Shown in pieces: positions 1 to 64,000 of a stretch of DNA of 64,000 nt. A program made the translations under genes and the position numbers. The notes below the pieces were generated by a model, which did not search any database, had not been told where the DNA came from, and saw only the letters and a program-made list of their open reading frames with translations. Origin of the DNA: Lingula anatina (taxonomy: Eukaryota > Animalia > Brachiopoda). Where the stretch lies: positions 32,674,001 to 32,738,000 of the forward strand of contig CM120642.1 of the NCBI GenBank assembly GCA_051362555.1. The letters run 5' to 3'. Every line of letters begins with the position of its first letter. Position 1 is the stretch's first letter.

Positions 1-28
1 TATATAGGAATACCCTTTCACATCGCTT

Positions 29-133
29 CCCAGCAAACACATAACGTTATTATAGCGTTACCATAACGTTTACATTACCAAAAACGTTATGGTCAAGTTA
101 AGTAACGTTTTAAAACTTTCTGTGTTTGCCGGG
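29..133. mobile_element. Small MITE with CCCAGCAAACACA termini
   Basis: CCCAGCAAACACA...TGTGTTTGCCGGG with internal AACGTT repeats and TT on both sides; absent at the paralogous gene B position (about 21280-21295). Confidence 0.7.
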
Positions 134-216
134 TTGTTAGGAAAACAAACCCAGGATTCTGCGTGAGAGGTGATTCCAAGAAATAAAAACGAGACAACAA
201 GGAGTGATGAACTTAC

Positions 217-492
217 CAACACAGGTTCCAGCAATTCCACATGCACATTTATTGACGCTGTTACCGCCGGCCCAATAAGCAATTGCCGTGCCACCTATAG
301 GAATGAAAACATACAGTGAGAAAGGGACATGCTGAGATGCTGCCATTGTAAAAAAGCAGTAAGCTGTACAAATTCTACTTTGTACTCAAAATAAATCTAT
401 TTGTGAATGTTTGTAGCCTTCGTCCATTCGTCTTTCCTTCACCCCATGGCCTTTCTTTATTTCTCTCTCACTCGCTCACTCACTCACTCCTT

Positions 493-553
<61 letters not shown>

Positions 554-554
554 A

Positions 555-599
<45 letters not shown>

Positions 600-3500
600 T
601 CTGCGTGCTTACTTCTGTCCTGAACCTTGTTGCAGGAACCTCCCAGACCGGACGCTCCGTTACAACGGAACTTGGCATACTGGGAGCAGGTGGCCATTGT
701 GTCTACAAACGGCGCCATTTGGTTGGCAACATCTATGCCGTAATAAGTCAGGTCTTGGCTCCAGCTTCCACAGGCTTCGTAGCCCTATAGCAAAATAAAT
801 CACTTGAAACATGGTCGACCCAGTACTCAAAGGCTAAAGGATTACTGGTATTTGCATGTAGGTGAGAATCTTGTCTTGAAAGCGTCATAGTCCAGATCGT
901 AACAATATTGACCATGGAAATGGGTCGCTTTTTTAATAAAGCAAGTGAAAATAGAAAGGGTGAAACATTTACATGTGTTATTTGTTTTATCATGCTTCCT
1001 GTTGGACCAAAATACTTACTGAGATCTGACTGGACTCGGTGTTATCTCTACTGTGGTGTATAATTGTCTTCCCAGGGGGCGATGTAGTCATGTCACACTC
1101 CACCATGAAAGGCCCAACACCATAGTTGGCTCCGTCAGGGTCGATTTCAAAGTACCCGCTGTACCGAAATCCATACTTGTAGTATTCGTAGCAGGAGCTC
1201 AAAATGGCTGGAAAATCGTAACTCGTAGGTTTCATATATTTTGTAATGACACACATATATATATCCTATGTAAGTCAATTCTTATGATGACTGCATTTTC
1301 CTTATATATATCATCTAAAATTCTAAAACATATTGAAAATCGGGTTTCATAAATTAAAACATTCGTTAAAAGGAAAATGCAGTCATCATAAGAATTGACT
1401 TACCTAGGAGGTTGCAAGAGGCGTATAGGATAATATTTTACGGGGATTATTTGACGGGGTCCGCGGATGCAAAGCCAACCCCCCGCCCCCGGGGGTTGGG
1501 TCAGGAACCCCCTGACACCCTTCCCCTCTAAATCCGCTGCTGACCTTGAGTCTAACAGTTCAAAGGGGAATATTTTCATAACATATCAATATCTTGAAAA
1601 GATATTAAGCAAATAAAGATGGATGTCAAACCTTTCCATCATACACATGTACTTACATACACATTTGTGAGTTATCCACAAGTATTTTTCTTGCCCCCCG
1701 CACGGATCACCAAATACTCCATTACTTGAACTGACTGTACAGCTAGTGCGCTGCTGACACAGGTTCTTGACGGCTTTTATAGTAGCTCTCTGATCTGCCC
1801 TGCAACCAATACTCTCCAGTCCGTAGAACGCATCCAGAATGTCTATCCAGGTCCCAGTAGGACAGGACAGAGAGACGGAACTACCCTCATTTATCTGGCT
1901 GGTATTTGTATACCCTGAATAATAAAAACTTGATTATTTTTGAATTAGCATTAACATTAAAATACAGCAGAGCATAAAGAGTTAAATCACTTTACATGTT
2001 TAAAAGATCCCAAAGTCATATTTTATATGACTACATATCTTGAATATACCAGAGATGCCATATGTGTTTTCAGAATGCTCAGCGATAGAACCTTACAACA
2101 TCAACAAGACCTTTACATGGTCTTCATCGACTATCAAAAAGCCTTTGACAAGATCCGACATGAGGAGCTCTTCAAGATGCTTGCAAAAATTCAAATAGAT
2201 GACAAAGACATGCGGGTTATAAGAACAGTCTACTGGGTTAAGTTTGCAGCAGTCCGCCTTCCTGAAGGCATGACCAACTGGTTTCCCATCAAAAGAGGAG
2301 TGCGTCAGGGGTGTGTCATGTCTCCAGACATTTTAACTTATACTCTGAAATGATCTTGAGAGATTTGGAGGATCGTCCTTTAGGAATCACAATCAATGGT
2401 GTCAGGATAAACAATCTCCGCTATGCCGATGATACAGTTCTTTTAGCTACATCGAAGGAGGATCTCCAAAATCTCTTTGATGCCTCCAGCACAAAGCTTG
2501 GACTACATGTCAACAGTAAAAAAAAACATGGTGGTTTCAAAGTCAGAGGCCACACCACGTTGCAGATTGCTTCATGGGAACACTCCCATCGACCAGGTGT
2601 CCTCATTCAACTATCTCGGAGCACCTGTGACATCCAACGCCTGTTGCAAGACAGAAATCCAAAGAAAAATTGACCAAGCGAAAAATGCATTCACCCGTCT
2701 CGGCCCAATCGTCAAAGATCGTGGGCTGTCCTTAAAGATAAAGATCCGCCTCCTACGCCTGGTCTATTCTTCTGTATGGCTGTGAGTCTTGGACTTTGAC
2801 GGCAGAAGCTCAACGTAACATTGAAGCAGCTGAAATGTGGTTCTACAGGCGAATGCTCCGAATCTCCTACATTGAGCATGTTACAAATGAAGAGGTCCTT
2901 AAACAGATTGATAAAAAAAAAAGACAACTGAAGTTCTTGGGACATTGCATCAAAAAGAGGGATTAGAAGATCTTACTTGGCGGAAGAATACCTGGCAAAA
3001 GTGCCCGAGGCAGACATCGAAAGTCCTTTCTTGACAATTTTGAATTACCAACAAGACACCTTTGGTCATGTGCGAGAAATAGAATCCTTTGGCAGAATAT
3101 CATCGTTCGACAAACACCGAATCGGTGATGGCACATGAAGAAGACGACATATCTTGAAAAGCTGCGTATCTTACCCAGTGCCGACCTTCAAAACTACAGA
3201 AACCCTCAAATGAAAGTAGCTTATCTAAAGGATGCATGTCGTTCATAATGACTGACCAGTTATTTAGAACTACAATTATTCAATTAGAAATGGTACACGT
3301 GTAAAACATCGAATCCAAGTGCAGTGATAGGTCGAATAATGGAGCGTGATTAGGGGGAAATTTTCTCTTTTCTTCAAGGAAAATTCGATTTGGAGGGGAA
3401 CTTTCCGATAACTTTGCCAGTTTAAGGTCTCTTTTCTCTTTTCGCATCGACCGGCTCAGTTCTCTATATCTTTCCAGATGGATCGGAGTAAATACATATC

Positions 3501-4541
3501 TTAGCTTTCGTCGCCCTATATTACTCGTACATACCCTAGCTATTGACTGTATCGTAACTACACTTAAGCCCCTAAAACTGGATCAGTCCATATTTCTATA
3601 CCTCTCTTTGTATTAAAAGAACCCAAGAAATGAGTAGAATAACGAAATGTAAACCTTTTTCATTGAAAGACAGAAATAAGTAACAAACGTGAAAAGTTAT
3701 GTAAACGGTCATTATATCTAGAACGTAAAAGTTACATAAAAGCGTATTTACAGAATTCCAAGTTACCTGGCTCAAATCCGTATACTTCAAACCTAGCACT
3801 CATGTGGCCGCCCCATGTTTGCGGATTGAACCGTATATATCGGCCCACGGCGGCAGGTTTTATATAGTTACTACGGATGGTACTGCTATCCCAGTTGGCT
3901 TGGAATATCTAAAACCAGAGACATGTTACTACAGTTCATTTATTGATTATGATAATTATTAAAATTGGGTTTATAATTACCAGTGCCAAATATAATTTTT
4001 ACTCCCGCGCGTGTACGGGCAATAACTACTCTAAACCATTACCATAGTGGTAACTTCACGATAAATAAATATAAACCAAGTTGCTACTATTGGTGTTATC
4101 TAATTGGTATTATCTGCTTCCTGGTACTGCTAACAGTTAAAATGACTCCTAGATTTGATGAGCAAAGTCCTTTGGTATATGCCAGTAATAAGTTACCCCC
4201 CCCCAAAAAAAAAAATCGCCATAATAAGGAGAAATCGTGTTTAGAAAGTAGTGGTTAATTTAATGCCAGGAGGTAGTGGTGAAACAATTAAAAGTGACCG
4301 TTTCTGAAAGGGATAACTGTGTGAATGAGATTTAACAACAAATCTACCTTGAGATGCACTTTGTTTAAAAGAATTTAAATTTAAAAAATTCTCTCAGTGC
4401 CACATCATCCGTTCTCGATGTCATTATTTCATTGTGGGGGTTGTCCAGAAAGGGGTAGGGGGTTCTCCTGGGAAATGTCCGGGGGGGGGGGGTCGTCTTT
4501 TTAAGATTCCTAATACCTGCTTGGACATAATTCTGACACAC

Positions 4542-4599
<58 letters not shown>

Positions 4600-7500
4600 T
4601 CTAATTATAAATACAAACATTTTACCAGAAGATAATTTCCCCGTATTAAGTCTCCATTGGAGCATTCTGTATAAAGTAAGTCTTTACCTTGCACGAGCCA
4701 TCTGCCTTTGTGTAACATTCAAAATTGGAACCGTCACCTGAGAACAGCAACTTGTACGACTTCACATGCTGACTTATTGCATTACGCCCCTGAAAAAGAA
4801 CACCACGTGCCAGAATAAAGATCTGGACAGATGAAGTCCCGAAGTATCTACACATTTCTCTAGACTCTTTTATCATCAGACCTGCTGATAAATGACAATG
4901 GGCGCAATGCAGTCCTCTATTTCTTCAACACGGTATTTTACAAGCAAGCTTTACTAGACATTGTGCCTCATTAAATTACTCTTCGAATTTAAAAAGTAAG
5001 AATAATGACAAGGGAGAGAGGAAAACATGAAAGGGAGACAAATGACTTATTTCAAGTTGATGTGTCTACTAATTGAAGATTGGGTGACTTGGTTCAGTAT
5101 TTATTTCCTTTATTTTTTGTCCATTGAAAGGCTTCGGTCAAAAACCATTTATATACTATGCATTTAAAATACTTGGTTCTTTGGCTACAGACGAAAAATG
5201 ACTGTTGGCCATTTTTTAAATATACTGATTGCCCAAGACACTTTTCCTCAACGACGAAAAAGAGGAAACCTTTAGCGAAACTTCACCGTTCGCCAAACAC
5301 CGCATCAGTGATGGCACCTGAATGAGAGGATTGTTTACTCTCAAGCTTCTGTCATACCGTTGTTGCAACTTTGGTAATATTCATCGTCTTTCCCAGGTCT
5401 ATTTGATACCATTGGTTTGTGTCCATGGTGCCACCACACCACCCATTAGAACTACCCAGTCGTCCATAATTGATGGGGCAATCGCCGTGTGTTGTTGAAG
5501 CCGAGAGAGATGAACTGGGTATGAAGTTACTTTGCATCCCCAGAGGACGCTCTACACCTTGAAAAATTACATAAAGTTAGAAATTGGAAATCATTTATGA
5601 GAATTTAGATTGTAATATCGTGAAAAAGAAATACAAAAAGAAACGAATGACAAAATAAAATTGTTTCTTAACAATCTACATTATGGTTCTATTGTCTTAT
5701 CTCATTATTGTGTGTCAGATAGTCGCCATCTGGCGTTCATCCACAACTGTCGCTTTTTCGTATACTTTGCATATGACACACTCTGGCTTTGAAAACACTA
5801 TAATTACCCCATTCACACTACAGTTGCAAAAATCCGCATTTCTATAATTCGAATTTTTCGTGAAGAATTTGATTCGGTATTGCGTTCACACTCGCGAAGC
5901 GAAACCGAATCCCACGTTGAAAATTTCAGGTTTTAACTTCCTGTTCTGAACACTCGCGCATGCGCCGCACAGGAAAACTCAAACTACCAACAAAAAAATG
6001 TGTGACGGCAAATGTAACTCAAAAGACATTCAAGCATTCTTGGGGAGCATAAGATGGCAAAATAAGTTTGTTTCCTCCTGTTGTAGTGAGTGGTGATCTC
6101 CAAAAATATTTGGTGCAATCGCTAAAGTAATAAACAAGCATTCATAGATACCAGCACTTATTTGCAAACATGCGCAGTAAGATCTGTACAGGTGTCCATT
6201 CTGGTAAGTTATTCGAATCGCTGAAGAAAATTCACCTCGCTAGCAGGATTTTGAAAAATCCGCTTTACAAAAATCCTCACGCGTTCAGACTACTACAGTT
6301 ATTCGAATCGGGACCTAATTCGCTATTTATCCGAATAAATGACTGTAGTGTGAACGGGGTAAATGTTTAACGGCTTGCTGTTGTGATGTGATGTCATTTG
6401 CAAACAAAAAACCTTTAAAAACTCACTTTCCACCCAGGAGGTACAAATCAATGGTCCCAGTGTTTCAAAACCCATTTCATTACCGCCATCAATATCGTTT
6501 ATTCTGGTCTGCACAATGGGAAGAATATTCTTTTCCTGAAGGTAACCAGAATCCTTCCTCCACACGGCATCGTTCTGGACACAACTGCAATCGCCTGTTA
6601 CAAAAATATTCATTTGCGTTTATTTTTTTTATCTATTAGGAAGCATACTTACATGAGCCCAATTTTCTATTAGAAAAAAAGGTACTTGATATTTCAAAAG
6701 TATCCAGAAAAACACATCTAGTAAATCAAACGCGCTTACTATTTAAGCATAAGAATTTCATGTGAAAAAGATTCAATTACTCTGGATATTTTTTTAATTA
6801 CTCACATAAGGGCTAGTGTCGATATCACGGATAATGTTATGCATGTCAGCAAACACCAGGCAACAAATATCATTTTAAACATGATCACGAATTTTGACGC
6901 TCACTGATTACTCGAACGGAAGTCACGTGGGGTAAGTGAATTGACCTCCTAGTCAACTCGCTCCGCCATGTTGGATGTTCAGATGTTCTATGTGATAAAC
7001 AGTGCAAGACACAAAGTTCGAAAAGTCATGCCCGACGGCGCCCATTTTATATAGAATATATATTTACATTAAAGAAACAATGGGTCTTTAAACTGAATTG
7101 GTTAATTAAGATAAATTACATCTTTAAATTCCACTAAGAGTATAAGATTTATGTTTGCTTTGGACTACGTGGTCCTCACACTTGGAGATGGATGCCATGA
7201 ACGGACATGGCAAATATTTATAAATTGCTATTTGTTTTGTACTCTTACTTCTTCCGTTTTCACAGGCGGAATATTTCCCACACAGACACCTTGAAACAGG
7301 GGATCCTCCAGGGAAGTAAGCACCCCAATAACTGTATACTCCAGTACGATCACTATGATCAGTGTTTGTCCCAGGGTCTACAACAGAATTAATATTTATC
7401 GTAATCATATCTGATATAAACACCTGAAAGGAAACGTTCAAGTTTGAATTCATATTCATAGTAAAAAATAATTTAATACTATTTATGACAACATTGTTGC

Positions 7501-10500
7501 TACAATTACGCACACGATAAAAATTCCAAAAGCCAAATTATCGTGCTTACTTCCTAGTCCGTGACACTCTATTTGTCTGTATTGGTGACAATGGCCGGAC
7601 ATATTCAATAATGCAGTCATCTGGTCTATAGAAGCAGTAGAATACGTCAGATCTCTGTAAGTATACCCTCCCTGACCAGGCCCAAGTTGACTGCTTCGAC
7701 CTTCTATATCATGGTGGACAATGGTCAATGGGGGGTCAAAGGTCATGTCACACTCCACCTGAAAGGGATCCATTCCACCAGGACCATCTACATCGATATC
7801 ATGGCTCCCGCTACTTAAGCCCTCTTCCTTCAGTCTGTTGCAAGTATGGGCTCCTGTAAAATCCTCAAATACTGAGCATTTGGATTATACCGCAGTGATG
7901 ACAATCTATGCTTATGGCATAAAAGGCTATGCTTCCCTTCATCTCTTGCTAATCGAAGGCTTCACACGTTATTAATGTATCTTCAAAGTGTAGCACAAAA
8001 AATGAAATAAGAGAATATAAACAATGAAAGTCATTAACACAAGATGTAAAATTTGTCCTACCTCTGGTAAAGGTGGTGGCTGCCCTCGATATGTTCCTGC
8101 TCCTAATACCAACAGGTCTGTTAGTTTCGGTGGTCAGTCGTACGGTATAGCTCGCCCCTTCTTGTAACCCAGTGATGAGGTTAGTCCTGGTCTTAAGGTA
8201 CCCAGGGTCCTCTAAGCTGAGCACGGTGGTATTGGTGACGTCATCAACACCTAGGGGCGTTACCTCTAAAGTGAAGGTTTGAGTGAACCCGCCATTGAAG
8301 CCGGACATCCACGTGATTTCTAGAGATGTGGTTTGGTTTTCGTTCACGTAGACAAAACTTGGATATTGTGGAGGCCCTAGAACAAAAAGGAACTTTTAAA
8401 ACTCTGTCGAGCTAAATGGGGATATTTCCAGCTAGCTTTTTCGCCCAATAAGGCACCCTTCTTCTTCACTAAAAAGTTGTAAGCTACATGTATACACGTC
8501 CGTACCTCTCGGGGAAAACATTTGCTTAACAAAGCCATTTCTTCGTCTATTGCTTTTCCGTAAGTAAATGCGATTACCTGACGTATCTTTTACAATTAAC
8601 CGACCTGCAATCGAAAAAGGGTCTTCTTTGAATGAAAGCAGCATTGCTTGGCCGGAATGAGAGGCACAAAAGACTGTCGTGTTCTCGAATTTTTTATACA
8701 TCGATTTTCAATCGTACAGAGCACGTTGTAAAAATAATGGTATGGTGATGTTAATCTTCTTGAAAGCGATACTTACCGGGTAAAGGAACACTGTTAGAAA
8801 AAATCGATGGCACAATTACACAAATAACACATGGTATATTTTTTCAAAAGTTCGTATTCCCGATCCATTCTAACTATTTATATCGCTCTTCAGCATGTTT
8901 GTATTGATTTCACGCCAAGCGCTACAGTATTATCAAATTGCTAAAAGTGACATTTAAATGGGCACATGTACATGTAGGTAAGACCACATACGGTTATGGG
9001 CTGATGAATGTATAACGCAAACAGCCCTCACTTCACAGAGGGTTTGTGTTTCCGACCCTTTGTAAAGAGTTGTTAAGTTGTTTTTAAAGATATCATACCT
9101 AAATAGAAAATGGAAATCCGTCTTACCATTGTTCGGCCCATCCCTGCACTTTAACTCTATATTTTGGACCATTTCTAATTAGGTAATTAAGTATTGTGTA
9201 AATATCCAGTAATGTAACCAGCCACAAGATTTTTTCAGGAGGCTATGTCGAGATCGGGAACTTTAAGTGGAGGACATTTTCATAAAAAGTCTTTTGATGT
9301 CTGAATTGAGATTGTGTAGTATTTCGTAACTTTTCAGAAAATGAAGACATGATAAGTAGAACGTAGCCTTTTTAATTGAAAACAAAAGAGGTAATATTGA
9401 ATGCTGGAATGACAAATCAGAACGTAAAATTGTGGGAATCACACAAAAAGACAATGAAACGAAAACCAAGTAAACGGTGATCGATTTGAAAAAGACAGAC
9501 AATACATTCACTTGGATTTGTATGAAAAATTAGTTGGTGAAAATGTCTGAAAGCTCCAACTCGCCGTCTCACTATAACACCTCTGACGTAAAAAAGTATG
9601 CTTTTACGTGCACATCTATACATGAGGCTAAAGCATAGGTAGCCTTCCTTTACGGCAAGAGGAACCAATATTGCAGAAATGTTGTTACATTGTAGTACTA
9701 CAGGTTAAGCTACGTATAACCCGGTTAGAATATGTGTAAAGCTAACCATGTTGTAGCGCAATTGGTAGTAATCGATTCATGTTCTAATGCTCACCTATGT
9801 TTCACACAAAACATGCCAGCCATATACAAAAATTTTCGAAGCTGTAAAGTATTTTCTTTCTTTGTGGAAATAAAGAGGGATGTGCAAACAATTGACCACG
9901 CTATGGTGAGCATTTTGACAAATATTGCAAGAATCACTGAAACGCGTCTGTCATGAGCCCATATCACAACAAAGTAAATAAAGGACCACTCCACTTTTGA
10001 AATTGTCTCAAAGCTCATGGTTTGATTATCTGCGTATCCTGCAAAAACTATTTCTCTTTCTCTATTCAGAGCATAAAAACAAGGAAACACCTAAAATGAA
10101 ATTCTCTGATGTCGATAGTTTCTTCCGAAACTTACTGGAAGATATCATGGTCTCAACCTTTAGAAAACATTAAGAACTCATTTTTCAAAAATGATGTAAA
10201 AGTAAAATCCAAGATCAGGAGTCGATCAATGATTTGTAATAAGAGCATTTTTTTCATTTGATATTCTATTTGAAGGGAAAATCCCGGATGAGATACCTTG
10301 AGATTGACACGATATTGGAAAGATTTCTCAAAACCATATTTCAATGAAAAACCAAAATATTTATTCGTCAAGTGCAATTTTAGAAACGCATTAAATCGGT
10401 ATTTTTCACATTTGCCATGCATTCCAGTAATGGACATTTTAGTACGTAAGTGAACTGTATGACATAGTAAAATGGACACGGGCTCTACCGTGACTTTACA

Positions 10501-11043
10501 CTGGTTTAAATTTGTTCTTATTAATCACTTGTCTCCATTCGTTTTTTTTTAAGTGGGTTTTATATTTTTCCCAACACTTTTCCCATTGTCATGCATGTTA
10601 AAAACGACCATACATAAACGGAGACACACTTAAGTACCGGCTAAGACCGTCCAAACAAAGTAAAAGATTCATCAAGTCGCAAGTGAGACACAAATAAAAA
10701 GCAGTTTACCTAGGTCGGCATCCAGATGCTCCCAGTCTTCATCCGCTACAGGTACTGTCCCAGCGTCATCGTATTTTGTTCTGTCATTAATCTCACACGT
10801 TTTACTACTGCTATGGTAGTTGACAGATGTACAGGTCGCTGAGCCGAGATGAAGACAGAGAACAGTGCAATGCGCTTTGTCGCGTACGCTGTACGTCGTT
10901 GGTTGTGCGCCGCTGAAAACTCCATTTGAAAGTCTTGATCCGTTGGAACTTTTAAAATATCCCCAGCTGTATGAATTTCCTCCATTCAACTGAATGGACA
11001 ACAAACAAAGCAGAAATATACATGTTTTTATCCTCTGCCCCAT
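217..11043 (-). CDS. Gene A: secreted multidomain lectin-like protein (SP-PAN-FN3-Caspr-type fibrinogen-like-F5/8C-SUEL-fibrinogen-like...), exons 1-12; 3' part lies beyond the left edge
   Basis: Exons (minus): 11043-10710, 8376-8062, 7853-7551, 7377-7249, 6594-6427, 5557-5358, 4789-4688, 3908-3767, 1914-1657, 1207-1020, 784-613, 294-217. All have GT-AG boundaries, and lengths and phases equal those of exons 1-12 of gene C. Motifs: HCTVLC..CTSVNY..KTCEIN (PAN), W.SGFNGG..QTF (FN3), IDPDG..GPF.VECDM..IHH (Caspr-type fibrinogen-like), PLGMQS..QWYQIDLG..VAT.GR (F5/8C), AFYG..CQQRTSC..VFGDPC..KYL (SUEL). Confidence 0.85.
496..597. repeat. Compound (CT)n(CA)n microsatellite in gene A intron 11
   Basis: Direct reading; a much shorter version exists in gene B at about 21624-21665. 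Confidence 0.95.
2045..3146 (+). mobile_element. 5'-truncated, frameshifted RTE-clade non-LTR retrotransposon in gene A intron 8
   Basis: RT motifs FIDYQKAFD, GVRQGCVMSP, INNLRYADD, FNYLG; 3' GAAGAAGAC tail; 12-bp TSD ACATATCTTGAA at 2033-2044 and 3147-3158; a single copy of the target is at the paralogous site in gene B (22921-22932). Confidence 0.92.
4543..4597. repeat. (TA)n microsatellite
   Basis: Direct reading. Confidence 0.95.
5805..6361. mobile_element. Non-autonomous TIR DNA transposon (PIF/Harbinger-like MITE) in gene A intron 5
   Basis: TIRs TACCCCATTCACACTACAGT / ACTGTAGTGTGAACGGGGTA, 3-bp AAT duplication on both sides; absent from the paralogous gene B intron (about 24551-24570). 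Confidence 0.8.
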
Positions 11044-13779
11044 CGCGTACCTTATAAACATATATCAGTAAGGAAAATTAGAATGAATTATCTGTATTCC
11101 TTGCTGCCATTCACGGCTTTCTTTCACAGCCCGAGTGGCGGTGTCGAAGTATCGGACTAGTTTGGACACAAAAAGAACATTGATTAAGTAGCTCTGCCAA
11201 AATACATGTTTAAAAAGTGGATCACGTTATTAGTCGTGTGGGCCAATTACATCGGAAAACTAATATCCAATAACCCCAGGAGTAAACATTTTCTCAACTT
11301 TTATTATGCATTGTATTGCCGGAGACGCAACTGCATTGTCAAGATTATATCCCGTTATGATGATATTGACTGGTATACGGCAAATTTATATCAAAAGTCG
11401 ATATTCTATTAGAAGGTAATTCAACGAAAAAAAGAGTCCTTAGGAGGTCACAGGATCGAACAATTGTCAAGGTTGTTTGCCTTTAATCCAGATTAAATAT
11501 ATACATCGAGTTGAAATTTGAAATGGAACTGATAGTGAAGCATTAGCATTCGGTATAATTTGACAAAGAGTCACGACTAATTTTGCATTCTATTAAATTT
11601 TATTTTAAAAATCAACTCATCAATCCATGAGTTGCAATAGCAACGGCTCTGACACTCACACTCACTTATTTGTTCGAGCAGCCACAAAGTGGAATGAAGT
11701 TGCTTCAGTCAGATTTGGGTGTCTGGAAGAAAGTTCGCCTCCAGGTCAAAAGCAACCAAGCTATATATAACATCTTGGACCTTTAATAAAAAATGCACCA
11801 TGCATCAAAATCGTTAAAGATGGACAGTGACCTCATCAAATTAATTAGGTGATCTACGTATGAATGTTTAATTTTAATGAGGCTGTATGAGTACACTGGT
11901 TATTAATACAGACGGCTGTTATGTATCGCAAAATTCTAAGCGTTTTCTTTATTAATATAAGTCGTTGCTAATTATTGTCTTTTTCAACGTCATTCTTTGT
12001 ACATTTTTACATAACGGCACGTATGAAGCGATGAGCATTAATTCCAATAATGGGTTATCATTCACACTTTAGCTTGAGCTGGTTAATATATTAAATTTTA
12101 TATTAAATTTGATTGATGTCATTATTATTTTGGACGTCCCATTGGAATTTTAATGAGCCCAATTATTTCAAAAGATGACACATTAAGGTAATGGAGAGTA
12201 CAATTTGGGTTCGTTGGATGTAACCTAATGTCAGGTCATCAATATTCAAAAACTACGTTTAGTGATAACCATCTAGGTTTTCAGGATATTCGTCTGAAAA
12301 GAAGGGTGGTAATTTTAAAAGTCGTGACAGGTAGAATATAGAGATTTCACATGACAAATACTCTCAAGCACTCCCCATTTTCTAAGTCATGTACAACTAA
12401 ATAATTTTTTAAAAATTTAATATTATGGAATGTATACGTCAAAACAGCAAAGAAGCAAATATGGCTAGTTTAGAGTGTGAGCTAATTCATGGCAAATGAA
12501 AATCCCTTAAGGTGAAGATGTTCGATTTTCGGCCAAGGACAAATACATGTCGCGGTGTGATGTGGATATTTAACGGGGAGAATTGGCCGGCAGATGGCAC
12601 GGAATGCTTCAGATTCTACATGAACCGAACACAATTCACTATTTAGCACGATGCTAACTTTTGCTGTCTTTGGACCACTGAAAATTTACATTTAATAATT
12701 ACAGATGACACATGCATTCAGAAATTTTTTCAAGTTATATTATAATATTAATATTTTGAAATCAAATGGGGCACTGAGGCGGTACCGGTGGTGCTGCATA
12801 CGCTAAATCGACAAACGTTCCCCCCGATCAATAAGGCATTGTTCATACATACATTTACTCTACTCCTTAAGGACATTATGAACAAAACAGTACGGATTAG
12901 ATTCAATAGCAGCTTTTAATGCAGAGGGAGGCGGGGTACTGGGACTCACGGAGAACAACTACCTGGCACGTCGAAACAATCTTCCAGTGACGATCAATTT
13001 GATTTAGGAAATTACCAATGATACATTTAGACACTAATAAAGTGAACTCCTGAACCACATGGTGTTCATATAAGACCGAGAACGGAATATTTGGTCGGAG
13101 TACTGCACTAACATCCTTTTATTTTAGTCTTCCTTTTTTAAAATTGTTATCGTCATTACAAAATCCCCAGCGGTATCAAAAAGTTATATTTAAGGAGTTA
13201 TCGATTTCTTCCTTTAAATGGGGGAGGAGTGGGGCGAGGACCATCGTGGTTTGCGTTCATATTTCGATATTTTGATGTATCGCTATCGGAAGGGTTTTGA
13301 CATACAGGGGTATACCACTGTGGTTGAATAACCACGTACAAACTACAACACAACCTCCAATCATGTGGCCATTTCATAGTTCCAATTTTTTGCCACATTA
13401 CCCGCGAATAGATCATTGTTTTTTGGCAAAATGTAAGCTTTTAAAATCAAAATAGTCAAAACAGAATATGATCTAAACATTGTTCTTGCGATACAATAAT
13501 TGGCTATGGGAATTTACCAAATAATCGCTTATCGTGTTATTCGAAATGCACCTTCGTCTTTCGATTTCCGATCTTTTTGTTCTAAAATGCCAATAATATG
13601 ATTCTATTTTTATATTACGCTACTCACCGCTACTCAATCTTTGCACTTTGTATGACCCAGCTATTCCAATAGTTTGACACTGCCTCTTCATGTGGCTTGA
13701 ACAAAGCGGTGGAATGAGTGAAATAATATTTCAGTATAATTTTTTAAACTTATATCATTAACATTTTACAAACTGAGAA

Positions 13780-14113
13780 ATGGGACCGCAGGTAAAAACA
13801 TCCATATTTATGCTTTTTGCGCTGTCCATTCAATTATGTAGAGGGCTTTCCTACAGCTGGGGATATTTCAAAAGTTCCAACGGATCAAGACTTTCAAATG
13901 GAGTTTTCGGGGGCGCACAACCAACGACGTACACCGTGCGCGACAAAGCGCATTGCACCGTCCTCTGTCTTCATCTCGGCACAGCGACCTGTACATCTGT
14001 CAACTACCATAGCAGTAGTAAAACGTGTGAGATTAATGACAGAACAAAATACGATGACGCTGGGACAGTACCTGTAGCGGATGAAGACTGGGAGCACCTG
14101 GATGCGGACCTAG
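13780..14113 (+). pseudogene. Orphan first exon (signal peptide + PAN/Apple domain), partial duplicate of gene C
   Basis: Same 334-nt exon and G|GTGAG donor as gene C exon 1. Flanks align with about 30.0-33.6 kb, but homology stops near 15.3 kb and no plus-strand FN3 exon follows before gene B. Intron read-through gives a 135-aa ORF (13780-14187). Confidence 0.7.
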
Positions 14114-15685
14114 GTGAGCTGATTTTTTTTCTGTCTCACGTGTGGCTTGATGATAACTTTGTTCTTACATCAGTGTGCACTTTATAAAGTATTTCATGGA
14201 ATTATGCTCGTCCTTTATCATATTTGAACATGAGGGAAAGCTTTGATAGCATTGAAAAAATAGAAGAATTACTACAGCAAATGACCAGTGACTTATCAAC
14301 CCATTACAAAGTCACGACAGCGCCCAATATCAATTACGCGTTGTCGTTTGTTTCATTAAAGTACTAATCAGGTCCATTTGTGGAATATATGACAAATGTG
14401 AAAAACGACGCCAGTATACTGTTAATAATTATAAATAATAACACTATTATCTACACGTATGGATTTAACAACATAGTTTATTGAAGGTTCCGCCGTTTTT
14501 GACAATAAGTATAATTGCAGACCTTTTGATTTTTTACAAATATTTTACAACAGAGGCATGTGCAAAGTTTATTTATAAAGTACGTTTTGGGGTATCCTAG
14601 AACTTTATAATAATGATAAAATATTTTTATGTATGTTCTGTAGACTTTACAAATAAAACACAAAGGTAAAGTGATTATTTTAAATTGCAATGTAATAAAA
14701 GTATAGAAAGGTATAAAAAGTGTAGAAAAAATGACCAATATAAGGTTTTGTAAATTATAAAATATCCAATCACAATTTTTGCTAAAAGTTCAGCGCTCTT
14801 TATCTTTACGATAAAGGACAGTTTTGTTACAGCTAATGAAAATGTTGTGTGTTGTTAAAAATGCGTAACACAACGGATAAGAAAAGAATGAATCAATTAC
14901 TACAAGCTCAACTTCAACTTGTGTTACAGATTAAGAATTCGATTTTCAAGCAGTGTTCAGCGGTCTTTCTATAAGATAACCACTAAAATATCAAATTCAG
15001 CAACAGTAACATCATCATATCATTACTTTCACCACTCGCACTGAAATATTGAAAATCGATAAATGAGAAGCCCGGAAAACCGCCGTCTTTTGTACCTTTA
15101 ATTTCTGTCTGACACAACTGCTTTCAAAAGGAGATCTTATAATTGCAGTTCAAATGTAAAACTGACAAGAGTGCATTATTTATGTTCTGCAGGTGTTTTT
15201 TTTACGTCAAAGATCCAATGAAATATGATAGATTGTATCACTTCAGTGCACACGAATGCCCCGACACTTACAACTGTTAAACGGTAACAAAGAATTCGAA
15301 ATATTATCTTATATCTACAACATGTCCGGTATCTCAATAAAAACGGATAACGATTGTTGTATTATTTTTAATTTTGATTAATTCGAATTGAGCGCTTCCA
15401 CCCCTACATTGTAACACTGTACCTGTGTTTATACTATACGTATTTTATGTTCGTTTGGGTTTAACGAATTAGAAAATCATACAAGTTTATGATAAATGAT
15501 GCGTACAATTTTACCTTTTATTTATTCATTTTATTTTGCTTGAATTGACCGCATTCTGTCCAAGTCAGGCAGTAGATGGCAAATTAGCATTCGCTCTTCA
15601 AATCATCTTTTCATGTCCAAAATATTCTTGTGTACATTTGAACGGTAAAAACAACGATCAAATAAAAAAATCTACAATAAATATT

Positions 15686-18020
15686 GTTTTTTTTCTTTTT
15701 TATTGACACAATACATCACAAATACATGACAATACAAATAAAGGAACAACTCTCGCTCACACTTAAGAAAAATGTGTTGTGCTATTTCGCTTTTAATTAA
15801 TTACATCGTCGTACTCTAAAATATTCAGATTGCAAATAAATTAATTATATTTGAGGTGTTCTGACAGAGTGACTTATCTGTTTTCACCAGATATCTAAGC
15901 GATGAAATCAAACATCCCAAAGTTGGTTTACCCCGTGAAAACCTTCTTAAGTAAATATAAAATTTAAATTGCAATAAAATGACATTAATAATTGGAGAGA
16001 GGCTTGTAGAGCCAACTAAGCAATTTCGTTTTTGAGACAAGTAGAATAATTTGAGTACTGGATAATATATATTTTAGAAAATCGTTCTGTGATTTTGGGT
16101 AACCTCACAATGCCAGAATAAATGCCTTGAAGCCTACAACGACTACAACTACAACAACCACCAAACCTACAACGACTACAACTACAACAACCACCAAACC
16201 TACAACGACTACAACTACAACAACCACCAAACCTATACTGACTACAACCACAACCACCACCAAACCTGCAACGACTACAACTGAACCTACAACTACAACA
16301 ACCACCAAACCTACACTGACTACAATTGAACCTACAACTACAACAACCACCAAACCTACAACGACTACAACTGAACCTACAACTACAACCATCACCAAAC
16401 CTACACTGACTACAACTGAACCTACAACATCAACAACCACCAAACCTACAACGACTACAACTGAACCTACAACTACAACAACCACCAAACCTACACTGAC
16501 TACAACTGAACCTACAACTTCAACAACCACCAAACCTACACTGACTACAACTGAACCTACAACTACAACAACAACTCTTTTGCAAACGGAACATATATTA
16601 TTGTCGACCATTTGATATTTGAAAAGCAGTGAATTTGTGGTAAGGATATTTTGATTAATTCGAAATTGGAACCAGTTAAGATTTGAGCTTTTGTTATCAT
16701 GAAAGGAAGTTAAAAATGTTCGGATGTTCATTTCCATCCAAATTTAATAACTTCTTCCATTTATTCATAACTTTTGACATCTCAAGAACAACTACTTAAC
16801 TTAAAGTTTTATGATTAATCTTTGAGCCTAACAGCCTGACAATAACAATATATGATCAGGAATTAAAGGAGTGGCCATTTTACTGAATTTTTCAGGAATA
16901 CTACTACTAAGATAATTCTATGATATTCGACAAAATTTGTGTCAGTACCATGATTATCCCCTCATTGTCTTGTATTCTTTTTTTCGACAATAAGTCTTCT
17001 CACCCATGGAATTTTAACGATTTTATAAAGTGCCTCATACTTACCATTCTCAAACCCCCGGCTTTATAATCTCTTATAATGATATTTCTTTTAATTTTAT
17101 CAGGTTTATTATTCCAGAGAAAAGTAAACAGACGTTTTTTTTTCTAATTCTTTCTGTTTTTCCTCTCTAGATCTATTAAATGCGCCTTGTAATTTTTCTT
17201 TTCGTACTTCCTCCAATTCTCTTTGCTTTTGTCTTAAAGTCTGAATGTTGTCCTCGCAAATTATGTTTTCTAAAATTTCAATTATCTTAATTAGCTTCTT
17301 TTCTGTTTCTGACTTTTCCTTCTTAGGTAAGAAGCATAAGAAATTGTCTTACCCCTATTTTCACCAGAAGTGTTTCAAAAAATAGGTGATCATTTACCGC
17401 AAAATGAATTTCTTTGTACGGTATATTTCGGAAGTTTTTGAAATTATATACCGGGGCTGCGTACTGTTTTTTAACCTCTATAATTTTACTTCTAATTGCT
17501 TCAATATATGTTATATCGTGCAGTAAGGAATTATTGAATTTCCAGAAGCCCCTACCCTTAACGTATGCGTGGAAGGTAAGTGATACCACTACAGCCGAGT
17601 GATCAGTCCTATAGCCGGGCTTGATAAAGCACGATTTAGTGCTAAAGTAGTCAAAAAGTAGTCTAGTCGAGCTTGTTGAAAAGGTGTTCGTCGTAGCCAC
17701 TTATACTTATTAATATTTGGATGCAATCGTCTATACGAATCAATGAGGTTATAACTGTCCTTCATTTCCAAAATTTTGTTTCTGAAATTAGGGTTATTTA
17801 CATGTATATTGTTTTGATAATTCTTGACTGGATCTAGCCCCAGATTAAAGTCTCCACATATTATAATGTTTTTACACCCAAAAGTTTCTATACTGGTTAA
17901 AGGGAGTAAAAAAATCAGGTTTATCCGTATTTGGGTCGTATACTGAACAGATAAGAAATTTCCTATTTTCTATCAGTACCTCTAGTAGAATGTAATTTCC
18001 ATTTTAGACTCGTTTCTCAT
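15686..18020 (-). mobile_element. Degenerate, internally deleted L1/Tx1-clade LINE ORF2 relic
   Basis: Endonuclease motifs (YKWLRR..QARLDYFL, GYRTDHSAV, GRGFWKFNNSLL) at 17.3-18.0 kb; C-terminal FQFRINQNILTTN..C..C..HLFWHC zinc-binding region at 16.1-16.7 kb; AATAAA and A-rich tail at about 15686-15704. Boundaries approximate. Confidence 0.82.
16131..16575 (+). repeat. ACA-rich minisatellite (KPTTTTTEPTTTTTT-like units) inside the LINE relic
   Basis: Repeated ACCACCAAACCTACA(AC/CT)GACTACAACTGAACCTACAACTACAACA units of about 45 bp, with shorter units at the left end. Confidence 0.9.
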
Positions 18021-18106
18021 ACATGTAAGTCTCTTCGCTTTCTATGCGTTTTTAATTCTTTTTAGAACGAAATATACAGTATCCCCTCGAGTGGTCCGCA
18101 AGGCGT

Positions 18107-21100
18107 TTACCCGCGGCACGTAAGGGGCCCAACAGTATGATATCCTTTTTCGTCTTCTCCAGCGTCTCCAAACTTAATCATAGATATCGGCAGATAACTT
18201 GACTCTGTGATGTTTCCTTCGTCTGACCGCCAAACGTTGTCATTTTTGTCGCAGTTGCATCCTACAGAAAAAAACAGTATGGTGTTTGTTGCATCACTTT
18301 ACCTCACACACATACACATACATATTTACATACACACAAACACACACACTACGTGTCATTTACCTGTATATCACAGACAGTCTGAATCCAATGTGTAAAT
18401 AATATTTTGACGCATCATTTCAAGTGATACTTCTAAAAAAATCCTCGCTTTAACAGACGCCCTCTTTGTCTTTAACGCTAAAGTAGCTAAAATTGTTTTG
18501 AAATTATTGCCTCGTACGCATGATACCAAATTGTTTTTCTAAGAGCCTTAATTTTATATGTTATTTGTAAAAAATATTCAAGATTGAGACCAACCACAAA
18601 AGAACCATGGTATAAAATACCTTTGTACAGCGTCTTTTTTCGTGTAAAAGTGAGAGAGATTAGAATTTTTCAAACCATAAACTGTAGGCCTGAAACAGAT
18701 AAAATCCCTATGACTTTGTATGTCAATTTTTAAAACCTATTATGACCACGTATGAGAACAATCGAAAGTTGAAAACGTTCATTTACAAATAAAGCAAGAA
18801 ATTTAACATACTAGTTGAAGAGTCTGCGCATGATCCGTCTTGTGCGCAAGCGCAGTTGATAGGGGTACCGTCTGGATCCCCTCCGCCCCAAAATGGCGCT
18901 TTCTGTCCATGTCGATCGTACCAAGCACCGTAGTTGTTAATGACCGAATGGTAGCATTCGTATTTTATGTACTGGCTGCATTCAGATCCAACGTAATCCA
19001 CGTATGCCGCCACTTGGTCAACAGTCGCTGTAAGTAAGGAAAGATATAAGGACCTTGCTGAAATTTAGCATTTGATTTCCATTAGTTCTGTTAATACAAG
19101 AGCAAATGTAAATTCCCCTAGATCCCCTAGATATTCCCCTAGATCCTAGATATTAGAACCTTGCTGAAATTTAGCATTTGATTTCCATTATTTCTGTTGC
19201 TACAAGAGCAAATGTGACTTCCCCTAAATCTACCACAGGGAATCGAAATTATATACAGAATTATTTTTCTACTTAAAGTATTGTTCTGTAGGAACAAACT
19301 TCATTTTTCAATGTCCTGCGCAATGCAAAACATCAATTCGCTCACTTTGTTCAAACAGTTTACTGCTCATATACATATGTACACACCTTCATAAATTTTG
19401 TACACTTCATTAGCAAAGTTCCCTCCTTCTCCGTCGCTGTTACAGGCATTTGAAGGTCCGTATTTATCATAGGTGTCACCAGCAGTGGCAGCAGAAGCGC
19501 ACAAGCCGCCATCCTGGACAGCAAAATACGTGTAGCCGCGAGACTTGGCGGCTAGGTAACATTTGTAGATTGGGTTGGTTCTTGTAGTGTAAGAGCCATC
19601 CAGATTGGAGTCCACGCCTTCCAGAGTGGCAATAGCTCTCGTACTAGTATCTGTCCAGCAACCAATGCTATGGTAGTCTATAAAGGAATTAAAAATTCAT
19701 GAAAACTCTCTCCCTTTCGTGCATAGTATGCATGCTACGTATAAATACTTGATATTGCATTTTCATTGCAGAAGGGTGTCTGACCAATGCAGTGGGGGAT
19801 GGCACAAGTTCCTATCATCCCCTGATATTTGTGTAAATGCGTTAAACTTAATATACTTGTGCAATTAAGATTTAACATCTGGTACACAACTAAGCTACCG
19901 TAATTACTCACATTTGTACGCCAACGATTTCGAGTACGAGTAAGCCACATCAAAGCCGCTGACGCGTGTCCTGTCTTCATAATCATGGTGAAAGGTCACA
20001 GTGGGTGGTGTAGTTGACATATCACAATACACCTCGAAAGCAGCCACACCTCCACCGCCATCTGGGTCAACCCAATAGAGGCCGCTAGTGGTGTTAAACC
20101 GTTTCCACTCTGTGCAAGACGGCAAAGCTGAATAAAAGAATAATAATACTTCATTCAGCTTATAATGGTGAGTGGCAATATACCGTATAGAAAAAAAAAA
20201 AAAAAACAGTCGGATGGTTTGAAATCACTGACTGCGGCAGAAACTAACCGTGCATGTGGCCCACAATAACTCTGTCGTAATTGATGAGAATTAATACTGG
20301 CACAAACAAAACGTAAACTGTATAAACAAATGTGGAAATAGCTCGATACCTCATGAAAAAAAATAATAAGCGTAGCATCATTATATTTTTTTGCATAATA
20401 ATTCCATTGTTATAAATGTCCTGTCTAATCTCACCTTAAACAATGCTTGTCGTTGTCCATTTATCCAATAATCAAGTTGATTTTATACAAAAACAATAAA
20501 AACATTAGGACTGAAGGGTTAAGAAATGAGAAAAGGCAGACATTATATCCCATAAAGATTTTTAAAAAGTTCGATCAAAAAATATCAAAAGACATTAGTC
20601 AATAGCTAAACCATTTGGCTATGACTTACCTGGTTCACACTCTAATGGACCAACAGTGTAATAGGCAGAATTCCCGGCGGTTCCAGTGCCACCAGAGAGG
20701 AATTTCTTTATAGGTAGTAAGGACTTGTCAGTAAAATACCCCTCATCTATTCTCCACACGTTGTCGTTCTTGTTACAGTTGCAATCAGTTCTGCCATCTA
20801 TCGGAAATAATACAGTTTGGGTTACGTTCTGAGTATGTATGTATTAAAACTAATAGAATCAACCGAAAGCAGTGGTAATGATGCTGATAGTCTTTCCAAA
20901 GTCAAAAGCAAAATAAGCGAGATATTTTCAAGGAATCATCAATAAAACCATTTTCGGATTTGTGTATTATTCTTTACTCTGTATTGCGAAATTCGGTTTC
21001 ATAAACATATGTTTCAGATATCGGCCAGTTCCAAGAAGGCCACTCATGAATATCTGTCGCCATTTTCGCAATGCTTATTTGGTACAATCTCACTGTTTTC

Positions 21101-24100
21101 TACCTCTATATTAGTCCAAGACATGTATGCGTGCAGAACTGAAATATTTAACAAAAATGCCCTTGCTTTCTTTCTATAAAATTCCCTTCATGTTATTTTC
21201 GATAAAAAATTATAAACATTAAAAAGTGTTAAACGACACACAATACAAGACAATGTGTGTACAATAAATACGATTACCCTTCCCAATTGTTTGTTAGGAA
21301 AACAAACCTGGGATTTTACGTTAAAGAAGTGATTCAAAGAAATAGGAACGAGACAAGATGGAATGATTTACTTACCAACACAGGTTCCTGCAATTCCACA
21401 TGCACATTTATTCACGCTATTACCGCCGGCCCAGTAAGGGATTGCTATGCCACCTATAGGTATGAAAACATACAGTGAGAACATAACGTGCTGAGATGCT
21501 GTCATTGTAAAAAGAGCAGTAAGCGCTACAGATTTCACTTTGTACTCAAAATACATCTATTTACAACATGTTTGTCACCATCGCCTTCACCTTCGTCGTT
21601 CCTTTTATCCTTATAACCTTCTTACACACACACACACAGACACACAGACACACACTTTCTCTCTCCGTGCTTACTTCTGTCCTGAGCCTGGTTGCAGGAA
21701 CCAACGCCAGACGCTCCGTTACAACGGAACTTGGCATACTGGGAGCAGGTGGCCACGGAGTCCACAAACGGACCCATCTGGTTGGCAACATCTATGCCGT
21801 AATAGGTCAGGTCTTGGCTCCAGCTTCCACAGGCATTGTAGCCCTATAGCAAAATAAATCACTGAAAGCGTCATAGTCCAGATCGTAACAATATTGACTA
21901 TGGAAATGGGTGGTTTAAATAATGCAAGTGAAAATAGAAAGGGTGAAACATTTACATATCGTATTTGTTTCATCATGCTCCTCTTCTTGTTGGGGCAAAA
22001 TACTTACTGAGATCTGACTGGACTCGGTGTCATCTCTACTATGGTGTATAATTGTCTTCCCAGGTGGCGTGGTAGTCATGTCACACTCCACCATGAAAGG
22101 CCCAACACCATAGTTGGCTCCGTCAGGGTCGATTTCAAAGTAACCGCTGTACCGAAATCCATATTTGTAATATTCGTAGCAGGAGCTCAAAATGGCTGGA
22201 AAATCGTAGCATATAATCGTCATACATTTTGTAATGAATGTACATATCATACACAAATGAAATATTCTATGACATACTGAAAATCGGGATTCATAAATTG
22301 AAACATTCGTTAAAAGGAAAATATAATGACGCAGTCATCATAAGATTTGACTTACACAAGAGGCTGCAAGAGGGCTATAGAAGTATTAGATCATATTTAA
22401 GAGGCAATTAGTATAAATGCTTTCACAGAGAGACACTCTTCTAATACCGGTACCTTTAGATTTACAGTTCAAATGATAATATTTTCATAACATCTCAATA
22501 TCTTGAAAAGATATAAAGCAAATAAAGATGAGTGTCAAACCTTTCCATCATATACAGGTACTTACATACACATTTGTGTGTTATCCACATGTATTTTGTT
22601 GGTCCTACACACGGATCACCAAATACTCCATTACTTGAATTGACTGTACAGCTAGTGCGCTGCTGACACAGGTTCTTGACGGCTTTTATAGAAGCTCTCT
22701 GATCTGCCCTGCAACCAATACTCTCCTTTCCGTAGAAAGCATCCAGAATGTCTATCCAGGTCCCAGTAGGACAGGACAGAGAGACGGTACTGTTCTCATT
22801 TATTTGGCTGGTATTTGTATACCCTAAAGAATAAGCATTCACATTAAAATGCATCAAAGCATAAAGAGTTAAATCACTATACACGTTTGAAAAGGTCCCA
22901 AAGTCATATTTTATATGTCTACATATCTTGAAAAGCTGGGTATCTTACCCAGTGCCGACCTTTAAAACTACAGAAACCCTCAAATTAAAGAACGTAAAAC
23001 TACATATTTACAGAATCCACACTTACCTGGCTCAAATCCGTATACCTCAAACCTGGCACTCAAGCGACTGTTCCATGTCTGGGGATTGAACCGTATATAT
23101 CGGCCCACGGCAGCAGGTTTTATATAGTTACTACGGATGGTACTGCTATCCCAGTTGGCTTGGAATATCTAAAACCAGAGACAAAGAATTACTACAGTAG
23201 CGACGGATTTGGGGGGGGGGCAGGGGGTCCTGACTGAAGTTAGAATTTTGACTAGCTGAATCATAGTTCTAAACCGTACAAAATAGCATCGTTCGGCCTT
23301 TAAAATGCCAAAAAATTTCGGGGCCCTTTGGCCTTTTAGCAGGCCCTGAACCCCACGCCGACGGCTGCTCGGGGGAGTTGCCTTGTCAAGACTCTTGATA
23401 CCTACTTGGATATAATTCTGACACACATATATATGCTTAAAAGTTAAATACAAACATTTTATGAGACGATGCTTTTCTTGTATTGCCTCCACTGGAGCAT
23501 TCTGTATAAAGTTAGTCTTTACCTTGCACGAGCCATCTGCCTTTGTGTAACATTCAAAATTGGATCCGTCATCTGAGAACAGCAACTTGTACGACTTCAC
23601 ATGCTGATCACTTGCACTGCGCCCCTGAAATAAGACACCAAAATAAAGATCTGCATAGATAAAGTCCCAAGGAATCGACACATTTCTCTAGACTCTTTTA
23701 TCATCAGAAACCCCTTGGAGATGGATCGATCCTGTTTGATCAGAAACCATTAATATACTATCCTTGCCTTTAAAAATGCTAGGTTTTATGACTACAGACA
23801 AAACTTGACCGTTTGCCAATTTTTAAAAGATTGCCCAAGACACGTTTTCTCAACGGCGAAAAAGAGGAAAGAGAAAAATATCAACGTTCGCCAAACACCG
23901 CATCGGTGATGTCACCTGAATGAGAAGATCGTTTGCTCTCAAGCTTATGTAATACCGTTGTTGCAACTTTGGTAATATTCATCGTCTTTCCCAGGTCTAT
24001 TTGGTACCATTGGTTGGTGTCCACGGTGTTGCCACACCACCCATTAGAACTACCAATTCTTCCATAATTGATGGGACAACGTCTATGTGTTGTTGATGCC

Positions 24101-25222
24101 GAGAGAGAGGAACTGGGTATGAAGTTGCTCTGCATCCCCAGGGGACGCTCTACACCTAGAGAATATTAGTAAAATATGAGATTAGAAACCATTTATGAAA
24201 ATTAAGAGTGAAATTTCGTGAAAAATATAATAGAAAAAAAAAACGAATAACAAAAGAAAATTGTTTCTGAGCAATCTACAATATGGTTCGATTCTCTTGT
24301 CTCATTATTGTGTGTCAGGTGGCTTTATACATTATAGTCGCCCTAAATCGCTTTACGGCTATAAGTAGCCACCTGCCGCTCATCCACTACTCTCACTCTT
24401 TCCTATATATTGCATATGATACACTTTTTCACTTTGTAGTTTTCAATATTACTTGGACGTGTAGTTTGATTGAATCACGACTCTTTTATGCATAAAGTGC
24501 AATTCATGTTTGTTCTCATCTGTTTCTTTGTGAAATACAGGGGTTTGAAAACACTATAATATTTAGTGGCTTACTACTATGATGTGATAATTTCAAAACT
24601 CACTTTCCACCCAGGAGGTACAAATCAATGGTCCCAGTGTTTCAAAACCCATTTCATAACCGCTATCAATATCGTTTATTCTGGTCTGCACAATGGGAAG
24701 AATATTCTTTTCCTGAAGGTACCCGGAATCCTTCCTCCACACGGCATCGTTCTGGACACAACTGCAATCGCCTGTTACAAAAATATTCACTTACGTTTAT
24801 TTCTGATCTATCAGGGAGCATGCTTACAGGAGCCCAATTTTCTATTAGAAAAAAAAGGTACTTGATATTTCAAAAGTATCCAGAAAAACACATCTAGTAA
24901 ATCAAACGCGCTTACTTAACAAGAATTTCATGTGAAAAAGATTCAATCATTCTGGATATTTTTTAATTACTCACATAAGGGCTAGTGTCGATATCACGGA
25001 TAATGTTATGCATGTCAACAAATACCAGGCAACAAATATCATTTTGAACATGATCACGAATTTTGACGCTCAATGATTAGTCGAGAGGAAGTCACGTGAG
25101 GTAAGTGAATTGACCTCCTAGTCAACTCACTCCGCCATGTTGGATGTTCAGATTTTCTATGTGATAAACATTGCACGACACAAAGTTCGAAATGTCATGC
25201 CCGACGGCGTCCATTTTAAATA

Positions 25223-25305
<83 letters not shown>

Positions 25306-28300
25306 TTTTACGTAAAAGAAACAATGGGGCTTTAAACTGAATTGGTTAATTGCGATAATTTATATCTTTAAATTCCACTAAGAGTATAAGATTTATGTTT
25401 GCTTTGGACTACGTGGTCCTCACACTTGGAGAAGGATGCCATGGTCGGACAAGGCAAATGTTTATAAATTGCCCTTTGTTTTGTACTCTTACTTCTTCCG
25501 TTTTCACAGGCGGAATATTTCCCACACAGACACCTGGAGACAGGGGATCCTCCAGGGAAGTAAGCACCCCAATACCTGTATACTCCAGTACGATCACTAT
25601 GATCAGTGTTTGACCCAGGGTCTACAACAGAAATTATATGTATCATTATCATATTTAATATAAACACCTGAAAGGAAACGTGCAAGTTTGAATTCACATT
25701 CATCGTAAAAATAATTTAAAAGATTTACACGACTTATACTATTTATGACAACATTATTGGTACAATTATATACATGATAAAAAGACTCAACAGCCAAATT
25801 GGTTTTTAAAAATGGTTTATTCGTACTTACTTCCAAGTGCATGACACTCTATTTGTCTGTATTGGTGACAGTGACCGGACATATTCAATAATGCAGTCAT
25901 CTGGTCCATAGATGCGGTAGAATACGTCAGATCCCTATAAGCATAGCCTGCGTGACCAGGCCCAAGTTGACTGCTTCGACCTTCTATATCATGGTGGACA
26001 ATGGTCAATGGGGGATCAAAGGTCATGTCACATTCCACCTGAAAAGGGTCCATTCCACCAGGACCATCTACATCGATATCATAGTTCCCGCTACTTAAGC
26101 CATCTTCCTTCAGTTTGTCGCAAGTACCTGTAAAATTATCAATTACTGAGCATTTAAATTATACTGACGACAATATATGCTTATGGGATAAAAGGCTTTG
26201 TTTCCCTTTGTCTCTTGCTAATAAACAAATTGAAAGCTTCATATGTAATAAATGCATTTACAAAGCGTAGCAAAAAATGAAATAATAGAATACATCCTCA
26301 TGAAAGTCATTAAGATAAGAAGCCAAATCTGTTTCTACCTGTGTTAGTGGTGGCTGTCCTCGATACGTTCCTGCTCCTGACACCTACTGGTCTGTTAGTT
26401 ACGGTAGTTAGTCGTAAGGTATAGCTTGTCCCTTTTTGTAACCCAGTGATGAGGGTAGTCGTGGTCTTAAGGTACCCAGGGTCCTCAAAGTTCAGCACGG
26501 TGGTACTGGTGTCGTCAGCAGCACTCTGGGGCGTTACCTCTAAAGTGAATGTTTGAGTGAACCCGCCATTGAAGCCGGACATCCACGTGATTTCTAGAGA
26601 TGTGGTTTGGCTTTCGTTCACGTAGACAAAACTTGGATATTGTGGAGGTCCTAGAACAAAAAGGAACTTTTAAAACTCTGTTGTGTAACTCAGGGACGTA
26701 CGCACGGATGCACTGTGCGTACAATTTTTTTGGGCCAATCATGATATTATTCTCTATAAATTTAACGTATTTTTACGAAATATAGTCGAAAATCCCTTCG
26801 ATTGAAAATTAGAGACACCTGAATGTACAAATCTTCTGTATAACTTGTATACGAACCATTGTTACGCCCCTGGAGTTAAATGGGGATATTTCCAGAGAGC
26901 CTTTTTACCCAAGAAGGCACCCTCATTCTATACTAGAAAGTTGTAAGCTATACTCGTCCGTACCTCTCGTGGAAAACATTTCTTTATCGAATTATTTCGT
27001 TGCCTAAAGCGTGTCAGTGAGTTATTGCGATTACCTATCTTTTTACAATAAACCGACCTGCAAACCTCCCAATGCAGGCCTACCTAGCTACCAGACTCGG
27101 CACCGAATGATCCGGAATTCACCGGCAGATTTGACCACACTACTATTTTCATTCGCCGATTTTCAATTGTACAGAGGTCGTTGCCAAAATAATGGTATGA
27201 TGGATAGTTACACATTTTAACATTAAAATGTTCTTGAAAAGGTTCTTGAAAGTGAAACTTACCTGTTGTGAATGAACATTGTTAGGATAAACTGATTACA
27301 CAAATTACCCATGATATGTATTTTAAAAGTTCGTATTCCCGACCCATTCTACCCATCCATTCATGCTCTTAAGCATGTTTGCTTTGATCTCACATTAAGA
27401 GATACAGGATTATCAAATTGCTTAAAGTGTTTTTAATGGCAACATGTAATACCACATGCAGTTAGGGGCAGATGTATGTATAACGCAAACAACCCTCACT
27501 CAACATAGGGTTTGTGTTTCTGACCTTTTGTAAAGAGTTGCTAAGTGGTTATTAAAGACACCATACCTAAAGGGATAAAAATTCTTCTTACTCACGAACT
27601 TGCTAGGCTCATCCCTGCATCTTAACTCGATATTTTGTACCATCTCTAATAAGGTACTTTAGTAATGTGTAACTATCCAGTAATGTAGACAACCATAAGA
27701 ATTTTTTCAGAGAGATGTGTAAACACCAGGGACTTGAAGTTTATATTTTTCATTCAAAGCAGGAAGTATAGTATCCATTTGTTACATCCTTATAATTCTA
27801 TTGTAATGTTAAAATTACATCATAAGCATTGTTTCTATAATGCAGGGAGTGTTGCGTTAATTAAGTTTATAATAATTTTAACTATCTTATTTAATCTTTA
27901 TATAAATATTTTATATGCCATACATGTTTATCTTTCTGCTAACGTATGCTTGGATAACGATTTTGATCTACTTTTACTATTGTGATAGTGGGCCACAAGT
28001 CATTCTCTATTTGGTCTCTCACCCTATACGTAACTAGGTTTTTTATTTCTTACTACAAGTATGGGTAATACCATATTATTTACTCTACTATATTAATTAT
28101 TATTATAACTTTCTTGTCTTTAAAGTTATATATACGTTTGCATTAGGTAATGTGTAATTATATTACAAATTTATGTGTAATACATGTATATAAGATCTTA
28201 AATTCGATGGCGTAAATATCTCTTAACCTGTACAGAAATCAATTGGAATTATTAAATGCTTTTTATAAGGGATTAATTAAAAAATCAGACAAAATGACTT

Positions 28301-29886
28301 AAACTAAGTAAGTATATGTGCTTAGTAAATTTGGAAGGACAGGTCCTTACCTACACACATATGTTGTCTTTTTACTACGACAATTTTATTTATTTGCAGT
28401 ATATTTCCTCAGATTTAGGCATTACAGCGTCTCAGTTCTGTTTTATAATAGCAACGGATATACGGACCAAATACGCCATCTGAGTAATACGCCCCCTCAA
28501 AGAAAAAGATAAAATAGGAAAGAAACCGCACTTGGGCCATTTTACCTGCCGGTTTAATAATAAAATGACGAGATATGACCTTGTCATAAAACTCGCGTTA
28601 ATTTGAAAACGTTATTCATTTGATTATTGACTTGCAATGGGGGCATAAATTCATAAATTAGATTAAGTTTTGGCACATACCCATATTTTTAAAATTGCAA
28701 TTCTCCCAAAAATGCTTTAATTCTTGAAAGTAGAATAATGCAAAAGAGAATACTAGGGAAAAACACAAGGACAAAGGCAGGTGATAGGGGATAGTGGAAA
28801 GCGTCCAAATAAAAATTAAATAACTTAATAAAACTCCCAGTGTAGCTGCTAAAACTGCACTAGGGTAAATGCCGGTAAATATCACCGCAGCTAAAAAGCT
28901 GAATGACTTCTAACTGATGTAGCTCGATAGAAATACTTGCCAAAAATATTGATCATAGCAAACAAATGTGTGTGCCCAGAAACACAGTGGCTGAGACATT
29001 TCAATACCCCAGATATCTGTTATCACCGTGCCTTGGTCAACTACCTAAAGATCGAAATGTGCAGCAACAAGTGCCAAACTAAGACTATTTCCTTATTCAA
29101 CGACAATTCCCCACGGATAAATCCCCCTCGGGACAATTCCCCCACCCTGAAAAATATAGCTATGAACAAATATGAAGTAAAGAGTGTGTGGTTCAAATCA
29201 TTTTATCAATTTTATTAATATTGTAGTGTGATAATAGAACTTCATCATTTAACATATTTTTATAACAAATTCTTTTTTATTGAGTACAAGTACAAAAAGT
29301 ATTATTAAATATCTAATCAAAGTTTTTTTTCACCTATTCTCCAGGTAAAGGCGGGAAAAACAGATGAACAGAGAAGCAAATATTACATTTCCCCAACACT
29401 ATTAAGACCTTTTCCCATTTTCATGCATGTTAAAAAACGACTGTAATTAAGTAGAAGACCACGTAAGCAGAGACACGCCGATGTACTTGCTAAGACCAAA
29501 AAATTAAAAGATTCATCAATCCCACGTGAGACACAGGTAAAAATCAGCTCACCTAAGTCTGCATCCAGATGCTCCCAGTCTTCATCCGCTACAGGTACTG
29601 TTCCAGGGTCATCGTATTTTGTTCTATCATTAATCTCGCACGTTTTACTACTGCTATGGTAGTTGACAGATGTACAGGTCGCTGTGCCGAGATGAAGACA
29701 GAGGACGGTGCAATGCGCTTTGTCGCGCACGCTGTACGTCGTTGGTTGTGCGCCGCTGAAAACTCCATTTAAAAGTCTTGAGCCGTAGGAACTTTTAAAA
29801 TATCCCCAGCTGTACGAATGTCCTCCACACAACTGAAAGGACAGCAAACAAAGCAGTACTGTGGATGTTTTTATCCGCTGTCCCAT
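18107..29886 (-). CDS. Gene B: complete 17-exon paralog, about 1,140 aa secreted multidomain lectin-like protein
   Basis: Exons (minus): 29886-29553, 26650-26339, 26127-25831, 25621-25493, 24771-24604, 24155-23956, 23624-23523, 23168-23027, 22823-22566, 22195-22008, 21843-21675, 21453-21376, 20797-20630, 20127-19912, 19677-19387, 19027-18812, 18261-18107 (TAA). Sum 3423 nt; phases are compatible and length differences from gene C are multiples of 3. Confidence 0.88.
25225..25309. repeat. (TA)n microsatellite followed by a poly-T run
   Basis: Direct reading; the paralogous gene A site (about 7045-7065) has only a few TA units. Confidence 0.95.
26691..26872. mobile_element. Short TIR element in gene B intron 1
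   Basis: CAGGGACGTA...TACGCCCCTG termini; segment absent from the aligned gene A intron (about 8401-8420). Confidence 0.55.
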
Positions 29887-32058
29887 TTCGTAGCCTCTAA
29901 ACATATATCGGTAAGGAAATCAGAATGAACTATACCCCTGTATGTATCCCTTGTTGCTGCCATTCAGCAGCCACGTTCTGGAAGCCACAATATTGAATGA
30001 AGTAGCATTTGGGTGTCTGGCAGAAATTACGCCTCTAGGTTTATAGCAACCAAGCTATAAATAAAAGCCTGGAGCTTTTATAAAAAAAATGCACAATGCA
30101 TCAAATTCGTCAAAGGTGGGAGGTGTCCTCATCGAAATAACCTAGGTGATACATATGAATATTTAATTTTAATCAAGCTGTATGAGAACATTGGTTATTA
30201 ATGCAGGCGGCTGTTATGTATCACAACATAAGTCGTTACTAATAATTGTCTTTTTCAACGGCATACTTTGTACATTTTTTACATAATCGCGCTTTTGTAA
30301 GCGATGAGCATTAATTCCAGTCATGGGTTATCTTCCAAACTTTAGTTGAATGGGAAAATTTTCAGCTGGTTACAAAATTAAATTTCTTGGTTTTTGCTGT
30401 CATTTTAATTCTGAATGTCCCATTGAGATTTTAATTAACCAAATTGTTTCAAAAGATTACACATCAAAATTATGAAGAATGCAATTTGGGTGCGTTAAAT
30501 GTAACTTTATATCAAGACCTCAATATGCAAAAAACCACCTTTAGTGATAGCCATGTTGGTTTTCAGGACATTCGTCTGAAAAGAAGGGTGATAACTTAAA
30601 AAGTCGTGGTAGGTAGAATATACAGATTTCACATGACAACAATACACTCAAACACTCCCCATTTTCCAAGTCATATGCCGCTAAATAAAATTTCAAAAAA
30701 TTGAATATTACGGAAGTTATTATTCAAAACTCAGTTCAGTGGCAAAGAAGCAATTCTGCGTAGTTTAGAGTGTGTGGTATCTAAATCATGGTGGGTGAAA
30801 ATCCCTAAGATGATCGATTTTCGGCCAATGGACGAGTACATGGCGCGGTGTGATGTGGAAACTTAACGGGAAGGATTGACCGGCAGATGGCGCTGGATGC
30901 TTGAGGTTCTACATGAACCGAACACAATGCACTGTTTAGCACGATGTTTTCTTTTGTTGTCATAGAACTACTGAAAATCTACATTAAAGAACTGCAGAGG
31001 ACATTCTTGTTCAGAACGTTTTTCACATTGTATTATGATATTTTATATTGAAATCAAAGGGGTCACTGAGGCAGTACCGATGGTGCTGCATACGCGAAAT
31101 CGACAAACATTATCCCGATCAATAAGGCAGTGCTCACGCATACATTTACTCTTCTTCTCAGGGACATTATGAACAAAACAGCCACGGATTAGATTCAGTA
31201 GTAGCTTTTAATGCAAAGGGAGGCGGGAGTATGGAGGCTGACAGCGTTTGAGAAACTACCAGGCACGCCAAAGTAATCTTCCAGTGACGATCAATTTGAT
31301 TAAGGAAATATACCGATGATACATTTAGACACTAATAAAGTGAAATCCTGAACCACATGGTGTTCATATAAGACCAAGAACGGGACATTTGGTTGGATTA
31401 CTCCAGTATCATTCCTTTTTATGTCAGTCTTTCTTTTAAAAAATCTGATAGTCATTACAATATCCCCAGCGGCATCAAAAAGTTATATTTTAGTAACTAT
31501 CGATTGTTCTTTTTAATTGGGGGTTGGGGGAGGGGGGAGGGAGTTGAGGAGCATCGTGGTTTGCGTTCATATTTCGATATTTTGCTACTATCCTACTGTG
31601 GTTGAATATCCATGCACAAACTTCAAAACAACTTCCAACCCTTTGGCCATTTCATAATTCCAATTTTTCGCCACATTACCCGTAAACAGATCATTGATTT
31701 TTGGCGAAATGTAAGCTTTTCAATCAAAATAATCATAACAGATTATGATCTAAACACTGTTCTTGCGATACATGTATAATAATTGGCTAGGGGAATTGAC
31801 CAAATAATTGCCCAACTTGTTATTGGAAATGAACCTTCGTTTTTCGATTTCCGATCTTTTTGTTCCACAAGGCAAATAACATGATTCTATTTTTATATTT
31901 CGGCACCGCTACTCAATCTATGCTCTTTGTATGACCCAGCTATTCCAATAGTTTGAAGATGCCTCTTCGTGTGGCTTGAACAAAGCGGTGGAATGAGTAA
32001 AATAATATTTCAGTATAATTTTATAAATTAATTTTATTAGAATTTTACAAACTGCGCA

Positions 32059-35000
32059 ATGGGACAGCAGATAAAAACATCCATATTTATTATTTTTGCG
32101 TTATCAATTCAGTTATGTAGAGGACATTCATACAGTTGGGGATATTTCAAAAGTTCCTACGGCTCAAGACTTTCAAATGGAGTTTTCAGCGGCGCACAAC
32201 CAACGACGTACAGCGTGCGCGACAAAGCGCATTGCACCGTCCTCTGTCTTCATCTCGGCACAGCGACCTGTACATCTGTCAACTACCATAGCAGTAGTAA
32301 AACGTGTGAGATTAATGATAGAACAAAATACGATGACGCTGGAACAGTACCTGTAGCGGATGAAGACTGGGAGCACCTGGATGCAGACTTAGGTGAGCTG
32401 ATTTTTTTTCTGTCTCACGTGAGATTGATGATAACTTTGTTCTTACATCAGTGTGCACTTTATAAAGTCTTCCATGTCCTTTATCATATTTGAACACGAG
32501 GAAAAGCTTTGATAGCAGTGAAAAAAATAGGAAAATTACTACAGCAAATGGACAAAGACCAGTGACTTATCAACCCATTACAGAGTCACCGCAGCGTCCA
32601 ATATAAATGACAGGTTATCATTTATTTCATTAAAGTCCATTTGTGGAATATATGACAAATGTGAAAAACAACGGCAGTATACTGTTACTATATTTCTCAA
32701 ATAGCACCTGACAAATAGTCCTTAATAATTATAAATAAATGCACTATTATCTGTATGTATGGATTTAACAACGTAGTTTATTGAAGGTTCCTCCGCTTTT
32801 GGCAGTCTTCTCCCTTATGTGTCAATTAATATGAATGTAGACCTTTTGATTTTTTGATTTTTTTTTACAACAGAGGCATGTACATAGTTTATTTATAAAG
32901 TACGTTTTGGGGTATCCTGGTACCTGCAACAGGAGATCTACAATAGTGTGTCTTCCGATTTAAAAAAGAAAGGCTACATGTGCTTCAGTATCATTCCAAG
33001 TTACATGTACCTATAGTAAAAGACATGTGCAATGGTAGGTCAATAGTATAATTCACTGCAAATCTTAAATGAAATATGGGGTATCCAAATGCTGAGAATT
33101 TGACAATGCTGTAACGTTTCACGTGATATCGATTAAAAACATTCTAAGAACAATTGAAAAATTAAATACCTCAAAATATGAACTCTTTTATGGGCTGTTT
33201 GTGTTACGGATCAAGAATTCGTCTTTCAAACAGTGTTCAGCTATCTTTCTTTTAAGATAACCATTCAAATATCAAAGATCAATAGTAACATCATCATACG
33301 ATTATTTGACAACGCGCTCTGAAAGACTGAAAATCGATAAATGAAAAGCCCGGAAAACCTTTTGCACCTTTCATTTCTGTCTGATTCAGTTGCATTCAGA
33401 AGACCTTTTTATTGCAGTTCAAATGTAAAACTGATAACAGTGCATTATTTATGTTCCGCAGGTGTTTTTTTACGTCAAAGATCCAATGAAATATGATCGA
33501 TTGTATCACTTCAATACACACGAATGCCCCGACACTTAGAACTGCTGAACGGTGACAAAGAATTCGAAATGTTATGTTATATCTACGGCATGACCAATAT
33601 TCTGTATTCCTATTCGTTATTTTTAAAATCTTGGTTCTGACTTGTACCCAGAGCGGGCCGTGCAAGCAAAAAGGCCTATTCCCACCCATCCCCTTCCTGG
33701 CTACAGGTCTTGCCTACCATAGTAAACTCAACAGTGAGGCCATTTCGCAGAACGGTGTCCAGAAATTAAAATCAAAACCACTCGCTAAACAGAATGAGAA
33801 TATATCCATTTTAATATTACAATTCATAAAACTGTATGATCTTGATATAAAATCCCAGCAAACAAAAAACGTTTTATAACATTACGATGACGTTACCTTT
33901 ATGTTTTTCTCTTTGCACCTTTTTATGTACAGACACAGATGTGTCTGTACATAAAGCCGTCACCTGCGTCTGTCGTCGCCGTCGTCGACGTGCACTTTCA
34001 CCATCGATAACACGATAAGTGGAAGACAGTTTTACTTTTTGGCTTGAAACTTACAGAACTGATGAATATTCATAATACGCAGGTCAAGTTCGAAAATCAA
34101 ATCAGCATGATAGGGCCATTTAAAAAAGTTATGCTGTTTTTTCGCTTTTTTCAGCATACTGATAACACATTTAAGGTAAAATCGATCAGCCCTATTGTCT
34201 TGCAACTCACAGGAGTGATCATTCTGACTAACATACAGATCAAGTTCGAAAATAAGCTTGATCGATTAAGTGTTGATGAAGTTATGCCTTTTTTGTTTAT
34301 AAGTGTTTTTTTTCTTCAGAGTCAATTCTTAGGCATATTAACAGTCTCATTATTGAACTAATTGGAAATGTAAAAGTGTTCTTTTGACATTTTCTGCATC
34401 TTAGCAATATTGTTAGCTGATTTTATAAAAATGATGCAAAAACTGTTATCGTGTATTGTGTAAAAAGTATCAAAAATGGAAATAAATTCATATCATTACA
34501 GTTTGACATATTCAATCATTCACTATGTTCAGAACCTCAGAATGGAGCTAATTGGACATTTAAAATTGTTCTTTTGATATTTTTCCATGTCAACATTTTT
34601 CTTATTTGATCATTTAAAAATGTCAGTAAATTTATTACAGGGTATTTTGTTTAATGTAAAAAAGGGTGTTGAAAATGGAAATAAACTCTTTTCAAAACAA
34701 TTATCTTTGTTATCTCATATTGGCATTTTAAGGTGTGAATTAGAAATTTCATGGGCCTGAAAACCTTTGCCAGTCACATTTGTGTGGTCAGTCTGTAATT
34801 TTCCCGTCGGTAATCAATAGTTAAGTTCAGAGCTATTCAGTCACGTGCCTAATTGAGTTTAGGTGGCCATTAAATGAGATTACGTAAAACACACGTTGAG
34901 ATTTCCCTGTAAACTCCCATTGGTTAAGCTCTCTGCCAGATACAGTTTGTAAGAGTCTAAACTAACAGTGTCACATAATAAGGAATCAGTGATAATCATG

Positions 35001-38000
35001 CCGGTAAATGTTGTTTAATATTGCAAATAAATTTACAAACTTATTTTGTGATTGGCCAACATTGCTATAGATGTAATGCTATAGATTAATAACTGCATTT
35101 TCTGTATTTTGCTAATCTGCACATTCCTTTTTCAATCAAATTTTGTAATACATGTTTATGTTTTTCAACTCAAAACAATCTTACGCATTTCATTTTAACT
35201 CTATGATGTTATGATGGCTGTTAAATTATATATATATATATAAACACACCTTTCAGCATAAAGTTTCAGAAACTGATGACAGATCATATTAAAAGGGATA
35301 ACAGCTCTTTATTTTGGTAGGAAAAGTGCCATTTATCAAAATAATACATTCTAATCTAAAAGCACCATTATTCATTTCAAACACCATGCTTTGGTGAATA
35401 CTTTTGAATTGTTTTTGGGATGGTAATGGCTTACAATACATCAGTAGTGTGAAACATGTAGCTCTAAAAGCATCATTTATTTCAAACGTCCTGCTTTAGT
35501 GAATACTTCTGAATTATTTATGGGATGGTAGTGGCTTACAATACATCAGTAAAGTGAAACACGTAGCTCTAAAAGCATCATTTATTTCAAACGTCATGCT
35601 TTATTGAATACTTCTGAATTATTTATTATGGTTTTACATTTAGATCAGGGCTTACATTTAGATCAGTAGATTAGACCAATGCAGCGTATCACATGTTTAT
35701 TTTGCAGTGTTATCTGTCACTCTACTTTTTATTAGTTTTAGAAATATTGAAGTCACCAGGCCCATTAATAAAAAGTTCATGGTTTCTTTCGCAATTCATA
35801 TCCTGTAAAAATGAAACGTTAAAAGATCTTGTTACTTTCAGTTAACATGATTATTGCACAGTATCATTTTCAAATTTATTAAAAGTATTTCCTAAATTAT
35901 TTTATATTTGTACTATATTATTATTTGTTTATGGACTTTAATTGTGGTAGGTACATATATTTATTTGAGTGAACACTGTTGTGGTTGTGCATGATATATA
36001 ATTTGTTATTTTGAAAGTAAGAGTTTTAAACTTGCACGTAAAGAAATAAAACCAAAAAATTTTACAATTTTTTTGTCTTAAGTACCTTAAATTCTTTAAA
36101 TCTTTCTTATTCAGGGTTAATTCTTTTCATTTATTATATAAAATGTTTGAGAAAAGGTTTTAACGTTTATTGGCATGACTGATTACTGTCTTTAAAGAAT
36201 TATTTTAATAACAATTGTAATAATTATTTAAAAATTTAAATTCTGATAAATATATTAATAATGGTGTGTTCTTTTTATGTACAGACACAGATGTATCAGC
36301 ACATATAGCCGTCATCTGCATCTGTCGTCGCCGCCGTCGCTGTCGCCGTGCATTTTTACCGATAACACGATAAGTGGAAAACCATTTTACCTTTTGGCTT
36401 GAAACTTACAGAAATGAAGAATATTCATAAAATATAGGTTGAGTTCGAAAATCAGCATGATCGGGCCATTTTTCCGAAGTTATGCTGTTTTTACTCTTTT
36501 TTGGGCGTATATGCAACACTGATAACACATGTCAAGGAAAACCGATTGGCCTGTTGTCTTGAAATTCACAGTAGTGAACAATTTTAATAAAATACAGGTC
36601 AACTTCGAAAATCAGCTTGATTAGTTCAGTTTTGATGAAGTTATGCCTTTTTTTTGTATATGAGTGGCTTTTTTTTTTTCAGATTTAATTCTAAGACATG
36701 TTAACAGTCTCATTATTGACTAATTAGATACGTCAAAGTATTCTTTTGACATTTTTGCATCTCAACAACATTGTTGATAAAATATTGACATTTTCAAGGT
36801 GTGACTTTCAACTCCTGTGAAGACCTTTGCATGCCACATTTTCTGAATATCCGTAATGCTTTTATTATGTTATTATAAATTGATGGTCATTATACCGTTT
36901 TAACAGTAAAACAGTTTTAACTTAAAAGCATTATTTAATATTGCATCAAAACTTAAGAAATCCGTGCTTTGGCCCTACCTCCATAGTGACGATTTAAGGA
37001 AAACCATGTCACTTGCTCTTCTCAAACCTACTGAAAAGATTTATGGGACTGAAGTGTAGCTTGGGTTGAAAACTAGTGTGGTTGCTTTCAGTTCTTTGTG
37101 AATTTTTTATTTATCATATATTGGCATTTATTTATGGGACTCCAACAGGCATAAAACCAAATGGTACTTACATTTTCTGGACGTCAGTGTTATGTATAGT
37201 AGGTAATTGAAAATTGGTGCTGATTATGCCGTTAATCATATTGCATCAAAATTGTAAAAAAAAAAAAAAAAACTACCGTGTTCACTGCCACCACAAATAT
37301 TATGAATGGAAAACTGACCGTGTTACATATTATTTTGTAATTTAAAAGAATGGTTCATAGGATTAACATACAGATCAAATTGGAAAACCAGCTTGACTGG
37401 GTTGTTATTTTTTCTTGGAAGTATGAAATTTTCAATTTCCGGAATATTCAAAGTACGAACTTGAACTTCATTGGACCTGAAGCCATTTGTTAGTTACACA
37501 TTTTGCATAATTAGAATTTAATGTTGGCTTTGCTGATAATCATAATGAATTTTTGCATCAGAATTGACAGTTAGCTATTTTGTGCATTATTTTTTTTCGA
37601 TTTTTTGTCAGTACATTTGACAGCTTTGTTGCCTTTTTTCGGTTATATAAACGTTATGATAAAATAGTAATACCGTTCTGTGTTTGCTTGGATGAAGAAT
37701 CAATACCTAGATGGACTTATGTTATTTAAGGCGTTTTTCTTTTAATTCAATGTCAGGTTCCTCAATAAACGTAACATATCTGTCTGACAAGAAAAGGTAA
37801 AAACGTATAACCATTGTTGTAACTGAGTACATTGTAGATTGAATTTTGATTGAATTTAAAGATTACTTGACAAAATAAAAAGGATATTGGGTTCTGCTGA
37901 ATAGGAGAGCTATAGCCAAACAATATCTTGATCATTCTGTGGTAAATAGTGATTTTTTTTATTATTTATTTATTTATTTATTTATTTTTGTTCTAGGACC

Positions 38001-41000
38001 TCCACAATATCCGAGTTTTGTCTACGTGAACGAAAGCCAATCTACGTCTCTAGAAATCACGTGGATGTCCGGCTTCAATGGCGGGTTCGCTCAAACCTTC
38101 ACTTTAGAGGTAACGCCCCAGAGTGCTGCTGACGTCACCAATACCACCGTGCTGAGCTTGGAGGACCCTGGATACCTTCAGACCACGACTAACCTCATCA
38201 CTGGGTTACAAGAAGGGGCAAGCTATACCTTACGACTGACCGCCGTGAATGACAGACCTGTAGGTGTCAGGAGCAGGAACATATCGAGGACAGCCACCAC
38301 TCATAGCAGAGGTAGAAACAAATTTTACTTCTTGTGTGAATTTTTTTATAAAAATTCTATTATTTCATGTCTTTATGGTACTCTTTTCGTAAATTAGGAA
38401 AAAATGAAGGGAAGCTAAACTGTTCATGCCATAACAATACATTTTCCTCGCTACAGTTTCTTCCAAATGTTCAGTAATCGAGAATTTTACAGGAGCCTAT
38501 ACTTGCGACATACTGAAGGAAGAGGGCTTAAGTAGTGGGAGCCATGATATCGATGTAGACGGTCCTGGTGGAATGGACCCCTTTCAGGTGGAATGTGAGA
38601 TGACCTTTGACCCCCCATTGACCATTGTCCACCATGATATAGAAGGTCGAAGCAGTCAACTTGGGCCTGGTCAGGGAGGCTATACTTACAGAGATCTGGC
38701 GTATTCTACTGCTTCTATGGACCAAATGACTGCCTTATTGAATATGTCCGGCCACTGTCACCAATACAGACAAATAGAGTGTCACGGATTAGGGAGTACG
38801 ATAGAGCCCATTTGTCACATTAATTTATTGTGGTGTATTTTCATCATGTCCGTTTTTCGAACAACAATGTTGTAAAATTTGCAATAACCATGCAAATATT
38901 ATTTAATATTTAAACAGTGAGTATATATGAATTAAAATCAACGTGTCATTTCGTTATACTAGCATCAATTATGATAGCAATAACGATAAATTACTGTTGT
39001 AGACCCTGGTTCAAACACTGATCATAGTGATCGTACTGGAGTATACAGGTATTGGGGTGCTTACTTCCCTGGAGGATCCCCTGTCTCCAGGTGTCTGTGT
39101 GGGAAATATTCCGCCTGTGAAAACGGAAGAAGTAAGTGTACATAAAGAAGGACAACTTTTTAAACTATATGTCCTGTTGTTTTTTCGTATATATCACTTT
39201 ATCGTATCTGGCATATACGAAGGGACTTTGTTATCAATATATTAAAAATAGGTGGGCTAGTCATTGTTATAAGGTGTCCTTTTTAGTTGTAGAAGTAATT
39301 GGAAGCGTATTTTTGACCATTACTCAATAATCCTAATTGGGTGTTACAGCAATAGGTTCGAAGGGAAACTACATGAACGCTGCAGAAAAAAAAATTGGAC
39401 ATGTTCCCGTGGCATATTTTTGATGATCTCTTTTAAACCGATGTTTGGCTGTTTTGTTAATTAATGCCCATTGACAATTGGTGTAATTCGTTATAAGTGA
39501 TAAAATCTAATTATAGAGTTATTGAAAATAGTCTCTGCATCATATAGTTTTAGTATAAACTCTTATTTCCCGATAGCTTTTTGCTGATACCAGCCCAAAT
39601 AGTAGAGTAACCAAAGTAGCAGTGTCGACCCGAGAAACGCTGATTTGCAAGACGCCATCAGCAAAACGGTTTTAAAAAAATAAACTAAGATCATTGTTTT
39701 TACATCAGGCGATTGCAGCTGTGCACAGAACGATGCCGTATGGAGGAATGATTCTGGGTACCTTCAGGAAAAGAATATTCTTCCCATTGTGCAGACCAGA
39801 ATTAACGATATTGATGGCGGTGATGAAATGGGTTTTGAAACACTTGGGCCATTGGTCTGTACCTCCTGGGTGGAAGGTGAGATTTAAATGCTAATGTATC
39901 ACATAGAAATTCACATAAATATTTAAATCTGATTGCAGTTTGTACATAGCTGTTAAGAGAATAGGTTGCAGTTCATGGCGCAAGTAATGCAGTTTATTCT
40001 GTATACCATACTGATGATAAAAGATGAAAGAGATCTAAAGTGGTGGATTGTATTATGAATGACGTTCATTCATAAACCCCATCTCAATTGATAAGAGAAT
40101 GCTATGCCCTTTTTTTTAGAAGTAAAGTAACTAGTGAATGGAACTATAATGAAGATTGACCACAGACAGTTTTAAATTAAACTTTGCTTATCTTTATTTT
40201 ATTTTTCTTGCAAAATGACAAGCAGCATAGTTTGCATGTAGTTTGTATTACTAATTTTTTTTCTGTGCCAGGACGCGAGCGACCTCTAGGGATGCAAAGT
40301 AACGTCATACCCACTTCCTCTCTCTCTGCATCTTCAACACACGGCAGTTGCGCTCTTAATGGCGGCAGGATGGGAAGCAGCCCCTCTTGGTGTGCCGGCG
40401 GCAACAGCGCCACCCAGTGGTACCAAATTGATTTTGGAAGGAATATGACCATTACCAAAGTGGCAACAGTGGTGTGTTGTGTTCACAGAATACCCCTACA
40501 GGAATCTGTTTGTAATAGATAGTCTATTGTTCTCACGATAACTCATTTGTAATATTCTGCCTCTTGATGCTTCTTTTTGGCAATAAAATTATAAGCATAT
40601 ATTGATTACCTGTAGAGATTTTAATCTTTAAAAACTTAAAAATCTTTTAAAATCTCTAAAAACTTAAAAGTTTTATTTTTCACACACTTCATGTGAAAAG
40701 GAGGGACGGTTTATACACGTAACGAAGCGAAAGTCAGAAGGGGTATGATACGGTTATTATTCATCACACATGAACTTTGTGCTTAACTTTTACATATACC
40801 TTGGTTTCTTGGCTTCTGTCAAGAGAGAACATATCATCTTTACCTTAACACGTCTTTCAGATTCTTCTTTCACACGATAAATATCATTTCAGGGACGTTC
40901 ATCCCACACGCAATATGTGAAAAAGTACACGCTGCTCTTCTCCGACGACGGGTCCAATTTTGAATGCTATTCCAAAGCCGATGGAACGTGTAAAGTAAGA

Positions 41001-44000
41001 CTATAGCGTTTATACAGAATGGACCGTTTGTTAATTATGCAAAAAGCATTTTAGATATCCAACAACATAAACGTCCGTGAAATTCCAAATAAAAAGTCCA
41101 CTTAGAGCGTTTACGTGTGCTTAGGCCCTGTATGCTAACAGTATAAGATGATGCACTTCTTCTTAAGGATTATTAAACACTAATATTTTGAGTCTACTAT
41201 TTCAGAAATTTCCGGGAAATTGGGACGCTTCTACGACTAGATACAATTACCTAAGACCCGCCGCCAGAGGGCGCTCCATACGTTTCAACCCCCTAGAGTG
41301 GAATAGTCACGTGAGCTCGAGCTTCGAGGTGTATGGCTACGATGAAGGTACCGTTAGAGCGTGGTCAATCCAGTTTAGGTCTTTAATATATATTGTTTTA
41401 AGTATTGGTACAAAATACTGTAGCTAGTATGTGTAATTATAAGCAAAAACCAGGCACCATGTACATGTTTGGTCAATGCATTATTTGAGCTGTATAAGGC
41501 TGAAAACCAATTGTGATGATGAATAAATTCAAACTGTTGCATAATTTGACCACTGTTTTTATCCTTTTCAACTGTAGGATATACAAATACCAGCCAGTAC
41601 GATGAAGGCCATTCCGTCTCTCTGTCCTGTCCTACTGGGACCTGGATAGACATTTTGGATGCGTTCTACGGAGTGGAGAGTATTGGTTGCAGGGCAGATC
41701 AGAGAGCTACTATAAAAGCCGTCAAGAACCTGTGTCAGCAGCGAACTAGCTGTACAGTCAGTTCAAGTAATGGAGTGTTTGGTGATCCTTGCGGGGGACA
41801 AGGGAAATACTTGTGGATAACTCACAAATGTGTATGTAAGTACATGTGTATGATGGAAAGGTTTGACACCCATCTTTATATGTAAATATCTTGTAAATGT
41901 ATTAATATTTTTAAAATTGTTTTTGAAAATAATTTTTACTCACGGAGCCAAGGTACCATAAAGGAGTTACATGTAGGCCTACCTCTGTCCATGAACGCTT
42001 TTATCGTGATTTCCTTCAAAATGTGGCCCAATACTTCTATCGTCCTCATGCCTCATGTAAGTCACTCCTTATGCATATGGCGACTTCGTTCTAATATCTG
42101 CCCTTTTAACGAAAGTTTAATTTTATGAACTCGATGTTTTAGAACTTCAGAAAAATGCATGACGTGTACATTCATTACAAAATATATGAAACTTACGAGT
42201 TACGATTTTCCAGCCATTTTGAGCTCCTGCTACGAATATTACAAGTATGGATTTCGGTACAGCGGCTACTTTGAAATCGACCCTGACGGAGCCAACTATG
42301 GTGCTGGACCTTTCATGGTAGAGTGTAACATGAATTCATCGCCACCTGGGAAGACAATTATACACCACAGTAGAGATGACACCGAGTCCAGTCAAATCTC
42401 AGTAAGTACTTTGATACGACGAAATAGGCATATCTAATTATAAATCGGCTTTGACTGCCTCTCGACCAATCGGTGAACATCAAAATCTGTGAGCATGTTA
42501 CAACATTTCTACTTAGCTAAATGAAACGTTTGCAGCAATATTGCAGTACTACTGCTACAAACCAAACGTTGGCGGTAACGAGTTTTCGGAATATTATAAG
42601 AAAAATTTCATTGCTGCTGATTTGCAGCCATACTGCAGCAAATTTGATATTTTGCTTAGGGCAGTTATAAATGTCTGGCGTTAAAGAAATACATTGTATC
42701 AGCACCAGTTACATGTAACCATTTATTTGAACGGGGTATAAATTAAAAAGAGGAGTGGATTTGCAGGATATTTTGACATACCAAATATCACTTTGTGGCA
42801 TTCCAAAGGCATATACTTAAATATAGCTTTAACCGTGTTTAAGTCTTGTCATAATAGGTGATGCAGGATTGATGACGTTTGATGAAAGCAACTGTCTTCC
42901 CATGGGTATGAGTCAATGTTGTCACTATTGCAGAGGCAGCCATCCTTTGTCAAAACAGTTAGGTAGCCTTATATAATTTCAGTATTGCTTGAATTCCGTT
43001 TTCTAAGAGCACATATTGTTATAGGGGCACGAATCTTGCGGAAGTTGGAAACAATCGTTAACCTATCACGGCATCACGCTCTCCAGTCACATGGCGCCGT
43101 TTGTAGACACCGTGGCCACCTGCTCCCAGTATGCCAAGTTCCGGTGTAAAGGAGTGTCCGGTCTGGGAGGTTCCTGCAACTTCGTCAAAGATAGAAGTAA
43201 GCAGAAAGCGAGAGAGAGTGAGAGAAAGGGGGACGAAAAAGAGACGAAGGCAAAAAAAACATGTAGCAAATAGATATATTTTCACTAAAACTGGACTTTA
43301 TAAACTTGCTTTTTAGTCTATTTTTTGTCTATTTTTAAATAGGCATTGCAATGCCATTTCCTTAAGATAGCATGTGTAATACCACCTTTTATTCTCATAG
43401 GTGGCAATGCAATCCCTTATTGGGCCGGCGGTAATAGTGTCAATAAGTGTTCATGTGGAATTGCAGGAACCTGTGTTGGTAAGATAATCATTATTCTTTG
43501 TCTTGTTCGTATTTCTTTTTACTTAAGACCTTCGGCTTATTTTCCTAACAAAGTTAACGGGTAGTTAACTGACAGTTATAAAGATAGATAAGTATTTTAT
43601 ATTGCGTTCTGTTTTGAATCATTTAATTAATACTCAGAACGTAACATCAACCGTATTATTTCCGATAGATGGCAGAAGTGATTGTAACTGTAACAAGAAC
43701 GACAACGTGTGGAGAATAGATGAGGGGTATTTTACTGACAAGTCCTTACTACCCATAAAGAAATTCCTCTCTGGTGACACTGGGGGTTCCGCAGAATCTG
43801 CCTATTACACTGTTGGTCCATTAGAGTGTGAACCAGGTAAGTTATAGCCAAATAGTTTAGCTGTCATCTACTCTCTACTTTGCATGTTACATATTTTTTT
43901 CATTAAAAAATGAGGCAGATGTCATAAAAGTTAGATGGATAACGACATAAAGCAATGTTTGCGGTTATTTTAGAAAAGGGACCTGAAACAATATGGTTAT

Positions 44001-46592
44001 TTTGAAAAAAAAATAGAAGAACGCTGCGTTATGTTTTGTCATGAGTTGTCAAAATATTTGTGTATTTATTTTTATCAGTATTATTCCGCATGACTACAAT
44101 AAAAGTTTTTTGTGAGCGACATGTATACGGTTTTTAATTGCGGTAATCACCCAAAATAACAAATTAAGCTCGCAGTTGACGGGGTTTATTTTGATTTCGG
44201 TCGTCTTAAACTCATTTCCAGTCATTCTGAGTCGTGTTCTAGTCACTACTTATCCAAGGATTATATGCAAAACTAAAGAATGTAAGTGCATATAAGTGCT
44301 GTTTTTGCAACGGTCGCTTTGATGTAAAATTTAGAATAAAGATGCTGTCTGTTTCTCTGCCTCCGATTTATTTCATTTACTATGTAAAACGTTCTGTTCT
44401 TCAGCCTTGCCCTCTTGCACAGAATGGAAACGATTCAACAGCACTAGCGGCGTCTATTGGGTTGACCCAGATGGCGGTGGAGGTGTGGCCGCTTTCGAGG
44501 TGTATTGTGATATGTCAACTACACCACCCACTGTGACCTTTCACCATGATTATGAAGACAGGACCCACGTCAACGGCCATGATGGTGCTTACTCGTACTC
44601 GAAATCGTTGGCGTACAAAAGTGAGTAATCAAGGTAGCCTATATGTGTGTACATGTTCCACAAGCCACATCTTAATTGGACAATTATATTCAGTTTAACC
44701 ATCCATTACACAAACTTCAGAGGATAGCAAGCTTTCGTGGCATCACCCACTGCATAATAAGAGTCGGATATCAGAAAACCTTTCACTATACAAACATAAA
44801 ATACTTAGTAAACATACTTTGCAAGAAAGTGTAAGCGTTTTCATGAGTTTTTTGTTAATTCTTCTACAGATTACCACAGCATTGGGTGCTGGACAGATTC
44901 TAACCCAAGAGCCATTGCCACACTGGAAGGTTCGGACTCAAATCTTGATGGCGCTTACAGTACAAGAAGCAACCCAATTTACAAATGTTACCTAGCGGCC
45001 AAATCTCGTGGCTACACATATTTTGCTGTCCAGGCTGGCGGCTGGTGTGCTTCTACTGCTACTGCTGGCGACACCTATGATAAATACGGACCTTCAGGTG
45101 CCTGTAACAGTGACGGGGAGGGAGGAGGAATGGCCAGTGAAGTTTACAAAATCGTTGAAGGTTGGTACTCTTTCGAAAATTTCCTGTCGGACGCCCAGTG
45201 GGACTCTATGTGAATCCTACAGGTCTGTTTGGGACTCTCCTACAGTGTAGGAATTCCTATAGGATTCTCATCTAGAATATGTGACCCATAGGATTTTGTT
45301 CCAGTTTGCTATAGGACATCTCGAAGGACCCTAAAGAATATTTCTGTACATATAAATTTGATCAGTTTACTTTTTTAACAAAATGACCGAATTGATATGC
45401 AGCTTGTTCATTTTAAACAAAACATTAAAAGAAAAATCCAATGATCTATATAAAAAAAATTCGATTTCGTATTCAGGATATGGAATGGGGTACAAACAGT
45501 TACTTTTTTATCACCAGAAACACTAAAAATTAAGTGCCAATTTTCAGCAAGGTTTTCAATTGTGTCTTTTCGTTCCTACAGCGAGTGTTGACCAAGTGGC
45601 GGCATACGTGGATTACGTCGGTACAAGCTGCTCACAGTATATAAAATACGAATGCTACCATTCGCTCATAAACGGCTACGGTGGCTGGTACGATCGACAT
45701 GGACAGAAAGCGCCATTTTGGGGCGGAGGCGATCCAGACGGTACCTCTATCAATTGCGCATGCGCACAAGATGGATCATGTGCAGACTCTTCTAAGGGTA
45801 TGTGTAGTTACCTACTCCCTATGTGGAAAAAAACATTATCTGTCTGTCGATTGTAGTTTTTTCAGGTCATAATATAGCTTAAAAGAAATCTGCTATGCTA
45901 TGTTTTAAGATTTCTGTCTTTGTGATTTCCTTTTGTTTAATTCTGCAGTTTATTTATCATTCAAACGACCCCAACTTCCGTCCCTCTTAATGGTACAAGC
46001 ACATGTAGAAAGACGCAGTTCAAATTTGAAAAAAGGGTAAAAGATCTAGGCCTACTTTTTTGACTCCTTTGTGCAACGTTTTGAGCTTCTACACTGCCAC
46101 AACCATACCCATATTATATTTTATTATCTATCTCGATGATGCATCCGAATTTACGCATTATAAGAAACACGCATTATAAGAAACATTTCAGGGGCGGATC
46201 CAGGGTTGTTTTCTGACAGTCTTCTAAGTTATCTTCGTTAATCCATCCTCCATTTTTGACCGTCTTCCGACAGAAAACATTAGATACCCGTCAATGTAAA
46301 CTTAAAAATCTGACCGTCTTCCGGAAGACCCAGAAGACGGCCAAAATCTGCCCCTGGCCATTTATAAATGTGTTTAACGTGCAGTATCTGGTGTCCATAA
46401 GATGTTCTTTTTAACGTCATGTTGTTTTTTTCTACAGAATGCAACTGCGACAAAAATGACAACGTTTGGCGGTCAGACGAAGGATACATCACAGAGTCAA
46501 GTTATCTGCCAATATCCATGATTAAATTTGGAGACACTGGAGGAGGAGAAGAAGGATATCATACTGTTGGGCCTCTCACTTGTTACGGATGA
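32059..46592 (+). CDS. Gene C: complete 17-exon paralog, 1,144 aa secreted multidomain lectin-like protein
   Basis: Exons (plus): 32059-32392, 37997-38311, 38493-38795, 39003-39131, 39709-39876, 40272-40471, 40893-40994, 41206-41347, 41578-41835, 42214-42401, 43025-43196, 43401-43478, 43669-43836, 44405-44620, 44870-45160, 45582-45797, 46438-46592 (TGA). Sum 3435 nt = 1145 codons, open throughout. N-terminal hydrophobic signal, no transmembrane segment, ends HTVGPLTCYG*. Confidence 0.9.
33920..37638 (+). mobile_element. Composite Helentron/DINE-1-like non-autonomous element (HINE) in gene C intron 1, nested in a CCCAGCAAAC MITE (33854-37691)
   Basis: 5' TTTTTATGTACAGACAC-AGAT-GTGTCTGTACATA palindrome, (GTC/GCC)n microsatellite and internal repeats; a second 5' end at about 36272; 3' sub-terminal repeat plus GACAGC-TTT-GTTGCC hairpin. 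MITE halves flank it (CCCAGCAAACA at 33854, TGTGTTTGCTTGG ending at 37691). Confidence 0.72.
35355..35625. repeat. About 105-bp tandem repeat, roughly 2.5 copies
   Basis: TCTAAAAGCA(C/T)CATT...GTGAATACTT...GGCTTACAATACATCAGTA units begin near 35356, 35464 and 35568. Confidence 0.8.
46189..46356. mobile_element. Short TIR element (CAGGGGCGGAT family) in the last intron of gene C
   Basis: CAGGGGCGGAT...ATCTGCCCCTG termini; no TSD recognised. Confidence 0.55.
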
Positions 46593-49278
46593 ACACGACG
46601 TACCCAGCATTAATTTGGATCGATGTTTAAAGATAGGCCTACATAACAGGCGAGGGTACATATTTGTACATTCCCTTACATTCCCTTGTACATCACTGCT
46701 ACAAGTTTTCTTCACACGCATATTAAGTCCACGTTCCAACAAAAATTCAAATTAATTCGGTCAGCCGAAAAAAAGGTTTGACTTTGAAAAGGCACTTTCC
46801 TCAAGTTTCTGGTCTTAATCGTGATAAACTTACTTATCCTTCCTTAGTTTTGTATGAAGCAAAAATGAAACAAAATATACCGGATCTTGTCTTATTTCTG
46901 TACTTTATACCGTTTGAAACTATATGTTGGCATATATGGTCGGGCTCAATGGCAGTGACGTCTATTCCATTAATATGCTTCTTTGAGTAAAGTCCGTAAC
47001 AAAGTTGGACAACATTTTCTTGAGTGAATATGACATTACCATACTGTTGCTACATAGGCATGAAGATATAACTATTACCGTCACCGTAACGTGATTTTCA
47101 TGGTGTCGCAGTAGCGATGAGGAATGTCTCTAGGGCTAATTGGAGTTGGCAGTGATATCACAAATTTGGTAGGGACGACAATTTCCAGAGGAGAGATAAC
47201 TTTCTTTGTATAAATACAAAAAGGATCAGTTTCATTTTGAGACGCGTATTTTTGAAATGCTTGATAAGAGTATTTACACAATCTGCAAGACTAATCTGTT
47301 TATTTGGAGGGACTGAACTTTATGTGTATGCCGATTTGTTTTTTCAAAAAACTTCACAGCATAATGGGAATTGTAAGACGGATAAGTGCAATTTTAGGCA
47401 CAGTTTTATGTGCGTCATACTAGGCAAAATTATTTGACATACATGTGCGCGGACACTGCGTGATAAATTATGTAAATATGATAACGATAATTCATGAAAT
47501 CTTGTGTCTGTGAAAATTATTTTTCTTTTGTTGTTTCATTATACTCTACATTGTAAAAGGACGTGAGTAAATTATGTGATAAAAGTATGTAGTTTTTGTA
47601 ATCCATACACTACAGTATAAGTGAATCTGAGAAAAATTTGAAATTAAGTACCATTTCCAAATGCATTGAATTATTTTATAGGGGGTGGGTGAAAAATAAA
47701 TTAAAAAAAAAACGTGGAAACGTTGGTAATTCCTTTTTTTAATTTCTCAGAGATTTTCTCCTATAATTCCGTGTATAATATGCAACGTTAATGTACCGCC
47801 ATTGCATGGCATTTTGTCCAGAGCTGAATTGACATTTTTAATCTTTTTATTTTATTATATTATTATTATTATTTATTTTATTTCATTTTATTTTATTTTA
47901 TTTATTTATTTATTTTTTTGTGGCCTCTTGGGGGCCGCCCTTCTCCCAGACTGCCGTCTGTATCACAATTAGAATCATATTTTCAATTAACAACGTGGCC
48001 ACACAAAATTGAAGTTCACATAAATTGTTGAACATAGTGTCTTCAAATCCATTAATGCAAATACAATTGACGGGATTAATAACCTCTAGCTCCACAGTCA
48101 TAACGCTTGGCCGTATCCAGCCGAGAACCTTATAGTGATAATAACCCGAGTACTTCTCACTGAATGTAAATCGCATTTTAGACGTTTGAACAGATATATA
48201 GGCGTTGAGGTCCGCGCGTAAACAAGAGACTAATAAAAAGCATGTCACTGAAGAAGAAGAATAGACTTCTTTATCTGAAAGATTACTAGTGAAATTTTTT
48301 TACTATTGAAATTTTCTAATTTTGTTTATGCCATTCTGTGCCACAGGGGCGCCTACAATCTTTTGACTTAAATATTTTTGATGTCAGGTGCAATGTATTG
48401 ACGTAGACAATACCTTTAGAACTAGAAAAAAATCAATGTATGAACAATACTTGATTGACCGATTTAGAATGACAGCGAGCAGCTAAATGATTACCAAAAG
48501 ATATCCTTTAGAAAATAAATTGCAAGCAAAATGATCCATTTCCCTCAAGTTCGGGGAACAGATGGTTAAAGGCAATCACTTTGCATTTACAACTGTACCC
48601 TTACGCACTCTAATTTATCTGTTTAGCCAGCTGTCGTCTTTTGAAATCCTGCGTCACCAATTTTTCTTACAGTTTAAAAATAAATTATTCAATAAGTATA
48701 ACAGTAAGACCAATATTTGCGGATGACATATTCAGCTACATCCTCATCTGTTATTAAGAAGACATTTAAATGGAGGGGATAAACAGTTATGGAATAAAAG
48801 GAAATACATCAACAAAATCAATTAATCGTCCAAAAATAGTTAATGATAAATGATGTAAGTGGAAAACATTATGGTACGTTACTTTTCAAATGTCCGCTCT
48901 TCGATATGATCGAGAAAGAAGAATCTTTAATCACGCAGCAAAGTAGGCCCGTACGAATATATTATTATTATTATTATTTTATTATTTTATTTATTTATTT
49001 TTATTTATTTATTTTATTTTTTTATTATTATTATTTTTATTATTATTATTATTTTTTTTTTTTTGAAAACAAACGGAATGCAGTATCTATCAGAGAATAC
49101 AGCATTTATTCTAATTCAAAAGATTCAGTTGGGTTCAAAGTATGTCTCTCAAAATTGATATTTATTTTCATAGCAAACATTTTAATGTCACTTTTTGTAA
49201 ACTTTTATTATTCTTTTATTAAAAGTCTGACATTTAGAAAAAACACCAGGACTGTAGCTGGGTTTGAGACCAGGCATA

Positions 49279-51360
49279 TCAGACTTTAATGGTGTAGAAA
49301 GGGTACTTTTTGTGTTTGCTGTATTTTATTATTCTTGACGTCATCTGACCACGGTGGCACCACTGGTCCCACACCTAGAAAGAAACCAGATACCTCAGCC
49401 TAACTATCATTACAGTGGTAAAAATTAAAAAGTCTCTTGTTATTGTTGCACGCATTATTCACTGTATCCTAGCACTGTATCCGTGCAAGTGCGTCTCGAT
49501 TCCATGGCCCCGTATCTCGAAATAGCATCGGTTATGAAATCGAGACACTAAAGCACGTGCGGAACATAGCGAACCTTTCGAGATACGGAGCCCTGGGCTC
49601 CGTAACTCGAAAGCATCGCGAACTGCGATAGCGATATCACCTTTCATTTAGAGGCTATGGGGCGAGTAAATCCCGAGTTATGGAATAGAGACGAATCTCG
49701 AGTTACGGAGCCCAGAAAAGCACACGGAGAACGTGCCCCCCCCCCCCCCCCCCCCCCCCACTCATTCACATAAACAGACCTAAGAGGTATTGTGCTATAG
49801 ACGCAAATTTTAATCAAACAAATACTACCATTATGTTAATAATTCTAAGGCCCCGTTTAGAATAAGAAAGTCCAAGTGCTAACTGGCCCACGGCATAAAA
49901 ATGGCGGACCTACATGAAAGGAAGACCGCTTAAACCTGTCATGGCCTCTCCGCTTCTCACACGCCTCCCCACGCGTCGTCCCTGAAGGATCACAGTAATT
50001 AAATCTCGACTCCATTCGACCAGACGCGTGAGGAGGCGTATGAGAGGCAGAACTCCCTTACGAAAAAGTCCCATAGGATCCTATTAGATCCTACAGGATT
50101 TTATAGGAAATTGGCCCAATTTTGTATTCACAGATATGTCTCTAGATAGATAGATGGTCATTTTGGTCTGAAGTGCAGTAGAGGGCACTGCAGAGTATAC
50201 TTTGGTGTTCTTATTTCTAGCCAATACTCGTAGAACGAGTATTATTATATACAATTAATACAAAAATAAAAGAAAAATCATTCACACAGTGCAGACCCAA
50301 TGCAGCTCAATCAATCAATCTATCATATCATACCACATCAATAAATCACTCACATCACATCAGAATTTAATTGAAATCTTATTGAGTCTAAGTTGGTCCA
50401 TTTCTAAAATATCCTGAACTTTTTATCAAAATCAACCCGCAACAGTTAAGGGGGCTTTAACAGACGGTAGACCGTTTTAAGTTTAATCACGTCTGAAAAA
50501 AGCAAACTGTAGCTCTTACCATGATCCCCTCATCAGTGAAAGAATCGAATATGGCAGCGTGGCCAAAATAGTGGCGACCAGGAAACGTTGCGATAGCAGT
50601 GAACTGATCAATGCCACTGGTACGGCGCATGCCCCAAAACGTCTTCCATACCTTGACGAAATTTAATTATATAAGGTTTAACCCGAAACGCATTGCATTA
50701 ACAAAAGAACGAAGGGGAACAAATGAAAGAGCCGAAGAGATAAATGAAAAGTGATGATGAATCCAAAAAGTATTGGTATCTGTTTTCGCCAATGGAGTCA
50801 GACATAATATCTCATATTAAAAAAAAGGTAGATAAAGGGGGGACTTACTTTAGTCCCTTTTTTCCAGTTCCTAGTCTGTGTGTACGCTTTGGGACAGAGC
50901 ACCTTGACCACGTTGGTGCACTCACAGTATCTGTCTGGGCCATATACATAACTGCCAGCCCGGCTACGTGGGTCAAAGCACGAGATGTGAGCATCCGTGA
51001 CAGCTGGAAAGTCAGACTTAATCATAATACATTGAGCTATATTTGAAAAAAAAAAAAAACTTTTACAAGACAAAACTGTAAAAATGTGATCCAAGGACAT
51101 CTATTAGCCGTTCGTGTTGGTACAGTGTCGGAACGACATTGCTTTATCATTTTATGCCATGTTTAAAAAATGGAAAAAAAAACTTAGTCGATTGAATATC
51201 GGTAAAACATGCAGTCATGGCAAATTCATCATATTTAGGCTTATTAGTTGATAATCAAATTAATTTCGAAAACTTCCCCACTCATATTCGCTAATAGAAA
51301 AAAGGGAGAGGACTTACCAAAGAAGAAAAAGATGACCAAAACAACCAGTATGATCTTCAT
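49279..51360 (-). CDS. Secreted NlpC/P60-fold peptidoglycan amidase, Tae2/Dae2 (BPSL0067-like) domesticated amidase effector, 141 aa, 4 coding exons
   Basis: Exons (minus) 51360-51318, 51003-50849, 50651-50520, 49374-49279 join in frame (43+155+132+96=426 nt) with GTAAG donors and AG acceptors. Protein: MKIILVVLVIFFFFAVTDAHISCFDPRSRAGSYVYGPDRYCECTNVVKVLCPKAYTQTRNWKKGTKVWKTFWGMRRTSGIDQFTAIATFPGRHYFGHAAIFDSFTDEGIMVWDQWCHRGQMTSRIIKYSKHKKYPFYTIKV*. The ordered motifs EC...VK, T..WKKG..V, TAIATF, GHAAIF, GI.V.DQW and F Y.I match the family signature. AATAAA follows at about 49215-49220. Confidence 0.85.
49505..49715. mobile_element. Two adjacent related mini TIR elements in intron 3 of the Dae2-like gene
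   Basis: GGCCCCGTATCTCGAAA...TTTCGAGATACGGAGCC (about 49505-49592) and CTGGGCTCCGTAACTCGA...TCGAGTTACGGAGCCCAG (49593-49715). Confidence 0.65.
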
Positions 51361-51380
51361 AGTGGTTAAATGTGTCGCTG

Positions 51381-51422
51381 AAATGACGAAGACCCGGAGC
51401 CAGGCACGCCTTATATATATAT
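51381..51422 (-). promoter_or_regulatory. Candidate TATA box and initiator of the Dae2-like gene
   Basis: The minus strand reads TATATATAAGG at about 51419-51409, with a TCATTT initiator-like motif at 51386-51381 about 30 nt downstream and about 25 nt before the ATG. Confidence 0.55.
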
Positions 51423-51484
51423 ACATGTATATACCACTGTGTCAGATGTAACTAGAACAAGCGTCTTATTTCAAATAACCTGGA

Positions 51485-53154
51485 TAATAAAGGGAACCGG
51501 AGAAGATCAGCATTGGTCAGAATTGTGCCGGAAGTGACGTGCAGGGGTGTTAGAAGCGAAGCTGAGTGGTCATTTTAACATAGAGGTGAACGGTAGTGAA
51601 GACGGGTTGTCAGAAGAAAAAGAAGTTTTCTAAACAACATGGTAAGATAACTCTCCTTTTTTACGCATTTTGGGCAGAGAATACTTGTAGAAATAATAGA
51701 CGCATGATATGAAAACGTGACACGGAACTTGAAGGTGCAAAATCGTGCTTAATTTGCGGTCAATTTGTTTAGAAATAAATGCTGCGTCGACCGCCAGCGC
51801 GACAAAAAGCGTAAAGGGGAAATAATTCCCGGGAGTCTATAAATCGTTGTCATGTGGAAATTTGGCATTAATATAATCCGATATGTCCATATCTAAGTAT
51901 TTTTGGGTGTTTTATGGTATGGGCTGCAACTACAACGATGTTTTAGAGGTCTTGAAGGACCTTGTGAAAACCAGGAAGTAGTTCGTAACTAACAAGTGCA
52001 ATGTACCGATCTCCGACTGCTGTGCACAGCTGTATCTTTTTTTTTCAATATATTGACGAATTTTTAGATCTTTATATGTCCATCTGGCATGAAATTCCAC
52101 ACACATGATCACACTGATACACCTTTTACACTGGGGTAGGTTTAAATCAGTGACGAATGCCAAGACAAAGGTGACATTCTGACAGCCTCTTATCTGAGTT
52201 AAAAATCACTGACAAAAGAGACTGGCAATCATTTTCCTCAGGCTGGCATTCATTAGCCTATAGAAATTGGTCATGTTACATCTTATCTACCTGTGAGAAT
52301 CGTTTTACCAACTGAGTATTGCATAATAATGTCAATTATTAGTACTTTGAGCTAGTCTTAATTACCTGTCAGCTCACCTGAATTCTCTTTCCGTCTTTTT
52401 GGGAAGATCTTGTCAGTGAAATGTTTTATTTGTCCTGTGAATGCATTGCACTTTATTGTATATTTGTCACCTTTGTCTTGGCATTTGTCACTGATTAGCG
52501 CCTTCCCCAGTGTAAAAGGTGTATCAGTGTGATCATGTGTGTGGAATTTCATGCCAGATGGACATATAAAGATCTAAAAATTCGTCAATATATTGAAAAA
52601 AAGATACAGCTGTGCACAGCAGTCGGAGATCGGTACATTCCACTTGTTAGTTACGAACTACTTCCTGGTTTTCACAAGGTCCTTCAAGACCTCTAAAACA
52701 TCGTTGTAATTGCAGCCCATACCATAAAACACCCAAAAATACTTAGATATGGACATATCGGATTATATTAATGCCAAATTTCCACATGACAACGATTTAT
52801 AGACTCCCGGGAACTATTTCCCCTTTACGCTTTTTGTCGCGCTGGCGGTCGACGCAGCATTTATTTCTAAACAAGTTGACCGCAAATTAAGCACGATTTT
52901 GCACCTTCAAGTTCCGTGTCACGTTTTCATATCAAGCGTCTATTATTTCTACAAGTATTCTCTGCCCAAAATGCGTAAAAAAGGAGAGTTATCTTACCAT
53001 GTTGTTTAGAAAACTTCTTTTTCCTCCGACAACCCGTCTTCACTGCCGTTCACCTCTATGTTAAAATGATCACTCAGCTTCGCTTCTAACACCACTGCAC
53101 GTCACTTCCGGCACAATTCTGACCAATGCTGATCTTCTCCGGTACCCGTTATTA
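51485..53154. repeat. Long near-perfect inverted repeat: arms 51485-52176 and 52465-53154, spacer about 290 bp
   Basis: The arms are reverse complements with only scattered mismatches, e.g. CCGGAGAAGATCAGCATTGGTCAGAATTGTGCCGGAAGTGACGT versus ACGTCACTTCCGGCACAATTCTGACCAATGCTGATCTTCTCCGG. Confidence 0.95.
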
Positions 53155-54286
53155 CGTTTATCATTGGCATTAAGTATGCGAGTGGGGGGAGGGAAACGTG
53201 GCTATCTTCTTAACCGCCAAGATACACCAGCATGTTGCATATCAATAAAATTTTTATTTCAACTTTTTTTTTATTTTGCATCCTGATTTTATTTCGTAAT
53301 AATTACATAAGGAATGTTATATACTGCTTTGCTATCCATTGGTTAAAATGGCTGCCATCCTCAAGATGTCTGTCCAAACGATAACAATCCTACCCAGTGG
53401 ACAGTGTTATCCAAAGGAATGCGCAATCCAGCAACCATGAAACTGGGCCCTATTGAGGTTGTTTGTGATGAGCTCGAGGACCTTTGTTGGTCAGTGATTT
53501 AAATCTGTTTGACGGAGGTACGCCAGCATTACTGCAACCTCGACTTAACCATGCCCTGAGTGTCAGGGCACTATAAAGCTAGCTTCCTCACTATAACTTT
53601 TCATGATGTGGTAGCTTTTACAGTATTGCTGATATGGGTTATATATGAAATCAAGATCGAGCTGGCAATACTGAAATCTGGAACCTTGGGTACTAAACCA
53701 CAAACCGAGCTTTAATTCAGTGTTGCAGAAATATCAATACTCTAAATGCGTAGTTATGTCGAACGTCTTATTGATAAATATAACATCTGTAGACTGCAAA
53801 CAATGGAGGTCCGTCCTAAAAATATATAGAATACGTTGGCGGTACTGGTTAATTAAATACAAGCGTGTAATCCCCTCTCCAGCTCCGGGTGCAGCTGAAC
53901 CGTGAACAGATACAGTAGCACACTGTCTAGTACGGGTAGGTGTAACACGTGTAGTTTTCCAAGAAATAAATCTTCTTCATCTTTCTAGGAAGAAGAAATT
54001 CTGACAATTTCACTGCAGACGACTCCCAGGTTTTCTCCAGGTCGGGCCACCACGGTCTATTAAAGCAACAAGGGCAACGTTTAACAGAGACCATTCTTCT
54101 TAAATTTTATGTTTTATGTTACTTGAGGATTTTTTTTTTCAGATCACGGCTCCAGGGGTAGAAATGAAATAATCAGATATCTCTTCCACCGATGAGTTCC
54201 AAGTTAATATACTTCCTGGTCCAAAAGTAACGTTTTAAGTGCAGTGCCGGGTGTCTGCTCTCTCAAAGGGGACCGCCCTATATATG

Positions 54287-54536
54287 CCTGTGAAAAATTG
54301 TCTCATTTAACGTTCACTTACGGTTCTCAATCTATTCTAGAACATTTGGTGTATTTTTTTTTACAGTTCTAATGTTGTTCTGTAATGAATGTAACAGTTT
54401 GAGAACTGTTTTTGGGAAGTCCTTCAGAATGTCCTAGAACAGATTAAGCACATTTTCATGAAAAGAGAAAAACATTATGTTCCAGGTCAGATTGAGAACC
54501 GTAAGTCAGCGTTAAATGAGACAAATTCTCACAGGG
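54287..54536. mobile_element. MITE with TIRs of about 45 bp
   Basis: CCTGTGAAAAATTGTCTCATTTAACGTTCACTTACGGTTCTCAATCT ... AGATTGAGAACCGTAAGTCAGCGTTAAATGAGACAAATTCTCACAGG. Confidence 0.75.
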
Positions 54537-55766
54537 GACGTTGCACACTAAAATCGTTGCACCCGTGCTATTCTTCTTAGGCACATTTGGGATGAAGAAA
54601 TTAAAGCCCAGCTATGCAGTTCCTCCGTGTGCATTTTATGAGGATATTGTGTGTTAAATAGGCAAAATACCAAAACTATCTATCTACTTAACAGTCCAAC
54701 AAAAATACCGTTAAACAGTGAGTGTAGCTTTGGACTTAATTCTTATTTCACGGAGGAAAAAGATTGAAAAGGTTGGCCTTATTATGATAAAAACCACGAC
54801 GAATGGTGATATCAAATTCCCTTCCAAGGAAGATAGACATCTCTTTTTCTGGTAATTTCTGGTAAAGACGGTTATTATTTACCTAAACCGAGTCAATTCA
54901 AGTTCATAAAAGATACTCATCTTATTCTGCGTATTCCACGTCAAAACATTTTTATCACTTCAAGGAATCCGATTTCAAGGTTAAAGTAAGATGCCACATA
55001 ACTTTTTTTCCTCAACACTTAGACATCATCGACGTTAGGAAATCGGACAGCTGGTCATGCAAAAGTAAAGTAAGAAGCAATTTTTTTTCTTAAATAAAAT
55101 ATGGAGAGGTTGTTAATAGGGCAATAAATTTATTTGCGTTTTCAGAGTTGAGATGGATTAGAATGACATAATGTGGGTAACCTGATACAAAAAGTTTTTC
55201 CCTTAATATATCCCCTTCATTTTCCATTTCTCAGGTCCTTATTTTTGGTTCACATTTATCACTTTGTACATGTACGACCTGAGGTAAGTTCTATCAGACT
55301 CTCTGGTTATATGCTACTGATCTGAATAAGAAAAGCTATTTAAATTATACAGAAAATAATCAGTCTGAACCAAGTACACCTATGAGTACCCGGACATCCT
55401 TATCTTAGGGTGTTCCAAATGAAAATATCTTTCTACGCAGATAGATCCAACTCTGCAGTGACTCTCGCTGAGTACAATCAGATTAGCTGAATGACGGGCC
55501 TCCTCGAGCAGATAAGGAGTGATTAACTTACGTGTGCGGCCGAACGCACGCAAAACAAGTGAAAAAGCTCCCAGAAGCCAAGTGCATAGATTATGCTTTA
55601 AATTAATTATCCTACGCAAATCATGTGATCGTATTGTCTTCATATTTGGTTCACTGTAATACTGAATATAATTGTCCTGGTCACCGTTCCAGGTTCATGA
55701 GCAATTCAACAACCTGTAGTAAAATATGATTAAAAAGAGACACTTTTCTTTACATAGTTTTGTTAT

Positions 55767-58700
55767 AACAAGGCAGCAAAGCTGTCAAATGTACAGACAA
55801 AAAACAGGAAATAACTATGCACAAAATAGGCTACTGTCAATTCTGATGCAAAAATACATTATGTTAAACTGCAAATTCAACATCAAATTTTAATTATCCT
55901 CAACAGGTAATACCAATGTAATTAAAATATGTGACAAGTTTACACTTTGAAAATATATAACTTCCAGAAAAAGAAGTCACGTAGAATGCTTTTCCAACTC
56001 AGACTGCATTTTAGTCCTGTATTTCTTTTTTGAAAGTTTGGCAATCATAAGTAACATGGTTTTCCCATAATGGTCATCATGGCAGCAGCACCCAAAATTG
56101 TGTTTTCTTCTATTCTGATGCCATATTACATAATGGTTAACAGCATAATGACCGTCAATTTTTAATAATGAAATATACATATCATGGATTTTCAGAAAAT
56201 GTGACTAGCATGGGTCTTCAAGCCCGTGGAACTTCAAAGTCACACCTTGAAAATGCCAATATGTGAAAAATTAAATTTTCACAAAATAACTGTTTAACTG
56301 GCAGTAAGAATTACCAAACAGACTATATTTCCTACTGAAGCTCCCATGTTTCTTTCCTGTAAGTTTGAGAACAGTAAATGACATGGTTTTTCTTAAATGG
56401 TCATCATGGGAGCAGTGCCCAAAATAGTTTTTTTTTTCAAATTTTGATGCAATATTACATAATGTTTAACAGCATAATGACCATCAACTTTAATAATAAA
56501 ATATTAGTATTATGGATATTCAGAAAATGTGACTAGCAAAGGTCTTCAGGCCCATGGAACTTCAAAGTCACAATTTGAAAATGCCAAAATGTAAACGAGA
56601 CAGCACTGTTCTGAAATGTTTTTTTTTTTCCAGTGTTGCATATATGCTGAAAAGTGAAAAAACAGCATAACTTCTACATTAATGGCCCCATCATGCCGAT
56701 TTTCGAACTTGACCTGCATTTTATGAATATTCATCAGCTATGTAAATATAGAGCCAAAAAGTAAAACTGCCTTCCACTTATCGTGTTTACAATGAAAGTG
56801 CATGGCGCCGGCGACAGCAACAGTGACGGCAACGACGGCGACGACAGACGCAGGTGATGGCAATATGTACAGACACATCTGTACATACTAACTGTACTGT
56901 TTGAGAACAGTAAGTGACATGGTTTTTCTTAAATGGTCATCATGGGAGCAGTGCCCAAAATAGTTTTTTTTCAATTTTTGATGCAATATTACATAATGTT
57001 TAACAGCATAATGACCATCAATTTTTAATAATAAAATATTAGTATCATGGACAAATAGTAAACGTGACTAACAAAGGTTTTTAGGCCGATGGAACTTCAA
57101 AGTAACACCTTAAAAATGCCAAAATGTAAACAAGACTGCACTGTTCTGAAATGGGTTTATTTCCATTTTTAACACTTTTTTAACATAAAACAAAATTAAT
57201 AGGTTACTGCCATTTTTATAAGATCAACTAAGAAAATTGATGAGATGTGAAAAATATGAATAGAACAGTGTTAAATGTCCAATTTCTTCCATTCTGAGAT
57301 TCTGAACATACTGAATTATTGAATCTGACAAACTGCAATGATATGAGTTTATTTCCATTTTTGACACTTTATTACACAATACACAATAACAAGTTTACCA
57401 TCATTTTTACATAATCAACTAACAATGTTGTAAAGATGCAGGAAATGTCAAACAAACACTTTTATGTATCTTATTACTTAAATAATAAGGCTATTAACAT
57501 GCCTAAGAATTAAATCTGAGGAAATCTGAGGAAATGTGAAAAAACAGCATAACTTCTAAAATAATGCCCCGATTATGCTGATTTTCGAACTCAACCTGCG
57601 TTTTAGTAAGACTGACCATTCCTGTGAGTTTAATGACAATTGAGCTTTCTGTTTTTCTTATATTGTGTTTACAGTGTTGCATATATGCTGAACAATGAAA
57701 AAACTGCATAACTACTAAAATAGTGGCCCGATCATGCTGATTTTCGAACTTGACCTGCGTTTTAGTAAGATTGATTACTCCTGTGAGTCTCATGACAACA
57801 GGCCTAACGGTTTTCCTTAAAATGTGTTTACAAGGTTGCAAATATGCTGAAAAGTGAAACAAGGCAGCAAAGCTGTCAAATGTACAGACAAAAAACAGGA
57901 AATAACTATGCACAAAATAGGCTACTGTCAATTCTGATGCAAAAGTACATTATGTTAAACTGCAAATTCAACATCAAATTTTAATTATGCTCAACAGGTA
58001 ATACCAATGTAAGTAAAATGTGTAACAAGTTCACACTTTGTATATGTATAACTTCCAGAAAAAGAAGCCAATTAGACTGCTTTTCCAACTCAGGCTGCAT
58101 TTAAGTCCTGTATTTCTTTTATTGAAAGTAAGGCAATCATAAGTAACATGATTTTCCCATAATGGTCCTCATGGCAGCAGTGCCCAAAATACTTTTTTTC
58201 AAATTTTGATGCAATATTACATAATGTTTAACAGCATAATGACCATCAATTTTAATAATAAAATATTAGTATTATGGATATTCAGAAAATGTGACTAGCA
58301 AAGGTCTTCAGGCCCATGGAACTTCAAGTCACAACTTGAAAATGCCAAAATGTAAACAAGACAGCACTGTTCTGAAATGTTTTTTTTTTATTTTTTATAA
58401 TTTTTAACATAACACAAAATTAACAGTTTACTGCCGTTTTTATATGATCAACTAAGAAAATTGATGAGATGGGGAAAATATCAATAGAGCAGTGTTAAAT
58501 GTCCAATTTCTTCCATTCTGAGATTCTGAACATAGTGAATGATTGAATCTGACAAACTGCAATGATATGAGTTTATTTCCATTTTTGAAACTTTATTACA
58601 CAATACATGATAACAAGTTTACCATCATTTTTACATAATCAACTAATAATGTTGTAAAGATGCAGGAAATGCCAAACAAACACTTTTACGTATCTTATTA

Positions 58701-60994
58701 ATTAAATAATGAAACTGTTAACATGCCTAAGAACTGAATCTGAGGAAATGTGAAAAAACGGCATTTTTTTAAAATAATGGCCCAATTATGCTGTTTTTTT
58801 TAACTCAACCTGCGTTTTAGCAGGAATGACCACTCCTGTGAGTTTAATGACAATTGGCCTGTTTTTCTTATATTGTGTTTACAGTGTTGCATATATGCTG
58901 AAAAATGAAAAAACAGCATAACTACTAAAATAGTGGCCCGATCATGCTGATTTTCGAACTTGATCTGCATTTTATGAATATTCATCAGCTCTGTAAATAT
59001 ACAGTCAAAAAGTAAAATTGCCTTCCACTTATCGTGTTTACAATGAAAGTGCACGGCACCAGCGACAGTGACGACGGCGACGACAGACGCAGGTGATGGC
59101 AATATGTACAGACACATCTGTACATATTTACTGTACTGTTTGAGAACAGTAAGTGACATGGTTTTTCTTAAATGCTCATCATGGGAGCAGTGCCCAAAAT
59201 AGATTTTTTTCAAATTTTGATGCAATATTACATAATGTTTAACAGCATAATGACCATCAATTTCTAATAATAAAATATTAGTATCATGGATATTCAGAAA
59301 ATGTGACTAGCAAAGGTCTTCAGGCCCATGGAACTTCAAAGTCACAACTTGAAAATGCCAAAATGTAAACAAGACAGCACTGTTCTGAAATGTTTTTTTT
59401 TTTTCCATTTTTAACAATTTTTTAAACATAAAACAAAATTAACAGGTTACTGCCATTTTTATACGATCAACTAAGAAAATTGATGAGATGGGAAAAATAT
59501 CAATACAACAGTGTTAAATGTCCAATTTCCTCCATTCTGAGATTCTGAACATAGTGAATGATTAAATCTGACAAACTGCAATGATATGAGTTTGTTTCCA
59601 TTTTTGAAACTTTATTACACAATACAAGATAACAAGTTTACCATCATTTTTACATAATCAACTAATAATGTTGTAAAGATGCAGGAAATGTCAACCAAAC
59701 ACTTTTACATGTCTTATTAGTTAAATAATAAGACTGTTAACATGCCTAAGAATTGAATCTGAGGAAATGTGAAACAAGACAGCACTGTTCTGACATGGGT
59801 TTATTTCCATTTTTAACACTTTTTTTAACATAAAACAAAATAAACAGTTTACTGCCATTTTTATAGCATCAACTAAGATAATTGATGAGATGGGAAAATA
59901 TCAATAGAATAGTGTTAAATGTCCAATTTCCTCCATTCTGAGATTCTGAACATAGTGAATGATTGAATCTGACAAACTGCAATGATATGAGTTTATTTCC
60001 ATTTTTGACACTTTATTACACAATACACGATAACAAGTTTACCATCATTTTTACATAATCTACTAACAATGTTGTAAAGATGCAGGAAATGTCAAACAAA
60101 CACTTTAATGTATCTTATTAGTAAAATAATAAGACTGTTAACATGCCTAAGAATTGAATCTGAGGAAATGTGAAAAAACAGCATAACTTCTAAAATAATG
60201 GCCCGATTATGCTGATTTTCGAACTCAACCTGCGTTTTAGTAAGATTGACCACTCCTGTGAGTTTAATGACAATTGGCCCATCTGTTTTTCTTAAATTGT
60301 GTTTACAGTGTTGCACATATGCTGAAAAAAGGAAAAAACAGCATAACTACTAAAATAGTGGCCCGATCATGCCCATTTTCGGACTTGACCTGCGTTTTAA
60401 AAAGATTGATTACTTCTCTGAGTTTCATGACAACAGGCCTAACGGTTTTCCTTAAAATGTGTTTACAGGGTTGCATATATGCTGAAAAGTGAAAAAACAG
60501 CATAACTTCTACAATAATGGCCCGATCATGCTGATTTTCGAACTTGACCTGCGTTTTATGAATATTCATCAGCTCTGTAAATATAAAACCAAAAAATAAA
60601 ACTGTGTTCCACTTATCGTGTTTACAGTGAAAGTGCACGGCGACGGCATCGCCATCGGCATCGGCATCGGCATCGGCGACGACGGCGACGACAGACGCAG
60701 GTGATGGCAATATGTACAGACACATCTGTGTCTGTACATAAAAACAGCATAACTTCTACAAAAATGGCCTGATCATGCTGATTTTCGAACTTGACCTGCG
60801 TTTTATGAATATTCATCAGCTCTGTAAATATAAAGCCGAAAAGTAAAACTGCCTTCCACTTATCGTGTTTACAAGGAAAGTGCATGGCGACGGCATCGGC
60901 ATCGCCATCGCCATCGGCATCGGCATCGGCATCGGGGACGACAGACGCAGGTGATGGCAATATGTACAGACACATCTGTGTCTGTACATAAAAA
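55767..60994 (-). mobile_element. Tandem/nested array of the same Helentron/DINE-1-like element
   Basis: 3' hairpin ends AACAAGGCAGCAAAGCTGTCAAATGTACAGAC at 55767 and about 57858; 5' palindromic ends at about 60994 and 60744 and degenerate ones near 59120 and 56885; (GCATCG)n/(GACGGC)n microsatellites; repeated GCTGATTTTCGAACTTGACCTG modules. Confidence 0.78.
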
Positions 60995-61567
60995 TATTGC
61001 ACATAAAAAATCCACGTAACATGTTGGCTCTCTTTTCACCTCAATGTGATGACAACAGACTTAGCAGGGCAGCACAGAGACATTGAACATGCAAATTACG
61101 GAGAATTTCCAGCAGAATCTGACACAGAGTCTTCAATTTTCACTTGAAAATCTGTTACATTCAAACTCCGTCCTTTCCAAGAACTGCACCATGACTTCTG
61201 ACCTTACTTTAGAACTGGTTCATGTTTTATTTATCTGCTCTCATCTCTGCTTTCTGTACTCATATTTCCCGTTAAACTATTCAAATATGCCTCCTAATAA
61301 TATCACCTCTGAAAAAAAAAAGTCATTTCTTAATTTAAATATACTTGACAAATAAACATCATCACATACCAATGTGGAAAAATTTCTTGGTTTTCACATT
61401 TTTCGGTTTTTGTCAGTTTTTGTCAAGAACAAAGACTAAATATCGACATTTATGGGATGAGCAGTTCAGAATTTTACATATCAATACATAACATTAATAC
61501 AGTGACTACTTCTGTTGCCTTGGTGTGACTGAAACAATCATTGATATACAACAAAAGAACAACCTAC

Positions 61568-63550
61568 CCTCTTTAAGAACTGTTCTACTGGAAACTGGTC
61601 CACATATGACATCTTTTTCCTTTGTATTTTCTTTTTCTGAGCACAGGAATCAGCACTGCAAGATAAACCATAGCTTGCTGGTAGGGTCAAATAGGTCTGT
61701 TTGAAAGTTTAAAATATACAATCATAATTCCTGAAAAACCCATGCTTTAGGCCAAGTAAAAACTTTTTTTAATATTTTACATATATAGTATAATATTTCT
61801 GCCAAGATTAAACTGTAAAAACCTGAGTTGAATCAATCCAAATATTTTTTCCTAATATTCTTCTTAATATCTTAGTTTTGTTGTTTTCTTACCCAAATCA
61901 ATTTTTCTTTGCTAACTAAAATCAAATAAAAAAAGGGAAAAGGATAAAAATGTTAACAAATCATGAGACGCCATAACGTTACCTGCAAGTTTCCCTGTCA
62001 GACGTAGCATCATCAGCGGTGTCATTCAGTGTCACAGTGTAAGGTGACAATTCCACATTCCTCACACTGCCAAAGAAATCCGTCACCAGTACTTTCTTAG
62101 GGTCCCGCTGAAACAGGTCTGTCCTCACTCCCACTGTAGATACACAGGCAGACTTTGGGCACACTTTTAACTGGAAGTGTCAATACAAAGATTCATCAGA
62201 TCATAGAAGTTTCAGCAGTATATCAATTACCCTTTTAAGCCTAAGGTGTTGGGTTACTTCAAAGTAAGTGGACTGGACTGAAATCTGACCAGTGCCTATG
62301 ATCAGATTGATAATTTAAATATCTAACTACGCTAAATTTGCAGAAGTAATGTACATGAAAAACCTGAATAGCTCAAATACTAGAATTATATTTAAAAAGT
62401 TTCAATAACATCATATTTCCAGTCTGTGTATTTATGTTTTACTGTGTAATAATCAGGGGCGGCAAGAGGCTGTTTTCTAGATCTTTTGGAAGATGGTTTG
62501 AATTTTTCAAGTTTACACTGACCGCCATTTAAGTTATTTCTTTGTCAGAAGCATTAAAAAACAGAGGATGGACAAAAAAAAGATGATTTGGAAGACTACC
62601 AGAAAATATCTCTGGATCCGTCCCTGACAATTGTCATTGTTTTACTTACAAATTGACTAAGAGTTTTCTTGCTTTCTGGGGTCACTTTCTCCAAGAACTC
62701 CAGAGCATAGTATGTGTATCTATCTATAACATAGACACCAATAGCAGAGTCCACATGGTGCTGGAATATACAGTATTGAGTTATTATAGAACATAATATG
62801 TACATCTGTCTATAACACAGACACCAATAGCAGAGTCTACATGGTGCTGAAAAATACAGAGTTATTATAGAAGATAATATATTTCAGGGATGGATATTTT
62901 ATACCATAAAAGTACAAAAGAGGTTCTAAATACTATGAGCTAAAAATGGATGGGAAAGGGAAAAAATCTCAATGCATCTTGCAAATTATCATGTATTTAA
63001 TATACAGTTAAAACAGACATAAGCCTAGCTTATTTAAAAAAAAAAAAAAACTCTCTGACATTTATTGCAGAAACATTAAAAACCATCAAAACTGAATTTC
63101 AAAATACGAAATTCTGTGATTTTGCTAAAAAGGAGTCCTCCCCGCCTCTGCTGCTAGCCACGCCCAGTATACTTACAGACAAGGAGTCCTCCCCCACTCT
63201 GCTGCTAACCACGCCCAGTATACTTACAGACAAGGAGTCCTCCCCCACTCTGCTGCTAGCCACGCCCAGTATACTTACAGACAAGGAGTCCTCCCTCACT
63301 CTGCTGCTAGCCACGCCCAGTATACTTACAGACAAGGAGTCCTTCCCCCACTCTGCTGCTAGCCACGCCCAGTATACTTACAGACAAGGAGTCCTCCCCC
63401 ACTCTGCTGCTAGCCACGCCCAGTATACTTACAGACAAGGAGTCCTCCCCCACTCTGCTGCTAGCCACACCCAGTATGTTTGGGGAGTACAACTTCTGGT
63501 ACATGGATTCTGCCTGACATGTGTCAATTATAAATAACACCTCGTGATAC
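61568..63550 (-). CDS. PIGK: GPI-anchor transamidase catalytic subunit (PIG-K/GPI8, peptidase C13), 3' exons; 5' part lies beyond the right edge
   Basis: Exons 63550-63433 (YHEVLFIIDTCQAESMYQKLYSPNILGVASSRVGEDSLS, catalytic Cys in DTCQA), 62760-62650 (HHVDSAIGVYVIDRYTYYALEFLE), 62170-61983 (CPKSACVSTVGVRTDLFQRDPKKVLVTDFFGSVR) and 61655-61568 (MSYVDQFPVEQFL). A terminal exon may start at 61308 (AGG TGA). Confidence 0.92.
63130..63478. repeat. 51-bp tandem repeat (about 6.8 copies) spanning a PIGK exon/donor junction
   Basis: Unit CTGCTGCTAGCCACGCCCAGTATACTTACAGACAAGGAGTCCTCCCCCACT, encoding ILGVASSRVGEDSLSVS on the minus strand; one unit is 52 bp. Confidence 0.95.
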
Positions 63551-64000
63551 CTACAAGAAAATAAAGTACTTCTGAACCATTCCATGGCATTCAAAGTATT
63601 CTAAGGCCACACTTTTTTAATTTTATGGATGACATCCTGCGCGCGCACGGATTTTCGCCCGTTCTCCAAAAAAAAAAAAAAAAAAAAAAAAAGCCCCCCC
63701 CCCCAGCCCCCAACGAAGTCGGTTGTCGCAAACGTTGTTATTGAATTTGCAAGGAAATGAGCTTTCTGCGCATGCGTATTTTCGCCACGTGGAAATGCGG
63801 CCACTTTGCTGTCAAATTCATCTCTAGGATTACTTTCAAATTACACAACAATAAAAGTCATAAAGAGAACGGGCGCCATCGTTTTGGATTGGTATGCCAT
63901 TGATATTGGGCATGGAGATATCACCTTTTTACAATTGTGCGAAAGGCTGGCGGCGGCCGAAACATTTCTGTGACATTCTGTATAAAGCAGCACGTTAATA

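Follow-up and report, generated by a model that had tools for sequence, protein, structure and literature searches.

Dae2 is a textbook example of a bacterial weapon turned to animal immunity: the gene is dated to the tick and mite ancestor, and stray copies occur elsewhere among the arthropods. The bacterial relatives of Dae2, the Tae2/BPSL0067 proteins (NF033857; PDB 6WIN), as a rule carry no signal peptide, are encoded without introns and depend on type VI delivery. According to the available part of the preprint of Hayes et al. (bioRxiv 10.1101/2020.04.10.036376), the bond between mDAP and D-Ala is the cleavage site of both Tae2 and Dae2. The tick protein digests walls of the Lys type as well and kills several Gram-positive species while sparing intact E. 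coli, which is linked there to three changed loops. A further preprint (bioRxiv 10.64898/2026.03.13.711553), in the part accessible, assigns sequences from springtail, gnat and scorpion to the dae2 group and reads the patchy distribution of dae2 among arthropods as secondary transfers. A marine invertebrate, Nematostella, possesses Dae4, a domesticated type VI amidase effector directed against bacteria, whose dependence on NF-kB and killing of Gram-positive bacteria are described in the available text of bioRxiv 10.1101/2021.05.13.443009. Dae4 represents a different Tae family (Tae4), and no sequence match was found between it and the protein presented below.

The window analysed here, a stretch of 64,000 nucleotides from the brachiopod Lingula anatina, contains one copy of a gene that sequence comparison assigns to the Tae2/BPSL0067 family. 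Its four minus-strand exons (Table 1) add up to 426 nt in frame and encode 141 aa plus a stop codon, as a sequence-only reading had proposed. The check suggested by that reading, a search for RNA reads across the predicted splice points, gave a positive result at all three junctions: in RNA run X1, junction 51318/51003 was crossed by 8 reads from 5 start points, junction 50849/50651 by 5 reads from 5 start points and junction 50520/49374 by 10 reads from 9 start points. These reads derive from poly(A) RNA, are of a single orientation and place the splice points exactly as modelled. Over intron 3, reads were found on both strands because the repeat fragments located there recur elsewhere in the transcriptome. 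The gene is intact, spliced and transcribed.

The protein is basic (pI 9.7, computed from the translation) and contains Cys43, His97 and the WKKG, TAIATF and DQW motifs, all of which had been claimed; the TATA, Inr and polyadenylation words are likewise present in the sequence as candidate sites. N-terminal hydropathy reaches 4.1 over 9 residues, small residues precede the likely cut at 19/20, and the N-terminus is probably a eukaryotic signal peptide. The earlier statement that this peptide sits on its own exon is correct for the hydrophobic core, which is encoded by exon 1, but not for the last five residues, which are encoded by exon 2.

Table 1 Features of the gene and its surroundings (positions within the window)
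Feature	Position	Strand	Remarks
Coding exon 1	51360-51318	minus	14 residues, among them the hydrophobic core of the probable signal peptide; contains start codon
Intron 1	51317-51004	minus	314 nt, GT-AG, phase 1
Coding exon 2	51003-50849	minus	end of signal peptide, Cys23, Cys41, predicted catalytic Cys43, Cys51, WKKG
Cys43 codon	50920-50918	minus	exon 2
Intron 2	50848-50652	minus	197 nt, GT-AG, phase 0
Coding exon 3	50651-50520	minus	6-residue insertion relative to RefSeq copy, TAIATF, predicted catalytic His97
His97 codon	50561-50559	minus	exon 3
Intron 3	50519-49375	minus	1145 nt, GT-AG, phase 0; contains repeat fragments
Coding exon 4	49374-49279	minus	DQW, basic tail, 6-residue deletion, stop codon
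Asp113 codon (in DQW)	49368-49366	minus	exon 4
3' untranslated region	49150-49278	minus	three candidate AATAAA words: 49220, 49209, 49166
TATA box	51419-51413	minus	word in sequence
Inr-like word	51386-51381	minus	word in sequence; candidate start-site element
Foldback element	51485-53154		1.67 kb; two 692-bp arms with 97% complementarity; terminal TA on either side; frames of 91 aa at most
PIG-K (GPI transamidase), last exons	61985-63552	minus	Peptidase_C13; upstream neighbour

A key question is to which family the spliced product belongs. Taken singly, the exons matched nothing in Pfam (none of four queries), NCBIfam (none of three) or PDB (none of two), NF033857 also being unmatched; word-seeded searches with exon 2 or exon 3 revealed no homolog, and the window's own protein was absent from all protein searches made. 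The first links came from exon 3, which in tblastn gave a weak match (E 3) to a Caballeronia gene. The latter is a BPSL0067-family member (65.9 bits), matches PDB 6WIN (Tae2) and adjoins an STY0301-family gene, which we take to be its immunity gene. Three Caballeronia BPSL0067 proteins are 34-39% identical to the spliced window protein. Atlas searches, used as leads only, connected exon 3 with CHAP (score 0.94) and the RefSeq protein LOC106175143, designated P0270, with BPSL0067 clusters (0.95).

Firmer evidence was provided by a home-built profile of 120 listed bacterial-type homologs, which contains no window sequence, although window exons were part of the query by which these homologs were detected. 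The profile scored the spliced window protein at 54.1 bits, against 7.1 for the best of 1,000 shuffles. A profile search among 1.84 billion representatives gave 430 proteins with E <= 0.001; 150 of these were listed, and 30 were looked up for names. The matches listed are overwhelmingly bacterial-type, with scattered eukaryotes, and among them the closest by far is another L. anatina protein, LOC106168280 (P0121), with 61% identity over 130 residues. LOC106175143 (141 aa) clusters with LOC106168280 and is identical to the window protein at 92 of 141 residues; it scores 64.1 bits against NF033857 (curated cut-off 27), and its sole PDB sequence match is 6WIN. In a sample of 401 genomes belonging to the phylum of genome G001, 2 had an NF033857 match. 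The assignment to the Tae2/BPSL0067 family made from the letters alone was thus borne out by the bacterial profile and by the RefSeq copy exceeding the NF033857 cut-off.

The fold was approached through the structure model of P0270 (pLDDT 89.5), a RefSeq copy that is 65% identical to the window protein. In Foldseek, 6WIN was its sole match under 0.001 (E 8e-8), and in VIA-align the model superimposed on 6WIN with Z 17.0 and an rmsd of 1.9 A over 118 residues, the next row reaching Z 8.1; CHAP and NlpC/P60 hydrolases scored ~8 or less and Tae1 ~6, which rules out Tae1 membership. The profile and Foldseek checks proposed earlier were therefore positive, mostly by way of this copy, and from its model a papain-like NlpC/P60-CHAP fold closest to that of Tae2 is predicted for the window protein. 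The putative catalytic pair could also be placed: in the alignment, Cys43/His97 of the window protein correspond to Cys43/His91 of P0270, a pair conserved without exception across 53 aligned family members, and to Cys23/His73 of 6WIN, the residues named as catalytic in the available text of bioRxiv 10.1101/2020.04.10.036376. With the bacterial proteins the Lingula type shares, besides the predicted fold and the catalytic Cys and His, the W..G, TxIATF, HAA and DQW motifs.

Another important question is whether the gene truly belongs to the animal genome. The PIG-K exons lie on the strand of the gene, ~11 kb upstream of it, and they can be compared with gene model P0271, in which PIG-K is fused to a RefSeq-type Dae2-like protein that clusters with LOC106168280. 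Exon 63552-63433 is identical to P0271 at 40 of 40 residues, exon 62766-62647 at 37 of 40 with the mismatches at the exon ends, and exon 62170-61985 at 59 of 65. The fusion probably arose in annotation, from two neighbouring genes on one strand, and the window gene occupies the position that the RefSeq-type gene has downstream of PIG-K in P0271. The PIG-K agreement, together with RefSeq-type motifs in reads of runs bearing the species label of the window, points to Lingula as the most likely host. Contamination or a chance splice model could be invoked since single exons found no family match; the likelihood of either is nevertheless negligible. Contamination is ruled out by the three spliceosomal introns seen in RNA together with the PIG-K linkage both here and in an independent model, as the introns and host neighbours had led the sequence-only reading to expect, and a chance reading frame is ruled out by the junction reads and by a profile score far above those of the shuffles. 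The hallmarks of a bacterial type VI effector, namely a bacterial gene, an adjacent immunity gene and a T6SS, are missing from this locus, where an intron-bearing gene lies between host genes; what was found instead, integration in a eukaryotic genome, splicing and transcription, is what characterizes Dae2.

The surroundings are rich in duplicated sequence. At 62846-62745 lies a degenerate second copy of a PIG-K exon, interrupted by stops; the end of a PIG-K exon is repeated in tandem within the intron at ~63100-63400; and a complex array of imperfect 200-300 nt repeats extends over 55767-60979, between the gene and PIG-K. Across positions 1-46000 a large mosaic gene of many exons, carrying PAN and WSC domains, is present several times, in tandem and in inverted orientation, and short PAN-domain exons recur at 10672, 13777, 29383 and 32041; apparent lectin, F5/8-type and fibronectin-type exons were recognized in it by eye. 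Broken reverse-transcriptase frames of a LINE-like element, also judged by eye, are located at 1961-2966, with another at ~17100-17970.

The feature that could not be recognized in the sequence-only reading, which was correct as to family, catalytic pair, introns and host context, is that the window gene is a fast-evolving copy of a RefSeq-type gene. LOC106175143 (XP_013412442) and LOC106168280 (XP_013402744) are both L. anatina records labelled uncharacterized and share the position downstream of PIG-K. Compared with P0270, exon 3 of the window copy begins with six additional residues, and six are lacking near the C-terminus, whereby the SN motif is gone; the second cysteine pair, Cys71/Cys98 in P0270 numbering, is kept in P0270 and missing altogether from the window copy, a loss that is secondary according to the tree. 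Net charge is +12 in the window copy versus +5 in the RefSeq type, and in two trees its end branch exceeds that of P0270 five- to sevenfold (0.47 versus 0.07 and 0.49 versus 0.10). Among the read differences listed, 13 of 17 coding differences change the residue, each taken alone, which gives little sign of purifying selection and no proof of positive selection.

Expression was assessed in nine RNA runs chosen by species label, of which eight (all but X6) were mapped, X1, X4, X5 and X7 at 95% likeness and X2, X3, X8 and X9 at 82%, with 6 to 30% of the reads sampled per run. The window copy was weakly expressed in three of the eight mapped runs (X1, X2 and X3) and was not seen in the other five at the mapping likeness used. 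Coverage of it in X2 and X3 was low and of a single orientation (82% likeness), no exon coverage was found in X4 and X5 at 95% likeness, and X7 yielded reads of a diverged version only (95% likeness). This diverged version was also present in X2 (4 of 8 reads at 50944) and made up X8 and X9 almost exclusively, accounting for 3,240 of the 3,250 X9 reads over position 50935. The diverged reads bear RefSeq-type motifs and have joints at places matching the window gene; the depth of this RefSeq-like copy over exon 2 was ~2,000x per orientation in X9 and ~225x in X8. Thus, in the mapped runs the RefSeq type, which has no functional name in the records, is far more strongly expressed than the window copy. 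The locus is polymorphic even within the RefSeq-like type: in X7, X8 and X9, samples of one study, at least two RefSeq-like variants differ at 50535-50606, just before the catalytic His. The foldback element ends ~65 bp upstream of the TATA box, is multi-copy as judged by two-strand RNA reads, and may explain the low expression of the window copy.

One alternative is that the window copy represents a duplicate under relaxation or decay, whose transcripts are still spliced without yielding a useful enzyme, and that the antibacterial work falls to the RefSeq type. The loss of the cysteine pair and of the SN motif, the two 6-residue indels, the long end branch, the low expression with a foldback element beside the promoter, and a proportion of residue-altering differences (13 of 17) that is about as expected without selection all agree with this. 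However, the frame is intact, both indels are in frame and all splice sites are used; Cys43, His97, WKKG, TAIATF, DQW and the Cys23/Cys51 pair are retained; 24 of 32 residues in the His-bearing core are identical to the RefSeq type; and the cysteines of the second pair were lost together, so that no unpaired partner remains. Decay is on balance unlikely, and we regard the window copy as a derived, fast-evolving version of the canonical RefSeq type, whether an allele, a cryptic-species ortholog or a paralog. The single copy in the window, the shared position and the similar UTRs favour the same locus for both versions, whereas the presence of both types in X2, the existence of two RefSeq loci and a divergence far above 1.6%, the heterozygosity given for the Lingula genome in the available text of PMC4595640, favour paralogs or very old alleles.

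Where did the gene come from? The names obtained for the 30 looked-up proteins include, on the eukaryotic side, Lingula, three ticks, a scorpion, a springtail, a fungus gnat and bdelloid rotifers, with no named mollusc or annelid homolog; the three tick proteins are annotated as domesticated amidase effector 2-like, and most of the other looked-up matches are nameless. The tick proteins (Amblyomma XP_077512416, Haemaphysalis XP_077552764 and Ornithodoros XP_064463839; ~140-146 aa) are members of the same family and share with the Lingula protein the hydrophobic N-terminus, the Cys/His pair, the DQ motif, equivalents of Cys23 and Cys51 and a common tree group. They are 29-39% identical to it, two of them have pI values of 5.4 and 7.1 versus 9.7 for the window copy, and the host in the present case is a marine lophotrochozoan. 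The second cysteine pair, a feature defined in the present analysis as common to the arthropod-Lingula group, is what the window copy lacks. Two Amblyomma isoforms with a one-residue difference right after the signal core faintly hint at an intron near the position of Lingula intron 1.

Of the 163 rows available for the trees, 55 were discarded because their coverage was short, 69 were then hand-picked and one short tick row was restored; the eukaryote-type group was defined after a FastTree result (88). When the long-branch row P0193 was included, Lingula and arthropod Dae2 grouped at 84/49; without it, a 14-row group was obtained at 95/87, the bootstrap being not fully settled. Removal of the cysteine columns, two of the four having already been filtered as gappy, left a ten-row group at 97/89, consisting of the Lingula pair, the three ticks, the scorpion, the springtail, the gnat and two unnamed proteins. 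Four cysteine-pair homologs from JGI and Logan data (P0133, P0169, P0164 and P0211) fall in the Dae2 group only when the cysteine columns are kept, and P0133 has an extra N-terminal domain without a Pfam match. At the position seven residues C-terminal to the catalytic His, 22 of 276 motif-bearing sequences (288 in total, duplicates included) have a cysteine, all of them in the Lingula-arthropod group, and 205 have Gln.

The bdelloid rotifer BPSL0067 proteins (Adineta ricciae, Rotaria socialis and R. magnacalcarata) are of the secreted type and 35-38% identical to the Lingula protein, but they have Gln rather than Cys at that position, and read-through gene calls suggest that they have an intron directly behind the catalytic helix, a place without an intron in Lingula. 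A common origin with them was dropped as the preferred reading. The rotifer-type proteins (P0134, P0131 and P0146, with the unnamed P0127, P0144 and P0152) form a group of their own, apart from Lingula and the arthropods in all trees; they likely represent a separate transfer. The words amidase and peptidoglycan do not occur in the main text of PMC11258130.

The claim of horizontal acquisition is thus upheld in that the gene was likely acquired from bacteria long ago; as a separate event in this lineage it is not clearly supported, given the grouping with arthropod Dae2 in the phylogeny that the sequence-only reading had called for. An independent bacterial transfer into Lingula, with the grouping produced by convergence on added disulfides and by a short alignment, is a serious possibility to which we give somewhat less than even weight; the enzyme could have the same function in that case. 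AU tests reject neither the placement of Lingula with the rotifer type (p 0.33) nor that with a Burkholderiales group (p 0.25), the alignment is only ~120 columns long, the separate rotifer group suggests repeated transfer in this family, molluscs and annelids are missing from the names looked up, and the secondary transfers proposed for arthropods would fit as well. On the other hand, the maximum likelihood tree holds Lingula with arthropod Dae2 even with the cysteine columns removed, and Lingula and the arthropods have cysteine positions in common, with the His+7 cysteine missing from the secreted rotifer homologs. A single origin with arthropod Dae2 is moderately preferred. The trees and searches made identified no donor lineage or T6SS context.

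A more far-reaching scenario can be put forward tentatively, as one that may well prove wrong: a single domestication would underlie brachiopod and arthropod Dae2, through entry before the lophotrochozoan/ecdysozoan split followed by loss in most lineages or through movement between animals, and the locus beside PIG-K would carry extremely divergent co-existing versions shaped by an arms race over the bacterial wall. The versions found at the locus are 65% identical in protein, beside near-identical neighbours.

Considering the evidence as a whole, we think it likely that this is a spliced Tae2/Dae2-family gene, bacterial in origin, encoding a predicted secreted peptidoglycan cutter that would serve in antibacterial defence. 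The hydrophobic N-terminus would direct secretion, with cleavage near residue 19, and the mature protein would fold as a papain-like NlpC/P60-CHAP domain, like the model of the 65% identical RefSeq copy. Cys43 would attack the peptide cross-link with His97 as the base, presumably between mDAP and D-Ala, the site that Tae2 and Dae2 are both reported to cut. CHAP enzymes have a third catalytic residue; Asp113 of DQW is its putative counterpart and probably orients His97. A net charge of +12 may draw the protein to anionic walls, so that Gram-positive or damaged Gram-negative cells would lyse, and the changed loops of the window copy would alter its target range. The gene would share its origin with arthropod Dae2. 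Both peptidoglycan cleavage and the immune role are deduced by analogy, the latter because tick Dae2 and Nematostella Dae4 act in defence.

Lingula is a filter feeder on microbes, and the enzyme might instead be secreted into gut or mantle mucus for digestion of bacterial food or for symbiont control. The very high, sample-dependent expression of the RefSeq-like type fits a secretory tissue; the assayed relatives, tick Dae2 and Nematostella Dae4, nevertheless act in defence, as far as the available parts of the respective preprints describe. Proteins that serve defence typically carry a strong positive charge and diverge rapidly. A kappaB-like word was not found between 49000 and 56000, which favours neither side much. 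Digestion or symbiont control appears improbable to us, and a role in defence remains the preferred reading.

The literature offers no precedent: in a search made up largely of papers available without subscription, none was found that treats dae2 or Tae2 together with Lingula or brachiopods, the main texts treating both dae2 and tae2 do not name Lingula, and the available parts of the Lingula genome papers PMC4595640 and PMC13121700 make no mention of amidase or peptidoglycan. The guess that dae2 was unreported in this lineage thus held. The Lingula genome is said to have appeared later than the 2015 study by Chou et al. The RefSeq-type protein is present in databases without a functional name, and the family link is therefore easily found once asked for; what is new is a Dae2 family member in a new phylum, a kind of gene described mainly from ticks and mites.

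A cysteine pair, two loops and seven charges separate the two natural versions, which lend themselves to comparing how the target range of a domesticated amidase changes. A spliced, expressed brachiopod member that groups with arthropod proteins makes both the age and the number of the transfers testable. If the origin was single, then either an ancient gain was followed by many losses or the gene was transferred from animal to animal.
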